From IMG/VR virus record IMGVR_UViG_3300029891_000001, positions 47,439 through 111,438 of that record: 64,000 nucleotides of DNA, one strand, 5' to 3'. Both the position numbers and the translations under genes were made by a program. The notes under the pieces are model-generated. The model was not told the origin of the DNA. It saw nothing but the letters and a program-made list of their open reading frames with translations, and ran no database searches. Each line of letters opens with the position of its first letter. The first letter of the stretch is position 1. This DNA comes from a virus. Of the stretch, positions 1 through 64,000 are shown in pieces.

Positions 1-785
1 CCTCTCCAAGCTTCACTCTTGGGGAGATTTATATACAAATTGTTTTCTATATTTTTAGTAACTTGGTTTATAGAAGTCGTAATTGGAGTACTGTACCATT
101 GTGGTTTATCTAAAATTATTCCAGTCCAAGTTCTAGCATTCATATTTGTAGCAATTTTAGCATATCCACCACTTTCTTGCCTATAAATCAATATATAAAT
201 TATTGCTCCATATTCAGATAATCTAGATGGAATATTCCATATCCCATCAAACGAAGTTTCTCCATTAGTCTGATATACTAAAGATGGAGTTTCAGATAAT
301 TGTATATTACCACTATCTATTATATTCCAATTTTTAGCCCATATTGCTAAACTACAATGTGAAGCTAACTCCAAATTAAAATCAAATCTAACACCTGGCT
401 GATTCGGATTTATATTAATAACATAACAAACATTAGAAAAACTAGGCCAACCACCATCTAATAATATCCCTGATTCATTACTATCTACAACGTAATGTTG
501 AATACCAGAAGTACCCATAAAATCCCAAAAATAATTGGGGCTATTAATATCCATACTTAAAACATAATATGGATATCCAACTGGGCCATTTTGTCTATGA
601 AAAGTATAATTGTATTTATCCCAAGATATTTTATTGCCAACATTGGGAGTCTGCCCTGTTATATCAGCCCCACCAGTTCTTTTGTGTTGCTCATAATTGA
701 CAAAGCCTCCCATTCTGTTTATTTCTGCTAATTTGGGAGTACTTCTAGTTTGTTTGGATATTTGTTGTCTTATTTTATTATACAT
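1..785 (-). CDS. Tail-associated structural protein, partial (runs off window edge)
   Basis: Not in the ORF track. ATG at 785 lies 13 nt after the stop of the 1413-aa gene. The frame reads MYNKIRQQISKQTRSTPKLAEINRMGG... and stays open to position 1. Confidence 0.65.
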   Translation of the reverse strand, partial: MYNKIRQQISKQTRSTPKLAEINRMGGFVNYEQHKRTGGADITGQTPNVGNKISWDKYNYTFHRQNGPVGYPYYVLSMDINSPNYFWDFMGTSGIQHYVVDSNESGILLDGGWPSFSNVCYVININPNQPGVRFDFNLELASHCSLAIWAKNWNIIDSGNIQLSETPSLVYQTNGETSFDGIWNIPSRLSEYGAIIYILIYRQESGGYAKIATNMNARTWTGIILDKPQWYSTPITTSINQVTKNIENNLYINLPKSEAWR

Positions 786-798
786 ATATTTCTCACTA

Positions 799-3700
799 TT
801 AAGACGGATATCCCCCACCAAAAATGAATAACATTCTTGGGAAAGAAGGATTACTTATTGTAAAAGTTTTAGTATTCCCATATTGTTTCTCCATTTCTAA
901 CCCCACTAAATGCCAATCCCAATTATTTCCTGGATAATAATCAATAGTTACATTTCCATATTTTGTTTTCCAAAGAGAGGGACGAGCTATATTACCAGAA
1001 CCAACTACCATTTCATCCCACCAATGAACATAACATTTTCTAAAATCCATTTCTACTTGCAAACTACCATCATCTGGTTTATTGGAATGTGTAAGCTCCC
1101 ATCTACCAACTAATCTAATAACATTAGGATCTCCCTTTTTTTCTTGACCCTCCATCCATTCATAAACACCATGATTTTCTGGACCAGTACCATAAACTTG
1201 ACCATTTGGGATAGATTGTCCAAAAGCTGTTTTTCTTTTAAGATATTTGTTAGTTTGTGCCATTGGTCTTCCACTTCTATCTACAAATTCACCACTAAAC
1301 AATATTATGGGGCAAACTAATAATCTCCCGTTATTATTCGCACCACTACCATATTCTTCAATCCAAGTTCTAAGGATATTTGATGGAACAAAATTAAGAA
1401 TATTACCACCTTTTCTAGTCGCTTTTAAATTAAAATAAAAACTCTTTGGATTTTTGAAATTCATATACGAATTTTCTAAATTAGCGAATAACCAATCATT
1501 ATTGTCATATATTTCTACATATTTAACTACGTTATTTTTATTTACAATCCCAGCATAAGTTAAAATATGATATTTAATATTGGGAGCTACATATCTGTAT
1601 AAATCGCCATCTTGTGTACTTCCAACAGTATTATCTTTTATCCAAAATTTAAGTCCTTGATAATTATTAGCACTATTATGAATATAAGAAGGGTTATAAT
1701 ACATAAGATTTCTACTAACACCATCTTGTATGACAATACCACGTGCTGTATCTGCTGGATAAGTAGTTGCTCCAGTTACAGTAGAAGTAAAAGTAGCCCA
1801 TCTTTTCATCCCAGCAGTATCTAACCAAAAATCAATTTCACTTACAGGCCCTCTTCTAGTATAAATATATTTTTCATGTGGATAGGCTAAACTATATGGT
1901 TGATCAGATCTATAAGTAAAATCTATTTTTGGACTAATAACATCAATTTCTACATAAAACTTACCAAATTCTAAACTTCTATTAGAATTAGTCTCATTTA
2001 ATTTCATATTCTCTACAACATAATTTCCACCCATAATATCAAAATTAGAAACATAATTATTATATGCTCCAATTTGATCAAAAGCTCCCCAAGTATATCT
2101 TTTACCAGCTCCCCAAGTCATTTTGTCAAATCCCCAATCAGGATATCCATCTTTGCTTATTCCAGTTAAAGTATCTACATGCATCGACCCTAACAACTTA
2201 ACACCGCTACTGTCATTTTCTGATTTAACAGAAAATATTCTTATTTGAATATCACCACTTACAAGACAATCAAATTCTATTACAGGAGAAACATTCATAG
2301 ATTCTTGAGTATATGGATCATAAGCTAAATTAACTAATTCATTAAAATACGCTTCTGTAGTATGTGAAGTATAAATACCTCTAATTAAATCAGCCACATA
2401 CCAACCAGCTGCAGAAGAATATTTTATTATTTCCCCATTTATCATTTTCAAATATCCCTTAGGTGGAATATGATAAGATAAATTATCTCTAAAAGTAATA
2501 TTATTAGTTTCTGTTTTAGATAAATCCAATGATAAACTAGTAATCGCTCCGTTATAATATAACTTAAAATTCTGAATTGGATGATTATCATATTCACTTA
2601 AATCAGGGCTTGGCTTCTTCCAAAAAGCATTTACTGGTTTTACTGGAGAAGTAGATATTTTACTTATAAAATTTTTACTGTCGAAAGTATTCGTAATATC
2701 AGTAATCCATACATAATTAGTTGTATTTACAACATTTTTAGCATCATCATTAACAGAAATACAATCGTCAATTTCTATTTTTGGATGTCCAGCAATAGAG
2801 AAATCTAAACTTTTATTTGGATTATTATATTCGCTTATAACATTGTAAGAAACAAAATCTGCATGTTCTTGAGAGTTTATAGATGGATCAAATATCAAAG
2901 TCATTCTTGGGTGACCAATATAATTAATAGAAGTTGGCTTATAAACACTATTCAAATCTCTAGAAGAAGATTGAATATATTGATATATAGGGTTATTGGG
3001 ATTAACAACATCTTTTTGATAAGCTTCTCCCCTTCCCATTTTAGTCCCAGTTCTAGACCCTAAAACTACACAATCGCTTCTTTGATCGTCTATTTGTAAA
3101 CCAACTTGCAAATCTAAAATGCTACCAGAAGTATGAACATCGCCAGTATAAAAAGACTCTGAAGGATGTGAATAATCTTCATCATAAACGATAACTCCGT
3201 CTAATGCAATCGGATAATTATAATTAACAGTTCTAATTCTCAATCTATAATCGTCATATCTTAATCCATATAAAGTTATAACACTTGGGTTTAAATTTAT
3301 AGAAGGATCTATTCCTTTATAATAAGACCAAGTAGTACTATTATATAAAGAATAATCACCATAATTAAATTCTACATCATTATGTCTTAAACTTATATTA
3401 ACAGTCTCAGTGCCATCTGAACTCCCATATACTGGCCCTACTCTAAATAAAATATCCATCTTTTTACCAGTTACATCAGCAGAAGCCAAACACAACCCTC
3501 CAGCAGGAGCTAAATTATAAGTACCAACAAAACAATGAATATTAGTTTTTTTATCCCAAGCTCCAGAAGCACAAGCAGTATCGAAATCCCTGTCATTTAC
3601 ATAGGAATATGGGACATCAATTCCATATAGAAATGGATGCGCATTTTCATCAAATCCCCACTTATAATACCAAGATTTCATTAAATTATCTATTGCATCT

Positions 3701-5040
3701 TTGTAATATTCCCCAGTATCTATTTTGTATAAATATTCATCATCTGCTTTAGCTTCATCTCCCAAAATAATATTTGGATTACCATAATAGTCTTTAGTAT
3801 CTAACCAATCATCTACAAAAGAATTTATATTTTCAATTTTATAATTTCCAATTATTTTATCATAATGATACCCGCTATGAATTTTCCTCTGATAAAAAGT
3901 GAATGGATCAATAAAAGAATTTGTCAATAATACTAAATAAGCTTTATATAATTCCCAACCATCAAAAGCTCTTGGTTTACTTACTCCATTAACTCTATAT
4001 TTTACTTCTGTTAAATATCCAGCTTGAATATAATCTAGCGGAGTTGGAGAAACTAAATTAATAGAGTCTTTAGTAAAAACACTATAATCTACACAAGTAA
4101 TCTGTAATATATCTTTTCCGTCTTTAGAATACTTTATATTAAAATCTCTAATTTGCCCAGTAAATCTTTTTATATATTGATATACACCAGAAGAATTTTT
4201 ATAACCTTCAGAATATTCTATCATACGATATTTTTTAATTTGCATATCATTAGAAATATTCTGAAATAGTTCGTTATTTTCATCATAAAAATATCCATTA
4301 TATGAATAAGGATCACTAGAACTAACTAATGGAACTTCAAAAGTAAATGTAGATTCATAATTAGAATTAATACTTAATTGTGTTTTTCCAATTCCCAGAA
4401 CAGTAGATAAAGAAATTGGTAAATTACCATTTCCAGGATTCCCTGTAGATAAAACTGCTGCTGAAAGAGGAATCTTTTCTGGGGTTACATTCATATCATC
4501 AGTTTGCCAAAAAGATATTATCCCTGAATTATATCCATTTAATTGTCTAGATTTATATTTTAATTCAAATGAATACCAATTACCACTAGTAAAAGCTATA
4601 CCAGAATAAGAAGAAGCATAATCAGTATCACTAAGACTAAGATATTTTTCGCTAGTTAAAAAAGATACACCATTAATCTTAAACTCTGAAACAATTCCCT
4701 CTCCCCCGAAATAGAAATCGTATTTAGAAGTATAAGGAGCTCTAAAAAATCCACTAAATTTAACTCCCCAATCTTCTACTGCATTTTCGCTAACAAAAGT
4801 ATCTGGTACACCTTCTCCATACCAGAACTTTATTATCGGGACAACTCCCTCATAAGCAGTATCAATCCAGTTTTCAGAATCTACATACCAAGTAGCATTA
4901 CATCCATTACTTAAAACATTTGTTACTGTATCTGCATATTTTACACAAACAGTCGGAGTAGGATATTTATAAAAATACGGTTGTCTTCCCTCTACTGTCG
5001 CAAAAAGGGCTTGGTCTGGTACGCTTAATCTTTCTATCAT
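799..5040 (-). CDS. Tail tip / baseplate hub-like protein with N-terminal PA14-like domain
   Basis: WGVKFSGFFRAPYTSKYDFYF...GNWYSFELKY resembles PA14. RFTGQIRDFNI...LQITCVD and GHPKIEIDDCISV...WITDITNTF resemble phage tail hub proteins. Lies downstream of tape measure and Dit-like genes. Confidence 0.65.
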   Translation of the reverse strand: MIERLSVPDQALFATVEGRQPYFYKYPTPTVCVKYADTVTNVLSNGCNATWYVDSENWIDTAYEGVVPIIKFWYGEGVPDTFVSENAVEDWGVKFSGFFRAPYTSKYDFYFGGEGIVSEFKINGVSFLTSEKYLSLSDTDYASSYSGIAFTSGNWYSFELKYKSRQLNGYNSGIISFWQTDDMNVTPEKIPLSAAVLSTGNPGNGNLPISLSTVLGIGKTQLSINSNYESTFTFEVPLVSSSDPYSYNGYFYDENNELFQNISNDMQIKKYRMIEYSEGYKNSSGVYQYIKRFTGQIRDFNIKYSKDGKDILQITCVDYSVFTKDSINLVSPTPLDYIQAGYLTEVKYRVNGVSKPRAFDGWELYKAYLVLLTNSFIDPFTFYQRKIHSGYHYDKIIGNYKIENINSFVDDWLDTKDYYGNPNIILGDEAKADDEYLYKIDTGEYYKDAIDNLMKSWYYKWGFDENAHPFLYGIDVPYSYVNDRDFDTACASGAWDKKTNIHCFVGTYNLAPAGGLCLASADVTGKKMDILFRVGPVYGSSDGTETVNISLRHNDVEFNYGDYSLYNSTTWSYYKGIDPSINLNPSVITLYGLRYDDYRLRIRTVNYNYPIALDGVIVYDEDYSHPSESFYTGDVHTSGSILDLQVGLQIDDQRSDCVVLGSRTGTKMGRGEAYQKDVVNPNNPIYQYIQSSSRDLNSVYKPTSINYIGHPRMTLIFDPSINSQEHADFVSYNVISEYNNPNKSLDFSIAGHPKIEIDDCISVNDDAKNVVNTTNYVWITDITNTFDSKNFISKISTSPVKPVNAFWKKPSPDLSEYDNHPIQNFKLYYNGAITSLSLDLSKTETNNITFRDNLSYHIPPKGYLKMINGEIIKYSSAAGWYVADLIRGIYTSHTTEAYFNELVNLAYDPYTQESMNVSPVIEFDCLVSGDIQIRIFSVKSENDSSGVKLLGSMHVDTLTGISKDGYPDWGFDKMTWGAGKRYTWGAFDQIGAYNNYVSNFDIMGGNYVVENMKLNETNSNRSLEFGKFYVEIDVISPKIDFTYRSDQPYSLAYPHEKYIYTRRGPVSEIDFWLDTAGMKRWATFTSTVTGATTYPADTARGIVIQDGVSRNLMYYNPSYIHNSANNYQGLKFWIKDNTVGSTQDGDLYRYVAPNIKYHILTYAGIVNKNNVVKYVEIYDNNDWLFANLENSYMNFKNPKSFYFNLKATRKGGNILNFVPSNILRTWIEEYGSGANNNGRLLVCPIILFSGEFVDRSGRPMAQTNKYLKRKTAFGQSIPNGQVYGTGPENHGVYEWMEGQEKKGDPNVIRLVGRWELTHSNKPDDGSLQVEMDFRKCYVHWWDEMVVGSGNIARPSLWKTKYGNVTIDYYPGNNWDWHLVGLEMEKQYGNTKTFTISNPSFPRMLFIFGGGYPS

Positions 5041-5562
5041 TTAAACCCTTTCTGGTTGCAACTTGACCGAAAAAGAATCATATCTTAATTGACCTCCACT
5101 TTTATAATTAGCTTCAAAAGAGATAATTCTTGCCAATTTATATGTTTCTCCAGATATCGAAGTAGAAGCTTCATAATCCCATCTATCGAATAGATTACCA
5201 ATATTATTAAATAAAATATACTGTTTTTCACCTTCATGATTTCTCAAATAAGAAACAACGCTAGAAACTAAAGTATTTTCTAAAGTAAAACTATCCCATT
5301 GTAAAATTCTTATTCTAGAATCGAATCCTGCGCTATACCAAATATTGGGGGAGTTAATACACTCAAAATTAGTTAAATTTCTAGAATCTTGAGGGTCACA
5401 ATATACCGGATTTACAGGAAATGTGATGCCATCGCTTCCATCTAAACATCTAAAATACATTCTCCCACTCGCAGTATCAGTTTCTGACTTTATAGTAAAT
5501 TTAGCATAGAATTTATCAGAATACTCCGGTGTAGCTTTTCCTCTAAATTTTCCGAATACCAT
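5041..5562 (-). CDS. Distal-tail (Dit)-like protein, paralog of 10412..10843
   Basis: Shares FPVNP..DPQD, FD..IRIL.WD, HEGEKQYI.FN, EASTS, RIISFEA.Y and VK.QPE with the 143-aa protein; position in tail module. Confidence 0.55.
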   Translation of the reverse strand: MVFGKFRGKATPEYSDKFYAKFTIKSETDTASGRMYFRCLDGSDGITFPVNPVYCDPQDSRNLTNFECINSPNIWYSAGFDSRIRILQWDSFTLENTLVSSVVSYLRNHEGEKQYILFNNIGNLFDRWDYEASTSISGETYKLARIISFEANYKSGGQLRYDSFSVKLQPERV

Positions 5563-5573
5563 AAAAATTCCTA

Positions 5574-6578
5574 TTAAAACTGTTGAAATAACTGTCTATT
5601 AAGAACGGTATCTTGATAAGCAGTGAAGGTAATCTTAGCTATTCTTCCAGTTGGAGGAGTCCCAGTGTATATTACTACACTATCTTTAGGCCATTCATTT
5701 TCTGGATAAAAAACTTGAGTTACATTATTAAAACCACCAGTATAATAAGCGATAGCTTTAATTAAAGGAGAAAAATTCTTCAAACTGTCTCTGGCTTCTC
5801 CAAGGGCTCTATCAAGAAAATATTGATAAACAGAATCAGAAAGTTTTGGATAAAAAGCGTCAGCAAATTTTTCAGCACTTAAAGTATTATCTTGAATTTT
5901 ATCAATTGTAATCGCTGCAGTACCGATTTCTGAGCTAGTAATACAACTTGCCGCCAGTTCCGAAGCACTTATAGCATTTGCCGCAATCTTGGCTGCAGTA
6001 ATGGCGTCCGTACCTATCTCCGCCGCATCTAACGTGCCATTAACATTCGATAAATCGATACCCGCCTCGCCCGTAGTAGTCACATCGAGCGTCCGACTTG
6101 CCACAGTCGGTCTCAAGGCTAGCATAGTTGATTGATCTACAATCAGAGAATCGTTGTCGGTTATCGGGTTCCATGCGTCAATATTCGCGACTTCGGCATA
6201 GATTGCCGAATCAATCAGGCCGACGGTATAATTAAAATAATGAGTCGTATATAATGTCGCTGCAAAGTCATAAGCGGAAACGATTATCATGTATTGACCA
6301 TCACCGCCAGCACCGTCAATGTCCTGAAACTGGTCATGGAAAATAAGAAAAGTTCCCGATGCTGAACATTCAGCATCCCCTGAATTGTACCATGCCGAGA
6401 ATAATGACGTACCTTCTTTATAAGTAACAACCTGCATTGAATCAGGCAATGCGAGAGTTCCATCGAGATTCACAGTTTGTACTATGAAAGTCACATCGGT
6501 TGTCGGATATATATTATCAGCCTGAACAGCCAGACTACATAATATTAGAATAGCAAATAAAATGAATAATTTTCGCAT
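5574..6578 (-). CDS. Signal-peptide protein with fibre-like 10-aa repeats
   Basis: Start MRKLFILFAILILCSLAVQA (Sec signal) at 6578 with GGAG RBS; repeats AITAAKIAAN/AISASELAAS/CITSSEIGTA/AITIDKIQDN. Confidence 0.6.
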   Translation of the reverse strand: MRKLFILFAILILCSLAVQADNIYPTTDVTFIVQTVNLDGTLALPDSMQVVTYKEGTSLFSAWYNSGDAECSASGTFLIFHDQFQDIDGAGGDGQYMIIVSAYDFAATLYTTHYFNYTVGLIDSAIYAEVANIDAWNPITDNDSLIVDQSTMLALRPTVASRTLDVTTTGEAGIDLSNVNGTLDAAEIGTDAITAAKIAANAISASELAASCITSSEIGTAAITIDKIQDNTLSAEKFADAFYPKLSDSVYQYFLDRALGEARDSLKNFSPLIKAIAYYTGGFNNVTQVFYPENEWPKDSVVIYTGTPPTGRIAKITFTAYQDTVLNRQLFQQF

Positions 6579-6579
6579 A

Positions 6580-9500
6580 TTAATCTCCAATATAAAAACT
6601 TCTTATTTTTCGAGCGCACTTTGCCGAACTGCTAGTCGGAATCCACAAAGATATTTCGTCTATCTTAACATTTCCCTTGTAATCATCCGAATGGGGTTCA
6701 CCAATGTATAAATATTCGAGTGTGTCACTTTCACCATACATTCCAAATATATTTCCAACCCAAACCGGATCGGGTGAAACTAATGGCGTTCCCGCATCGT
6801 TATAGAATATCAATGTCATAGTATCATTACGTTTTTGCATTTCGGCATAATACCATAAAGTCGTATCGTAAGTATAAGCCACATTCCAATTCCAATCAGT
6901 CGAATCCCAGACCACCCCGTCCCAAGTTCTCAGATAATTCCCGGCCTCTGGAGTCGGAACAGTATCGGGATCCATATATACCATAAAGACGGGATGAACC
7001 ACATCCGGCCCGCCACCATAAGCTCTGTGGTTGTCAACATCAATGACCATCTTCCTGTGGTAATGCCACCAGTATTCAGCACACTCAGCCCCGGAACAGG
7101 TGTCATCTGTAATGGTCAGAAAATAGACACCATTCTCAAAATAGCCACCATGAGTATCAAAATCGGAATCGAGAGTATCTCCGGCGTCATAATTTTCAAG
7201 ATCAAAATTAATACATCCCACCCGCATCCTGATCTTGTATTCATCCGGCAAGGTATCGGTTGACCTAATGAGCGCAACCGCGCTGAATGGTGTCGAGGTT
7301 AGAAACAAATTCCCATCTGCGGCTGAAACCTCACCATTACCGAATAGTCTATAAGTCAACCAACCGTCCGTTCCGAAAGTGTCATTAGTTGTTGTGAAAT
7401 AGGTTGTATCGAAGATTTCAGAATAGAGAAGCGTCCAACCATCATCATCGAATTGAGCCGAGGCCGGTTCTTCACAAGCGGATTCCTGCGCTACGGGCCA
7501 ATAGATTTGTGTCAGCCAACTAGCAACGGAGTCCTTGAACTCTAAATACCACATTGCGTTGGGGTGAAGAGCATCATTATCATATTTACTTAACCTATAT
7601 CCAAACGAATCATTTTGCGGGTCTGGATTTACCGTCGCATTAAAGAAATCCCATACATAAAAATTAGGATAATTATCGGGATCGGGCAAAGTGTCTGTCA
7701 TCCAAGCAATAAAATCCAACATCCGATCAAATTCATCGGCATCCATGCATGTCTGATAGAAACTGCCATACATTACCGGAACCATTGTAAAATAAACGAA
7801 CTTCTTTTCTGGATAATTAGCGGCAGAATCTCTCATTGTCAAGTACATCGCTTTATAATCGGCTAAAAGTTGATCGGTCAATCCTCCTATGCAATTAGGC
7901 GAACTTCCACGATCAGTAAGAACGAATGGATTTCCAGCAAACATAACCATATCGAAACTGGTTATATCAACAATGCTGTCGGGGTCTGCATTGGCATCGA
8001 ACACCGTATCTAATAATAATGTCCCGCCCTTTATGCTGTCTTTAGACATAGAACCCTGCCAATAAGACAATAAACTTTCCGGCGGCATCGCATGTGCAGA
8101 CCAATGGTAATAATCATTATATGGCTGGGGTAACATCCACCCTGCATTGGTTCCGTTAAGACTGTCGAATCTGGCGGTTCGCCATCCGGCATAAGCCGCC
8201 GAGGGAATAGTATTGCATCTATAATCCCACATCCATATTGTCGTATCATGGGCTTTGCCGACACTATCAAGAACCGACTTTAGGCCCCTACTATAAGGAT
8301 ATGGTGCAAGCAGAAGTGCCCCACCAATACTCATGTGCATATACATAATGGAAATATCCGTATCCGGCGGGCCGCCGGTATTTTGTAAAACCAGAGTATC
8401 GAACCGAAGATTATTGATAAAAGACATCGTATCGATCGTAGTATCTCCATAGAGAGAAGCAATTAGACTACATGGGAAAAATGCCGCACTGTCCGTCTCC
8501 GTCCGCGATTCATAATAGGCAGTCATTAATCCTGTTGCCCATCCATCACCATCTGTTGTCGTATTTATAATAACTTGACCATAGGCGTTTTTAACATAAA
8601 CGGAAGCACCGGGCTGAGAATTCATGTCCGCCTTCAATACCAGCACATTCAAGTTTTTCTTCACCTTAATATCAGTCTGTCCATAAAGTGAGCTTCGCCA
8701 TCTGAATCTGTCCCATGCTGTATCCGGGTCAAAATAACAATCAGTAAAGACATGACCACCAAAAGAACCACTTAAATCACCGGGCCAGGATACATACGAG
8801 ACTCTGTTATGGTAGCCATTCAGCGTATCAAAGGAGATTATAGTATCCTCATAAATATCATAATTTCTTCCACCGGGGTCATAATCTCCAAAGCCATAGG
8901 CCGCGAAATTATGCCTTATTACATTATATCTTATATGATATTGGTCTATATTTTCGTCATTGAGTAATACAAATCCGACACAATGGGTGCTGTCCCAGGT
9001 AGTAGTGGTATGCTTGATGGTGTCAATTACGATGGCCGTTATTGTGTTATGCTCAAATATTACATTTGAATCAGGGCGGTCAAAGTGTGGAAGGATAAAG
9101 AAGCCTCCACCATTACGCCCATAAGCCTTATAATTTATCGTATCATTCACAACAAGAACGGTAATATCGTTATCGTGAACATAGACATGCTTATTGGGGA
9201 ACAAATCTCCAAACTCATCGCCCCGTCTGTTCTTCATACCTTTTGCGGAGACATTAAAACCGTAATAAACGTCCCATCCGCGGTGAGAAACGATTGTATT
9301 ATTACAAATTTCTACCGGATAATCGGGGTGACCCTGATTTCCCTCAAACTCGATACCCCCATCCATTCCATAAAAATCTTCTCCGGCATGTAAATAATTA
9401 TTATATATTTTTGACCCTGCGCCCCAATGGTTGGCTTGCGGGTCGCCCCCTACCATCAGTCGTGACAATAATGCAAATGAATTGGCCTGACTCTTACAAA

Positions 9501-10296
9501 AATTATCAGTTGGGAATGTATACATAAAATTACGGCAGTCAACCTCTACATCATTATCAAAAACAAAAACCTTACCATAAAATACAATTCCCTGGCCAGG
9601 AGCGTTTACGACAGTTGTACTGCAAACCTTGAAGGCATAAGAACCAGTATCCGACATTGATAAGTATGTCGTATCCACGGAAGACAAGTGAATGACTGCG
9701 GCATCATAAGTGCATCGGTTCGTATATCCCCAAACATTACTCGTATATGTTCCCCCGTTGATTACAATATGATTATTGTTGGTAGCATAGAATGATTTGG
9801 GTGTCGTATTCGTAAAAGTTACATCCGCCAGAGTGCTCCAGCAAGGTGCTCGTATTGCCTTACCGTTAGAACCATATATGTAGGCAGACATATTTTCAAT
9901 ATAAACGCCCTCGCATCCATTAATGGCTATGCAACGGTTTGCGTTTGACAACGAATCCCCGACATGCCTTACAAGACCATTCTTTACAATGATATTCGAC
10001 ATGACATTATTTTTGGGATATTTTTCACCAATCAATATTCCAAAATTACTATTCCCATTACCAGCACCGAAATCAAGCGTGTCCCCATCAAAGTCGATAA
10101 GAACATTCGAGGCATTTTTTGCGACAGCTATACCATTCGTATTAGAAACAATGCGCGAAGAACTAAAGGTCACCGTATCTCCAGACACAAGATAATAGGG
10201 CAAATCGGCAGACCCGATCACTCTTTGAGTCGCCCCCGCCTGTCCCGCGAATATCAGTATCAGTAACACGCATAGTATATATTTAAATCTTAACAT
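6580..10296 (-). CDS. Large secreted multidomain protein: parallel beta-helix + SGNH-like domain + beta-sandwich
   Basis: Start MLRFKYILCVLLILIFAGQAGA (signal) with GAAGGAAG RBS. Beta-helix repeats (IYNNYL, ICNNTI, VHDNDI, FEHNTI). The motif series HMSIG...YPEKKFVYFTMVP...NFYVWDFF...LHPN is SGNH-like. Visibly higher GC than the flanks. Confidence 0.6.
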   Translation of the reverse strand: MLRFKYILCVLLILIFAGQAGATQRVIGSADLPYYLVSGDTVTFSSSRIVSNTNGIAVAKNASNVLIDFDGDTLDFGAGNGNSNFGILIGEKYPKNNVMSNIIVKNGLVRHVGDSLSNANRCIAINGCEGVYIENMSAYIYGSNGKAIRAPCWSTLADVTFTNTTPKSFYATNNNHIVINGGTYTSNVWGYTNRCTYDAAVIHLSSVDTTYLSMSDTGSYAFKVCSTTVVNAPGQGIVFYGKVFVFDNDVEVDCRNFMYTFPTDNFCKSQANSFALLSRLMVGGDPQANHWGAGSKIYNNYLHAGEDFYGMDGGIEFEGNQGHPDYPVEICNNTIVSHRGWDVYYGFNVSAKGMKNRRGDEFGDLFPNKHVYVHDNDITVLVVNDTINYKAYGRNGGGFFILPHFDRPDSNVIFEHNTITAIVIDTIKHTTTTWDSTHCVGFVLLNDENIDQYHIRYNVIRHNFAAYGFGDYDPGGRNYDIYEDTIISFDTLNGYHNRVSYVSWPGDLSGSFGGHVFTDCYFDPDTAWDRFRWRSSLYGQTDIKVKKNLNVLVLKADMNSQPGASVYVKNAYGQVIINTTTDGDGWATGLMTAYYESRTETDSAAFFPCSLIASLYGDTTIDTMSFINNLRFDTLVLQNTGGPPDTDISIMYMHMSIGGALLLAPYPYSRGLKSVLDSVGKAHDTTIWMWDYRCNTIPSAAYAGWRTARFDSLNGTNAGWMLPQPYNDYYHWSAHAMPPESLLSYWQGSMSKDSIKGGTLLLDTVFDANADPDSIVDITSFDMVMFAGNPFVLTDRGSSPNCIGGLTDQLLADYKAMYLTMRDSAANYPEKKFVYFTMVPVMYGSFYQTCMDADEFDRMLDFIAWMTDTLPDPDNYPNFYVWDFFNATVNPDPQNDSFGYRLSKYDNDALHPNAMWYLEFKDSVASWLTQIYWPVAQESACEEPASAQFDDDGWTLLYSEIFDTTYFTTTNDTFGTDGWLTYRLFGNGEVSAADGNLFLTSTPFSAVALIRSTDTLPDEYKIRMRVGCINFDLENYDAGDTLDSDFDTHGGYFENGVYFLTITDDTCSGAECAEYWWHYHRKMVIDVDNHRAYGGGPDVVHPVFMVYMDPDTVPTPEAGNYLRTWDGVVWDSTDWNWNVAYTYDTTLWYYAEMQKRNDTMTLIFYNDAGTPLVSPDPVWVGNIFGMYGESDTLEYLYIGEPHSDDYKGNVKIDEISLWIPTSSSAKCARKIRSFYIGD

Positions 10297-10411
10297 TATC
10301 ACTTCCTTCGTCAAAAGTCACTATCTCAGCATTACAAGTTTATACATTAACATTACGAACTAAGATAAAAAGAATTAAAATAATTAAATATATGAATAAT
10401 TTTAATTTCAT

Positions 10412-10843
10412 TTATGGTTCCTCTGGCTGTATTTTAACAGCAAAATAATCATATTTTAAAGAACTTCCTCTAGCATATTTGGCTTCAAAAGATATAATTC
10501 TACCAACACTATATGTAACCCCTCCAGCAGAAGTAGAAGCTTCTGACGGCCATCTACTATTTATATCTTCTAAAGTATTAAATTTAATATACTGTTTTTC
10601 TCCCTCATGTTCTCTAAAATATCCCTCCATTTGTTTCATATAATTATCTGTTATATCAAACTTATCCCATACTAAAATTCTGATAGCATCATCAAAAATC
10701 TTTTTCTGCCATATAGAAGAACCATGTAAAACTCCTAATTCATTTATTTTAGCATAATCTTGTGGGTCATAAGTAAGTGGGTTAATTGGACAAGATAAAG
10801 AACTAGCTCCATCTGGACTTCTAAAATATACTCTAATAGACAT
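10412..10843 (-). CDS. Distal-tail (Dit)-like protein
   Basis: Immediately downstream of the tape measure gene; PINP motif; paralog of 5041..5562. Confidence 0.55.
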   Translation of the reverse strand: MSIRVYFRSPDGASSLSCPINPLTYDPQDYAKINELGVLHGSSIWQKKIFDDAIRILVWDKFDITDNYMKQMEGYFREHEGEKQYIKFNTLEDINSRWPSEASTSAGGVTYSVGRIISFEAKYARGSSLKYDYFAVKIQPEEP

Positions 10844-10851
10844 ATAAATTC

Positions 10852-13800
10852 CTATATAACATTATATCCTCTAGTCCTTCCAACAGCTAATCCGAAATTA
10901 ATATTATTTTCTATAGTTTTGATAACTGCAGTGGCTATTTCATCTGGGTTAGAATTATTCCCATTAATAGTAATATTAACCTGATTCCCTGTCCCAAATT
11001 GACCAGAAAAAGCAGGGATGTTATATCTAGTAGGAGCATTAAATATCGCCTGATCTAATTGTTCTAAAGCTAAAGTATTTCTTTCTATAGCTCTAGTATT
11101 CTCATCTAAAGAGATAGATGATGGTTTCTCTGGTTCTTTACCCTTCCCAAATAAAGAACCGAATAACCCGCCTATAAGACTTCCACCCAATATTCCTAAA
11201 GGCCCACCAAATATTCCCAATGATTCGAATAATGATTTACCCAAAGTAGCTTCTAATCCTGCAGGCCCAAACATTCCCCCAAAACTAGCACCTTTAAGAG
11301 CAGAAGTATTCCCTTCAAATAATCCAGCAGTTATAGCTTGCCCAAGACTGGCTGCAGCAATCGCTAAACCACTTCTTAAAGCTTTAGCACCCTCACTTAA
11401 TTCTGTCTTTACTTTTTCAAAACCCTCTTCTACTTTTTCAGCAGAAGATCCTACAACACTATCTAAATCACTAAAAGTATCCATAAGAGACATAGCATAA
11501 CTAGACATTTGTCTTGATGGTACATCTGACATTTGTTTTTCTAATGATTCCATAATAGCTTTAACATATTCTTGCGTTTCTTTAAACGGTGGAATCCCTC
11601 CATATTCATCTACTCTACCAGGGCCAGCGTTATAAGCAGCTAAAGCTAATTCTAAATTTTTATATTTGTCATATTGTTCTTTAAAATATTTAGTCCCACC
11701 CATAATATTTTGATATGGATCAAGTCTATTATCAACTCCCAAATCTACTGCTGTTTTAGGCATTAATTGCATTAAACCTCGTGCACCTACACTAGATCCT
11801 GCTCTTGGGTCGAAATTAGATTCTCTTTTTATAATACCTTTTATTATCGCTTCTGGAACATCATATGTTTTAGAAGCTTCTTTTATTATATCATCAAATT
11901 CGCTAGTAATTTCTTTACCAATATATTTATAGCCTAACCCAGAAGCATCTTCTTGTTTACGGGCCATCATTATTTCTCTTTGAGTAGTTAAAAAATCATT
12001 AAGCATACGCCAATATTCTGTTAAAAATCTGACATGTTCTGCCTTAAGAGCTTCTGTATAATCCCCTATAAAACCACCAGTAGATTTTTCAAATATTTGT
12101 GCGAATTCTTGACCTAAAGTAGAAGTACCAATAGAAATATTAGATAAAGATTCTGCGAATCTAGAAGCTAATTTATCCCAATAAGCTTTTCCAACGCTAT
12201 CAAACAACTTATTGAATATTTGTTTTATTTCATATATCCCTGCTTTATAATAATTTAATTCATTTCTAACAACTTTAAGCCTATATTCAGCATCTTGTAT
12301 GGCATTTCTATCTCCATCTCTTCTGGCTTCTTGTAGTTCTTTTTCTGCATCTGCTAAATCTCTATTTAATTCATATCTTTTTTCGCTACCAGTTTCTATA
12401 TTCTCTGGAATAGAAGAAATAACATCTTTAACAGATTTTCTAAAAGTGTCTATACCATAATTCATAGAATCGAATATTTTAGATAATCTTATATTAGACA
12501 TTTTTTCAAGAAGTTTAACCATAGATTTAAATTTGCTCTCATTGGCCTTTAAAACAGCTTGAAACTTTTCAGTAGCATCCATTTGATTCGCTAGAGAAGT
12601 CTCCATATCATATTGGGTATTGATTAATTCTTTTTCTAACTTTTCTCTAACAGAAGCTTTTCTACTTAATTTCTCATATATATTAGAAGTAAATTCTAAT
12701 CCCCTCAATACAATATATTCAAGACCAGAAATATTCTGTGTTTCTAAAAATCTCTCTTTCAATAAGTTATTTCTTTTTTTCTCTTCCTGAGTCAAATTAT
12801 AAGTCAAATTAGCTAATTCTTTAATAATTTTTCTTTCGCTACTTAAAGCCTGTAAACTAGATTGAATAATTATTAATTCCCTATCTAATGAATCAATACT
12901 ATTTTCTCTATCTGTAGCAATCTTCTCATATAACTCTGGATAATCTAAAAGAAATTTTTTCATTTCTTCATCAGAGGTATCGTCTTTTAATTTAGTTATA
13001 GTTTCATTATAAAGAGATTGTTTTTTAGTAAGATCATCAATAGTATTCCCAATTTCTATTTGTATCTCAAGAGCAGTTTTTAATTGATCTATAGATTCTT
13101 TACCAAAAAATTCTAATTGATCTGCAACCCCCGTCCCGAACGGAGAAGTTTTTTGTAATTTAATAAATTGATTATATAAATCTTTTGCACTTTCTTTAAG
13201 TCCTTTAATTTTATCTTGAATTGCTATTATTTCTTTAGATGGAGCTTGGCCAATTTTCCATTCTTTATCACCTAGTGGTTCAATTTCAAAAAGGCTAACA
13301 ATTTCGTCTTGTAACTTCGTTATGTCACTTCGTATTTCAGTATCTTTTAACGTAATCTTCCCAAAAATACCAGCAATGGAATTTCTAACATTTAATGCAG
13401 CTTCATTAACCATCTTAGTTGTAAATTCTACAAACATACTAGGAATTTTACTTTTATCTGGTTCTTTTTCTAAAACCATTAAAAGATCAATATAAGTATT
13501 TATAACTGCATTTAATTTACCTGTAATTTTTTCTGAATCTATAAAACCTAAAAATTCTTCTTTCTGTTCTTTGGTTATTTGCTTTTCGTCTTCCATCTTA
13601 TCAAACATTTTTTCTATTTCTTCTATAACTAAATTCGATTTCATTTTAATAGAAGACAAATTAAGTTGAAATTTAGTTAATATATCCATACTGTCTTCGC
13701 CAAATAAATCTGTAAAAGATCTTTTAGATTTTTTTAAACTATAAGTATATTCTCCAATTTTAGAAGTATTTAATCCTCCAAAAGTAGCCTTAGCTAAATC

Positions 13801-16473
13801 TCTCCAATTTTTAGAACTAGAGAGTGCATCCTCAGAGAACTTTTCCATAGTTTTATTAAATGCTTTATAGGATTCGTTAGCTTCTAAAATATTTTTTATA
13901 TTAGCTACAACTCCCTTCTCAGTTTCAAGATCAGCTATTCTGGATTTCAAAACCATTTCATATGCCTTTTTTCTTTCTTCAGTAGCTTCTTTGAGAACTT
14001 TAAGTTCTTCTTTATTACTTTCTATAGTTTTTCTTACAGCTGTATCTAAAATATCATAAGCATTTGCCTGATTAATAATTGCTTTTCTTGTTTCTGAAAC
14101 TGCTTCGTTTAATTCAATAGATTGACCAGTATATACATCTAAAACCGTATTAACCTTTTTCAAAGTATCATTATAATCTTTTGTACCAATACCCAAATCA
14201 TTGAGTTGTTTAATATAATCCTTAACAATAGATAAATTTTTATCATAAATATCATTTTGACTTTCTAAACTTTTTACTTCTCTTTCTGTAGTCAATAATC
14301 TTTCTTTGGCACTTTCCCCGATTTCATTGTAATCAGTTATTTGTCTTCTAGATTTTTTGCCAAATAATGCCCAAAGACCAACAAGAACACCAACTGCTAA
14401 AGCAACTCCACTTAAAATTCCAGCATAAGTAGCCATAGATGCTGACAACCCCGTTAAAGTAGCCCCCTGTTTAGAAAGAAAAGAATTAGTAATAGCCACA
14501 GAAGAAGCTAAGGATTTTTGTGAAGCAGCCGCCCCCAAAGAACTGAAAGTCATATTAGTAAGAGCTTTTCCAATAATCTTTAATAAAAATTCTAATGAAA
14601 TAAAAACTCCTTTAACAACTAAAAAAACACCAAGAAAAGTAGCGAATGCACCTACTATACCACCAAAAATAGTTTTTAGCGGTTTAAGAAAATTCAAAAA
14701 TTTATTAAAAATACTTACCATATTAGTTATTGGAACAAGTAAGGTACTACCAATTCTTTCTCCAAATTCTGATATAACTACTTTAAAACTTTCCCAAGAT
14801 TTAGCAATAGTTTCTACTTCTAATTGATTAGCCCTTAATGCTTCTGTAGAAGCTTTTTGTGCCGTTATAACAGATTTTTGTTTAACTGCATAATTATCCA
14901 TTAAAGCAACAAAATCAGAATATCTTCTTATTCCTCCTAAAGTAACAGCAATATTAGCTTTTGTAACATCATCTAAAGTTCCCCATTTCACAGATAAATC
15001 ATCTAATATATCATCTAAATCTCTGAAAGTATAAGCATTTTGTAACACAGCTATATTAATACCTTCAAATACGTCTATAACTTCTTTTCTTGGTAACCTG
15101 GCGAACATAGTCTTTAATGACTGTCCAATAGCAGTACCACTTTTTCTAGTTACAGCATTGATAGCGGAAACATAACCAGTTAAATCATCAATATCGACAC
15201 CAACAACTCTAGCTGCTGCACCAACAATCTTCATAGCATTGGCTAAATCTTTGGCTTCTACTGGAAAAGCAGCTTGTACTGCCATCCATTTAGCAATAAC
15301 TTGTGTAGATTCTTCTATAGCTACACCATAAGTAAAAATCGCAGAAGTAAGAGCTTCTGTAACTTCTTTTGCATCCATTTCAATCGCGTTAACACCCAAC
15401 AAAGTAGCTTTAGTAGTTTCTAAGGTTTGAGATACATTAAGTCCCATCTGTGCCCATACTTGCATTGATCTGCCAACTTCTAGAGCAGATACAGAATATT
15501 GATACCCAAGTTCATAAGCACTATCTTTAAGTTCTTTGTTGGCATCTACTGTTTCTGGCAAAACCTTATTAAGTCTTGCCATAACCAATTCCATATCAGT
15601 AAATACTTTCATAGAATCACGAAGAGCTTCGATAGCACCACGCATAGCATAAAAAGCTACACGATATCTAATAAGTTTAGATATGGCAATTCCAATTCTA
15701 TCATTTATTTGTTCTTGTTCTTTTGCAAGCTTTTCTTTTTCTACTCTAGCTTCTTTTTCTCGTTTGGTAGTATCTATAATACTGTCACGATAATTATTTA
15801 CAGAATTAAAAGCTATATCCCATTCTTTATAAATACCCTCTCCAGCCGCCGTAGAACGAAGTTTCATATTGCCTTGGTCTTGTTGTATCCCACTTATTGT
15901 AATATAATTATTAATATCTTTTTGTACTTGTCTGATCCTATCAACAATTTTTAATCTTTCTTGATCTGTTTTAACGTTTTTATATAAAACTTGAGCATAA
16001 TCTTTTGTAGCATTGAGAATTTGAGTAGCCATTACTAATTGATTACGATAAAGAGTCTGCGATTGCATTAATCTGTCTATAATACTTTTAGGGAATATTC
16101 TGTCTCCACCAGTATCGGCAGACATTTTCATATATTCTCTAAGTTCTTTTGCTTTATCTACTATTTCAGAAATAGTCTTTTTATCTAATTGTTCCGAAAA
16201 TGTTGATCTGGCACCATGAATAGCAGCAGTGGCTTCTTTCTTGGGCATAGATCTTTCCCAATCGCCAAAATAATTCTTTATTCGTGTACCAAAATTTTGA
16301 GCAACATCTCCAGTCTGAATCATTTTATTTATAACATTGTCAAAAGATTTTCTAGTATCTTTGTCCATCTCAGAAATAGCTTCTCTGACAATATTACAAG
16401 AACGAGTTGGCTTATCGCTATTAATAGCATCCCAAATTAAATTTATACCAACATCAAATGATTCTGCTGCCAT
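10852..16473 (-). CDS. Tail tape measure protein (TP901-like) with SLT lytic transglycosylase domain
   Basis: 1873-aa helical protein with TP901-type core (AKDLANAM...TRKSGTAIGQSLKTMFARL) and SLT motifs IKRESNFDPRAGSSVGARGLMQLMP and LALAAYNAGPG...PPFKETQEYV. Confidence 0.92.
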   Translation of the reverse strand: MAAESFDVGINLIWDAINSDKPTRSCNIVREAISEMDKDTRKSFDNVINKMIQTGDVAQNFGTRIKNYFGDWERSMPKKEATAAIHGARSTFSEQLDKKTISEIVDKAKELREYMKMSADTGGDRIFPKSIIDRLMQSQTLYRNQLVMATQILNATKDYAQVLYKNVKTDQERLKIVDRIRQVQKDINNYITISGIQQDQGNMKLRSTAAGEGIYKEWDIAFNSVNNYRDSIIDTTKREKEARVEKEKLAKEQEQINDRIGIAISKLIRYRVAFYAMRGAIEALRDSMKVFTDMELVMARLNKVLPETVDANKELKDSAYELGYQYSVSALEVGRSMQVWAQMGLNVSQTLETTKATLLGVNAIEMDAKEVTEALTSAIFTYGVAIEESTQVIAKWMAVQAAFPVEAKDLANAMKIVGAAARVVGVDIDDLTGYVSAINAVTRKSGTAIGQSLKTMFARLPRKEVIDVFEGINIAVLQNAYTFRDLDDILDDLSVKWGTLDDVTKANIAVTLGGIRRYSDFVALMDNYAVKQKSVITAQKASTEALRANQLEVETIAKSWESFKVVISEFGERIGSTLLVPITNMVSIFNKFLNFLKPLKTIFGGIVGAFATFLGVFLVVKGVFISLEFLLKIIGKALTNMTFSSLGAAASQKSLASSVAITNSFLSKQGATLTGLSASMATYAGILSGVALAVGVLVGLWALFGKKSRRQITDYNEIGESAKERLLTTEREVKSLESQNDIYDKNLSIVKDYIKQLNDLGIGTKDYNDTLKKVNTVLDVYTGQSIELNEAVSETRKAIINQANAYDILDTAVRKTIESNKEELKVLKEATEERKKAYEMVLKSRIADLETEKGVVANIKNILEANESYKAFNKTMEKFSEDALSSSKNWRDLAKATFGGLNTSKIGEYTYSLKKSKRSFTDLFGEDSMDILTKFQLNLSSIKMKSNLVIEEIEKMFDKMEDEKQITKEQKEEFLGFIDSEKITGKLNAVINTYIDLLMVLEKEPDKSKIPSMFVEFTTKMVNEAALNVRNSIAGIFGKITLKDTEIRSDITKLQDEIVSLFEIEPLGDKEWKIGQAPSKEIIAIQDKIKGLKESAKDLYNQFIKLQKTSPFGTGVADQLEFFGKESIDQLKTALEIQIEIGNTIDDLTKKQSLYNETITKLKDDTSDEEMKKFLLDYPELYEKIATDRENSIDSLDRELIIIQSSLQALSSERKIIKELANLTYNLTQEEKKRNNLLKERFLETQNISGLEYIVLRGLEFTSNIYEKLSRKASVREKLEKELINTQYDMETSLANQMDATEKFQAVLKANESKFKSMVKLLEKMSNIRLSKIFDSMNYGIDTFRKSVKDVISSIPENIETGSEKRYELNRDLADAEKELQEARRDGDRNAIQDAEYRLKVVRNELNYYKAGIYEIKQIFNKLFDSVGKAYWDKLASRFAESLSNISIGTSTLGQEFAQIFEKSTGGFIGDYTEALKAEHVRFLTEYWRMLNDFLTTQREIMMARKQEDASGLGYKYIGKEITSEFDDIIKEASKTYDVPEAIIKGIIKRESNFDPRAGSSVGARGLMQLMPKTAVDLGVDNRLDPYQNIMGGTKYFKEQYDKYKNLELALAAYNAGPGRVDEYGGIPPFKETQEYVKAIMESLEKQMSDVPSRQMSSYAMSLMDTFSDLDSVVGSSAEKVEEGFEKVKTELSEGAKALRSGLAIAAASLGQAITAGLFEGNTSALKGASFGGMFGPAGLEATLGKSLFESLGIFGGPLGILGGSLIGGLFGSLFGKGKEPEKPSSISLDENTRAIERNTLALEQLDQAIFNAPTRYNIPAFSGQFGTGNQVNITINGNNSNPDEIATAVIKTIENNINFGLAVGRTRGYNVI

Positions 16474-16481
16474 CTTAACTC

Positions 16482-16745
16482 CTAATTAACATTATAGACT
16501 TCTTTAGATCCATGTTTACGTTCTTTGTCTTTTTGTTTTTCTTTAAAAACTTTTCTCTCAACAAATTCATCCATTAATGGGTTATATTTTATAATATGTT
16601 TGGCTGGTCTTTCTTCTTCGTCTAAAGAATAAACATTATGGTTATAAAATTTAATCCAATATATAAAATTCTTTTCATTCGTACCATATTCAATAGCTGC
16701 CTTATCAAATATCGGTACATGCATATCTAAAGAAATTATATACAT
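16482..16745 (-). CDS. Tail assembly chaperone, C-terminal (gpT-like) part, probably reached by -1 frameshift
   Basis: Lies between chaperone and tape measure genes; its frame stays open upstream into the 3' end of the preceding gene. Confidence 0.55.
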   Translation of the reverse strand: MYIISLDMHVPIFDKAAIEYGTNEKNFIYWIKFYNHNVYSLDEEERPAKHIIKYNPLMDEFVERKVFKEKQKDKERKHGSKEVYNVN

Positions 16746-16768
16746 TCTTTGATACTCGATATCTTTAG

Positions 16769-17536
16769 CTAACTCTCTAATTTCTTTACCTCCCCAACAA
16801 GTTGAAAAATCTTGTTAGGGAGGTCGTGAATTATCTCCTGTGATAAACCCATCCAATATGAAATAGCAGAGTTCAATATAATGCGAACGTTGTTAAGATC
16901 TTTTTCTTCTAAAAAAGAATCATAACTTTCCCAAACTCTACTCTCATCGGTGAATTTAACACAAAGAGACAATTTCATTCTTAATTGTTCCTCTTCTGCT
17001 TTACTTTCTATGGTATTGGTTAATAAACTTTCTCTCTTACTGATTTTATCTCTTATCTTTTTTTCTATAGTGTACCAATCATCTTTTAATTTATTAAATA
17101 AAGTAATATTTTTACTTTTAAGTTGTTCGGCTAATTTAAGATTCTTATTCTCTTTAGCAATATCTACATTACTTTTTAATTTAGCTACAGAAAATTCAAC
17201 TTCTTTTCTTTCTTCTTGTAAATTATCTAATTCGTCTTCATCTTTCTGAGACCAAACTCCCCTTTCTGATAACTTCTGAAGCATTTCTTCTCTTAACAAA
17301 AACCCCTTATTAAAATACTCATTGAACTTATTAGAATAAAAATCAGTATAAATAGCTTCTTCTTTAACAGATGGATTAAAAATATGAATTTCTACATCCT
17401 CTTTTTCTTTAAATTTCTTTAATTTTAAAACCCTATACCCAGATTTCAATTCAGCTTCAGCTTGTTTAACCCAACTGTCTGGAATAGGGTCACTAAGTTT
17501 GGGATTTACTTCTTCAATCTTTCTATCTTCTGCCAT
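16769..17536 (-). CDS. Tail assembly chaperone (gpG-like)
   Basis: Canonical position between tail tube and tape measure genes; charged helical protein. Confidence 0.6.
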   Translation of the reverse strand: MAEDRKIEEVNPKLSDPIPDSWVKQAEAELKSGYRVLKLKKFKEKEDVEIHIFNPSVKEEAIYTDFYSNKFNEYFNKGFLLREEMLQKLSERGVWSQKDEDELDNLQEERKEVEFSVAKLKSNVDIAKENKNLKLAEQLKSKNITLFNKLKDDWYTIEKKIRDKISKRESLLTNTIESKAEEEQLRMKLSLCVKFTDESRVWESYDSFLEEKDLNNVRIILNSAISYWMGLSQEIIHDLPNKIFQLVGEVKKLES

Positions 17537-17557
17537 TTTCTTTCCTTTCTATGTATG

Positions 17558-17582
17558 AAAATGGGAGGCAAGCCCCCCATTT
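17558..17582 (-). terminator. Stem-loop / intrinsic terminator after tail tube gene
   Basis: Minus strand AAATGGGGGGC-TT-GCCTCCCATTTT. A second hairpin, AGCGAGGA-N4-TCCTCGCT, lies at 17620-17639. Confidence 0.55.
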
Positions 17583-17661
17583 ATTAAATAGCCCTTGCCC
17601 ACTATCTCTTTTATTATGGAGCGAGGATTTCTCCTCGCTTAAAGCATTATTGCTTAATCAC

Positions 17662-19107
17662 TTACAACGCACCAAACCAGCCTCCGGTTACGTTCACGCC
17701 ACTTCCATAAATATTAACATTGTCTGCTAAAAATGATATTTCATGAGTAGCATTAGCCCCAACATTAACGCTAAAGTTTTCACTTTGGACTGACATTTTA
17801 TTAATATCAATAGTCTTCAATAATGTAGCTTGAGTCTTATCAGCATATACCATCAACTTTAAAGAATTATAATCATTAAAATCATTAAGAGTAATTTCTT
17901 TTTCAGTAGCTTCTGAAGTAGAACCTAACATAGCAAAATACTGCAAATCAGAATCAGTAAAACTGCAATTAACAGTAACGGGAACCGGGGTATTTTTAGA
18001 AATCCCATAAAACCCATGTTTCCCAAGTTCAAATAACTGTTCTTCTGACAAAGCGACATCAATAGAAACACTCTGTAATCTTAAAGCTTTTCCTGAAGAA
18101 GTATAAGTAGTTCTACCAGCAGGCCCCTGAGTATTCCAAAGATAAGCAACAACTTGACCCCTTCTAACAACACCAATAGCACCAGAAGTAGATTCTAACT
18201 CATATCCAGGATTCCAATTGCTAACAGCAGTAGCTTCCCAAGTAGCCGCATAAGTTATAGGAGCGTATATAATAGTTGCCCTATCTAAACTATTAGAAGC
18301 AGTAGAAACAAAAGGAGTTGACAAGGGGGGAGTACCTCTATAATAAAGAGAAAATGAGCTAGCAGCTTGACCATCACTAACTGCTGGATTATCTGAAGTA
18401 CATTCCCACATAGTGTTGCTCATATAAGCAATTTCGCTATTAAAAGCAACTGCAACTACAGTAGAACCAGAAGGAATAGAAGACCCAAGATTAATAAAAG
18501 CTATACTAGTAGCTTCATAAGTCCTTCTAATTTGAGAAGTCTCACATTTATAAGCTCTTACATCTTTATACTGATTAGCATACCAAGTTTTATTGTCTGC
18601 AACTAAAGTATAATTTTCTGCAGCATTACCATTAACATCATAAGATAATGAGAATCCAGTTACAGCACAATGATTTAACCACATCGTTCTTGCAGCAGCA
18701 GTGCCGTCTTGATTAATAGTAACTAACAAACTAGAATAACCATTAAGTAAATCTAGTTCATCGATATTTCTATAAGCAGCATTAGAAGAAGCAGCTCTAA
18801 TATAATATTTCATACCATAATCAGCATGATTCCTAGGGCCAGCTTCTGGACTTTTTCCAGAAACATAAGTAAACATTTTATCAGTAAGTAAAGCTAAGGT
18901 ATCAGTAGATCCAACGTCATTAGTATCTAATGTAACATTAACAGTTGGAGTACCATCAATCCATTCGACAGCCCCAGAATTAGCTAATTCTAAAGACTGT
19001 TCTTTTGGAGTGTCTGTATTAACAGTAACAGTTTGAATCCTCTTTGTTACGATACCATCTATGGCTACAGATACATGACTATATCTAATTTTTTCCGGTT
19101 TAGACAC
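17662..19107 (-). CDS. Major tail (tube) protein with two tandem tube-like domains
   Basis: Position; internal duplication RIQTVTVNTDTPKEQSLELANSG vs RLQSVSIDVALSEEQLFELGKHG; followed by hairpins typical of highly expressed genes. Confidence 0.7.
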   Translation of the reverse strand: MSKPEKIRYSHVSVAIDGIVTKRIQTVTVNTDTPKEQSLELANSGAVEWIDGTPTVNVTLDTNDVGSTDTLALLTDKMFTYVSGKSPEAGPRNHADYGMKYYIRAASSNAAYRNIDELDLLNGYSSLLVTINQDGTAAARTMWLNHCAVTGFSLSYDVNGNAAENYTLVADNKTWYANQYKDVRAYKCETSQIRRTYEATSIAFINLGSSIPSGSTVVAVAFNSEIAYMSNTMWECTSDNPAVSDGQAASSFSLYYRGTPPLSTPFVSTASNSLDRATIIYAPITYAATWEATAVSNWNPGYELESTSGAIGVVRRGQVVAYLWNTQGPAGRTTYTSSGKALRLQSVSIDVALSEEQLFELGKHGFYGISKNTPVPVTVNCSFTDSDLQYFAMLGSTSEATEKEITLNDFNDYNSLKLMVYADKTQATLLKTIDINKMSVQSENFSVNVGANATHEISFLADNVNIYGSGVNVTGGWFGAL

Positions 19108-19119
19108 AATTAACCTCCT

Positions 19120-19614
19120 TTATAAATTAGGTAAATTTAATATCCCATCAATTAAAGTGTGATACTTTTCACCCTTAATATTCGTATTCTCTGGAGGGGC
19201 TATTAATTGAACGCTTATTCCCTCGCAGTACATCTCACCTATTCTAGTTATTCCTCTATAATCACCGATAGACGCTGGAAATCCTTCATTGAAATCATAT
19301 AGCGGAATAATTTTTTCATTTAACGCTTCATATAAAACATAACTTAAACTATCTCTTTGCACTTTAGAATTTGCAAAAAGATCACAAAATATACTTGCTA
19401 TGGGCCATTCCCCACTTCCTATTTCTACTGGAACACCTGAAAAATTATCAACTTCTACAGAAAGCGTAGGCCAAGAATCAGTATTATTTCTATCAATCAT
19501 ATCGCTAGGATAAGCATCAATAACATTAGCTGAACTTAATCCATTATTTACAAAAATTTCTTTCAAATAATAAGTCAAATTATCTGCCGCTAATCTGAAT
19601 AATTTCATCTCCAT
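19120..19614 (-). CDS. Tail terminator/completion protein
   Basis: VIDAYP...WPTLSVE...PVEIGS...DLFANSKVQRDSL pattern; directly upstream of the tail tube gene. Confidence 0.55.
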   Translation of the reverse strand: MEMKLFRLAADNLTYYLKEIFVNNGLSSANVIDAYPSDMIDRNNTDSWPTLSVEVDNFSGVPVEIGSGEWPIASIFCDLFANSKVQRDSLSYVLYEALNEKIIPLYDFNEGFPASIGDYRGITRIGEMYCEGISVQLIAPPENTNIKGEKYHTLIDGILNLPNL

Positions 19615-20372
19615 TATTTAGCTGCCTGTCTATATGGTCTTAAACTTTCTCTTAATCTTTGCTTTAATATAATCATCCCTTGTTTTCTGAGCCAATGCAA
19701 TCCATAAGCGATAAATCTTCTACCTCTCCAAGCTCCATGATATATATCTAATTCATATAATTCAGCTGCTTTTTTATTTTCAGTATTTCTATTTTTCAAA
19801 AATCTATTATAAGCAGAACTATATGAACCAATTCTTTGTTGTCTTTCATTATAGTTTCCTCTAGAACGATCTCTTTTTCTAATTGGAGTCAAAGACCCCC
19901 TTATCCCATAACTGTTTAAAAATCTACCTTTAGGGTTATATTTCCAAACATAATTTTGAACAAAACTAAAACTATTATATCCCCATTCTTGAGATCTCCA
20001 ATATGAATATCCTCTTTTAGAAACAACTTGATCTAATATAGTTTCATCTAAAATTTTAATCCTAAAAGAATCTTTGCCAACTGGTATTAATATAATAGAC
20101 TGTTTTGCTATGGCAGATTCTAATCTCCCTGTTCCTCTGCTACTACTTCTACTGCTTTGCCTTTTTTTTGTAGCATTTCTTTTATTATATGCCCGATATC
20201 TAGCTAACATATTGTCTTTTGCTTGTGTAGCTAACTGCATAGCTAAATATTTTACACTACTTTTGCTGTCTCCCCTAATAACTTCCTGAAGTTGATTACT
20301 ATATCCTTGTAAATCAGATAAATTATAGGTTAAACCTATCTTTCTTATAGTTTTACGTACTCTTATCGGCAT
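19614..20372 (-). CDS. HK97 gp10-like neck/tail completion protein
   Basis: Basic protein with TGRLESAI, YWRSQEWG and C-terminal GRRFI motifs. Confidence 0.5.
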   Translation of the reverse strand: MPIRVRKTIRKIGLTYNLSDLQGYSNQLQEVIRGDSKSSVKYLAMQLATQAKDNMLARYRAYNKRNATKKRQSSRSSSRGTGRLESAIAKQSIILIPVGKDSFRIKILDETILDQVVSKRGYSYWRSQEWGYNSFSFVQNYVWKYNPKGRFLNSYGIRGSLTPIRKRDRSRGNYNERQQRIGSYSSAYNRFLKNRNTENKKAAELYELDIYHGAWRGRRFIAYGLHWLRKQGMIILKQRLRESLRPYRQAAK

Positions 20373-20625
20373 CTTGTATATTCGTTATAACCTTACAAAC
20401 AGTTAAATAAAAATCATTATACCCACTTAATATAGCTCTTCTAATTTTCTTTCTCTCTTTTTCGTCACTAACATAAGCGTCTAAAACTTCTAAAGTCCTT
20501 TTTATATTTTTATTTAAGTCTTTTAATAAATAATCGGTTATTGGAACGCTAAAAGTTATTTCTTCAATATAATTATTTTTATAAGTTTTTATCTTAACTA
20601 ATTTTGTTTCAACATCTTTTTCCAT
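20353..20625 (-). CDS. Hypothetical protein
   Basis: Likely start at MEKDVETK, overlapping the upstream stop as TAATG. Confidence 0.5.
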   Translation of the reverse strand: MEKDVETKLVKIKTYKNNYIEEITFSVPITDYLLKDLNKNIKRTLEVLDAYVSDEKERKKIRRAILSGYNDFYLTVCKVITNIQDADKST

Positions 20626-21098
20626 TATCTCTTTATTTCCTCTAAGTTTATGACACATATTTTTAAGGCTTCTATTCCTGTTCTAAATGTGTTTTTAACA
20701 CCATAATGTTTACCATCGATATAAACATCATCAGTTTTGTCAAAATAAGAAACACCGCTAGGAGAAGAAGAATCCAATAATACATCTGGCAACCAACAAG
20801 TTAAACGAGCATCTCCTTCTGGGTAAAAATTTATCTTCCGTTGACTAAAATCTAAAAATCCCTGATTACCTAAAAATGTTTTTATAACACCTTTACAAGG
20901 ATAAGCCGTATTAGTATAATAAAAAAATGCTCCATTACAAGTAGAACAATTAGAATTAGTAGATTCTTTAGTAATTGGATTATATCCACAAGAAGAACAA
21001 TTGGCAGTAGAATTATAATAAATAGTTACATTCCTACCCCATTCATGAATGGTATTTTTTAGTTGAGTTTCATAAACTCTCACTATTCTTTTTCTCAT
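20625..21098 (-). CDS. Head closure / head-tail joining protein with Zn-finger
   Basis: CSSC...CSTCNG motif, C-terminal IDGKHYGV; position after the adaptor gene. Confidence 0.5.
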   Translation of the reverse strand: MRKRIVRVYETQLKNTIHEWGRNVTIYYNSTANCSSCGYNPITKESTNSNCSTCNGAFFYYTNTAYPCKGVIKTFLGNQGFLDFSQRKINFYPEGDARLTCWLPDVLLDSSSPSGVSYFDKTDDVYIDGKHYGVKNTFRTGIEALKICVINLEEIKR

Positions 21099-21099
21099 T

Positions 21100-21606
21100 T
21101 TAGTACCTGCTATAAGGACTGTCTAAATCAACATCTGGATTAACTTCACTAGTCCCAATGCTATTTCTTATAAGCCCATCTACATATGTATCTATTTCAT
21201 AGCCTATTGATATATTCATTTTAACGTCATATATTAAATTATTCATTTCTTCTTTTAGCTGTTTTATATCATCTCTTCTTAATCTTAATATACCAGTTAC
21301 ATCAACCTTTATATCTCCAACAGATACCATTCCACCATCATATATAGCATCCATCATAGAAGATTCTTTTAAAAATATAATAGTTTGCAATTTATATAAA
21401 GCTAATTCTGCATCGGATGGTGTTCTGGCTATAGCAACAGAATTAGTCGTTATAGCAATAACATTATTAAAATATATTTTTCCATTAACAAATTCAACAG
21501 CATCTTTAAAATAAAACGCTAAATCTTGATCGCTATAAATATACCTATCAATATCAGTATCGCCTATCAGTCTTCTTATAGATCTAATGTAATCCCTGGC
21601 ATCCAT
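21100..21606 (-). CDS. Head-tail adaptor (connector) protein
   Basis: IRRLIGDTD...YSDQDL N-terminus and VSVGDIKVD motif are typical of adaptors. Confidence 0.6.
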   Translation of the reverse strand: MDARDYIRSIRRLIGDTDIDRYIYSDQDLAFYFKDAVEFVNGKIYFNNVIAITTNSVAIARTPSDAELALYKLQTIIFLKESSMMDAIYDGGMVSVGDIKVDVTGILRLRRDDIKQLKEEMNNLIYDVKMNISIGYEIDTYVDGLIRNSIGTSEVNPDVDLDSPYSRY

Positions 21607-21616
21607 AATCTCCTCT

Positions 21617-21991
21617 TTATGTAATATATCTTAAATTAACTACTTGAATAAGAAAACTTTCATTTAATTTCATCACTCCCCTAACAGTATTGATAGAAAC
21701 AGAAACATCTGCAATATGCATTTCATGACTAGGAAATTCTTCAGAAATAATAGCATTTTGAGTACCAGTTAAAAAATGAGAACAATATCCAGTAGCGTTA
21801 AAACTATCTAAAATAGAAGAAGCAGTAGAAATTAAATTACCATCAAATTGATTCCACAATCTCAAAATAGCAGTAGTTATGTTTGATTTAGAAATAGCGG
21901 CTCCAGATGTATCTGTTAATTGAAATTCTAATAAACAAGTACTTCCCTCATTAACTTTTTGTGATAAATATATTGGCATAATATTATCCAA
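21617..21991 (-). CDS. Small beta-sandwich virion protein (BppU-like)
   Basis: VNEGST..LEFQLTD.SG pattern; structural module. Confidence 0.35.
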   Translation of the reverse strand: MDNIMPIYLSQKVNEGSTCLLEFQLTDTSGAAISKSNITTAILRLWNQFDGNLISTASSILDSFNATGYCSHFLTGTQNAIISEEFPSHEMHIADVSVSINTVRGVMKLNESFLIQVVNLRYIT

Positions 21992-22553
21992 TTAAATATT
22001 TTTTTATTTCTGCATTATTTGGTAAAATAGAAGAATCTGCAATGCCCTTCCTAAAAACATCGTTTCTTAAAGATATTTCTTCTGGCGATAAAGATTCTTC
22101 TTCAATACTAATATATATCCTTTTAAAAGAATTTTTTCTTATTTTCTTTTTTAATTCTTCACTTTTTTCGTCTATTTCTTTGTATAATTGAGAAAGTTTG
22201 TCTTTTAAAATACTGGAACTTTTATTTATTTCTTTATTAAGTTCTATTTTAAGAGATTTAGAAATATCATCAATAGCTTTTAACCATCTAGAAACATCTT
22301 TCTTTCCATAACAACTTTGAGAACAAACTTTTTGTGAACCGGAACTTGTTATGCCATCTAAATTTTGTTCTACAACAAACTTACCATCATACATAACAGC
22401 ATACTCTTCAAATCCAGACAATGTTTTATAGATACCCCCACCAGAAGTTAAAGAAACAGATATAATTTTTTCATTTTTTGGAACACTATCCCAATTTTCT
22501 ACGTGTTTACCTTCTATGAGAGTTTCTCCATTCTCTAAAGATACAATAAACAT
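21984..22553 (-). CDS. Hypothetical protein
   Basis: ORF with GAGAGG RBS in operon. Confidence 0.5.
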   Translation of the reverse strand: MFIVSLENGETLIEGKHVENWDSVPKNEKIISVSLTSGGGIYKTLSGFEEYAVMYDGKFVVEQNLDGITSSGSQKVCSQSCYGKKDVSRWLKAIDDISKSLKIELNKEINKSSSILKDKLSQLYKEIDEKSEELKKKIRKNSFKRIYISIEEESLSPEEISLRNDVFRKGIADSSILPNNAEIKKYLIG

Positions 22554-22573
22554 TTTAACCTCTCTTGAAAATA

Positions 22574-23233
22574 TTAACTACCATCTGCTTTACATATCCA
22601 AGCTTCCGCAGTTTTCTCTACACCAGAAACAGGGATATTCGCATATAAATCATTAGGAGGAGTAGAATTAGCCCTACAATGTTTAATACCTCTTGTAATA
22701 GAAGCTTCTCCACCTGCAGCACCAGTGACAGTAGACCATTTTGGGACTGCAATTGCTTGAGGTGTACAGTTATACATAAAGGCAATATTCGGGGCAGTTC
22801 CAGTATAGCTATATTCTACTTCTAAATTAAACTTCATATTATAAGAAGTTTCTACGTCACTTGGAACATCAATTACCATATTAAAAGGTGAATACTGTCC
22901 TGCTGTCATGGGAGGTCGAGCTTCAAGAACATAATAAGTAACACCAGCAATTCTATTGCTATGGGCAGTTGAAGAAGCCCTACCGGCATTAGATAACCAA
23001 TTATCTCCAGGTCTAACAGAAGCAGAAATTAAACCAACCATAGATTCCCAACTATTACCAACAGTTCCCTTCAAAACTGGATTAGTTGTAGTGGTTAAAC
23101 TATCAGTTGTAGGAAAAGTTGAGTTATTGTCATATGCTCTCCATTTCAATCTACTAGATAAATTTTGATCTGTATAAATTGCGAATACAGAACAAAAATT
23201 TATATTTCCATAACCGCTTGCACTATCAGCCAT
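22574..23233 (-). CDS. Putative virion structural protein
   Basis: S/T/A/G-rich beta protein with GGAG RBS in structural operon. Confidence 0.45.
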   Translation of the reverse strand: MADSASGYGNINFCSVFAIYTDQNLSSRLKWRAYDNNSTFPTTDSLTTTTNPVLKGTVGNSWESMVGLISASVRPGDNWLSNAGRASSTAHSNRIAGVTYYVLEARPPMTAGQYSPFNMVIDVPSDVETSYNMKFNLEVEYSYTGTAPNIAFMYNCTPQAIAVPKWSTVTGAAGGEASITRGIKHCRANSTPPNDLYANIPVSGVEKTAEAWICKADGS

Positions 23234-23244
23234 CTTTTAACTCC

Positions 23245-26200
23245 TTATTTTAAAATCTCATCTTTATTATCTATATTTCTTATTTTATAGTTATTAAAAG
23301 AAAAAGTTTTTAAAGAATAATTTTCCAATCTAAGTCTTTTAATAACTTCTTTTTCAACATTTAACTTCTTCAAATCACTATATTTAGCTCCAATTGTTCT
23401 AATGATAGCTTGCTTTATTATTGGGCTATAAAAATCAGCTAAAAAGAAAGCAGCGACATTAGATATACTAATTATTACTTTCTTATATCCACTTAAATCA
23501 CTGGCTAATCTTGCTATCTGTAAATAAGATACGGATAAAATATTGTTTAACCTTATAAAAAACTCCTTATTAACCTCTAAAATCTGGCTGATTCTATCTG
23601 AACCAGTAGCTTCTAATATAATGTCATTTGATAATTTAATTAACAAAGATTTGTCTGAATTAGAAGACATTGCGATTCTAGAAGAAACTATTTTAGAAAT
23701 TGGAATAAAGTTTGGCAATCTTATATTGGTAATTTTATTCAAACTTAAATCTTCAGAAAGTCTAATTGTTTGACTTCCTTGAAAATCTATAATATTGCTA
23801 ACTAATTCTGTTTCTTTTTTATCTAATTCTAATAAAGAACAAATTCTATAAAAATCATTAGAAATCAAAGAAGACCAACAAGATAGTCTTTCTGAATATA
23901 TTTTATCTAAATTTAAGCCCTCAGCAATTTTAGAATATAATGTTTTTTCTGTAGATATTTCATGATTTAATCTTATATTTAATGATTTATCGCTCAATAT
24001 TATTTGAGCCATTTTTTCATAATTTGTAGCTTCTAAATTAAGAATATCAGACAATCTAATTGATAAGAATTTATCTATTTCTAAATAATTAGCTAATCTA
24101 TGAAAATCTTCTTTTTCTAATGGAACTTCTCCAATAATTCTAGTAATATCATATTTATTAACATCTAAAATATTGTGAAGTCTTTCTAATGGATTCCCTT
24201 CTAAGGGAATAATTCCAACTATTCTTTCTATTTCATGAATATCTTTATTCAAATCGTGGGCTATTTTCATAAGCCCAATTTTGCTTAAAACTAAACTCTG
24301 AGCTAATTTTATATATATTATCTTACTAGATTTAATCATATGAGATAAAGTATTCGTAAGAATCTTATTACCATTAATATCAGATACTATTTTTTCTGCT
24401 TCAATTTTATCTTTCTCTATAATAGAAGCTAGCCTTTGCTTCATAATTTTATCAATAAATAAAGCTTGACTAAATCTAATTCTTGTAATTTTGTTCTTGC
24501 TTATCTCATGCAAAAGTCTAACAACAGAGTATTTATCAGATACAAGGCCATTAGAAACAAATCTCTCCAATAAAATTTTATCCCCAGATATTTCTTCAAC
24601 TATTCTATCTGTCTCTGTTTTGTCTATATTTAGAATTGAAGATATCTTCTCTGTAAGTTTTTTATCACTAGCAAGATATTCAGCTAATTTTATAACATCT
24701 ATTTTATCTAATGGAATTGTAGAACCAAGTCTATCTAAATCAATTTTGTCTCCATTTATTAACATGGACAATCTATCAAAAGTAACATTGGCAGTAGGAA
24801 TAGCATTATGAATTCTAGATATCATTTCTTTATTAGATGTTAAATCATGGCATACAAGAACGACTCTTTGGAAAGATGTTTCAGCTTCATTGGCTATAGA
24901 ATAAATATCTTTTTTATCTAAAACGGCCATCATTAAAAGTCTGATCAAAATAAATTTATCTACATTTAATTCTTGAGCAACTCTAGATATTTCTGTATCT
25001 TCTAGGGATAAATTATTTACAATCTTTTCTTTTAATATTTTATTGTTATCTAATGCAGAAACTATTCTTTCATATTCATAAACATCTGAAGATAAAGAAC
25101 CCGCTAATCTCTCTATAGAATATTTATCTGCTACAATAGCTCCAACAATAGTAGCTGTTATAAACTTGTCAGACAATAAAGTATTAACTAATAGTGTTTT
25201 AGAATATTTATTAGATACAATGGCATTATATAATCTTGTAACAACTTCTTTATCTGAACTTATTTTATGCAAAAGTCTAACAACAGAGTATTTATCAGAA
25301 ATAAGATCGTTAGAAATAAACCTCTCCAATAAAATTTTATCAACTAAAATTTCTTCAGCTATTCTATTTATTTCTGTTTTATCGGCATCTAAAATCGAAG
25401 ATATATTCTCTATGAGAATTTTGTCTCCATTAATATCAGATACTATTTTTTCTATTTTAATTTTATCTTTTTCAATGATGGAAGTTAATCTTTGTTTCAA
25501 AGTCTTATCAATAGATAAAATTTGGCTGAATCTATCTCTTATAATTTTATTAGCCACTATATCATTAACTATCTTTGTAGCTTCTATTTTGTCTCCAACA
25601 ATAGCAAAAACAAGTCTCTCTAGTCTTATCTTTTTATTTTCTGTATCATGTACTATTCTTTCTTGAGAATACTTGTCAGAAACTATTTCTGTACTTAAAC
25701 GAGAATGTCTTAAATAATGAGTTTGCAAATCATCAACAATTCTACTTAAAACAATTTTATCAGCACTTAACATTAGAGAAAGAATTCTTTCTACTGTCGT
25801 TTTGTTTCCAGATACTTCACTAGATATTCTTTCTCCCCTATGAATATCTGCAATAATTTCTTCAGCTATTTTAACAGCACCTAATTTATTTTTATTTATA
25901 TCTTGAGCAATTCGAATATCTCTATGATATCTTATAGACGCCATATTAGATAAATGAGCAAACCCTACTGCGGCCTCACCTTCTTCTTCATCAGTATTCG
26001 CTAAAAATACTTTACCATATGGGAAACTTTGTCCTAATGGCTCTTCGTTCCCACTATCGTTCCAAACAACAAAAGTATCATAACAATAATTTGGGCCATT
26101 TTGATTAGCTACATATCTAATGGTATCAAATTGGTACATACCACTATCTCTGTTAACCCCAAGAGCTGAATTATCAACCCAACAAGAAACTCCATTATTA

Positions 26201-29200
26201 TTAACTCTTATTAAAAGATCATGATATTGACCACTTATATTGCGATAAACATCTCCCCACCAAGCTTCTGCAGTGGACATTTGAAATCTTGTTGAATAAG
26301 CTCTTACTCTTACAAATTTTTTGCTATCAGCACTATCAAACAATTCTATATAAAATATACCAGCCCCTTCTTTCCATATTTTACAATTAAACCAAGCATT
26401 AACAAATGGAATATCAAACTCTCTGTATAAAGTATTCCCAGTTACAACAAATCCATCTGTTCTTAGAAAACTATCTCCAGACCACAACTTATTAGTATGG
26501 GCACTTGTCCATGCAGCCATATCATTCGCATTAATAACTTTAAATTTACTAGCAGTTCCCTTCCATCCAGAATCAGCAGAAGCAGTAATATAACTATTAC
26601 TTACATAAGATTCAAAATTTTCATAATATGGAATTACGCTAGACACATCTCTTTTTGGGTTAGTAGCTGCTCCATTACCATAATAAATATAATAAACATG
26701 ATGAGCATTAGAAGAAGCATTGGTAGGAATATAAGTATCTATCGGAAAAATAATATTAGTATCTTCACCTTGAAATCTATCTGGTAATCTGTTTAATTCG
26801 TGGAAAGAATATTCTCCATTATATAAACTATGTCTTACAATTCTTACATCATCTCCATCATTTTGAACAAATGGATAATATTTATCATTATAAATATACA
26901 TTTTTCTGCCACGACATAAAAATATCAATCTACCCTGTGGACAAGCTGTTGGAAGTACAGACATCATTCCAGCACCAAATCCAGTATTTTTAGTCATATA
27001 ACCATAAGTCCATTCTTCTCCAAGATTATTTCCTACATATCTGTACATTTCTCCACCAAAATATTCTTCAGAATCTACATTTTCTGGTTTTGCGAAAAAA
27101 TAAACATAAGTTTTATTTTCATCAAGATATAAATGACTTCCTTGTCTATATCTAAACATTTGAGGCCCACCAATATCCTTTTGCAAATTTAGATCTATCC
27201 AATCAGTCCCATTCCATTTAGCGTAATGTAAATCACACATTTCACCAATATAATTATACCATTCTTGATATAAAAAGTGAGGTCTATTATTTTGATCAAT
27301 AGCAAGAGCTTCTGTATTAGTATGTTTATAAGGACCTTGATTTGGGAAATTTCCAAAACTAGAAGTAGCAACAAATTGGTCTGCTTCCTCAACAGCTTTA
27401 TAAGTTAAAGCACTAGCAGTAGTACAAGCTAATGTCCCATCGGCATAATACCAACTATTAAAATCGTCGCTATATATATAACTAATAGCTCTTCCTTTAT
27501 TGGCAGATTGATAATAATCCCAAAAAGTATTTACTAAATGCATTCTATTATTTATATAAACAGCTCCACCACAATACATAGATCCAGACCCACCATAGTT
27601 ATCAGCATAATCTATAATCACATCTGGAGTAGAGACAAAAGAAAATCCATCTGGAGAGTAATATTGTGCATATTGAGCTGGTTCTCCCAAAATATCGTGC
27701 TTTCTAGCGAATAACCAATATGCCCCGCTGCTATCTTCAATAAGTCTTGGATAAGTCAATTCTCCACCAACATTAACTGGCGCTTTCCATGTATCAATAA
27801 TTCCAGGAGTATTACTCACAAACATTCTAAATACACTACCATGATTGCCTACTACAACGCGAACATATCCATCACTTCCAATATGAATATATGGATAATG
27901 ATGTGAATCATAAGAAGTTAAAGAATTTGCTATATCATATGTTACATCCCATGTAGCAGAATCATAACTATATCTACTTACATATATATGATAATTAGCT
28001 CCAGCACTATACCCCAACCAAGCAACATAAGCACTATTATTATGAAAAGCTATTTGTCTGCTAGAATGTTCTATCCCCTCATTCAAAACACAATTAGCTG
28101 TAGGAACAGTAATTTCGTACCCAGTAAATAGTTGTGTTCTCGCTATATCTCCTGGCTTAAATAATTTATGATCTTCTGTAAAATTTATCTGTCTTCTTTT
28201 ATACCAATTTTCGTCCCACCAAACAGAATCGCTATAATCGAAATCTTCAAAGCCTATTTTATTTGAAATATTGTCGTATCTAAAATACCTCGGATTAGCT
28301 TCTTCTGAAACTTTATTAATTTCGAATTTTTGAACATCTAATGTATCAGAAATAATTTCAGTTCCATGATATCTGACTAGACTATCATGAACGATTCTTT
28401 CTTGGACATTTTTATACCCACTTAATTTATGAGATAATCTTCTAAAATATTTACCATTATCAGAAATTTCTATACACATACCATAGATATAAAAATAACT
28501 ATAAGCAACTACGTGAGAATAAATTACAAGACTAAAATATATATTTTTTAACTGTGTTATACTCATTCCAGTACAATCTATTATTCCAATAACTTCACCA
28601 GCTGTAGTCGGAGAACTAATTAAAGAAGACCACCCAGTAAATACACCACTACTTACCTTAAAACGAAACAATAAATTACTTCCAACTGGAGTTTTAATAG
28701 TAGCTTTAAATTTTATAAATCTATTCGGAGCTATATATTTTTCACTCATTTCATCATTTAATATTCTAAAAATAATTGAAGCACCAGCTCTATTGGGGCT
28801 AAGATAAATTCTAACCCAATCATTAATAGTATCGGTAACTGGATAATCATCTAAATGCTCCCAATAATCGTCGGTAGTGCTTTTTGTCCAATTATTATAA
28901 TAAGAATCAGTATCAAAGAAAATTGATTTATCTAAATAAAACCCATCAACATTATTACTTAGTCTCTTTCCATATCCCTTATGTTTATTTAAATCATGAC
29001 TTAATCTTATATTCTCTTTCGCAATTAAATCTGTCTCATGAGATAATCTAATTTTAGTCGCAGCAACAGTATCATAATCAATTACTAATCTTAAAGCAGT
29101 AACCCTTTCAAAATCTAACTTACCACCACCATTAAGGGCTATTAAACCTCCGTAAAAATTAGCAGCAAAATCAATCGGACCGACAATAGTTTCCCAAGAT

Positions 29201-29568
29201 TCTCCAGATGGGTTAAGAATTGGTAAAGTAGTTGTTGCATAAGTAGTTATAGCAGCTGCAGAAGAACCATATCCAGTTTGTCCAGATAGATTTTTTAATA
29301 ATGGTTGAATTCTAAGACCACTAAGAGTACTAGTTTGTCTATGTCTAACTGTAGCCTTTACAGAAACAATCTTCTTACCAGAAGGGATAGTAAAAGATTC
29401 AAATTTAAACCAATCTATATTAACACTGCCTTTATCTTCTATATAAGTAGTATCGTCGTCAGCAGCACCAAAATTCCAATCATCTATCTTGTCATAATGG
29501 CTATCTCCTAATGGATTTAACCATGAGAGGGAAGAATCAGCAATTGGATCTATATATAAAATAGTCAT
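23245..29568 (-). CDS. Large fibre/appendage protein: BNR-type beta-propeller, DUF2341-like domain and ~15-aa repeat stalk
   Basis: DSHHYPYIHIGSDGY...GNHG, LTYPRL and YSDDFNSW motifs (BNR_4-like). WWDENWYKRRQI and DDVRIV...YYIYYGN motifs (DUF2341-like). C-terminal ~850 aa of R[IL]xxx[IL]xxDK repeats. Confidence 0.65.
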   Translation of the reverse strand: MTILYIDPIADSSLSWLNPLGDSHYDKIDDWNFGAADDDTTYIEDKGSVNIDWFKFESFTIPSGKKIVSVKATVRHRQTSTLSGLRIQPLLKNLSGQTGYGSSAAAITTYATTTLPILNPSGESWETIVGPIDFAANFYGGLIALNGGGKLDFERVTALRLVIDYDTVAATKIRLSHETDLIAKENIRLSHDLNKHKGYGKRLSNNVDGFYLDKSIFFDTDSYYNNWTKSTTDDYWEHLDDYPVTDTINDWVRIYLSPNRAGASIIFRILNDEMSEKYIAPNRFIKFKATIKTPVGSNLLFRFKVSSGVFTGWSSLISSPTTAGEVIGIIDCTGMSITQLKNIYFSLVIYSHVVAYSYFYIYGMCIEISDNGKYFRRLSHKLSGYKNVQERIVHDSLVRYHGTEIISDTLDVQKFEINKVSEEANPRYFRYDNISNKIGFEDFDYSDSVWWDENWYKRRQINFTEDHKLFKPGDIARTQLFTGYEITVPTANCVLNEGIEHSSRQIAFHNNSAYVAWLGYSAGANYHIYVSRYSYDSATWDVTYDIANSLTSYDSHHYPYIHIGSDGYVRVVVGNHGSVFRMFVSNTPGIIDTWKAPVNVGGELTYPRLIEDSSGAYWLFARKHDILGEPAQYAQYYSPDGFSFVSTPDVIIDYADNYGGSGSMYCGGAVYINNRMHLVNTFWDYYQSANKGRAISYIYSDDFNSWYYADGTLACTTASALTYKAVEEADQFVATSSFGNFPNQGPYKHTNTEALAIDQNNRPHFLYQEWYNYIGEMCDLHYAKWNGTDWIDLNLQKDIGGPQMFRYRQGSHLYLDENKTYVYFFAKPENVDSEEYFGGEMYRYVGNNLGEEWTYGYMTKNTGFGAGMMSVLPTACPQGRLIFLCRGRKMYIYNDKYYPFVQNDGDDVRIVRHSLYNGEYSFHELNRLPDRFQGEDTNIIFPIDTYIPTNASSNAHHVYYIYYGNGAATNPKRDVSSVIPYYENFESYVSNSYITASADSGWKGTASKFKVINANDMAAWTSAHTNKLWSGDSFLRTDGFVVTGNTLYREFDIPFVNAWFNCKIWKEGAGIFYIELFDSADSKKFVRVRAYSTRFQMSTAEAWWGDVYRNISGQYHDLLIRVNNNGVSCWVDNSALGVNRDSGMYQFDTIRYVANQNGPNYCYDTFVVWNDSGNEEPLGQSFPYGKVFLANTDEEEGEAAVGFAHLSNMASIRYHRDIRIAQDINKNKLGAVKIAEEIIADIHRGERISSEVSGNKTTVERILSLMLSADKIVLSRIVDDLQTHYLRHSRLSTEIVSDKYSQERIVHDTENKKIRLERLVFAIVGDKIEATKIVNDIVANKIIRDRFSQILSIDKTLKQRLTSIIEKDKIKIEKIVSDINGDKILIENISSILDADKTEINRIAEEILVDKILLERFISNDLISDKYSVVRLLHKISSDKEVVTRLYNAIVSNKYSKTLLVNTLLSDKFITATIVGAIVADKYSIERLAGSLSSDVYEYERIVSALDNNKILKEKIVNNLSLEDTEISRVAQELNVDKFILIRLLMMAVLDKKDIYSIANEAETSFQRVVLVCHDLTSNKEMISRIHNAIPTANVTFDRLSMLINGDKIDLDRLGSTIPLDKIDVIKLAEYLASDKKLTEKISSILNIDKTETDRIVEEISGDKILLERFVSNGLVSDKYSVVRLLHEISKNKITRIRFSQALFIDKIMKQRLASIIEKDKIEAEKIVSDINGNKILTNTLSHMIKSSKIIYIKLAQSLVLSKIGLMKIAHDLNKDIHEIERIVGIIPLEGNPLERLHNILDVNKYDITRIIGEVPLEKEDFHRLANYLEIDKFLSIRLSDILNLEATNYEKMAQIILSDKSLNIRLNHEISTEKTLYSKIAEGLNLDKIYSERLSCWSSLISNDFYRICSLLELDKKETELVSNIIDFQGSQTIRLSEDLSLNKITNIRLPNFIPISKIVSSRIAMSSNSDKSLLIKLSNDIILEATGSDRISQILEVNKEFFIRLNNILSVSYLQIARLASDLSGYKKVIISISNVAAFFLADFYSPIIKQAIIRTIGAKYSDLKKLNVEKEVIKRLRLENYSLKTFSFNNYKIRNIDNKDEILK

Positions 29569-29946
29569 TTATTTCCACGTTAAAAAATTAACTTTAAGTT
29601 CTTTCGTATTCAAGTCAATACAATAAACGGTTTTTATTTTGTCTAAAGTAACAACTACTACTTCTATTTTTTCATATATTATTAGCCGTTTTATAGAAGC
29701 GTCTTTATTAGAATCCCACATATCCTCATATGGTATAGACCAAATTTGTTTATGCAATATTCTCATATTTGGCTTATTTACAATAGAAAAAGCCGGCAAA
29801 CTATGATCTGTTACCGGCTTAAACAATATTTTATAAATGTCTTCTTCTAAATTTATTTCACTAATGTCTTTGTTTCCATAAGAAACTTTATTAAATTGAT
29901 TTCTATTATATTTAAAAATAGTCCATTCATATTGAAAAACGGACAT
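29569..29946 (-). CDS. Hypothetical protein
   Basis: ORF translationally coupled to both neighbours. Confidence 0.5.
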   Translation of the reverse strand: MSVFQYEWTIFKYNRNQFNKVSYGNKDISEINLEEDIYKILFKPVTDHSLPAFSIVNKPNMRILHKQIWSIPYEDMWDSNKDASIKRLIIYEKIEVVVVTLDKIKTVYCIDLNTKELKVNFLTWK

Positions 29947-30515
29947 TATATACCACTTGGAACCTTAGAAATTGGCTCTTTAAACCCTTCTAAATATTCT
30001 TCTTCTAATTCAATAATTTTACTGTCACAATAAGAAGATAAAGTAGCAGAATAGTCATTATCTACAATATATTTTTTAATTCTTCTAACAGCGAAAAGAC
30101 TATCCATATTAATAATATATTTTTTTAAATAGTCAATATCTTTACCATGTTCTTGAAAAAGCCTTTTTAGTTTATAATCACTTAAAGAGTTAAGATTAGA
30201 TTCTTCTTCAGCTGTTTCTTCTTCTGTCTCTTCAACAATTTGCCCAATTTTAAAAGAAGTAGATTTTAATAGCATCTTTCTTTCTTTAACTGTAATGTTA
30301 TCTAAAATCCCTTCTCCAACAATTTTGCCATCAGAACCATCTTCTCTAATAAAATAGAAAGCACCTGGCAAAAGATTTCTAAAAATAAAATATTCTTTTT
30401 GTTCTACTAAAACAACATGTTTTTCGCCATCAGAGTCTTGAAAAACTTTAGCAGACATGTCTGGATTTTTTACAACAGACTTAATTTTAGTCTGTTTATT
30501 CTTTTTTTCTTTCAT
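29946..30515 (-). CDS. Hypothetical protein downstream of major capsid gene
   Basis: ORF with AAAGG RBS. Confidence 0.55.
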   Translation of the reverse strand: MKEKKNKQTKIKSVVKNPDMSAKVFQDSDGEKHVVLVEQKEYFIFRNLLPGAFYFIREDGSDGKIVGEGILDNITVKERKMLLKSTSFKIGQIVEETEEETAEEESNLNSLSDYKLKRLFQEHGKDIDYLKKYIINMDSLFAVRRIKKYIVDNDYSATLSSYCDSKIIELEEEYLEGFKEPISKVPSGI

Positions 30516-30530
30516 TTCTTACCTTTCTGG

Positions 30531-30549
30531 TGTGGGCATAAAGCCCACA
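30531..30549 (-). other. Stem-loop after major capsid gene
   Basis: TGTGGGC-N5-GCCCACA with no U-tract, so probably an mRNA-stabilising hairpin. Confidence 0.4.
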
Positions 30550-30558
30550 TTATATAGT

Positions 30559-31473
30559 TTAAGGAAGAATACGAATTCGGAACATTCTCTCAGGAAAGAA
30601 AACACCGACACCCATTTTCATATAAAGATGAATGTGCCAAATAAGATTATCAACATCAATCGTTTGCTGTGAACGCAACTCTTGGCTTACAACATAGCGA
30701 CCAACATCTTTACCGATAATCATGACATTTCCTTCGTCAATAGTAACTTTACCAAATCCGTCTCGCCACTGTGTTAAACCAATAACAGGAATTCCACGAT
30801 AGCTAGGAATTTTACCACCCTTAAGAACATTGTCTTTCATAGTATCAGAAAAGACTCCAGTATCAGCAGTGCCCGAAGTCCCGAAATCTAACATTCTATA
30901 TAAAACATTTCTACGTCCTACAATAGCTACAGCTCCACCAACTTGGTCTTCAACCCAGTTAATACCATCATTCAAAGAACTCATAGTTAAAGCTCCACTA
31001 GAAGTAGTGTAGTTTCTAGCTGTAGGAGAAACAGACCCAATAATAGTATTCCAAACACGAGCATTTATAGCCCCCTGAATAGCTTCTTGAGCTGCAGTTA
31101 TCTGAGTCTGCATACTTCCGTATCTACCAGACTCAAGCTGTCCCAGTTCATATTCAGGATGCGCAGATAACATACTCGTCGGAATAGTGAACACACGATT
31201 GACCATCTGGGTTCTAGGAGCATAAGAACCAGGTTCATGCCAGTAAGCTTTAAGTTTACCAGGAAGAGAATATTCAGCAGTCTGCCCGATAGGAATAAAC
31301 TCTTTAGGTAAAATCAGCGAAGCAATATCCTGGAGAGCTATAGCATCACTAATAAACTTAACAATCTTAACAGCCATCTCTCGCCTAGTCTCTTCTGCCG
31401 CTAGCCCATATTGCATAGCTTTAGAGAAAGCTTGGGTCAATTCTTGTTCAGTCATTTTTGTTTTTTCACCCAT
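30559..31473 (-). CDS. Major capsid protein (HK97 fold)
   Basis: 304 aa, strong GGAGG RBS, position after protease and decoration genes; GKIPSYRGIPVIGL and MGVGVFFPE C-terminal features. Confidence 0.8.
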   Translation of the reverse strand: MGEKTKMTEQELTQAFSKAMQYGLAAEETRREMAVKIVKFISDAIALQDIASLILPKEFIPIGQTAEYSLPGKLKAYWHEPGSYAPRTQMVNRVFTIPTSMLSAHPEYELGQLESGRYGSMQTQITAAQEAIQGAINARVWNTIIGSVSPTARNYTTSSGALTMSSLNDGINWVEDQVGGAVAIVGRRNVLYRMLDFGTSGTADTGVFSDTMKDNVLKGGKIPSYRGIPVIGLTQWRDGFGKVTIDEGNVMIIGKDVGRYVVSQELRSQQTIDVDNLIWHIHLYMKMGVGVFFPERMFRIRILP

Positions 31474-31510
31474 TATTAATTGACCTCCAAAAATATTAAA
31501 AAATTAACAA

Positions 31511-32176
31511 TTACGGCAACGCAGGAATGTCAGTACCGCCCCAAGCAGCACGACCTATTTTACTATAAGGAATTCTAAATCTAATACGAGCATCAGCACT
31601 GGAACTACCGTGAATAGCAACGATGTCAGCTACCCAACCATTATCTGCTTGATAAGTACCCAAACTAAATCCAGCCGCTGAAGCAAATCCAACTAATTGA
31701 CCCTGTTTAGAACCAAGAGAATACCTAGCAGATCCAGGAGCATGAGTAAGAACAGCAGAAACATATCCTTTTCGAACTCCCAATGTCGATAAAGTAGTAG
31801 AAGTACCAGGAATATTAATAGCACTACCATACGAAGAAGAATAATTTTCTAAAGTAGCCCAATAAGCACAAGTTAACCCAAACGCAGAAGGATACCACTG
31901 ATCAGTTTCATATTCTCCACCTTCATAATAAATACAACCACTACCAGAAGGGATTTTATCGATTGCAGCTGAAGTATCTCCATAATCAGCAGGATAGTAA
32001 AGTTTATTAACGGGATAAACAGCACCCCAAGCTTGAGGGGAACTATAAGGAACTCTTAAAATAGCTTCACCAGTTGAATTAATAGCAGAGATATAACAAA
32101 ACATACCCCTGTAAACAGTACTTCCAGCAATAACACCCTGACCTTGTCTAATTCCAGGGATTAATATTTCTAACAT
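31511..32176 (-). CDS. Capsid decoration/cement protein
   Basis: G/A/S-rich, GGEYETDQ motif, lies between scaffold and capsid genes, AGGAGG RBS. Confidence 0.55.
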   Translation of the reverse strand: MLEILIPGIRQGQGVIAGSTVYRGMFCYISAINSTGEAILRVPYSSPQAWGAVYPVNKLYYPADYGDTSAAIDKIPSGSGCIYYEGGEYETDQWYPSAFGLTCAYWATLENYSSSYGSAINIPGTSTTLSTLGVRKGYVSAVLTHAPGSARYSLGSKQGQLVGFASAAGFSLGTYQADNGWVADIVAIHGSSSADARIRFRIPYSKIGRAAWGGTDIPALP

Positions 32177-32196
32177 AATAAATTTCCTCCTAATTC

Positions 32197-32796
32197 TTAC
32201 TTACTTAAAATAGTATCTATAATAGCAAACTTGTCTTCTGTTTCTTCATTTTCTATTAAATTAGCAACAGCTTCATTATCTTTCTTAGATTCGTCAACAA
32301 TATCAGCCTTCGAATCATCTTTCTTATCTACTTTCTTGTCTGTAGATTTTTTCTTGTCTTCAGCAAGTTTCTTTTTCTCTTCTTCTTTCTTTATTTCTTC
32401 TTTAGAAAGAAACTTAGCTTCACCGATTTCTTTAGCCTTAACTAAAACGCTCTTAAAGCTAGCAAAAGCCTCATCTGACATTTCTTTAATGGTCTGCTTA
32501 ATCTTGATCAATTCATCTCCATCAAAAGTCAAACCAGCATTAGAAAGCTCTGAATATCTAGCTTCAGCATTTTTTTCTGCTTCAATATTTTTCTTATAAT
32601 CTTCAAGCTCTTTAGCTACTGCTTCTTTTTCTTTAGAAATTTTAGTATTATCTTCTTTAATGTTCTTAATCTCTTCTTTTAAAGAAGCAATAGTAGTTTC
32701 AGATTCTTTGATCTTATCACCATTCTTAACTTTATCTATTTCAGTAGCTAAAGCCTTATCGAACTCTTCTTTAGTCTTATAGACTTCTTGTGTCAT
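32197..32796 (-). CDS. Nested in-frame scaffolding protein (internal start)
   Basis: AAAGGAGAAGAAACA-ATG at 32796, in frame, at the start of the coiled-coil region (MTQEVYK). Confidence 0.5.
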   Translation of the reverse strand: MTQEVYKTKEEFDKALATEIDKVKNGDKIKESETTIASLKEEIKNIKEDNTKISKEKEAVAKELEDYKKNIEAEKNAEARYSELSNAGLTFDGDELIKIKQTIKEMSDEAFASFKSVLVKAKEIGEAKFLSKEEIKKEEEKKKLAEDKKKSTDKKVDKKDDSKADIVDESKKDNEAVANLIENEETEDKFAIIDTILSK

Positions 32797-34035
32797 TGTT
32801 TCTTCTCCTTTTTCTTCAATATAATCATTCAAATTAATTTCATATTTTGCAGCCGCTTCTGAAAGTCGTTGCAAGATATATACTTGTTCTGATTTAGAGT
32901 ATTCTTTTAGTTCTTCATTAAAAACTATTTTAGCACTATCAATTAAATTAACTTCATTATTTATCGGAAAACCCCTATTAACATCATCAGCAAATTCTTC
33001 ATTAGGAATAACATCAGATTCAGAAGTTCCACATATTTCGTCCCTATATCTAATAGGAATGTCTATTTTTTGCATACTAAATTCTCCCGCAGAAGCTACA
33101 AATAACTTATAGTCTTCTATTTTAATATAATACGGTAAAAGTATTACAAAACTTTGGTTTTTTGCAATTGCTAATCCTTTTGCGCTAGGATCTGCCGGTT
33201 TCTTAACTTTAGCAGCCCCAATAAAATTGCTTCCTATAAATTCTCTAAACGTACCATAATATTCGCTTCCAACTTGTCTTCGTTCTAATAAATGATCACA
33301 ATATTCGAATGAAGTGTTAAAAATTTCATTACAATTAGAACATCGAGATTGTTTAAATTGATTCTCCATAGAAAAAGACAAAATACCTTCTTCATATTCT
33401 TTTCTAATTTCTCTCGCTTCTTTGGGATGTTTTTCTTGCCAGATAACCCCTTTACATATTATAAAATTCTTTTCTAAAGTTTCCCCGAAACTTTTATAAA
33501 AATCTTTTTCTTCATCTTTCAAAGAAGCAACTTCTACATATTTACTGTCATAAATAACACCTATATTTTTTATAGTATGTTCCATATTAATCGGTTTATT
33601 AATAGCAGTATTGGCATTTTCTTTTATTTCTTTATCAGTAAAATAATCATAATTTTTATTTCCACCTTCATGACACAATATAAAATCTACATACATTAAA
33701 TCAGAATTAGAATGTTCTCTAGCAATAGCTCTTCCTTTTTCATTATCTGGAGAATCATATAATTTTATAGATGCTACTTCAATAAATTCCCCTCTACCAC
33801 CATTAAGTTTAGCATGATATTTTCTATGGCAGCTGCGACACACTACTTTCAAACCCTTACCAGATCTTAAATCTTTTCTATTATTAGAAGTATGATGAAG
33901 ATCAAAAGGGCCTTTAGTTGAGCCACAAACTGAACATTTTTTGGGCAACTTTTTATATTTTTTATTGCCGGAATATTTAGAATCAAGCGAGTGCCGGTTA
34001 TGGTAGGTATCACCAGATATAGATAAATTTCCCAT
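32197..34035 (-). CDS. Prohead protease/scaffold protein with N-terminal HNH-like domain
   Basis: N-term CSVC...LHH...CRSCH. Protease-like GGNKNYDYF, KPINMEH, SFSME and FIGAAKVKKPADP motifs. C-terminal charged coiled coil. Confidence 0.75.
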   Translation of the reverse strand: MGNLSISGDTYHNRHSLDSKYSGNKKYKKLPKKCSVCGSTKGPFDLHHTSNNRKDLRSGKGLKVVCRSCHRKYHAKLNGGRGEFIEVASIKLYDSPDNEKGRAIAREHSNSDLMYVDFILCHEGGNKNYDYFTDKEIKENANTAINKPINMEHTIKNIGVIYDSKYVEVASLKDEEKDFYKSFGETLEKNFIICKGVIWQEKHPKEAREIRKEYEEGILSFSMENQFKQSRCSNCNEIFNTSFEYCDHLLERRQVGSEYYGTFREFIGSNFIGAAKVKKPADPSAKGLAIAKNQSFVILLPYYIKIEDYKLFVASAGEFSMQKIDIPIRYRDEICGTSESDVIPNEEFADDVNRGFPINNEVNLIDSAKIVFNEELKEYSKSEQVYILQRLSEAAAKYEINLNDYIEEKGEETMTQEVYKTKEEFDKALATEIDKVKNGDKIKESETTIASLKEEIKNIKEDNTKISKEKEAVAKELEDYKKNIEAEKNAEARYSELSNAGLTFDGDELIKIKQTIKEMSDEAFASFKSVLVKAKEIGEAKFLSKEEIKKEEEKKKLAEDKKKSTDKKVDKKDDSKADIVDESKKDNEAVANLIENEETEDKFAIIDTILSK

Positions 34036-34048
34036 TATATTTCCTTAT

Positions 34049-34336
34049 CTATTTAATTCCAAAATATTTCTTCAACCACTTTAAAGCAGATAATTTATCA
34101 TATTTTGATTTATCAAACATATATACACTATAAGATATATATGTACTTTGTTCTTGAGAAAAACTTTTTGATACTATACCCTCTTCAAGAGAATTAACAT
34201 TAGATGAATTTCTAATATTAGAACTCTTATTTGGTGAAAAAGCTTTTATATAAACAAAATTATCATCTTCTTCAGTCTCAAATGTTGGAACAGAAGAAGT
34301 AGATAAATTAAAAGCACTAGCCAATGATTTATTCAT
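34049..34336 (-). CDS. Hypothetical head-module protein
   Basis: GGAG RBS; FDKSKY...ALKWLKK C-terminus. Confidence 0.5.
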   Translation of the reverse strand: MNKSLASAFNLSTSSVPTFETEEDDNFVYIKAFSPNKSSNIRNSSNVNSLEEGIVSKSFSQEQSTYISYSVYMFDKSKYDKLSALKWLKKYFGIK

Positions 34337-34347
34337 ATAATCTCCAA

Positions 34348-34737
34348 TTAATATTCTATATGTTGTTCTAACGAAACTTTAAGATCACTAATTCCACCAC
34401 AACTAGCTACACGATAAGTAATACTGGTATAATTTGGGAAAGCTGTTTGATATATTAGATCATTATAAGAAGTAGAATATCTAAGTTTTTGTTTATCATA
34501 CCAATGATCTCCATCATAAGATCCTAATATATCAATTTCTACTACAGCCCCAGTTATCGCAGTAGAAAAATGCCCAACATCTATATACCAATACCCATCT
34601 TTAACTATTGAAGTATTCCAACTATTACCTCTAACATCTGCCGCCGCAACACTATCAATTCTTCCTGTACCTTGATGGGTAATCGTAATATCGCTATGTG
34701 GAATTAAAGCATTATATATTTCTTTGCCATATCCCAT
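34348..34737 (-). CDS. Hypothetical (probable virion) protein
   Basis: GAGG RBS; beta-rich; GSYDGDHWY motif. Confidence 0.5.
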   Translation of the reverse strand: MGYGKEIYNALIPHSDITITHQGTGRIDSVAAADVRGNSWNTSIVKDGYWYIDVGHFSTAITGAVVEIDILGSYDGDHWYDKQKLRYSTSYNDLIYQTAFPNYTSITYRVASCGGISDLKVSLEQHIEY

Positions 34738-34745
34738 AATATCCT

Positions 34746-35156
34746 CTATTTCTTATTTTTATTGCCATATATAAAACCAACACCTAAACCACCAAACAAA
34801 CAAGACAAAGCAGATCCTAATAAAGCAAATAGTATTTTGTCTAATGTACTTCTTAAATATTCGACACTTTTAATTAGAGAATCAATAGACTTAGTATTTT
34901 CAGCTATTTTAACACAAAGATCTTCTTTGTCTTTAAGTATCTCATCAATATATGCTTTTAGTTCTTTTCTTTCTTCTTTGGTGTCATTTTTATAATTTAC
35001 AAATTCATCTTTAGTAATTATATCTTTTACTGATACCTCAGAAATTGTTTTCTGATCTTCAAATTGGCTTATAATATGTTGCGAATAAATAGGAAAAGCA
35101 AATAAACCTAAAGATATAAAAAAATAACTAATATAAAAAGTAATTTTATTCATCAT
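34746..35156 (-). CDS. Membrane protein (N-terminal hydrophobic segment, coiled coil, C-terminal TM); XhlA/holin-like
   Basis: Hydrophobic termini flanking a charged coil. Confidence 0.4.
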   Translation of the reverse strand: MMNKITFYISYFFISLGLFAFPIYSQHIISQFEDQKTISEVSVKDIITKDEFVNYKNDTKEERKELKAYIDEILKDKEDLCVKIAENTKSIDSLIKSVEYLRSTLDKILFALLGSALSCLFGGLGVGFIYGNKNKK

Positions 35157-35418
35157 CTTCCTTTTCTAAATTCCATTGATTATGATTCTCTAAACTACCG
35201 AATATCTCAATCTGTTCATTAAGAATTTGAGTTTCAGTTTCATCTAAATCTATTTCTTTAATATCGGCATGTTCAACTGGTTTACCATGTTTCTTGTAAT
35301 ACCAAATAGAAGCCATTTTTTTACATTCTGCTATTTCTTTTTCAGATATTTCACCACTATTTTTTTTCTTTTTTCTATTAATACAGCTATCTCTAACTGC
35401 TAAATAATCTGCTGGCAT
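35146..35418 (-). CDS. Hypothetical protein
   Basis: ORF directly after the portal gene. Confidence 0.5.
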   Translation of the reverse strand: MPADYLAVRDSCINRKKKKNSGEISEKEIAECKKMASIWYYKKHGKPVEHADIKEIDLDETETQILNEQIEIFGSLENHNQWNLEKEDDE

Positions 35419-35420
35419 TT

Positions 35421-37052
35421 TTAACCCTCTGGCTTTTTAGGTTCAACTGGTCTTTTCTTCTTCTCTTCTTTAAGATTAACGGTTTTTACTGGTTTATCTT
35501 GAGATTTTTTTATATTATTTTTTGTCATTTTAGGATCTTCATCAGAAGGACGATTTTTATCAGTTTCTTGGTTGTTCCCACTAAATGGTAAATTGGGAGG
35601 AAAAAACAAATCAGAAATTTCTTTTTCTTTTTCTTTTTTAGAAATTTCACCTTCAAGATTATACCCAGATTCATTTAACGCAGTTCCAATAGATATAAGA
35701 CCCCTATCATAAAAAGCTAATATTAAATTCTTAATAGAACTTTCTTCTTTAAGATTCATTCTGTCCCATTTAATTTTTATTCTTTTATTAGAAAACCCAT
35801 TATTCTCAGCTATTTGTTTGCAAATCTTTTCTAACCATATAGAAGTTATTTGTCTCCAGTTAGATAATCTTTCTATCAAAGAGAGAATAGAAACCCAAGC
35901 ATCACCTTGCTGATTTAAAGAAATCAAAACAGGAGGGAGACCTAACCCTATGATTAAATCTTCTTTAGCTTGCTTATACTTATCTTTATATTGTAATACT
36001 TTCCCGTCTGGGCCGACTTGAAGAACATCTACATCATGTGCCCAAACTAAAGTTGTAGTAGCTTTAGGGTTTCTTATTAAATTAGCAAATGCTGTAAGTC
36101 TTTGTTTATTAGCTGGATGCTCTTCAGTTCCAACCCTAAAAATAGTAATTAAATTCAATAAACCACTGCTGATAGATTCATCTACTTGTCTTAATCTCTC
36201 TAATAAAGCAGAAGACCCTAAACATCTCGCTAAATATGGAATACCCCAAGCATGATATCCTTTAACTTTTCTTTTCAAATGAGATATAAATTTAGGATTT
36301 AATCTAATACCACTATTCCAATTATAGTTTCTTTTTTTAATAGCTTCCATGAACCCACGAGGAATAGCTTTTTTTAATAATGCTGCTTCTGGGTCTGATC
36401 TACCATCAGTTTGTAATTTGCTCAATAAAGTAGCATCTGGCCTCAAATAAATAACTTCTTGGCCGAAAGCAATTGGTTCAGTTGGTATCTCAATACTTTG
36501 TGGATTAATCAAATTAATAGAAACAGGCATTTTCCAACTTCCATCTAATTTACCAACTTCTATTTCTTCCCATTTCACATATGGGAAAGAATTACCAGAA
36601 GTAAACCATTCTAAAGCCAATTCTTGCATTAATGGATAAACACCAGGAACAGTATTGGAATTGTCTTTATTTAAATTGACAAAAAACCATTCTAATAAAT
36701 TGTTAAGTTTTTCATCTCCAGTATCTTCAGCCCTCAAACTAGTAACTGCAAAATCGACCAAGACATCAACAGCACTCCCAACAATAGGATTAAATTTGTA
36801 TAATTTCCAACATACTTTCATTTGAGAATATATGTTGTTATACATATCGTCATATTCTCTTAAACTATCAATATAACTAAGTGGAATTTTAATACTAGTT
36901 GGGACTTTAACCCCTATGCCAAGATTCTTGCCGCCGATATTTATTTCTTCAAGTTCGTTATCTTCTTCACTAAAAATATCATCGCTATCTTCTGACGCCA
37001 TTCCATCAGACATAACAATTATCTGACCATTAGACTTAGTTTCTTCTGACAT
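35421..37052 (-). CDS. Portal protein
   Basis: 543 aa directly after the terminase; LYKFNPIV, SGNSFPY, INPQSI and WGIPYL motifs. Confidence 0.85.
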   Translation of the reverse strand: MSEETKSNGQIIVMSDGMASEDSDDIFSEEDNELEEINIGGKNLGIGVKVPTSIKIPLSYIDSLREYDDMYNNIYSQMKVCWKLYKFNPIVGSAVDVLVDFAVTSLRAEDTGDEKLNNLLEWFFVNLNKDNSNTVPGVYPLMQELALEWFTSGNSFPYVKWEEIEVGKLDGSWKMPVSINLINPQSIEIPTEPIAFGQEVIYLRPDATLLSKLQTDGRSDPEAALLKKAIPRGFMEAIKKRNYNWNSGIRLNPKFISHLKRKVKGYHAWGIPYLARCLGSSALLERLRQVDESISSGLLNLITIFRVGTEEHPANKQRLTAFANLIRNPKATTTLVWAHDVDVLQVGPDGKVLQYKDKYKQAKEDLIIGLGLPPVLISLNQQGDAWVSILSLIERLSNWRQITSIWLEKICKQIAENNGFSNKRIKIKWDRMNLKEESSIKNLILAFYDRGLISIGTALNESGYNLEGEISKKEKEKEISDLFFPPNLPFSGNNQETDKNRPSDEDPKMTKNNIKKSQDKPVKTVNLKEEKKKRPVEPKKPEG

Positions 37053-37064
37053 TTTATACCTCTT

Positions 37065-38630
37065 TTATACCCAAAAGCCAATACCAAGATTACTAGAAAA
37101 AGTTTTAGTTTCTCCAGTAACGAATTCATTCGCTGCTTGATTAGCTAAAGCTAAAGAAGTAGCTCTATCTTTTTTAAATTGTGCAGGAACATCGAAATGA
37201 TAATGATTTCCCTTTTTCTCTGCTTGTAATACTAACAATTCTCTTTTTGTTTGAATTATCTCTTGCCCTGATTTTTCTAATTCTTTATCACTACTTCTTC
37301 TTAAATCAATAGGCAATAATAAATTAGTTTGCTGAAAATCAGCTTTTAATCTCATATATAAATCATTAACTACTGGAGCCGTAAATTTAATTAATTTCAA
37401 AATTGGAATAGCTCCCACTGGTATCTCTTTTTCTTCCATATCATAAATGGGGGGATAAATATGGCCTTCTCTATCTTGATATTTTTCAGCAAGTAAATCT
37501 TTTAATGTCATTCCACCACCACCAGCATCTATGTTTATCTGAACTATTTTTTTATATCTTTTCAATGTTTCTCTAATTAAACGAATCATTTTTTGATATG
37601 AAGCACCATTTAAAGTCAAATTATTAACAAATCTCTTTTTATTACCATCTATTTTAATAACTGACAAAGAAAAATTATCCCCTCCAGCTACCCTGGCAGC
37701 ATCAATCCCAATTGTATAAATAGATCCTTCTTCTCCATATACTTCTATAGGAGAGTCAGTCTGTGTTTCATTATTTCTAGGAGTACATCTATCTAAAAGT
37801 TGTGCGCTAAAAAATCCAACATTTTCTAATGGAAATACTCCCTTATTCTCCATTAGATAAAGTTCTTCAGTTGTATCCATTCGCATCATTTCATATATTT
37901 CTTTATCTAATTCAAATGGAGGATCTTTAACTATTAAAACATCTTCGTCTATATATTCATGAACTGCATAAAGATCTGGTTTTCTTTTCATCATATAATG
38001 ATATAAAACATATTGAGTATAAAAATGATTCCAAGTATAATAAGCAGTAGAAGACATAATATATTTATTTTCAAATCCAGCTCTTTTTATATTCATCATG
38101 GGACGAACTACTGTCTTAATGATTATTTCATCTACTACTGCATATTCATCTACCCAAATAATATGATATCTTCTTCCTCTTATTTTCTGCCCAGTTCCAA
38201 GAGGTAAACCCTCTATAAAACTTCCATTTTTGAATTTTAAAGCAGCTTTAAATGTAGCTCTAAATGGTTTTTTAACACATGCAGCTCTCATATATGGAGA
38301 ACTTTCATATAGTTCGTCTATTTTATCAAAAAAGAATTCTGTCTGTTTGAAAGACGGAGTAATAATACCTATAGCTACACCTGGATATAATAATGCATAT
38401 AAAACACAAAAAAGACTTCCCATCCAAGTTTTACCTATCCCTCTTCCCAATAATAAAAGAATATATTTATGTTTAAATAGAGATCTTAATATAATTCTCT
38501 GAAACCAAATTAGATCTATATTAAATAACTCCTTAACAGCAATAACTGGATATCTTCTATAAAATAATATTAGCTTTTCTGACAAATTAAGAGTAGATTT
38601 TTCTTTTTTAGTTAATCTAATTTTAACCAT
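37065..38630 (-). CDS. terL: Terminase large subunit
   Basis: Walker A GRGIGKT, IRGRRY, Walker B IWVDE, MSSTA coupling motif; nuclease GIDAAR...GDN, IDAGGGG and KDRATS motifs. Confidence 0.92.
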   Translation of the reverse strand: MVKIRLTKKEKSTLNLSEKLILFYRRYPVIAVKELFNIDLIWFQRIILRSLFKHKYILLLLGRGIGKTWMGSLFCVLYALLYPGVAIGIITPSFKQTEFFFDKIDELYESSPYMRAACVKKPFRATFKAALKFKNGSFIEGLPLGTGQKIRGRRYHIIWVDEYAVVDEIIIKTVVRPMMNIKRAGFENKYIMSSTAYYTWNHFYTQYVLYHYMMKRKPDLYAVHEYIDEDVLIVKDPPFELDKEIYEMMRMDTTEELYLMENKGVFPLENVGFFSAQLLDRCTPRNNETQTDSPIEVYGEEGSIYTIGIDAARVAGGDNFSLSVIKIDGNKKRFVNNLTLNGASYQKMIRLIRETLKRYKKIVQINIDAGGGGMTLKDLLAEKYQDREGHIYPPIYDMEEKEIPVGAIPILKLIKFTAPVVNDLYMRLKADFQQTNLLLPIDLRRSSDKELEKSGQEIIQTKRELLVLQAEKKGNHYHFDVPAQFKKDRATSLALANQAANEFVTGETKTFSSNLGIGFWV

Positions 38631-39502
38631 TATATTGATTCTCCAACTGGGAATTCTTTCTTCTTATTAAGCAATCTTTTTTGTTCTTTAGCAACTTCTT
38701 CTACTTTTGTTTTTTCTTCTGGCGCATCTGTACTATATACTATACCCTCTCCACTTTTAACCATAGCTTCTACTTTGTCTTCTGGTGGGAGAATATTGTA
38801 AGGTGGTTTCTGTGCTTTTAAATTTGAATATAATAATTCTTCAGATTCGTTAATATTTTCTATGTCTTTTATATTTTTAAGTTTTTCATCTAAACTAATA
38901 GATAAAGTAGCTATATTCCCATCCATCTTATCTATTATATCAGCTCTTTGTTCTCTAGTAATCCCAAGTTTAATCTGAAGCTGTGATAGTCTTTCTAAAC
39001 TTTTACTTAATTGAATATTATAATCTCTTGAAGGATTTTGAAGTTGATTTTTAAACAATCTTCTTTGCAAAAGTTCTTCAAATAATAGTTGATTTAATAA
39101 TGGAATATCTGAACTTTCGTTAAAATCAAATTCACTTCTATATATTTTTTCTCTTCCTTTCCACCAGTTTTTTTCATATTTTCTAAGATATCTAAATATA
39201 AAACCTTCGCCTATTTCTGTTTCTTCGTCTTCTTCTTTAACTTTTAAAAATTTATCTGGAACTGTTTTAATCTTTGGTTTTAAGTTTTCATGTGATTTCC
39301 ATTGAAACCCAGATTTTATTCTTATTCTAGTATCTAAAGAAATTGGGGCATTAACCCACCCCTGTTGAGATTCTAAAAATACTTCTTCTATCTTGTCTTT
39401 AGCTTCTTCTTCTGTAAGTTCTTTACTTTCAATAAAATACTTAAATAAAGGAGAATAGTATTTTTCTCTATCTTTTGGAGTCATTATAATCTTTTTAACC
39501 AT
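38630..39502 (-). CDS. Putative terminase small subunit
   Basis: Directly upstream of terL; helical LQIKLGITREQR motif. Confidence 0.45.
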   Translation of the reverse strand: MVKKIIMTPKDREKYYSPLFKYFIESKELTEEEAKDKIEEVFLESQQGWVNAPISLDTRIRIKSGFQWKSHENLKPKIKTVPDKFLKVKEEDEETEIGEGFIFRYLRKYEKNWWKGREKIYRSEFDFNESSDIPLLNQLLFEELLQRRLFKNQLQNPSRDYNIQLSKSLERLSQLQIKLGITREQRADIIDKMDGNIATLSISLDEKLKNIKDIENINESEELLYSNLKAQKPPYNILPPEDKVEAMVKSGEGIVYSTDAPEEKTKVEEVAKEQKRLLNKKKEFPVGESI

Positions 39503-39522
39503 TAAAAAATACCACCTTTCTG

Positions 39523-39551
39523 TAACAAAAGACGGTATTTATATAAAAAAA
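39523..39551 (-). promoter_or_regulatory. Candidate late promoter of the morphogenesis operon
   Basis: TTTTTTTATATAAATACCGTCTTTTGTTA, 26/29 identical to the element at 56190-56218 (+). Confidence 0.6.
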
Positions 39552-39565
39552 TGTTTAAATTTACA

Positions 39566-40075
39566 TCAATTTGTATCTTTTAAGGTAATATTGTCAATTA
39601 TGAATCTAATATCTTTAAGATTTTTCAAAAAAGTAGCATATTTCATACCAACAATATTAGCGATATTCTTATAATTATTTAAATGCCCCAGATATAGAAT
39701 AGAATAAAATACTACTTTCTGCTTTATACTCAAATTATAAACAATTTTTTCTATTAAAGAATCCATATTGTCTTTATAGTAAATATTTCTTATCCAAGAA
39801 AAATCAGAAACACAAACCATAGATCTTTCAAACTGCTCTTGTTTCTTCGTATCGAAAATAGCCCTTCTAAATCCAGCCTTTAAGATAGTCTTTATAAATA
39901 AATCTATATCAATACTACCATCGTATTTTTTAAGATATGAGTATAAAAAAATTCTAACTTCTTGAGCTATGTCTTCAGCATAGTCTCTATTAATCATTTT
40001 AGCCCGGTAGTTTATCCAATTATCATATCTCTTATATATATCTTTATAAAATTTTTCATCTTTAATAATTTCCAT
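39566..40075 (-). CDS. Phage sigma70/ECF-like sigma factor
   Basis: Region 2-like AEDIAQEVRIFLY...KYDG; region 4 HTH LSIKQK...YKNIANIVGM. Confidence 0.7.
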   Translation of the reverse strand: MEIIKDEKFYKDIYKRYDNWINYRAKMINRDYAEDIAQEVRIFLYSYLKKYDGSIDIDLFIKTILKAGFRRAIFDTKKQEQFERSMVCVSDFSWIRNIYYKDNMDSLIEKIVYNLSIKQKVVFYSILYLGHLNNYKNIANIVGMKYATFLKNLKDIRFIIDNITLKDTN

Positions 40076-41172
40076 TATTCTTCTAAACCGAAAAAGAATT
40101 GTACAACATTCGCATCAACAATATATTGGATATCTTCAGAATTATTTGTCATCCAACGAACTTCACCAACAGAATAATTTATGGCTTCTCTGAGATTCTT
40201 AGCATCAACGAATAAAGAAATAGAATCTTTAATCCCAGTAGGTTCTATATAAATAGATTCTTCTCCAATATTATTGCCATTAACTTCCATAGAAACAACT
40301 CTGTCTCCAAAAATTATCTTCACAGAGTTAGTATCTTTATCTGTCAAATACAGAATTCTGCTAAGAGATTCTAAAAACATTTCTTGATTTAAGTTAATAT
40401 TAATATTAAATTTATCTTTTTTATAATTCTCAAAAATATTTTTTACATCATCGAATGGGTATTTCAACTTAGACAAAGAAGATGCAAACATAAAATTGTT
40501 AGTTTTCCCGAATAGAATATCATTATAAACAATAAATCTAATCTCATTAGAATCTTCTATGTTCATAATACATTGATATATATTTTTGTGAATAAGACAT
40601 TCTCCAATATTCTTAGAATCATATTCTATAACTGCTCCCCTGACACCATCGCAAGCGACAATCAAATCATCTTTAAAACAAAGATGTTTTAATTCCGGCT
40701 CAAAATCATTGTTAGACAAACAATGAATAACACTCTGCATCTTATTCTTTAACTCTGATAAATTAACAATATTACTATGTTTTACTTCATAATATCCTTC
40801 TATATCCTGAACAGAGTCTTCAAATGTCTTTCTGTCTAAAACATTTATTTTGTATTTAGATCTAGAATTTTTAATAACAAAACTATCTTCATTTAATGTT
40901 ATCTTTACAACCCCGTTAAAAGATTTAATCAAATCAAAAAACATTTTAGCATACACATAACAATAATCTCCATCTTTACTTTCTTCTATATTCGCTGTCC
41001 CAATAAAAGAAGAAGCAAAAATATTATCATTATATCCTTTAATTTCTATTCTATTATCATTTTTACATATTTTAATATATCTCAAAGGCAACTGGGCACT
41101 ATTTAAATTAACAATAGGAGAAATCAAAGATATAGCCTTTTTTATTTCTCTCACATCAACTTCAAACGTCAT
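40075..41172 (-). CDS. dnaN: DNA polymerase III beta sliding clamp-like protein
   Basis: 365 aa; VACDGVRG (ATDGxRL-like), KYPF and VDAKNLREAI motifs. Confidence 0.8.
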   Translation of the reverse strand: MTFEVDVREIKKAISLISPIVNLNSAQLPLRYIKICKNDNRIEIKGYNDNIFASSFIGTANIEESKDGDYCYVYAKMFFDLIKSFNGVVKITLNEDSFVIKNSRSKYKINVLDRKTFEDSVQDIEGYYEVKHSNIVNLSELKNKMQSVIHCLSNNDFEPELKHLCFKDDLIVACDGVRGAVIEYDSKNIGECLIHKNIYQCIMNIEDSNEIRFIVYNDILFGKTNNFMFASSLSKLKYPFDDVKNIFENYKKDKFNININLNQEMFLESLSRILYLTDKDTNSVKIIFGDRVVSMEVNGNNIGEESIYIEPTGIKDSISLFVDAKNLREAINYSVGEVRWMTNNSEDIQYIVDANVVQFFFGLEE

Positions 41173-41503
41173 TTTCTATCTCCTCTATAAATTTATGCCA
41201 TCTAAAATTTTTCATATTTTGAATTTTTCTTATATTTGTATATAAATAATATTCCCCACTTATCCAAGTATTATTTATTTTTATTCCATCATGAACTTTT
41301 CTGTGGCAATTAAAACATAAAGTAATTAAATTTTCTAAATGATCATCTCTCCCATTAGAACCCACTAAATTAATATGATGCGTAATTAAATTTTCAATAT
41401 CACCACACAAAACACATTTATAATCGTCTAATTTCTTAGCCAATTTTAAATTCTTTGGACATACAAAGTCCTTATCTTTAGGAAACATTATACAAAACAT
41501 CAA
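41162..41503 (-). CDS. HNH endonuclease
   Basis: CVLCG...THHI...NLITLCFNCHRKVH. Confidence 0.85.
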   Translation of the reverse strand: MMFCIMFPKDKDFVCPKNLKLAKKLDDYKCVLCGDIENLITHHINLVGSNGRDDHLENLITLCFNCHRKVHDGIKINNTWISGEYYLYTNIRKIQNMKNFRWHKFIEEIENDV

Positions 41504-41796
41504 TATAATTTTCCATGTTTCTCTGATCTTCCCCAGTTAATGGCCATTTTGTCAGATATTTCTTTTTCTAAATCAATGTCAACAGACCCAGCAATGTCAA
41601 ATAGTCTAATAAAAGTATCAGCTATCTCTTCATTAAAATTCTTTCTATCCCCATTTCTGTGCGCCTCACAAGCTTCTGCTAATTCAGTAACTACTAACAT
41701 AAGCTTAATTGGCATATTGTCCCAATTTGTTTCAAACTTCTTAGATTTACGCCATTTTACTACTTCATCACAAATAGTTTTAACCCTCATTAACAA
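41500..41796 (-). CDS. MazG-like nucleotide pyrophosphohydrolase
   Basis: LVVTELAEACEA...EEIADTFIRLFD...KMAINWGR. Confidence 0.88.
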   Translation of the reverse strand: MLMRVKTICDEVVKWRKSKKFETNWDNMPIKLMLVVTELAEACEAHRNGDRKNFNEEIADTFIRLFDIAGSVDIDLEKEISDKMAINWGRSEKHGKLY

Positions 41797-42430
41797 TATC
41801 TCCTATAAACTTATCTAAATGAATTTTCAATTCTTCTAAGTTGCATGGAGGAATAACTAAATCAAAATTATTATAATCATCTAACGCTACTTCTGATTCA
41901 TGATCTAAATTAATAGTCGCCTTATTATCTGTTGGCCTACTTAATTGCTGTTCTCTATTAACTTCTAATCTAACAACTTTAAATCCCTGTTCTTTTAATT
42001 TATCTACTTCGTTTGGAAATCTAATACCACTACAAAAAATTCCCCCCAAATATTTATGCTGGTTATAAAAATCTATTACTAAATTATCAAAACAATCTTT
42101 TAATATAATATTTTCAATTCTATTTAGATATAAATTAATCCAAAAATCAGAATGACCAAAATATTTATTACACCCATTTCTAACTATATCAGTACCAAAA
42201 TGTTGTAAGGTTTCTCTATTTTTATTTCCAAATCCTTTCATACATAAGTCTTTTAAATCATCTGCTAGGTTCTCATGGATAAAAAAGTTACGTGAAAAAC
42301 TTTTTTCTAGTCTAGAAATACAATACTTAACAGACCAATCTTTTCCACTTCTCATTTTCCCAGAAAAAGCTATTTTTACTATTTTTTTAATTGGCTTTAT
42401 GATCTCATTTGTATCTTTTCCATTTTTCAT
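41780..42430 (-). CDS. Deoxynucleoside monophosphate kinase
   Basis: P-loop SGKMRSGKD; LADDLK, RETLQHFGTD, IRFPNE and HESE motifs. Confidence 0.85.
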   Translation of the reverse strand: MKNGKDTNEIIKPIKKIVKIAFSGKMRSGKDWSVKYCISRLEKSFSRNFFIHENLADDLKDLCMKGFGNKNRETLQHFGTDIVRNGCNKYFGHSDFWINLYLNRIENIILKDCFDNLVIDFYNQHKYLGGIFCSGIRFPNEVDKLKEQGFKVVRLEVNREQQLSRPTDNKATINLDHESEVALDDYNNFDLVIPPCNLEELKIHLDKFIGDIVNEG

Positions 42431-43155
42431 AAATCATCCTTCTTTGTATTTCTAAAATAACTCGTATCGTTTAAAAAATAAATTACTTTCTTTCTTAATT
42501 CTTCTATTGGTTTTAAATATTCTTCATACCCATTCTCTGATCTTTTATCATAATACGCAAAATCAATAATCTTCATCACATAATTAGGATGACACTTATT
42601 TATAAAAGAAATAATAGCCTCATCTTTCCAATTGGGCTGTCTTTGATAATCTAAGGGTAGCATATGAAATTTAATTATAATAGAAATTTCTTCAGCATTT
42701 TGAATATTAAATCTATCTAAAATTCTATTAGACTTAATATAACTAAATTGAGAATGCTGTAAAAAATTCTTATATAGCATATAAGTATCATATTTTCCAA
42801 TATCGTGTAACAATGCTGCCCACCTTAAAACAATATCATCATATGGAACTTCTTTCAAAACATTAAGAGTATGGATAAATACGTTGTCTGATCTAGATTT
42901 ATTTTGTGGTACATTTTTTAATATACCAATTTCTGGTAAAAATATATCTAATATTTTCAAATTATCAAAAACATTTAATATTTTATTAGCATTGGGGTCT
43001 TTCAAAATATAATTGAAAAGACCCCCAATAGCATATCCGTCATAAGAAGAACAAGACTCATAAACCTTCCCAACTATATGATATGGAATTTCTTTATCTC
43101 TATTAATATAATCAATTATATCAAAAAAAATATTATCAATATATCTTTCGCTCAT
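42427..43155 (-). CDS. Stand-alone HD-domain phosphohydrolase (like the C-terminal part of CCA-adding enzymes)
   Basis: FLPEI...VPQ...VFIHTL...LRWAALLHDIGK...H...FHM. Confidence 0.75.
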   Translation of the reverse strand: MSERYIDNIFFDIIDYINRDKEIPYHIVGKVYESCSSYDGYAIGGLFNYILKDPNANKILNVFDNLKILDIFLPEIGILKNVPQNKSRSDNVFIHTLNVLKEVPYDDIVLRWAALLHDIGKYDTYMLYKNFLQHSQFSYIKSNRILDRFNIQNAEEISIIIKFHMLPLDYQRQPNWKDEAIISFINKCHPNYVMKIIDFAYYDKRSENGYEEYLKPIEELRKKVIYFLNDTSYFRNTKKDDL

Positions 43156-43616
43156 TATTGCAACCTATCTAATTCTGTTTTATCCCAAGACAACATACTT
43201 CTACCCAGATCTAAAAGGGCCATCATCTCTCTAATCTTGAATTTCCCTCTATTGTCTAGATATTTATATTTAGCTACTCTTTTTTGTTCTTTAATAATAT
43301 TTGTTTTTTCTCCTTCGTATTCTATCATAATATCTCTAACTTTTATCTTTTTTTGTGAAACACTCATAGATTTAAGTGATTCTGCTCTTTCTAATTCTGC
43401 CCACGCTAAAGATTCTACTGCTTCTTTTCTGGCTTCTGCTTCGTCTAATAAATAAGAAGAATAGGCTGCCATATTATTTAATCTTCCATATAAATTATAG
43501 GCTTTTGCTAAATCATCACGAATGGCATGACCAGCACTCTGTAAATCAATATTTAATGGAAACTCTTTATCGAAAATAGTAACTGGCAAATTATCAAGCT
43601 TTTCATCAAATGACAT
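43155..43616 (-). CDS. Helical protein, possibly UvsY-like recombination mediator
   Basis: Start MSFDEK with AGGAGG RBS; size and coiled-coil pattern only. Confidence 0.3.
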   Translation of the reverse strand: MSFDEKLDNLPVTIFDKEFPLNIDLQSAGHAIRDDLAKAYNLYGRLNNMAAYSSYLLDEAEARKEAVESLAWAELERAESLKSMSVSQKKIKVRDIMIEYEGEKTNIIKEQKRVAKYKYLDNRGKFKIREMMALLDLGRSMLSWDKTELDRLQ

Positions 43617-43624
43617 CTTTCCTC

Positions 43625-45751
43625 CTAACACTTAGAAAATCCGCAAATACACTTCAAACATCCCTCTTGTCTTAAAAGGGGTTTGCCACAAGAGGGGCAT
43701 AAAGAATTTAACCCGTTATTTTCATCTTGTGGTTTATTCTTAATTAATCTAAATAATTCTTTACCGATTAAATCTGGGATAGATTTATATGTAATTTGCC
43801 TATGACCATCAAAAGTAGTATTTTCTGTAGTCTCTATCCCTATAAGTGCTTGTGCTAATGATTTTGCTGAAACTTTGTATTTCAAACCGATTGATATAAG
43901 TCTTCCTATTGATTCTAAAAATGATTGTGTAACAGAACCAGTTTTACCTAAATTCAAAATAACTTCAATAGGATCTTCATCTTCTTCTTTGTTTTTATTC
44001 ACTGTAAAATATAAATTGCCTAATGGTGTTTTATATTTTTCTGTTGTCCCAATAGTAGTTCTAGTTCTATATCTCATTTTAGAATCGTCTTTTTTAGAGG
44101 ATAAAACTTGATTTGGCCTAGATCCATCTCTATATACAGTAATTCCCTTACATCCAAGATCATAAGCTAAAAGATAAGCTTTTCTAACATCTGCTTTTGT
44201 CACATCCTTAGACATATTAATAGTTTTAGAAACTCCGCCATCTACATATTTTTGGAAAGAAGATTGCATATAAACATGATCTTCTGGAGATACATCAAAT
44301 GAAGTTTTACATATTTCTTTTATCTCTTTTGGAATTTCTTCTATATCTTTTAAACTGTTGCTATTTAATAATTTATTTTTTAATTTCTCGTCTAACCCTA
44401 TATCATAATTTTCTAATAATTTCAAAAAATATTTATTAATAACTTCTAATTTAATATTGTTCATGCACAATCTTTCATATGCTATAGAAAAAAGAGGTTC
44501 ACACCCAGAAGAAGCATTTGCTATAATAGAGATAGTCCCAGTAGGGGCGATAATAGTAGTCCACAGATTCCTTCTATCAATCCCAATTTCTTTACATGCT
44601 TCGCAAATACCCTTTTCTTCACCCAAATTTTTACTTTCATCTTTACTTGTATTGTTGATAAATTCCATTATATTTTCAGCTATTTTTCTAGCTTTTTTAG
44701 AATCATAAGCTATTCCCATTAATATCAACAAATCTGCGAAACCCATAACCCCTAATCCAATTTTTCTAGTTTTTAAAGATGCTTCTTTTATTTCTGGAAT
44801 TGGGTAAAAATTCTTATTTATAATAGAATCTAATAATCTTATAGATAATCTAATGTCTTTTTCAAATATTTCATAGTTTATATTATTACTTTCTTTTTCA
44901 TAATATTTAGCTAAATTTAAAGAACCCAAATTACAAGATTCATAATATAATAATGGTGATTCACCACATGGATTAACAGCATAAACAGTCCCATATTGGT
45001 TAGATTTATTCACTGTATCTACAAAAAATAGTCCAGGTTCTCCTGTAGAATGTGCATTTTCAATAATCTTTTCAAATAATTCTACAGCAGAAACAGATTT
45101 AACAACTTTTTTAGAATGAGGATCTATCAAGTCTATTTGTTTGTCTTTCTTAACTGCTGTCATAAATTCATCTGTAATAGAAACAGAAATATTAAAATTA
45201 TTAATAAGATTAATATCATTCTTACATTTAATAAAATCTTCTATATCGGGGTGATTACAAGCCAACAACCCCATATTCGCACCACGTCTAGTCCCACCTT
45301 GTTTAATTTGTTCTGTAATATCATTACCCATTTTCATAAAAGAAATTGGACCAGAAGCAACTCCACTAGTAGATCCGACTACAGAATTAGCACTTCTTAG
45401 ATTAGAAAAAGAATACCCAGTTCCCCCTCCAGCTTTATTAACTAACGCCCCATAAGCGAATGCTCTCATTATGTCTGATAAATTATCGTTTATCGGAAGA
45501 ACAAAACAGGCGGACATCATGGCTTCTTTTTTTCCTGCATTCATTAAAGCAGGACTATTGGGTAAAAATCTCAAATTATACATTATATCATAATAAGAAT
45601 CGGCCCATTTCTCAATATTCTCTTTTTCATCAGAAGCTATATAATTTGCTACTCTTCTACATAGCCCACTCCAATCTTCTACTATTTTACCTTCATTGTC
45701 TTTCCAAAAATATCTTTTATTTAAAATCTCAATAGCATTATCTTCAATCAT
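43625..45751 (-). CDS. nrdJ: Class II (adenosylcobalamin-dependent) ribonucleotide reductase
   Basis: FLPNSPALMNAG, SACFV, QGGTRRGANM, NPCGE, ESCNLGS, IAPTGT, VSKTIN and KGITVYRDGSR motifs; C-terminal TSCPD-like domain and Zn ribbon. Confidence 0.95.
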   Translation of the reverse strand: MIEDNAIEILNKRYFWKDNEGKIVEDWSGLCRRVANYIASDEKENIEKWADSYYDIMYNLRFLPNSPALMNAGKKEAMMSACFVLPINDNLSDIMRAFAYGALVNKAGGGTGYSFSNLRSANSVVGSTSGVASGPISFMKMGNDITEQIKQGGTRRGANMGLLACNHPDIEDFIKCKNDINLINNFNISVSITDEFMTAVKKDKQIDLIDPHSKKVVKSVSAVELFEKIIENAHSTGEPGLFFVDTVNKSNQYGTVYAVNPCGESPLLYYESCNLGSLNLAKYYEKESNNINYEIFEKDIRLSIRLLDSIINKNFYPIPEIKEASLKTRKIGLGVMGFADLLILMGIAYDSKKARKIAENIMEFINNTSKDESKNLGEEKGICEACKEIGIDRRNLWTTIIAPTGTISIIANASSGCEPLFSIAYERLCMNNIKLEVINKYFLKLLENYDIGLDEKLKNKLLNSNSLKDIEEIPKEIKEICKTSFDVSPEDHVYMQSSFQKYVDGGVSKTINMSKDVTKADVRKAYLLAYDLGCKGITVYRDGSRPNQVLSSKKDDSKMRYRTRTTIGTTEKYKTPLGNLYFTVNKNKEEDEDPIEVILNLGKTGSVTQSFLESIGRLISIGLKYKVSAKSLAQALIGIETTENTTFDGHRQITYKSIPDLIGKELFRLIKNKPQDENNGLNSLCPSCGKPLLRQEGCLKCICGFSKC

Positions 45752-46469
45752 TTGATTCCCTCTTGTGTCTATTTAAACTAACATCGAATCTAACTCCTTC
45801 TGCTCTCCATTCCTTGTCTGGCTCTATAATAAGATATCCTTCTGTTGCTTTAGGTAAACTTATAACATTTTTACCAGGCATAGGGGCTAAACCCCACCAA
45901 TCATTAATCCCTATCAAACAATATAAACATTGAGTTTTTATAAACATATTCAAAGTTTCTTCAGAAAATTCAATTTTCTTTTTAGTAACTCCACCTATCA
46001 AATCATAAACTAAAAGAATATCAATAATTTTGTCTGTTAAAGAATTTACTTCTTTTTCGTTAAAATGCTTCTTTTGATATCCAATAAGATTTTCTTTCTT
46101 ATAATATAAAGGAGAATAAGTTCCTCCATATCCACCTATAGCTATGTTATTATATTTAACAACAGTGCCATCTTCAATAATTCTAAAATTATGAATATTA
46201 ATATCTCTTTCTATAAGTTTCTTTACTAAATAAAAATCATCATATATCCCTCTTATAGAAAATACTGGTTTGATAAATAATTGCTTGCCTTCTAAGTATT
46301 CGTAAAAATTGTTTTTCTCATTAAAAGATTTTGGCAAATACTTATTTTTATTCCTCCCACAAATACTTATATTCCCACAAATTAAAGCAAAATCAGCTTT
46401 AGACCTGTATAAATATTCATTAATTAAATGAACATTTCCATATATGTTACCAAGACAGATTATTCTCAT
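45744..46469 (-). CDS. Calcineurin-like (Dbr1-like) metallophosphoesterase fold, metal ligands degenerate
   Basis: GNIYG, ICGN, IRGIYD, IGGYGG, DILLVYD and LIGIND occupy the positions of GDxHG, GD, GNHE, GxGG, DILLTHD and GH motifs. Confidence 0.6.
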   Translation of the reverse strand: MRIICLGNIYGNVHLINEYLYRSKADFALICGNISICGRNKNKYLPKSFNEKNNFYEYLEGKQLFIKPVFSIRGIYDDFYLVKKLIERDINIHNFRIIEDGTVVKYNNIAIGGYGGTYSPLYYKKENLIGYQKKHFNEKEVNSLTDKIIDILLVYDLIGGVTKKKIEFSEETLNMFIKTQCLYCLIGINDWWGLAPMPGKNVISLPKATEGYLIIEPDKEWRAEGVRFDVSLNRHKRESND

Positions 46470-47434
46470 AACAACTCGCTTAATGTTTCTTTTATTTCCT
46501 TCATTTGTTTGTCTAAAGAAAAATTATTTTCAACATATTTTCTGTGGTATTTTCTAATATTCCCAATATTTTCAGATGATTCAATTTTTTTAATAAAATC
46601 TATTAAATCATTACTTCTATAAAATATATTTTCTGTTGGGTATAACAACTCACTTCCTATCCATCCATGAACTAAAGGAATAACACCCAAAGCCATGCCT
46701 TCCATTAAAGAATAATGAAAAGATTCAAATAAAGAAGTTGACATTATATAGTCTTTATCTGACAAGTATTCTGGGACATTTTTCTGCCATCCATCAAATA
46801 TAACTTTAAATGGCAAATGAGGGATTATAGTATTCATATATAACCCAATTCTTTCATCTTGAAATTGGCCTGCAATATGAAATGTAAAATTATGATCATA
46901 ATTCCATATTTCATTGCAAAAATGTAAAAACAATTCTGGTGCTTTCTTATAATTTAAATACCCCAAATAACAAATCTTTTTATTATACTTCTTATTTTCA
47001 TTAAAATCAAACTTTTCTAAATTAATACCATTATTAATAACTTTAAATATATCTTTTCTAATATGAAATTTTTGATCAAGTAAATTCTTCATTGTTTCAC
47101 TAACTACAATAAGTTTATCAACTTTATTCCAATCTACTTGTGATGGCATAGGGGTAAACATTTCATAGCTATGCAATCTAACAATATGCTTACATTGTTT
47201 GGGACTTGATAAAGCTTTTATAACTAATTCATTACACCATTCAAACCAAGCAATATCACTATCATAATATAGTTGATAAAATTCTTGTGTACCAGATCCA
47301 TCGCTATAAAATTCTCTCTCTCTGTCTTTAACATTAAAATATTTTATATCATAATCATTTCTTAAATTGATTATAATATCTTTTAAAAATGAATCTTCTC
47401 CATGTAGAAAAAATGTAAGTCTAGGCTTCTTCAT
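46466..47434 (-). CDS. Glycosyltransferase, GT-B (GT4-like)
   Basis: WFEWC, VRLHSYE, INNGI and STSLFESFHYSLMEGMALG (EX7E) motifs. Confidence 0.88.
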   Translation of the reverse strand: MKKPRLTFFLHGEDSFLKDIIINLRNDYDIKYFNVKDREREFYSDGSGTQEFYQLYYDSDIAWFEWCNELVIKALSSPKQCKHIVRLHSYEMFTPMPSQVDWNKVDKLIVVSETMKNLLDQKFHIRKDIFKVINNGINLEKFDFNENKKYNKKICYLGYLNYKKAPELFLHFCNEIWNYDHNFTFHIAGQFQDERIGLYMNTIIPHLPFKVIFDGWQKNVPEYLSDKDYIMSTSLFESFHYSLMEGMALGVIPLVHGWIGSELLYPTENIFYRSNDLIDFIKKIESSENIGNIRKYHRKYVENNFSLDKQMKEIKETLSELL

Positions 47435-47453
47435 ATAAATACCTTTCTTATTT

Positions 47454-48593
47454 TTATTTTGTAACTTCAGTATCTACGAAAGATTTTAAAGTTTCAATAA
47501 TATAATTCATATGTTCTTTGTCTAAATTTTGATGACATCCAATTATAAATCCATTATCATTAACATATTCTGAATTTTTATAACTCATAGAAAGTATTCC
47601 CATGTGTTTTACTGGTTCTTGATTAGTTAAAGACATTAAAACTCTAGAATCAATTTCTTTCTCGTATAAATATTGTAATAATTTTTCTCTATCTATATGT
47701 TTTTTGCATAATATCGGAAAAAACTGAAAAACACATTCATCCCAATAATCCCAAGATGGAAAAGTAAAATTATCTTGCAACATTTTATTTTCATAATAAC
47801 TATTTATTAATAATCCTGCATTCATTTTTCTTTTGGCGATAATGTTATCAATTCTTTTGCTCTGAGAAAGACCTAATGCTGCAGACAAATTATCTGAACG
47901 ATAAGAAGCCCCAACTTTATCAAACTTAAAACGATCTTCCCAACCATCTTCGCAATTAATAAAATCACCACCTAACTTTCTACCATGTGAAATAAAACTC
48001 TCTATAAAATCTATATATTCAGAATTCTCATGACAAATCATACCACCAGAACCAGTAGTAATAATACGTGAAACATAAAAACTTAAACAAATAATATTTC
48101 CATAATTACAAGATTCATTGCCAACAGCCTCACATGCATCTTCAATAATAAAAAATCTATCCATTATGGGTTGTGGTATATTGGCTTTTTTCCCACATAA
48201 ATCTACAGATAATATTACATCTATTTCCCAATATTTAGAAAGTTCTACATCTTTTTCAGTAAACTTTATATTATAATCTTCTCCAATATCATGAAAAACT
48301 GGAATACATCCAGTTCTAATTATCGCCCATAAAGTAGCAGCATAAGTATTAGCCGGTAACATAACTCTTAACGAAGGTTTTTGTAATTTTAATTTAGCTA
48401 CTTCTAATGCAACCTCTAAAGCAGATTGCCCAGAATTTACCATACGCCCAAAACTTTTACCATGTTTACTACTCATAAATTCTTCAAAATAATTCATTTC
48501 TGAACCAACAGATAAATATCCAGACCTAATTGCATTGCCCACATATCTAATATCTTCTTCGTCCCAATCAAAAGTCCCTATCGTTATTTTCAT
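47454..48593 (-). CDS. DegT/DnrJ/EryC1 family PLP enzyme (RfbH/ColD-like branch)
   Basis: VNSGQSAL, IEDACEA, SFYVSRIITTGSGGM, SHGR and AALGLSQ motifs. Confidence 0.85.
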   Translation of the reverse strand: MKITIGTFDWDEEDIRYVGNAIRSGYLSVGSEMNYFEEFMSSKHGKSFGRMVNSGQSALEVALEVAKLKLQKPSLRVMLPANTYAATLWAIIRTGCIPVFHDIGEDYNIKFTEKDVELSKYWEIDVILSVDLCGKKANIPQPIMDRFFIIEDACEAVGNESCNYGNIICLSFYVSRIITTGSGGMICHENSEYIDFIESFISHGRKLGGDFINCEDGWEDRFKFDKVGASYRSDNLSAALGLSQSKRIDNIIAKRKMNAGLLINSYYENKMLQDNFTFPSWDYWDECVFQFFPILCKKHIDREKLLQYLYEKEIDSRVLMSLTNQEPVKHMGILSMSYKNSEYVNDNGFIIGCHQNLDKEHMNYIIETLKSFVDTEVTK

Positions 48594-49597
48594 TAATATC
48601 TCCCAAATATATTTTCATACATATAATATATTCTATTTGCATATTCATAAGAAGTAATATTGTTTTTATAAAAATTTTTGATACAATTTAAAGACATATC
48701 TTCATAAATTTTTGGATTATTATATAAAAACTCTATAGCTTCCGATAAAGAAATTATATCCCGTCGTGGTGTCATAATTCCAATTATTGGCTCTACAATA
48801 AAAGGATCTTCCCACCCGACAATTGGTATCCCCATTCCTATGCTCTCAAAAAACACATAATTAAATTCTCCAATAGAAGGATTTAAAGATATATCATAAG
48901 ATTTTATTTCATCAAATTTATTTTCTACAAATGAATTAATCTCTAAATAGTCTTTTATTTCAAAACTTTTTAATTTTTCATAATATCCTTCTGTAAATGG
49001 TAATCCAGAGATAGAAAATAGAATATTGTCTTTTATAGAACTATTTTTTTTCATATAATAAGCTGTTTCAACTATAATATGCGCTAATTTTGAGGCCTCA
49101 TATCTTGCTACTCTTCCAATTTTCATCTTCTTATTTGGCCATAATGCTTTTTTGGGTTCGCCGACAGAAAAATCACATGGAGGAGATAATAACAAAACAT
49201 CTCTATCTTTATGGTCTCTATATAAACATTTAGACAATACTACTGTTCTACTAATAATTTCTTTTGGAATAGCAGAAATTCTTGGACAATAAATAGTCTC
49301 AACAATGGGAATATTACAATTATGAACTTCTTTAACCCAGTCTGGAAAATCTCCACCTCCAGTCTGTTTATGAACGATATTAATATTAAAATCTTTTATT
49401 ATGTCTTTTATATTAGAATAATTTTCATCTGTAATAATACTAATAGAATATTTTTCAAATTCTTTTTTAATATCAGTATCTAACCAACAATAGCCTGCAA
49501 CATAATGTTTTGCTAGCGGCATATACTTTATTGTCTTCAAAACAATATCAGAAATTCCTCCTAAAGCCCACCCATTTATAATATGTAATATGTTCAT
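48593..49597 (-). CDS. Glycosyltransferase, GT-B (GT4-like)
   Basis: ILHIING.ALGG, IGRVAR..K and PSIGEFNYVFFESIGMGIP motifs. Confidence 0.8.
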   Translation of the reverse strand: MNILHIINGWALGGISDIVLKTIKYMPLAKHYVAGYCWLDTDIKKEFEKYSISIITDENYSNIKDIIKDFNINIVHKQTGGGDFPDWVKEVHNCNIPIVETIYCPRISAIPKEIISRTVVLSKCLYRDHKDRDVLLLSPPCDFSVGEPKKALWPNKKMKIGRVARYEASKLAHIIVETAYYMKKNSSIKDNILFSISGLPFTEGYYEKLKSFEIKDYLEINSFVENKFDEIKSYDISLNPSIGEFNYVFFESIGMGIPIVGWEDPFIVEPIIGIMTPRRDIISLSEAIEFLYNNPKIYEDMSLNCIKNFYKNNITSYEYANRIYYMYENIFGRY

Positions 49598-49608
49598 ATT
49601 CTTCCTTA

Positions 49609-50169
49609 TTATGTTTCTACTTTCATTGTCGTATTATCTGGAATATTTTTATAAATTGGTTTATTGGTCGCAATAATACAATCATGACCTATTTTAATTT
49701 TTGGATATACTATAGTACCAGCACCTATTAAGGTGTTGTCTCCAATAGATACATTACCACATAATATAGAACCAGGAGCTATATGACAATAATCCCCTAT
49801 TATACAATCATGATCAATTTGAGCACCAGTATTAATAATACATCCCTTTCCTATAATTACATTATTCATTAAAATAACTTTGCACAAAATTTGAGATCCA
49901 CTACCAATATTTTTACTAAAATTAATAATATCTGGACCATATAAAATCGGCCACATACATAATTCATTATAATATTCTTGTAGTCTTTTTCTTATAAAAT
50001 TATTGCCAATTCCATGATATAAATTATGTTCAGAAATTTTTATATAATCAAAAGCTTTTTCATTAATTAAATTAAAAATTTCTTCAATAGGAATATGACA
50101 GAAATTATATAAAAGATTTTTAACAACTCCTGCATGTCCACCATTACCGAATATAATTATTTTAGACAT
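49609..50169 (-). CDS. Hexapeptide-repeat sugar N-acetyltransferase (PglD/PerB/NeuD family)
   Basis: IFGNGGHA, GIGNN..R and INTGAQIDHDC motifs with hexapeptide repeats. Confidence 0.9.
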   Translation of the reverse strand: MSKIIIFGNGGHAGVVKNLLYNFCHIPIEEIFNLINEKAFDYIKISEHNLYHGIGNNFIRKRLQEYYNELCMWPILYGPDIINFSKNIGSGSQILCKVILMNNVIIGKGCIINTGAQIDHDCIIGDYCHIAPGSILCGNVSIGDNTLIGAGTIVYPKIKIGHDCIIATNKPIYKNIPDNTTMKVET

Positions 50170-50177
50170 ATATACCT

Positions 50178-51257
50178 TTAAAAATTATTAATAGTATTTA
50201 TAATATACTCTATTTCATCGTCTTTTATTTCCGGATAAGAAGGAATATTAATACCAATACTCGAAATTTTATTAGATATACTTTTTTCATTATAGTGTAA
50301 TTTATAAAAATCAAAAAATTCTATTGGTTTAAAAAATGGTCTAGTTTCAATGCCCATCTTATACAAATAATCCATCATTTTTTTCTGTTCATCTACCTTA
50401 ATGCAAAATAACCAATTTGTCCAATCTGTAGTATAATTATATTGATTGTCTTCAAATAAATATTTATCATTTATATTTAATTTATAATTATAATAAATAA
50501 TATTTTTTAATTTATTTATTTCTCTAAATTTTTCTAATTGAGATACTCCCAATGCTGCTTGTAAATTAGTCATTCTACAATTTGTACCAACACTCTTATG
50601 ATAATATTTTTCATGAAAAGATGCATCAATATATCCCCCTTGCCGGCTAATTTCCCAACACTTATTATACATTTCTTTATTGTCGGTTATTATCATCCCA
50701 CCTTCTCCAGTAGTAATCGTTTTATTCCCAAAAAAAGAAAAAATACCAATATCTCCAAAACTTCCCAAATGTTTTCTTTTAAACCAACATCCAAAAGCCT
50801 CACAAACATCTTCTATTAAAATAACTCCATTCTTTTTGCATAATAAAGAAATTCTTTCAATATCATCTATATTAGAATAATTATAAACAAAAACAACCAT
50901 ATCAACTTTATGTATATTTTTTTCTAATATATCAATATCCATATTCATTGTTTTTTCATTGATATCTATGGGAAATAAATTACAATTATTTAAAATAACA
51001 GCATTTGGAACAGCAACATAACATAAACTTGGAATAGCGACAGTATAGTTATCTTTACATAAAGATTTAATGGCAACTTGTAAAGCAACAGATCCATTAC
51101 TCATTGTTAAAGAATATTTAGAATTAACAAAACTAGAAAATTTTTCTTCAAATTCTTTTACAAATGGGCCATTAGCAGATATCCAACCAGAAGAAATAGC
51201 TTCATTGACTTTTATTATGTCTCCATTATCAATATATGGTTTATATAAAGGTATCAT
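50178..51257 (-). CDS. Perosamine synthetase-like DegT aminotransferase
   Basis: SGWISANG, SNGSVAL, IEDVCE, SFFGNKTITTGEGGM (PLP Lys intact), NCRMTNLQAALG and IETRPFF motifs. Confidence 0.9.
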   Translation of the reverse strand: MIPLYKPYIDNGDIIKVNEAISSGWISANGPFVKEFEEKFSSFVNSKYSLTMSNGSVALQVAIKSLCKDNYTVAIPSLCYVAVPNAVILNNCNLFPIDINEKTMNMDIDILEKNIHKVDMVVFVYNYSNIDDIERISLLCKKNGVILIEDVCEAFGCWFKRKHLGSFGDIGIFSFFGNKTITTGEGGMIITDNKEMYNKCWEISRQGGYIDASFHEKYYHKSVGTNCRMTNLQAALGVSQLEKFREINKLKNIIYYNYKLNINDKYLFEDNQYNYTTDWTNWLFCIKVDEQKKMMDYLYKMGIETRPFFKPIEFFDFYKLHYNEKSISNKISSIGINIPSYPEIKDDEIEYIINTINNF

Positions 51258-52272
51258 ATATTCTCTTTACAAAATTATAAATTTTATCAGCCCAAATATC
51301 ATAAGTATAATTTTTATTAAAATAATTAATTCTTTTTTCTTTATTTTTTTCTCTGTATTCTTTATCGTTAATTAATTTTTTTATTAAATTTACAAATGTC
51401 TCAAAATTACCATTAGCATATTCTATATATTCACCATAACAATTTCTATCTTCTTCATTACCTTCAAAAGATATACTATTTTTACCAATAGACATTCCTT
51501 GTCCTATACACAAAGGAAGAGCATATGAATAATGAGATGAAATTAAAAAAGAAGATCTTGAATATAGGTCAAATTTATCTCTTTCTGATAAATTATTAAT
51601 AACTTTATATTTAACATTACATTTTTTAGCTAAATCTGAATAATCAATAGTCCTTTCATTAATAGAAGAAACAATAATAAATTCTCCATCAAAATTAGCA
51701 GCCCCTAAAGCGCGAATAGTCAAATCTATTCTTTTGTCTAAATTTATTCTACCAGAATTAACAATAATATTTTCATCGGAATAATTATTTGTATCCATTG
51801 TAAAACATGGATATAAAAGATCTATATTCGGTTTTTGATTTAAAATATCTTTTAAATAATACCTAGAATTAACTCTATTGATAATATAAAAATCCAAAAA
51901 ACACAATAATTTTTTCCATACTTCCCAATCATTTTTTACATTTTCATTATAAGCTACATTGTTTATATCTATGCAATGATATGGATAATCTAAAATTTGA
52001 ACTCCAACCATAACTTCTGGGAACTTTTTCTTTATCAAATCTAGATAATACAAAGAACCATGATCAGTTCCTAAAACAATATCAAAATCAAATTTACTTT
52101 TTTTTGCTGGAATAAATTTAGGCCTATCTTTTTCAATATCAAAACCACAATCATATGGCAATTTTATTTTAGTATTATCATCTAATAATTCTATATCAAA
52201 AAAATTGCATAATACCTTTGCGAATAAAACTCCTTGAAGAATCGCTCCCGTATTAACTAATAAAAGCTTCAT
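51241..52272 (-). CDS. Glycosyltransferase, GT-B (divergent)
   Basis: NSGRINLDKRID motif and GT-B C-terminus; EX7E motif degenerate. Confidence 0.65.
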   Translation of the reverse strand: MKLLLVNTGAILQGVLFAKVLCNFFDIELLDDNTKIKLPYDCGFDIEKDRPKFIPAKKSKFDFDIVLGTDHGSLYYLDLIKKKFPEVMVGVQILDYPYHCIDINNVAYNENVKNDWEVWKKLLCFLDFYIINRVNSRYYLKDILNQKPNIDLLYPCFTMDTNNYSDENIIVNSGRINLDKRIDLTIRALGAANFDGEFIIVSSINERTIDYSDLAKKCNVKYKVINNLSERDKFDLYSRSSFLISSHYSYALPLCIGQGMSIGKNSISFEGNEEDRNCYGEYIEYANGNFETFVNLIKKLINDKEYREKNKEKRINYFNKNYTYDIWADKIYNFVKRIYDTFI

Positions 52273-53360
52273 TTATTATCTTCTAATATCTTTAATAAAT
52301 TCATTGCCATAATTTCTTTAGTAAAATATTTTTTAAATCTATCATATCCTTTTATTTGCAATTCTGAATATAAATCTTTATCTTTATATAATAATTGTAT
52401 TTTCTTTCTTAAATCTGAAATACTTTTTGGTTTAGCCCATAAAACACAATCGCCATATAACTCTCTTAAAACAGGATAATCAAAAGCTACAACTGGAGTT
52501 CTAACAGACATAGCCTCTGTTGGTGGCAATCCTCCCATCCATTCTGTTATTTGAGGATAAACTAAACAATAAGCTTCAGCTATAAGTTTCATCTTTTGAA
52601 ATTCACCAGCCTTTTCTATTAAAGAAAAATTTCCCTTTATAGCTTTTTTAGTATTTTTATAAAATTCTTGCATATTCTCTCCAGAAATTGCTATATGAAC
52701 ATAATCATAAGGAAGTCTTCTCATAGCTTCAACTAATAGATGTGTACCTTTATATTCTATAAGTCTATTACATGCTATAATATACTCTTTTTTTTGCAAA
52801 ATAGCTTCATTAACATAATTGTCTTCAAAAAAACTATCTTCTGGAAGACAATACCAAACTAAATAAGAATCTCTATTATACATAGATTTAAATGTTTCTT
52901 GTGCTATAGTATTGTTCCATATAATTCCGTCTATTTCTAATCCAGAAGTTAACCAATAAAAATATCTTTGCGAATAATTAAAATTATAATTTATTTTATC
53001 TTTACCCCCAACAACATGCATCGGAAGATCTAAAAACATACAATAACAAGGTGTTTGGGGATTCATCTTTTTATATTCTGATACATAGGAACAAACGCTT
53101 TGATCCATTCCCAAAACAACATTTATTGTTTCTTTAACACTCCCAAGAGCTTTAAGTAAATTTGGATAATGATAATAAGAATATGGAAGTTCTATTGAAT
53201 GCATATTTGGTTCTTCAGGAACTTTGCCAACATCAAATAAATTTTTATCACCATTATATAATATATATACAGTATGACCTTTTTTCGCTATTTCAGAACA
53301 TATTTTTCTTTCTTGTTGTCCTAGACTTAAAGTTCCATTACCAAATACTAATATATTCAT
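52269..53360 (-). CDS. Glycosyltransferase, GT-B (GT4-like)
   Basis: NRLIEYKG and EWMGGLPPTEAMSVRTPVVAFDYPVLRE motifs. Confidence 0.85.
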   Translation of the reverse strand: MNILVFGNGTLSLGQQERKICSEIAKKGHTVYILYNGDKNLFDVGKVPEEPNMHSIELPYSYYHYPNLLKALGSVKETINVVLGMDQSVCSYVSEYKKMNPQTPCYCMFLDLPMHVVGGKDKINYNFNYSQRYFYWLTSGLEIDGIIWNNTIAQETFKSMYNRDSYLVWYCLPEDSFFEDNYVNEAILQKKEYIIACNRLIEYKGTHLLVEAMRRLPYDYVHIAISGENMQEFYKNTKKAIKGNFSLIEKAGEFQKMKLIAEAYCLVYPQITEWMGGLPPTEAMSVRTPVVAFDYPVLRELYGDCVLWAKPKSISDLRKKIQLLYKDKDLYSELQIKGYDRFKKYFTKEIMAMNLLKILEDNK

Positions 53361-54343
53361 TATTTAACTCCAACAATATTTTTTATTTTTTCTAAACTTT
53401 TAGTAAATGAGTAATAAAGAATAGTTTTCTCTCTCGCTTTTTCTGCCATTATCTTTCTTTCTTTGCCGTGCTTTAAATAATAATCAATTTTACTCAAACA
53501 ATCTTCTGTATTCTTATAAGTAGCTACTTCTTCTGAAGTATATATTTTGTCACAATCTTTAGTCTCATTAGTTAATAAAAACCCACCTGCTCCACAAATT
53601 CTATAATTTCTAGCACTTACATACTCAGAAATTTCAGGCCATCCAGAATGACCCAAATTTATCTTAGCTCTATTAACAACTTTATTGTGTTCTATATCAT
53701 TAAAAGTATATCTCCCCATATGGTAGGGAATAAGTTCTTGACCAACTTGCCAAGGATATCCAAATATTTTAGTATTTGGAAAATTATAAACAATTTCTTT
53801 AATCAATTCAGTTCTTCCTTTGTGTGGACTATTTTCACTCACTTGACCCATAAAACAAACATCAATATCTTCAATTTCTTTTCCTTCTTCGCTTAAAGAA
53901 GAAATTGGGAAATGAGAGTATGGACACATTCCCTCTCTAGCCCAAAAAGCATTTACTTTATTCTTTTTAAAGTTGTCGATATGTTCTTTATCTACAGTAA
54001 AAAAATAATCATAATTTTTAACTAAATTAAGAAAATCTTTATTTTCATAAGCATATTCATTGTTCATAGTTATATCAAATACCCAAGAACAATATTTCAC
54101 ATTTGGATATTTGGTTTTCAGTTCTTCAATAAATTCTGAAGGATAAGTTTTCCCATTTACTAAATATAAAACTAACATCATTTGAATTTTTCCACTAGAT
54201 AGAATCTCTGGAACATATTTTATAGCTTCATCTAGTCTAAATCTATGATCTAAATAAATAATATTATCATTTAAGTCTTGTAACGCATTAATAATGTAGT
54301 TATTGCTTTGATTGTCGTTCGGCATAGATAAAAGTATATTCAT
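53360..54343 (-). CDS. Glycosyltransferase (CgeB / Glyco_trans_1_2-like)
   Basis: DVCFMG, AKINLG, SARNYRICGAGGFLLT and KIDYYLKH..ER..MA motifs. Confidence 0.85.
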   Translation of the reverse strand: MNILLSMPNDNQSNNYIINALQDLNDNIIYLDHRFRLDEAIKYVPEILSSGKIQMMLVLYLVNGKTYPSEFIEELKTKYPNVKYCSWVFDITMNNEYAYENKDFLNLVKNYDYFFTVDKEHIDNFKKNKVNAFWAREGMCPYSHFPISSLSEEGKEIEDIDVCFMGQVSENSPHKGRTELIKEIVYNFPNTKIFGYPWQVGQELIPYHMGRYTFNDIEHNKVVNRAKINLGHSGWPEISEYVSARNYRICGAGGFLLTNETKDCDKIYTSEEVATYKNTEDCLSKIDYYLKHGKERKIMAEKAREKTILYYSFTKSLEKIKNIVGVK

Positions 54344-55281
54344 TTTAATTTCTCCAATACTTTTATAGCTTTACATATTTCTTCGTTGTTTTTATAATAT
54401 GCCCATAAATGAATTTTTTCAGATACATTTTCATAAAAATCTTTACTATTTAAAACTTTTTGTGCTGTTTCACACATAATTTTAACATCATCCGGTCTTT
54501 GTATTACTAATTCTTTGTGGGGATACCAAAAAATACATGGAGAACAAATAATCGGAACTCCCAACAAAGAGTATTCTAATGCTAAATAATTGAAAGATTC
54601 AGAAAAAGAAGCTTGAAACCCTAATCTATGACTAGCTATCTCTTTATAAAAATCTTCATCATTAAGAATATCTATAGTTTTAAATTGAATATTTTCTAAT
54701 GTCTCATATAAGCTTACTGGAAACCCCTTAGAAACAACTATCTTTTCTTTTGGGTCTAATCTACTCATAGCTAAAAGTTGAGCATGAGTATTTCTGTGTT
54801 TTCTAAGATTATTACCCAAAAACCCATAATTTTTTCTATCTTTGTTTATCTTGCTTACGAACTCCTCTTTGTATCTATTATAATCAATATTAACAATGTG
54901 GGGAACAGCAACAAAATTATGATCTTTATACACAAATTCTATAGAATCGCTAGAAACAACACACCCAAATAGCTTTTTTTCTTTTATTAAGTAAATAGTA
55001 TCATATAAAACTTTTATTTCATCTGAAGGAATCCCCATACTGCTTAAATCTGCTTGCCCTATAGGACTATTATAACAATAATAAATTTTATCATGATTAA
55101 TATTGGCTGCTTCTTGTGGTAAACATCCAGCAATTATAACGCTATCTGCTTTATCTATTTCTGGTAATGAAGAAATTAATTGATATGTAAAAAACTTTAT
55201 TAGCTTAGTAGCTTCTAATCCTCTTAGAAATCTTCCCTGACCCTTATATTCTAATCTTTTCTGAATATATGCATGAATCAT
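54340..55281 (-). CDS. Glycosyltransferase, GT-B (divergent)
   Basis: RKHRN...Q and QASFSESFNYLALEYSLLGVP (EX7E) motifs; start MIHAY with AAGGG RBS. Confidence 0.75.
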   Translation of the reverse strand: MIHAYIQKRLEYKGQGRFLRGLEATKLIKFFTYQLISSLPEIDKADSVIIAGCLPQEAANINHDKIYYCYNSPIGQADLSSMGIPSDEIKVLYDTIYLIKEKKLFGCVVSSDSIEFVYKDHNFVAVPHIVNIDYNRYKEEFVSKINKDRKNYGFLGNNLRKHRNTHAQLLAMSRLDPKEKIVVSKGFPVSLYETLENIQFKTIDILNDEDFYKEIASHRLGFQASFSESFNYLALEYSLLGVPIICSPCIFWYPHKELVIQRPDDVKIMCETAQKVLNSKDFYENVSEKIHLWAYYKNNEEICKAIKVLEKLK

Positions 55282-55299
55282 AATTCCCTTTCTTAAAAT

Positions 55300-55328
55300 G
55301 TGTGGGGTATAGAAGATATACCCCACAC
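55300..55328 (-). terminator. Perfect 12-bp hairpin between the barrel gene and the glycosylation cluster
   Basis: GTGTGGGGTATA-N5-TATACCCCACAC followed by ATTTT on the minus strand. Confidence 0.6.
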
Positions 55329-55349
55329 CAACACACTAACTAAACACGA

Positions 55350-55856
55350 CTAAAACCTTACATAACCATTAGCACCAACTATCCAACCATCAACATATTG
55401 ATTATCTCCTTCAAATGAAAACTTATATTTAGCAAAAGAAGATAACCCGAATCGAGAAGTAATATCATAATAGAGAATTGCTCCACCAGCTCCCCTGATG
55501 TAATCAGTAAAATTGATATTGCCATCTTCATTATAATTGGCAATCCAATCAAACCCAGGACCTGCTAACAAACCAATACCAATATTAGAAAAAATAAGAC
55601 TCTCAGAATCAATAAACTTTAATGTAGTAAAAACACCAACTTCAGCGCCTAAATCTTTATCTAATCCGATATCTAAATAACTAAAACCCCAAATAGAACC
55701 AGAAATATTAATCCCATATCCAACATTAACAATAACTTTCTGATCGCTTTCATATCTGCCACCCAAGAACCCAATATTGTTATAACTTGTCTGGGCTTCA
55801 GCAATTAAACCTACAGATAAAATCAAAGTCAAAATAAAAACAATCTTCTTAATCAT
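55350..55856 (-). CDS. Outer-membrane beta-barrel protein
   Basis: Start MIKKIVFILTLILSVGLIAEAQ (signal, GAGGAG RBS), amphipathic Gly/aromatic strands, C-terminal YVRF (Bam signal). Confidence 0.7.
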   Translation of the reverse strand: MIKKIVFILTLILSVGLIAEAQTSYNNIGFLGGRYESDQKVIVNVGYGINISGSIWGFSYLDIGLDKDLGAEVGVFTTLKFIDSESLIFSNIGIGLLAGPGFDWIANYNEDGNINFTDYIRGAGGAILYYDITSRFGLSSFAKYKFSFEGDNQYVDGWIVGANGYVRF

Positions 55857-55866
55857 AACTCTCCTC

Positions 55867-56118
55867 TTATAAATTGGGTTTATACAGATAATTATATAAT
55901 ACAAGAATGTCGTCAACATTAATTTTGCCATCTTTGTCTAAATCAAACTTTTCTAAATACTTTACTAAATCGTTTATCTTTACTTCGTTGTCATTGTCTG
56001 TATCAAACTGCTTAATAAAGTGTAGAATAGCAACAATATCCATCAAATTGACCACCCCATCACTATTCACATCTAAAACAGCTAGAGCTTCTTCTCGTGT
56101 AAGATTAAGTTCGGCCAT
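55867..56118 (-). CDS. EF-hand/dockerin-like Ca-binding protein
   Basis: Three loops: DVNSDGVVNLMD, DTDNDNEVKIND and DLDKDGKINVDD; AGGAGG RBS. Confidence 0.8.
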   Translation of the reverse strand: MAELNLTREEALAVLDVNSDGVVNLMDIVAILHFIKQFDTDNDNEVKINDLVKYLEKFDLDKDGKINVDDILVLYNYLYKPNL

Positions 56119-56189
56119 TTTTCCTCCTTACAATATTATTTCCCTTATATAACACAACTCTATACATATATATGTATAAATATCCTTAT

Positions 56190-56218
56190 TTTTTTTATAA
56201 AAATACCGTTTTTTATTA
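56190..56218 (+). promoter_or_regulatory. Candidate late promoter of holin-like gene
   Basis: TTTTTTTATAAAAATACCGTTTTTTATTA; near-identical to 39523-39551. Confidence 0.6.
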
Positions 56219-56243
56219 AAAATATTAATTAATAGGAGATTTT

Positions 56244-56549
56244 ATGGAAACAAGTAACTTTCAATATGTTTTTGTTTTTATCGTCGGAATAATACTAAGT
56301 CCCCTTGTTCAAATAATAAAAACTAAATTTCTTAAAAAGGGAGAGAATATAAATTATGACCCCGACCAAGTAAAATTAATTTCCATATTTCTTGCCATAG
56401 CTATATCTTTTGTAATTAATTTAATTGGTAAATATTCTCTATCTCCAATCGAAGTTATCCTCCATGCTTTTACGGTTAGCGGAACTGCTGAATTAACTTA
56501 TATTTCTTCTAATTATTATAATAAAGTTGTCACAAAAAAGCCCGATTAG
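56244..56549 (+). CDS. Holin-like membrane protein
   Basis: 101 aa, 2-3 hydrophobic segments, LVQIIKT motif, basic C-terminus, AGGAG RBS. Confidence 0.6.
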   Translation: METSNFQYVFVFIVGIILSPLVQIIKTKFLKKGENINYDPDQVKLISIFLAIAISFVINLIGKYSLSPIEVILHAFTVSGTAELTYISSNYYNKVVTKKPD

Positions 56550-56560
56550 GGTTTTTTGTG
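56531..56560. terminator. Bidirectional intrinsic terminator
   Basis: CACAAAAAAGCCC-GATTA-GGGTTTTTTGTG between convergent genes. Confidence 0.6.
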
Positions 56561-56661
56561 GAAAGTAATCTACTTCTCAAAATTTTAGAGGGACTTATAT
56601 ATCTCTTAATAATGGTGGAAAGATATACTATAGTCCCTCTTTGTGCTGTATCGCACTTATA

Positions 56662-57054
56662 TTACTTAATAAAACAGTTGACTGCAGCTGGAAGAGTATT
56701 GTCAATATTCTCTTCAGCAACATTACCAAACACACCATAGTTCATAACTTCATCAAAAGCTTTCATAGAAAGAAAATAATCTCCATCTGGATATGTACTA
56801 AAAGGAACTAATATAGAATCTAAAATACCAGCTGGTTTATTACTTGTATTCAAAATAGTAAATAAAGTTGTACATGAATTCCAATGATTTTGAAGACTGT
56901 CAGCAGAATGAGATACTTTTAAAACATATCCATTTGCTATTCCAATATTCCCATCGTCTCCAACAGTGGTATAAGTTAACCATTTATCTGAACTAGTATA
57001 ACCTACACCAAAACTAAAGACGATAAGAACGAATAAAAATAATTTCCACTTCAT
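56662..57054 (-). CDS. Secreted fibronectin type III-like protein
   Basis: Signal peptide; LTYTTVGDDGNIGIANGY...W...PAG...YFLSMKAFDEVMNY..GNV. Confidence 0.65.
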   Translation of the reverse strand: MKWKLFLFVLIVFSFGVGYTSSDKWLTYTTVGDDGNIGIANGYVLKVSHSADSLQNHWNSCTTLFTILNTSNKPAGILDSILVPFSTYPDGDYFLSMKAFDEVMNYGVFGNVAEENIDNTLPAAVNCFIK

Positions 57055-57347
57055 AAACTTTTACCTGATTTTAAAGTTAATAATAAATAACACTCTTTGT
57101 GACATAAAATTGTTTCTATGTCTAAACAATCTCTGGGCAAAACTATTAGAGTTCCCTCGCTGTTGTCTTCAAATTCTGAATGACAGACTTCACATTTGCT
57201 TCCTCTCTCTATTGGCACAAAAAAACAAGGAAATACTTTTCTAAATACATATTCGTCTTTTAATCCAACTTCTTCATACTTATACAGATCACACTGAGCC
57301 ATGTTATAATTCTTGGCATTTACTGCTTTTAATGTTTTCTTTCCCAT
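57051..57347 (-). CDS. Hypothetical Zn-binding protein
   Basis: CEVC...HKEC. Confidence 0.5.
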   Translation of the reverse strand: MGKKTLKAVNAKNYNMAQCDLYKYEEVGLKDEYVFRKVFPCFFVPIERGSKCEVCHSEFEDNSEGTLIVLPRDCLDIETILCHKECYLLLTLKSGKSL

Positions 57348-57520
57348 AGATTATTTTTCTTGTTAAAAATTTCTAAATGCACTTTTTTTATAACCTCTTC
57401 TTTTTCTTTATCATTATTTTTATATATCTCTATAGCAGTTCTTTTTTCCTCGTCTTTTAATTGATTGAACGGTTTTTCTGGAGGATAATATTCCGTTGAA
57501 TCTAAAACAAATCCTTTCAT
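57329..57520 (-). CDS. Hypothetical protein
   Basis: Coupled ORF in operon. Confidence 0.45.
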   Translation of the reverse strand: MKGFVLDSTEYYPPEKPFNQLKDEEKRTAIEIYKNNDKEKEEVIKKVHLEIFNKKNNLWERKH

Positions 57521-57521
57521 A

Positions 57522-57821
57522 TTATTCTTTCTTTAGTTTAACTAAATTAACAATGTTATCCGGCTTAACTACATTAATCTTAATCTCTTCATACCAAATT
57601 TTAACTATTCTTTCGCTAGAAATAAATTCCATATTTTCTTCATTATCTTCCATCGGCATTAAAAATCCACCATTTCCAATACTTACAACAATATTTCTAA
57701 TATCAATAGATGAAACACCTTGAGATTCATTAAAATGCATGGTATAATCAATTTCTTCTTGTTTGCCCTTAATTAATTCAATATACTTAATATGAACATT
57801 ATAATTCATAAATTCTCCCAA
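57522..57821 (-). CDS. Hypothetical protein
   Basis: ORF in operon; GGAG upstream of MNYN. Confidence 0.5.
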   Translation of the reverse strand: MGEFMNYNVHIKYIELIKGKQEEIDYTMHFNESQGVSSIDIRNIVVSIGNGGFLMPMEDNEENMEFISSERIVKIWYEEIKINVVKPDNIVNLVKLKKE

Positions 57822-57859
57822 TTTAATCGTTTATAGTTAATTCGTTAAATTCCATATAA

Positions 57860-58192
57860 TCAATCGTATTTTCTACTTATTCCATATTCTACTAAATATT
57901 TCTCATTTTTAGTAATTTTATACAAAATTAAATAAGGAAACCAATGCCAAAAACTAATAGTTACATAAAACCCATATTTTTCAATTTCATTCCCCTGTAA
58001 TAGATGTTAAAGATAATCATCTATACAAAGCCAAATACCAAAAAGAGAAACTATCGTAGTATAAATATAATATTCTGGATAAAAAAATACTAATACAAAA
58101 GAAATAATTAAAAGTATAACCCCAGTCCAAAAATGATACATTCGATACGGAGAAAACGATCTTCTATGAAATTCATATTTTCTAAAATACAT
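57860..58192 (-). pseudogene. Membrane protein gene interrupted by one in-frame TAA
   Basis: After IDDYL* (58007-58009) the same frame continues for 48 sense codons (HLLQGNEIEKYGFY...RKYD) to TGA at 57860. Confidence 0.5.
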
Positions 58193-58367
58193 TTTTATTC
58201 TCTCTTGGTCTTTTTTTCTGTGATATTATATGTTCTCTCTTTTTATGAGCCTCAAAGTCAACTGGACAACTAAATGACTGTCCACATATAAGACAAGTCC
58301 AACAAGCATATTCTGAAGGAACAATAGTCCCTTCGGGTGGAATCTTCTTATTCATAACACTAAACAT
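58182..58367 (-). CDS. C2H2 zinc-finger protein
   Basis: CLICGQSFSCPVDFEAHKKREH. Confidence 0.65.
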   Translation of the reverse strand: MFSVMNKKIPPEGTIVPSEYACWTCLICGQSFSCPVDFEAHKKREHIISQKKRPRENKNVF

Positions 58368-58443
58368 CCCAAGGATGGGGTGGAGGATAAATAATTATAA
58401 TAGGCATCGCCAATAACACGAAATACCAAAGTTTACTAAACAT
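58360..58443 (-). CDS. 27-aa membrane peptide
   Basis: AAGGAG RBS; MFSKLWYFVLLAMPIIIIYPPPHPWDV. Confidence 0.4.
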   Translation of the reverse strand: MFSKLWYFVLLAMPIIIIYPPPHPWDV

Positions 58444-58455
58444 AATTATCTCCTT

Positions 58456-58845
58456 TTAATTGACAAAAAATCTAAACAATCTTATCCCAAAGATGTTCAA
58501 TAGTAGTTTAACGTCATAAACTGTTAACGGCTGACACCCGTAAATTACGTAATCATAGCTCTTATGCTTCCACTGCTTGTCGTCAGTCTTTACTCCCCTA
58601 TCATTTACCCCAGATTGTTCTTCTCTTAAGTCTGGATCTTTATTTATAACATCTAATACTTCATCCATAGTTTTTACTTTATTTTTAGCTAATAAAAAAT
58701 GTTTAATACTATACCATTGAAAATTCTTCTTTTTCTTTTCTTTCTCTGTTAATTGAGAAAATTTAGTTTTAGTATTTGTTACATAAATATATACTTTGTG
58801 AAAGTACATATAGGCTGTTTCGTTGTCTTTCATGTTTTCATTCAT
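58456..58845 (-). CDS. Hypothetical protein
   Basis: ORF track. Confidence 0.5.
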   Translation of the reverse strand: MNENMKDNETAYMYFHKVYIYVTNTKTKFSQLTEKEKKKKNFQWYSIKHFLLAKNKVKTMDEVLDVINKDPDLREEQSGVNDRGVKTDDKQWKHKSYDYVIYGCQPLTVYDVKLLLNIFGIRLFRFFVN

Positions 58846-58908
58846 AATATTTTCTACTCTTTGACTAAATAGATTTAAAATTAATATTTAATATCATTTT
58901 TTATCCTT

Positions 58909-59022
58909 TTAACTACACGCGAATTTTCCAATAAACATTCCAACGATAAACAATACAGCGATAATAATTAAAATACCCAACCCAATTAATTTAAAATAAT
59001 CTGACATAGGATTCGTATCCAT
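58909..59022 (-). CDS. 37-aa single-TM peptide
   Basis: AGGAG RBS; MDTNPMSDYFKLIGLGILIIIAVLFIVGMFIGKFACS. Confidence 0.5.
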   Translation of the reverse strand: MDTNPMSDYFKLIGLGILIIIAVLFIVGMFIGKFACS

Positions 59023-59037
59023 ATTATCTCCTAACTT

Positions 59038-59319
59038 TTAATCTTTAAAGTCATATAGCTCCTCGCTCAAGTATTTTACGATTAATTCATAGTTTTTTCT
59101 TACTCTTCCCCACTCTTTCCCAGAGTCTATACATTTTTTTATTTCTTTATAATCCTTATCGCACTGAATACTTCTGTTTAATCCTCTAAGACCATGTGTG
59201 GAAGCCATATCTTCTACTTCGATCATGATCGCGACTTTCATCGCTCTACTGTAGAAATCTTCTTTCATCGCTATATCCTTTGCTATTAATAGAAAGATAT
59301 ATATCATTATTACATTCAC
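59038..59319 (-). CDS. Hypothetical protein
   Basis: ORF track; true start probably MKEDFY after AAGGA. Confidence 0.5.
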   Translation of the reverse strand: MNVIMIYIFLLIAKDIAMKEDFYSRAMKVAIMIEVEDMASTHGLRGLNRSIQCDKDYKEIKKCIDSGKEWGRVRKNYELIVKYLSEELYDFKD

Positions 59320-59394
59320 CTATTCTTACTGTTCTTGCTACTTATAAGCTAAACGGATTCTTTAAGTAATAACTACTTTCTCTATTAATAGAAA

Positions 59395-59515
59395 CTAGAA
59401 GATTGCTAGAAGATTGCTAGAAGATTGCTAGAAGATTGATAGAAGATTGCTAGAAGATTGCTAGAAGATTGCTAGAAGATTGCTAGAAGATTGATAGAAG
59501 ACTACTAGAAGACTT
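59395..59515. repeat. Tandem array, 11 x 11-bp (CTAGAAGATTG)
   Basis: Read directly; units 5 and 10 begin with A, giving a 55-bp higher-order period; last two units degenerate. Confidence 0.95.
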
Positions 59516-59763
59516 CTACTTCAGTAAATTGACTACTGTCAACTTATCAACTTTGATAGAAATAACTAAGAATTCGCGAAAATCCATAAAAAATCGGGAA
59601 TTATTTTTATTTTAACCAAAGAAATATTTTTTAAAAAAAAGGAATACCTTTTCAAGAAAAATTTCAGTAAAGAAAAGTTTCGAAAAAAGGTATTTACGCG
59701 TCTCTATAACTAGCGAATTCGCGCATGTATAATACTGTCTAATATACTAGTTCTCTTATTTCC

Positions 59764-59955
59764 TTATGATAAACACTCTTCATAAAAAATATAATGACAT
59801 CTTGGACAAGTAATTTTTAATCTCTCTTCGTCCTTAAGCATATATTGATAATGTTCTACGTGAAATTGATCTTCACTTTCTTGACAATCGGGATATTTCA
59901 TGAATCTTAATTTCCCGCACTTAGAACATTTTTTCGTTTCTCCATACTTTTTCAT
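59764..59955 (-). CDS. Small Zn-ribbon protein
   Basis: CSKCG...CPRC. Confidence 0.55.
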   Translation of the reverse strand: MKKYGETKKCSKCGKLRFMKYPDCQESEDQFHVEHYQYMLKDEERLKITCPRCHYIFYEECLS

Positions 59956-59987
59956 TTTCGTTCTGCCTTTCTTTTAATTCGAATTCT

Positions 59988-60035
59988 CTGTAACAGATTA
60001 ATGCTGAAGCAGATTAATGCTGTAACAGACTAATT
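59988..60035. repeat. 3 x 16-bp imperfect repeat
   Basis: CTGTAACAGATTAATG / CTGAAGCAGATTAATG / CTGTAACAGACTAATT. Confidence 0.8.
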
Positions 60036-60189
60036 AAGTTCGATATCTTCTTTTACTATTAATGCTTTCTTTTCCTTAATAGTTTTAATTTTAAAATATT
60101 TTCTAGGATTCCCGATAAAACAGAATATCTATCTCTTTCTTCGATAGGAATATCTAATTCTCTATAGAAATAGAGTCCTCGCCCGATTC

Positions 60190-60278
60190 GCTGAAGCAGA
60201 TTGCTGAAGCAGATTGCTGAAGCAGATTGCTGAAGCAGATTGCTGAAGCAGATTGCTGAAGCAGATTGCTGAAGCAGA
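60190..60278. repeat. Tandem array, ~7 x 13-bp (GCTGAAGCAGATT)
   Basis: Six perfect units plus an 11-nt partial unit. Confidence 0.95.
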
Positions 60279-60733
60279 AAAACAGATCCTCGGTTAATTT
60301 CATGAACCTATTACTGTTTCAAATCGCTATAATTAACTCTGAGTCTCAGAGTTGCTGAGTCTCAGATAACTATCTTATAATTCTAGGATTTCCTTATAAC
60401 TGTTATAAAATAATTCTTTGTATATAACTAATATATAACAATATATTTCATTTCCAGCGTCTTTGACTTAGTTTCGCGTTACTTATATATAATTCTGAAA
60501 AATTTGCATTGAAATTCTATGATTTGTATAAAACTGCTATATAATAGAATCATTTCTGACTAAAGCCAGAGCCTCAGAGGTTAGTTTGTGACACCTAATA
60601 TGTATAATGAGTAACACACTTAACATCGAAAATAGATATTAACATCTCTAAAAAAACACCCCCCCCTTTGATAAGCTATTGAATTGCAATACTTTACGAA
60701 TACTCTTGATATTAATCTTTTTTTATTTTTTAT

Positions 60734-60768
60734 TTGTTTTTTGCGTTTCTACGCCCGATATTGATAAT
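60734..60768 (+). promoter_or_regulatory. sigma70-like early promoter
   Basis: TTGCGT-N16-GATAAT (or TTGTTT-N17-GATATT) preceded by a T-rich UP-like tract. Confidence 0.45.
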
Positions 60769-60863
60769 AGAAGAAAAAATTAATTTTACACAAGCGCGAA
60801 ACTTGGGGAAAGCGCAAAATTCTTTGACGACATAACAAAAAAATTCAACGAAGGGAAATTAAT

Positions 60864-61103
60864 ATGTTTCAATTAACGATGAAACAAAAAAGAAAAATTC
60901 GAGAAGCACTCGAAGAGAAATTTTATGATAGCCCATATTATGTTAAACATTTAATGAGAAATTTATCGTATCAGATATCGATTAGGGTATCGGGTACAGA
61001 AATCATGATAATATCGAATAACGAAGAAGGGATTCTTGATTGGGTAATTCTCGATCAAGATTATTCTTCGATTGGGGATTTCATAGAGACGTTATTCCCA
61101 TAA
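60864..61103 (+). CDS. Small early protein, acidic C-terminus
   Basis: AAGGGAA RBS; first gene of the plus-strand cassette. Confidence 0.65.
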   Translation: MFQLTMKQKRKIREALEEKFYDSPYYVKHLMRNLSYQISIRVSGTEIMIISNNEEGILDWVILDQDYSSIGDFIETLFP

Positions 61104-61132
61104 AATTTTAATCTTTTAAAAGGGTTTTAAAA

Positions 61133-61861
61133 ATGTCAAATAATAACATAATCAAAAAAATCGAGAAAATCGAGAAAAAAGACTCTTTACTCGATGTTCT
61201 TGAAACTGAAAATACAGTTTCAAAAAAAACTGAAAAAACTGATAAGACTGTTGAAAAAATAGCAGTTGAAGCAGTTAAATCAGTTAAGACAAGCCCCAAA
61301 AAAGCAAAAAAAGCTAAAAAAGCTCGCAAGCTCGAAACGAAAAACGCAATAAAAAGAGAAGCGAAAAAAGCTAAAAAAGCTAAAATCGTTTTGAAACCCC
61401 AGATTGATAAGCGGGTCATCGAGAATAAGGGTAAATATTTGGGCAAACAGAAAAGCTCCCGATCTGTGATAGTTTGCAAGAAACTTTTAAGAAGTATCGA
61501 CGGGAACTTCGTGAATCTCACACAAATTCTCAAAGCCCTTAATTCAATAGGGGTTAAATGCGAGCTTGGGGATTTAAAGACTTCGAGCAAACTGGGGTGC
61601 TTTATACGCAACGCTTACTATTCTGACTATGCGGGATTACTTCATACAGGGCTTAAAAAAGAGAAAGACGGGACAGTAAGCATCTTTTGTCATAGTGACA
61701 AGTCAGACATAGTGCCCGTCGGGTATCCCACTTCATCGGGGAACGTGAGAATTACTTTCGATCCCGAAACGGGATATCGAAAAGTCAGTAAAAGAATGAA
61801 AGAAAAATTGACTAAAGATGACATCTCAGAAATGAAAGAAGTCTTTAGTCAATATATATAA
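61133..61861 (+). CDS. Early protein with Lys/Ala-rich N-terminus, paralog of 62936..63523
   Basis: KKAKKAKKA repeats; shared RVxENxGK, RNxxY..YA.L..TGL, DK..IVP.G and GY.KV.K motifs. Confidence 0.75.
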   Translation: MSNNNIIKKIEKIEKKDSLLDVLETENTVSKKTEKTDKTVEKIAVEAVKSVKTSPKKAKKAKKARKLETKNAIKREAKKAKKAKIVLKPQIDKRVIENKGKYLGKQKSSRSVIVCKKLLRSIDGNFVNLTQILKALNSIGVKCELGDLKTSSKLGCFIRNAYYSDYAGLLHTGLKKEKDGTVSIFCHSDKSDIVPVGYPTSSGNVRITFDPETGYRKVSKRMKEKLTKDDISEMKEVFSQYI

Positions 61862-61870
61862 TACTTAACA

Positions 61871-61893
61871 GGGCAGGGGTTAAACCCCTGCCC
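61871..61893 (+). terminator. Stem-loop/terminator
   Basis: GGGCAGGGGT-TAA-ACCCCTGCCC. Confidence 0.65.
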
Positions 61894-61914
61894 GATTTGA
61901 AGAAGGGAATTGTT

Positions 61915-62082
61915 ATGACAGCAATACATAAGAGTAAACTGATTAAGCTTTTGAAGTTAGCAGAGAAACATTTCAAAAGCATTGATGCGGGAATAGTAAT
62001 GAAATTAGGGGCAAGACTGGGAATCTCGAACGATGAAAGTATTAAAATCGCGAAAGAAATTCATTTCAATTATAAAAAATAA
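61915..62082 (+). CDS. Small basic early protein
   Basis: AAGGGAA RBS before ATG 61915 (MTAIHKSKL...). Confidence 0.6.
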   Translation: MTAIHKSKLIKLLKLAEKHFKSIDAGIVMKLGARLGISNDESIKIAKEIHFNYKK

Positions 62083-62090
62083 CATTTAAC

Positions 62091-62123
62091 ACAGGGAATA
62101 AATAAATTATTCCCTGTTTTTTT
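62091..62123 (+). terminator. Intrinsic terminator
   Basis: ACAGGGAATA-N7-TATTCCCTGT followed by a T tract. Confidence 0.75.
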
Positions 62124-62348
62124 ATTTAAAAATTTACGAATACCTTAGGTTTGATTCAGTTGCGATTACCCCTCCTATGGCTATAAAAATAGCAGTGGTT
62201 CTTCTTTACGAGTACCATATTAACGGTTGAAAATAGCTATGGTTAGGTTTATAATAATTAAGTACCATATTAGCGGCATGAAATAGCTGTAGTATTATAA
62301 AGAAATGGAAGTAGTGGCAGGTTAAAACAAAATAACCTAAAATAATAC

Positions 62349-62377
62349 TTGATAAACCATTGAGATTTGACGATATT
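62349..62377 (+). promoter_or_regulatory. sigma70-like promoter
   Basis: TTGATA-N17-GATATT upstream of two small ORFs. Confidence 0.4.
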
Positions 62378-62414
62378 ATACTGTGAACAAAAACTTTAAA
62401 CGAAGGGAATTATT

Positions 62415-62468
62415 ATGTGGGAAGAACGAATCATTTCTATGATTCAAAACAAAATCAGATTACCATAA
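62415..62468 (+). CDS. 17-aa peptide
   Basis: AAGGGAA RBS; MWEERIISMIQNKIRLP. Its start (ATTATGTGGGAAGA) is repeated inside the next ORF. Confidence 0.3.
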   Translation: MWEERIISMIQNKIRLP

Positions 62469-62484
62469 TTAAAAAGGGAACAAT

Positions 62485-62643
62485 ATGACTGACCAAGAAT
62501 TCTATGAATTCGAGATTATGTGGGAAGAGTTTCTTGCCACTCAAAAAAAATTAACAGACGTTGTTGTGATAGCGACTCTCCTCCTTGGAACTTTAGTTCT
62601 CTTTTCTTTTGGGATTGGGATCGTGTATTTGGTGACATTTTAA
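62485..62643 (+). CDS. 52-aa membrane-anchored early protein
   Basis: AAGGGAA RBS; MTDQEFYEFEIMWEEFLATQKKLTDVVVIATLLLGTLVLFSFGIGIVYLVTF. Confidence 0.55.
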   Translation: MTDQEFYEFEIMWEEFLATQKKLTDVVVIATLLLGTLVLFSFGIGIVYLVTF

Positions 62644-62654
62644 TTCCCTTCAAA

Positions 62655-62688
62655 AAGAGCTGCCCAGATGGACAGTTCTTATTTTTTT
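62655..62688 (+). terminator. Intrinsic terminator
   Basis: AAGAGCTGCCC-AGAT-GGACAGTTCTT (imperfect stem) followed by a T tract. Confidence 0.5.
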
Positions 62689-62738
62689 AAAATAAGTGGT
62701 TCTTATTTTTTTAAAATAAGTGGTTCTTATTTTTTTTT
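62675..62738. repeat. 24-bp direct repeat (2 full + 1 partial)
   Basis: GTTCTTATTTTTTTAAAATAAGTG. Confidence 0.85.
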
Positions 62739-62849
62739 ATGAATACCTTGGCAAATAATCTTTTCTTTAAAAGACAAACTAATCTTTGCGAAGATTAAAT
62801 ACCCTCCAAAGTTTCTCCTTGATAGCAAAAGATAAACCAAAGTTTATCC

Positions 62850-62878
62850 TTGACAACCTTAAAGTTGTTTTATATATT
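62850..62878 (+). promoter_or_regulatory. Strong sigma70-like promoter
   Basis: TTGACA-N17-TATATT; palindrome TGTAGCA-ATTA-TGCTACA just downstream. Confidence 0.7.
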
Positions 62879-62935
62879 ATTTATATAAAGAATGTAGCAA
62901 TTATGCTACAAGACACACTAACTTAAGAGGTTGTT

Positions 62936-63523
62936 ATGAAAGCAAAAGTCGTCAAAGCCGCAAAGTCAGCTAAAAAAGCTGAGAAAGGCATAGACTTAAA
63001 AAAGTCTATGAAAAGCATAGACTTAAAAAAGTCTATGAAAGCGAAACAAGCACCGAAGATCAGTTTAATCGTCGATGCCAGAGTTAAAGAAAATGAGGGC
63101 AAGTTCGTCTTCTCCAAGAAACTCAAGAAACCTGCCCAACATGCGCTAACTATCTGTCAGGCAATTAAATCGGACGTAATAACACTTGATCATTTAATAG
63201 CTTTCTTTAAAGACAATGGGATCAAGATAGAAGCTACAGACATGTTAACTAAGAACCCCATCGGGCGAAAGGTTAGAAATATGTTTTATGGTCTCTATGC
63301 GTCATTAATCTTAACCGGATTAACTGAGAAGGGAATCTCAAAGTTCGCCACAGCCGACAAGAAATACATTGTCCCTTATGGCCCCGAATCTGCTTCCAAG
63401 AGAATCAGAATAAACTTGAGCAACGATAGCGGTTACAAGAAAGTAGCCAAGATCACTAAAGAGACGCCCACATCTGAAGCCGTTAAAGAAGCTGTCTCTT
63501 ATTCCATCAGCGAAGCTGCCTGA
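62936..63523 (+). CDS. Early protein with Lys/Ala-rich N-terminus, paralog of 61133..61861
   Basis: GAGG RBS; homologous C-terminal domain. Confidence 0.75.
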   Translation: MKAKVVKAAKSAKKAEKGIDLKKSMKSIDLKKSMKAKQAPKISLIVDARVKENEGKFVFSKKLKKPAQHALTICQAIKSDVITLDHLIAFFKDNGIKIEATDMLTKNPIGRKVRNMFYGLYASLILTGLTEKGISKFATADKKYIVPYGPESASKRIRINLSNDSGYKKVAKITKETPTSEAVKEAVSYSISEAA

Positions 63524-63531
63524 TCTAATTG

Positions 63532-63581
63532 GGGGTAGAATAACTATATAATTCGGCCATAGAATCTCTACCCCTATTTTT
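63532..63581 (+). terminator. Long-loop hairpin with T tract
   Basis: GGGGTAGA...TCTACCCC-TATTTTT. Confidence 0.4.
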
Positions 63582-63803
63582 ATGGCTATTTACGAGCCTT
63601 TGGACTAATACAAGTTCTATTATTATAGAGGTATCAAATAGCTGTGGCTGTAAAGACTTAATAATCTCACAGATAGCTGTAGAGAATAAGTATTATATCT
63701 CTATAAATTGGGTATAAATTTGCGGCTAAGGAATATTTGAATTGCTAAATCTCTTTATTATCAGTATAGACATTATATAAAGGGGCTATAGAACAGTATA
63801 AAT

Positions 63804-63857
63804 CGACCATAGAGTTGCTATGGACGACCATAGAATTGCTATGGACGACCATAGAAT
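63804..63857. repeat. 21-bp tandem repeat with internal palindrome
   Basis: CGACCATAGA(G/A)TTGCTATGGA x2.6; each full unit has CCATAG-N5-CTATGG. Confidence 0.85.
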
Positions 63858-64000
63858 AGTAGATGTTTGCAAATATTCGACAGAAATTCGTTGGTATCTG
63901 CTTAAGTCATATGGCAGTAAATTGTTGAGGCTGAGAGATATGATGCCAAAGTTTATTATTTTTGATCGGGAGTGACTATACTTTCATAACCATTTTATCT

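What the first reader, a model, noticed from the sequence alone, without database searches (positions are those of the whole stretch)
60596..62142. 1.55-kb early cassette with no isolated GG or CC on either strand (HGGH/DCCD-free island)
Seen: between the CC at 60594-5 and the CC at 62143-4, I count about 42 G or C runs of length 2 or more, and every one is 3 or longer. Isolated GG/CC are abundant everywhere else in the window. The rule shapes codons: Gly is GGG or follows a G (AAG GGT, GCG GGA), Pro is CCC or follows a C, Trp is followed by G, and GCC/TCC are followed by C. It also shapes the RBSs (AAGGG rather than the GGAG/GAGG common in late genes) and both terminator stems. The paralogous gene at 62936 does not obey the rule, which gives an internal control; the cassette at 62400-62643 obeys it only partly. 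Inference: this is DNA-level selection against a degenerate 4-mer in the first-expressed and possibly first-injected DNA. One model is that the phage modifies bases in this context and the cassette must stay unmodified to be read by host RNA polymerase. The other is that a host defence targets the motif until the three encoded proteins neutralise it, by analogy to the restriction-site-poor first-step-transfer DNA of T5. I know of no described system with this specificity.
Basis: partly seen in the sequence, partly recalled or inferred. Interest (0 to 1): 0.93.

Follow-up and report, generated by a model that had tools for sequence, protein, structure and literature searches.

The report
Phage early genes lacking isolated GG/CC
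The first early gene cassette of this groundwater phage, and that of a distant relative, contains no GG or CC pair that is not part of a run of three or more, which points to strong selection against a four-base DNA context that no described enzyme is known to read.

Summary
Window 60596-62142 has 0 isolated GG/CC and 42 G/C runs of 3 or more. The next longest doublet-free gap in the 111-kb genome is 386 bp, and synonymous resampling expects about 31 doublets in the three ORFs.

The same rule holds in the only reachable complete relative, an IMG/VR contig (103 kb, TerL 53% identical). It applies there to three consecutive early transcription units (1,422, 366 and 367 bp). These sit at the same strand switch and carry non-homologous genes. 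The spacers between them show the inverse pattern: doublets at about twice expectation and no runs of 3 or more.

A weaker version of the bias runs through the genes of the whole lineage (doublets obs/exp 0.80-0.93; controls about 1.0). Chance, artefact and one-off foreign DNA are therefore excluded.

Both phages carry a conserved DpdA-like transglycosylase, 7-deazaguanine precursor genes and a glycosyltransferase cluster. Contig depth doubles from about 60250 to the contig end, which hints at a long terminal repeat starting 350 bp left of the island.

My preferred reading (confidence 0.4) is that the units stay free of the context marked by the phage's own guanine hypermodification. Avoidance of a nuclease is the main rival. 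The mechanism is unproven.

The parts
60596..62142 (.). Island with no isolated GG or CC on either strand: 0 doublets, 42 runs of 3 or more
60601..60608 (+). TG-TATAAT, an extended -10-like element at the left edge of the island. The last doublet (60594-5) lies 8 nt upstream of the TATAAT hexamer. This is a candidate promoter of the unit.
   Evidence: read from the sequence; inference
60659..60666 (+). C8 run, the longest G/C homopolymer in the genome. A C7 run sits at the matching place in the relative's island.
60693..60708 (+). Copy of the inter-cassette element TTTAYGAATACCTTRG in which the CC and the GG are lost (TTTACGAATACTCTTG)
60864..61103 (+). ORF A, 79 aa, no known family; 0 doublets (6.3 expected)
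61133..61861 (+). ORF B, 242 aa: Lys-rich N-terminal half and a C-terminal domain of about 150 aa shared with the paralog. It has 0 doublets (21.6 expected). There are weak winged-helix-like hints only.
61871..61893 (+). Hairpin GGGCAGGGG / CCCCTGCCC between ORF B and ORF C, built only from runs of 3 or more
61915..62082 (+). ORF C, 55 aa, no known family; 0 doublets (3.6 expected)
62091..62124 (+). Intrinsic terminator (stem ACAGGGAATAA / TTATTCCCTGT followed by a T run) that closes the unit
62133..62148 (+). Consensus copy of the TTTACGAATACCTTAG element. Its CC is the first doublet after the island.
62143..62348 (.). Spacer with 15 doublets and 1 run of 3 or more (doublets O/E 1.9); it holds ATAGCTRYGG and CCATA repeats
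62936..63523 (+). Paralog of ORF B (195 aa) that does not obey the rule (21 doublets); the internal control
60164..60293 (.). 13-bp tandem array (GCTGAAGCAGATT, 8 register-shifted copies). The Logan contig on its left has depth 56 and the one on its right 105, so this is a candidate left boundary of a long terminal repeat.
60464..60533 (+). Two canonical sigma-70-like promoters, TTGACT-17-TATATA and TTGCAT-17-TATAAA, reading towards the island from outside it
   Evidence: read from the sequence; not listed by the consensus scan

Best explanation
The island is one complete pre-early transcription unit with its flanking control sites. Purifying selection has kept it free of the 4-bp context HGGH/DCCD, meaning a GG:CC step that is not part of a longer run.

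I think the most likely reason is that this context is where the phage's own post-replicative DNA hypermodification is placed. The candidate machinery is a divergent DpdA-like guanine transglycosylase, with GTP cyclohydrolase I, a QueE-like radical-SAM enzyme, a GT4 glycosyltransferase and a PIG-L deacetylase. Units that host RNA polymerase and regulators must use the moment the virion DNA enters are kept unmarked.

The rest of the genome tolerates the mark, with a mild cost that shows up as a lineage-wide deficit of doublets within genes. The spacers between the early units are loaded with the context.

Shown here: the rule, its statistics, its conservation, its match to transcription units, and the presence of the modification genes. 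Inferred: that the motif is the modification context, that the mark hinders transcription or protein binding, and that this DNA enters first.
For: 1. The rule is absolute and acts at the DNA level. GG and CC are both absent, in coding and non-coding sequence and in all frames.

2. A 103-kb relative (TerL 53% identical, 55 of 150 ORFs shared) has 0 doublets in three successive early units of 1,422, 366 and 367 bp at the same strand switch. The two islands share only short regulatory elements, and the one pair of island proteins I compared, ORF B and the relative's 170-aa Lys-rich protein, shows no homology.

3. In the relative, the free zones run from the promoter region to just past the terminator. 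For unit 1 they also cover flanking TTGTGAAWTTTTTCACAA palindromes outside the ORFs. In unit 3 a CC is tolerated in the promoter spacer, directly after the -35 hexamer. A cut there would destroy that promoter; a mark might not.

4. The spacers are enriched in the context. In the relative's first three spacers, doublets are at O/E 1.9-2.5 and there are 0 runs of 3 or more against about 10 expected. This is hard to reconcile with sites being pure liabilities.

5. Within genes, the lineage has doublets at obs/exp 0.80-0.93 and runs of 3 or more at 1.18-1.25. Controls give 0.98-1.00 for doublets and about 1.0 for runs.

6. The DpdA-like protein is among the better conserved proteins between the two phages (59% identical). 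It has weak TGT-superfamily matches: Pfam 25.6 bits, PHROG 9.5e-6, ArcTGT 1iq8 E 0.001. FolE, a radical-SAM enzyme, GT4 and PIG-L lie beside it.

7. Known phage DpdA enzymes have short sequence contexts, GA and GGC (PMC7544227, PMC10484667). A 4-bp context is therefore plausible for this family.
Against: - No modification data exist for this phage. It is known only from a groundwater metagenome.
- The TGT assignment is weak: the Pfam score is just below the gathering cut-off.
- No known DpdA reads HGGH, and no 7-deazaguanine derivative is known to block RNA polymerase. T4-type hypermodified DNA is transcribed by host polymerase.
- The replication genes carry normal numbers of doublets, yet they must also be expressed from parental DNA.
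- The lineage-wide deficit is uneven. AGGH, CGGA, ACCT, ACCG and GCCT are at 0.68-0.85, while TGGH and TCCD are at about 1.0. It is therefore not simply a diluted copy of the island rule, and part of it may be avoidance of Shine-Dalgarno-like sequences.
- The link between the modification genes and the islands rests on two related genomes.
- The richness of the spacers in doublets may simply reflect iterons such as CCTGTCCATA.
Confidence: 0.4

Rival explanations
1. Nuclease avoidance, as in the T5 first-step-transfer region. A host defence nuclease, or the phage's own host-DNA-degrading nuclease or nickase, cuts at isolated GG:CC steps. The first-entering, first-expressed units are site-free, so they survive and are expressed before the rest of the genome is protected or enters.
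For: - Motif avoidance is the classic signature of restriction pressure.
- There is a lineage-wide deficit of doublets within genes.
- The island lies about 350 bp inside a segment with doubled contig depth. This fits a long terminal repeat like that of T5, whose repeat holds the first-step-transfer DNA.
[quoted passage not shown] Davison proposed that first-step DNA lacks the sites of the A1 host-DNA nuclease (10.1101/866236). How T5 DNA escapes A1 is still open (10.64898/2026.04.02.716235).
- Frequent-cutting viral nickases whose site has a 'not C' flank exist: Nt.CviPII, ^CCD (PMC3017599).
- Each free unit has its own promoter and terminator, so it would survive cuts in the spacers.
Against: - The spacers between the free units, and the 346 bp to the left of the island, carry normal or doubled numbers of sites. 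First-entering DNA would therefore still be cut.
- In the relative's unit 3, a site sits inside the promoter.
- No A1 or A2 relative and no nuclease is encoded in the island.
- No enzyme with HGGH specificity is known. A CCD-type site would still occur at the end of every CCC run.
- T5's own first-step DNA shows no such depletion.
Confidence: 0.3
2. A protein roadblock rather than a covalent mark. A host or phage DNA-binding protein, for example a packaged or early coating protein, binds isolated GG:CC steps or the spacer iterons that contain them. The early units are kept free of binding sites so that they stay open for transcription.
For: - The spacers are dense arrays of short CC-containing iterons, such as CCTGTCCATA and CCATA repeats.
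- ORF B, its paralog and the relative's 170-aa protein each have a Lys-rich N-terminal part. For ORF B there are also weak winged-helix-like structural hints.
Against: - A protein that tells GG from GGG in every flanking context would be unusual.
- The structure prediction for ORF B is poor (pLDDT 47).
- No binding data exist.
Confidence: 0.12
3. An RNA-level constraint. The early mRNAs must lack isolated GG and CC, for example to escape an endoribonuclease.
For: The free zones coincide roughly with transcription units, running from near the -10 element to the terminator.
Against: - Both GG and CC are avoided, which is the signature of double-stranded recognition. On one RNA strand, two unrelated motifs would be needed.
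- In the relative, about 136 bp upstream of the first promoter and about 142 bp downstream of the terminator are also free, and these stretches carry the palindromic sites.
- No RNase with this specificity is known to me.
Confidence: 0.05
4. No selection on the motif here. The island is foreign DNA from a genome with a different signature, a product of mutational bias, a chance event, or an assembly or sequencing artefact.
For: - The island has unusual CpG (57 observed, 21.5 expected) and TCGA (17 observed, 1.9 expected).
- The genome comes from a metagenome.
Against: - The high CpG and high GC3 are shared by the whole terminal early region, including the paralog.
- Much of the CpG excess follows from the NCG-GGN codon trick.
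- The island uses the phage's own ribosome-binding site and inter-cassette element.
- The reading frames are intact.
- An independent assembly gives the identical sequence.
- The same rule appears in a second genome from another sample, with different genes.
- A mutational bias cannot give 0 of 86 runs in the four free units while neighbouring DNA has normal or raised doublet counts.
Confidence: 0.03

Closest known systems
First-step-transfer (pre-early) DNA of phage T5 and its EcoRI-site-free state
   Same: A short block of the first-expressed genes, lying in a terminal repeat (only suggested here by doubled contig depth), lacks sites that are common elsewhere in the genome. Repeats lie next to it. 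The idea that first-entering DNA lacks the sites of a nuclease has been proposed for T5 (10.1101/866236).
   Different: - The motif here is a degenerate 4-bp, run-length-defined context, not a 6-bp palindrome.
- T5's first-step DNA has 531 isolated doublets in 10.2 kb.
- There are no A1, A2 or dmp-type genes in the island.
- Two-step entry is untested.
- Sites are abundant in the spacers between the free units.
Genome-wide restriction-site avoidance in phages
   Same: A short DNA word is under-represented compared with codon-preserving shuffles, and the deficit is shared by a lineage.
   Different: - The depletion is absolute but local, and it follows transcription units.
- It distinguishes GG from GGG.
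- It is paired with enrichment in neighbouring spacers.
- No cognate enzyme is known.
Motif-specific 7-deazaguanine DNA modification by phage DpdA (CAjan: GA and GGC; iggy: GA)
   Same: Both phages carry a TGT-superfamily gene beside FolE and a radical-SAM enzyme. Known DpdA enzymes act in contexts of 2-3 nt (PMC7544227, PMC10484667).
   Different: - The similarity to TGT is weak.
- I did not look for QueC.
- No modification has been measured.
- No known DpdA context depends on run length, and no modification-free early island has been described for DpdA phages in the papers I found.
Chlorovirus frequent nicking and modification pair Nt.CviPII / M.CviPII (^CCD)
   Same: A virus-encoded enzyme reads a CC step with a 'not C' flank (PMC3017599). 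In function this is the nearest known specificity to DCCD.
   Different: CCD has one flank only, so it still occurs at the 3' end of every CCC run, and the island is full of those. No homolog was sought or found here.
Leading-end organisation of T7 (strong host promoters followed by the anti-restriction gene 0.3)
   Same: Tandem canonical host-type promoters near a probable genome end read into the first small genes. The comparison rests on my own knowledge of T7.
   Different: There is no homology, no evidence of transcription-driven entry, and no comparable motif rule in T7 that I know of.

Membership tests
T5-like first-step-transfer region | Lies in a long direct terminal repeat | tested here: inconclusive
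   Logan contig depth is 52-56 to the left of 60220, 105 for 60249-62704 and 125 for 62707 to the contig end. The tool warns that contig depth is not a copy number. The right boundary was not seen. The assembly itself has only a 165-bp end overlap with one mismatch.
T5-like first-step-transfer region | Encodes A1 (metallophosphatase-like) and A2 (DNA-binding) transfer proteins | tested here: not met
   ORFs A, B and C match no Pfam or PHROG family and have no homologs beyond the paralog family.
T5-like first-step-transfer region | Two-step DNA entry with an injection stop signal | not testable with these tools
   This needs infection experiments, and there is no cultured host. Repeat-rich DNA follows the island, but this is only a resemblance.
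Restriction- or modification-motif avoidance | The motif is significantly rarer than in composition- and codon-preserving nulls | tested here: met
   0 observed against about 31 (codon resampling) and 51.8 (k-mer expectation) in the island. For the lineage, genes show obs/exp 0.80-0.93 against 0.98-1.00 in controls.
Restriction- or modification-motif avoidance | A cognate enzyme with that specificity is known in the host or the phage | not testable with these tools
   The host is unknown (groundwater metagenome). No described enzyme reads HGGH. The nearest are ^CCD and the DpdA contexts GA and GGC.
Phage DpdA / 7-deazaguanine DNA modification system | A TGT-superfamily DNA transglycosylase | tested here: inconclusive
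   Pfam TGT 25.6 bits (cut-off 26.3), E 7.8e-6. PHROG queuine tRNA-ribosyltransferase, E 9.5e-6. PDB ArcTGT 1iq8, E 0.001, over the zinc-site region only.
Phage DpdA / 7-deazaguanine DNA modification system | preQ0-pathway genes (FolE, QueD, QueE, QueC) | tested here: inconclusive
FolE is clear (E 8e-53). A radical-SAM enzyme consistent with QueE was found (E 5.7e-11). I did not confirm QueD or QueC.
Phage DpdA / 7-deazaguanine DNA modification system | Modified guanine present in virion DNA | not testable with these tools
   Only short-read contigs of one public run were available.

The most novel reading that the evidence does not exclude
A so far unknown DNA-reading activity, either a new DpdA-type hypermodification specificity or a new nuclease, distinguishes an isolated GG:CC step from a longer G:C run. 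This phage lineage has written its early region in a two-letter run-length code around that activity. The pre-early expression units contain only runs of 3 or more and are invisible to the activity. The spacers between them contain only doublets and are saturated with targets. This would be a sequence-encoded way to set which DNA is usable at the moment of entry. It would also be a natural example of the 'site-free first DNA' idea that is still unresolved for T5.
Probability: 0.35. Interest if true: 0.92.

Novelty: new variant of a known kind. Interest (0 to 1): 0.86.

Why it matters
Local motif avoidance in first-expressed phage DNA is a known idea. This case is much more extreme and more specific. 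Every one of about 50 expected occurrences of a degenerate 4-mer is removed from a whole transcription unit. This is done by recoding Gly, Pro, Trp, Ser and Ala contexts, hairpins and even a conserved regulatory element, and it is seen in two phages whose island genes are unrelated.

The pattern predicts an enzyme specificity that reads run length, which has not been described. It also gives a direct handle for finding it:

- two natural 'recoded' cassettes;
- an internal paralog control;
- spacers with the inverse rule;
- a conserved candidate modification cluster.

If the activity is the phage's own modification, the pattern reveals a new DpdA-family context and a way for a hypermodified genome to keep its first genes readable. 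If it is a nuclease, it gives sequence-level support for the long-standing proposal of how first-entering phage DNA escapes degradation. A sliding count of doublets against longer runs is also a cheap new screen for phage genomes.

Tried and rejected
**Homology and relatives**
- Close DNA relatives in INPHARED: none.
- Relatives of ORF B or the paralog: none in IMG/VR or JGI metagenome contigs.
- Among 5.8 and 1.84 billion proteins, the only family members are ORF B itself, the paralog and a 133-aa fragment on a 640-bp ENA contig.
The long contigs of closer TerL relatives (33-131 kb) could therefore not be fetched.
- TerL against GTDB genomes gave only prophages at about 30% identity.
- The DpdA-like protein in IMG/VR gave only the one relative plus a hit at 33% identity.
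- Promoter-pattern scans of IMG/VR found no further relatives.

**Function of the island proteins**
- Pfam and PHROGs: nothing for the island proteins of either phage.
- Rfam and tRNA scans: nothing relevant.
- The AlphaFold model of ORF B was too poor to search with (pLDDT 47). The ESM Atlas gave only weak winged-helix-like structural neighbours.

**Reads**
- No RNA holder was listed, and only contigs (no raw reads) were available. Termini and expression could not be read.

**Ideas considered and dropped**
- Evasion of an NGG or CC protospacer-adjacent motif, CCA phosphorothioation and CCD nicking. All of these motifs still occur inside the runs of 3 or more.
- G-quadruplex selection. This does not explain the missing doublets, and in my reading of the run positions the runs are too far apart.
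- A homopolymer sequencing artefact. The frames are intact and a second assembly is identical.
- Strand-specific 'half-islands'. Examples are genome 2167-2664 (2 GG against 16 CC) and the relative's units 4 and 5 (0 CC against 11 GG). By gap length they are within what chance allows, so I report them only as noticed.
Full report
**Setting**

The window is the last 64 kb of a 111,438-bp phage genome. The genome was assembled from a groundwater metagenome. Its ends overlap by 165 bp with one mismatch.

It is an AT-rich siphovirus-like genome. It encodes a tape-measure protein, terminase, portal, major head protein, ribonucleotide reductase, DnaB, DnaG, a clamp loader, RecU and ThyX. The closest terminase in isolated phages is only 30% identical.

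Genes run rightward from 1 to 42.9 kb, leftward from 43.3 to 107.7 kb, and rightward again from 108.3 kb to the end. The finding sits exactly at this last strand switch. It is the first unit of the rightward genes, which continue across the contig junction into the small early genes at the genome start.

**The observation**

It is exact.
- From 60596 to 62142 there are 42 G or C runs of length 2 or more, and every one is 3 or longer.
- The genome has 3,696 isolated doublets, about one per 30 bp. The longest doublet-free stretch is 1,549 bp and the next is 386 bp.
- Resampling synonymous codons by genome usage expects 6.3, 21.6 and 3.6 doublets in the three ORFs. All three have none. The 12 runs in the four non-coding stretches are also all 3 or longer.
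- No trinucleotide is missing. All nine strand-symmetrised HGGH tetranucleotides are missing, with a summed expectation of 51.8. The avoided word therefore needs both flanks.
- GG and CC are each absent on their own (28 G runs and 14 C runs), which is what recognition of double-stranded DNA predicts.
- In 1.03 Mb of IMG/VR loci fetched through a promoter pattern, the 115 unrelated loci never exceed 266 bp, or 11.5 times their mean spacing. The island is about 51 times.
- An independent Logan assembly of the public run reproduces 60249-62704 without a single difference and bridges both edges.

**Internal controls**

- ORF B (242 aa) and the gene at 62936 are paralogs (31% identity, E 1e-22). 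The paralog has 21 doublets.
- At aligned conserved residues, the island copy uses GGG, or a preceding codon that ends in G, or CCC, where the paralog has GGC, GGA, GGT, CCT, GCC, ACC or TCC.
- A 16-nt element reads TTTAYGAATACCTTRG in exact copies at 62133 and 62736, each just after a cassette. Related TTACGAATACC copies occur near 63590 and in the genome start. Inside the island it reads TTTACGAATACTCTTG. The rule therefore overrides a conserved regulatory word.
- The island's excess of CpG, CGGG/CCCG and TCGA is largely a by-product of the NCG-GGN solution. High CpG and high GC3 are shared by the whole terminal early region, including the paralog. The island is therefore compositionally native.
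- The AAGGG ribosome-binding site is used by early genes outside the island too, so it is not a consequence of the rule.

**The relative**

The island proteins have no homologs. The terminase, however, has a family of metagenomic relatives.

The only complete one I could fetch is an IMG/VR contig of 103,045 bp. Its TerL is 53% identical, and 55 of 150 ORFs are shared and syntenic. It shows the same phenomenon at the same place.
- At its strand switch there are 0 doublets and 35 runs of 3 or more over 1,422 bp.
- Two more units follow, of 366 and 367 bp, also with 0 doublets.
- A fourth unit has 3 doublets, and after that the density is normal.

The ORF B family has no match anywhere in that record, and the relative's Lys-rich 170-aa island protein shows no homology to it. 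At the DNA level the two early regions share only short control elements: the extended -10 TTGTCGATATTAT and the TTACGAATACCTT element.

The relative's island also holds a 'cleaned' copy of that element (TTACGAATGC). It has a C7 run where this phage has a C8 run. In each genome this is the longest G/C homopolymer.

Each free zone runs from the promoter region to just past a terminator. For unit 1 it also covers flanking palindromes (TTGTGAAWTTTTTCACAA) on both sides. In unit 3 the last doublet lies in the promoter spacer, directly after the -35 hexamer. In the window, the last doublet lies 8 nt upstream of a TG-TATAAT element.

**The spacers and the lineage-wide bias**

Between the free units the rule is inverted.
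- The relative's first three spacers hold 68 doublets in 549 bp (O/E 1.9-2.5). They have no run of 3 or more, where about 10 are expected.
- In the window, the first spacer has 15 doublets and one longer run.

A weaker bias runs through the whole lineage. In genes of 150 aa or more, compared with synonymous-codon shuffles:

| Genome or set | Doublets obs/exp | Runs of 3 or more obs/exp |
|---|---|---|
| This genome | 0.88 | 1.20 |
| The complete relative | 0.93 | 1.21 |
| Fragment of a closer relative (TerL 67%) | 0.80 | 1.25 |
| Fragment of a closer relative (TerL 61%) | 0.81 | 1.18 |
| T5 (first 50 kb) | 0.98 | 1.01 |
| 125 genes from 17 low-GC unrelated loci | 1.00 | 0.99 |

The deficit is uneven among tetranucleotides. 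It is strong for AGGH, CGGA, ACCT, ACCG and GCCT, and absent for TGGH and TCCD. It is therefore related to the island rule but not identical to it.

**What this excludes**

Chance, sequencing or assembly artefact, a single foreign insertion and simple mutational bias cannot give 0 of 86 runs in four units of two genomes while neighbouring DNA has normal or raised counts. I put the probability of continuing DNA-level selection against isolated GG:CC steps in the pre-early units at about 0.9.

**Position relative to the genome end**

Logan contig depth is as follows:

| Window coordinates | Depth |
|---|---|
| 56000-59416 | 52 |
| 59464-60219 | 56 |
| 60249-62704 | 105 |
| 62707 to beyond the window end | 125 |

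A two-fold step at the 13-bp tandem array (60164-60293) is what a collapsed long terminal repeat would give. It would put the island about 350 bp inside the repeat's left boundary.

This is a hint only. Each contig gives one mean value, the tool warns against reading it as a copy number, and I could not see the right boundary. The 346 bp between the step and the island carry 10 doublets.

**Mechanism**

Both phages carry a conserved cluster:
- a DpdA-like TGT-superfamily protein, 59% identical between them, with weak family matches;
- FolE;
- a QueE-like radical-SAM enzyme;
- a GT4 glycosyltransferase;
- a PIG-L deacetylase and an FkbM methyltransferase.

Known phage DpdA enzymes insert 7-deazaguanines at short contexts, GA and GGC (PMC7544227, PMC10484667).

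My preferred reading (0.4) is that isolated GG is the context of this lineage's guanine hypermodification, and that the units needed at entry are kept unmarked. This reading fits four observations:
- the match to transcription units plus their control sites;
- the tolerated CC in a promoter spacer;
- the site-rich spacers;
- the mild deficit within genes.

Against it, no modification has been measured, no known deazaguanine blocks RNA polymerase, and the replication genes are not depleted.

The main rival (0.3) is avoidance of a nuclease, as in T5.
- There, sites in the first-step DNA are cleaved while later DNA is protected.
- It has been proposed that first-step DNA lacks the sites of the A1 nuclease (10.1101/866236).
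- How T5 DNA escapes A1 remains open (10.64898/2026.04.02.716235).
- The nearest known specificity is the chlorovirus nickase Nt.CviPII, ^CCD (PMC3017599). That site, however, still occurs at the end of every CCC run.

The site-rich spacers and the sites left of the island argue against a simple version of this model. T5's own first-step DNA has 531 doublets in 10.2 kb.

A protein roadblock (0.12) and an RNA-level constraint (0.05) are weaker rivals.

**Novelty**

I found no description of a run-length-defined avoidance, nor of a modification-free early island in DpdA phages. The scan's own notes hold no similar case.

I file it as a new variant of a known kind, namely motif avoidance in first-expressed phage DNA. 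There is a real chance that it reports a new enzyme specificity.

Noticed in passing
window 59395-59500, 59988-60034, 60164-60293, 62675-62746, 63804-63845; L001 222-296: There is a dense set of tandem arrays around the strand switch and the contig junction: 11-mer x about 10, 16-mer x3, 13-mer x8, 24-mer x3, 21-mer x2-3 and 15-mer x5. Together with the depth step, they may mark termini, an origin or an injection-stop-like region.
   Followed up: partly
window 60659-60666; L020 1251-1257: A C8 run here and a C7 run in the relative are the longest G/C homopolymers of their genomes. Both lie near the left end of the island, each preceded by an A-rich stretch and followed by a T-rich one. Their function is unknown.
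   Followed up: partly
L001 1088-1117, 2100-2129, about 3891-3930; window 62349-62378; L020 1325, 1518, 2778, 3370, 3883, 4405: The two phages share an early promoter class, TTGAnnn-N13-G(T/A)CGATATTATA. In the relative, the promoters of units 1 and 2 lack the CC that follows TTGACAA in most other copies (TTGACAAACC). In the window, the island does not use this class at all.
   Followed up: partly
L020 1225-1480 and 2480-2600: The palindrome TTGTGAAWTTTTTCACAA occurs at least eight times on both sides of the relative's first unit. It looks like an operator array.
   Followed up: no
whole genome and relatives: Across the lineage, genes have fewer isolated GG/CC and more runs of 3 or more than synonymous shuffles predict, and controls show no such bias. 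There are also many G5-G6 and C5-C6 runs for a genome of 30% GC, by my own rough expectation.
   Followed up: yes
L001 2167-2664; G001 83964-84191, 84465-84722, 87352-87909: Some first genes behind early promoters show a one-strand version of the bias: 2 GG against 16 CC here, and 0-1 CC against 3-17 GG in the relative. By gap length this is not beyond chance.
   Followed up: partly
window 60596-62142: TCGA occurs 17 times (1.9 expected from the rest of the genome, where it is about two-fold depleted). The sites I read are mostly NTC-GAN codon pairs. CpG O/E is above 1 across the whole terminal early region, against a genome median of 0.58.
   Followed up: partly
L003 886-1428; L003 5-883; L003 1447-1902: The genome encodes an HD-domain 5'-deoxynucleotidase-like protein (the activity annotated for T5 Dmp, though not in the island), a PD-(D/E)XK nuclease and RecU.
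   Followed up: no
TerL relatives P0025-P0027 and P0055: Several relatives have a terminase large subunit of 665-889 aa that carries intein or homing-endonuclease domains (PF14528, PF14890, and in one case PF07591).
   Followed up: no
P0002 (640-bp ENA contig): A 133-aa fragment is 83% identical to the paralog at 62936. The paralog's lineage therefore exists in another data set, but no flanking DNA could be obtained.
   Followed up: partly
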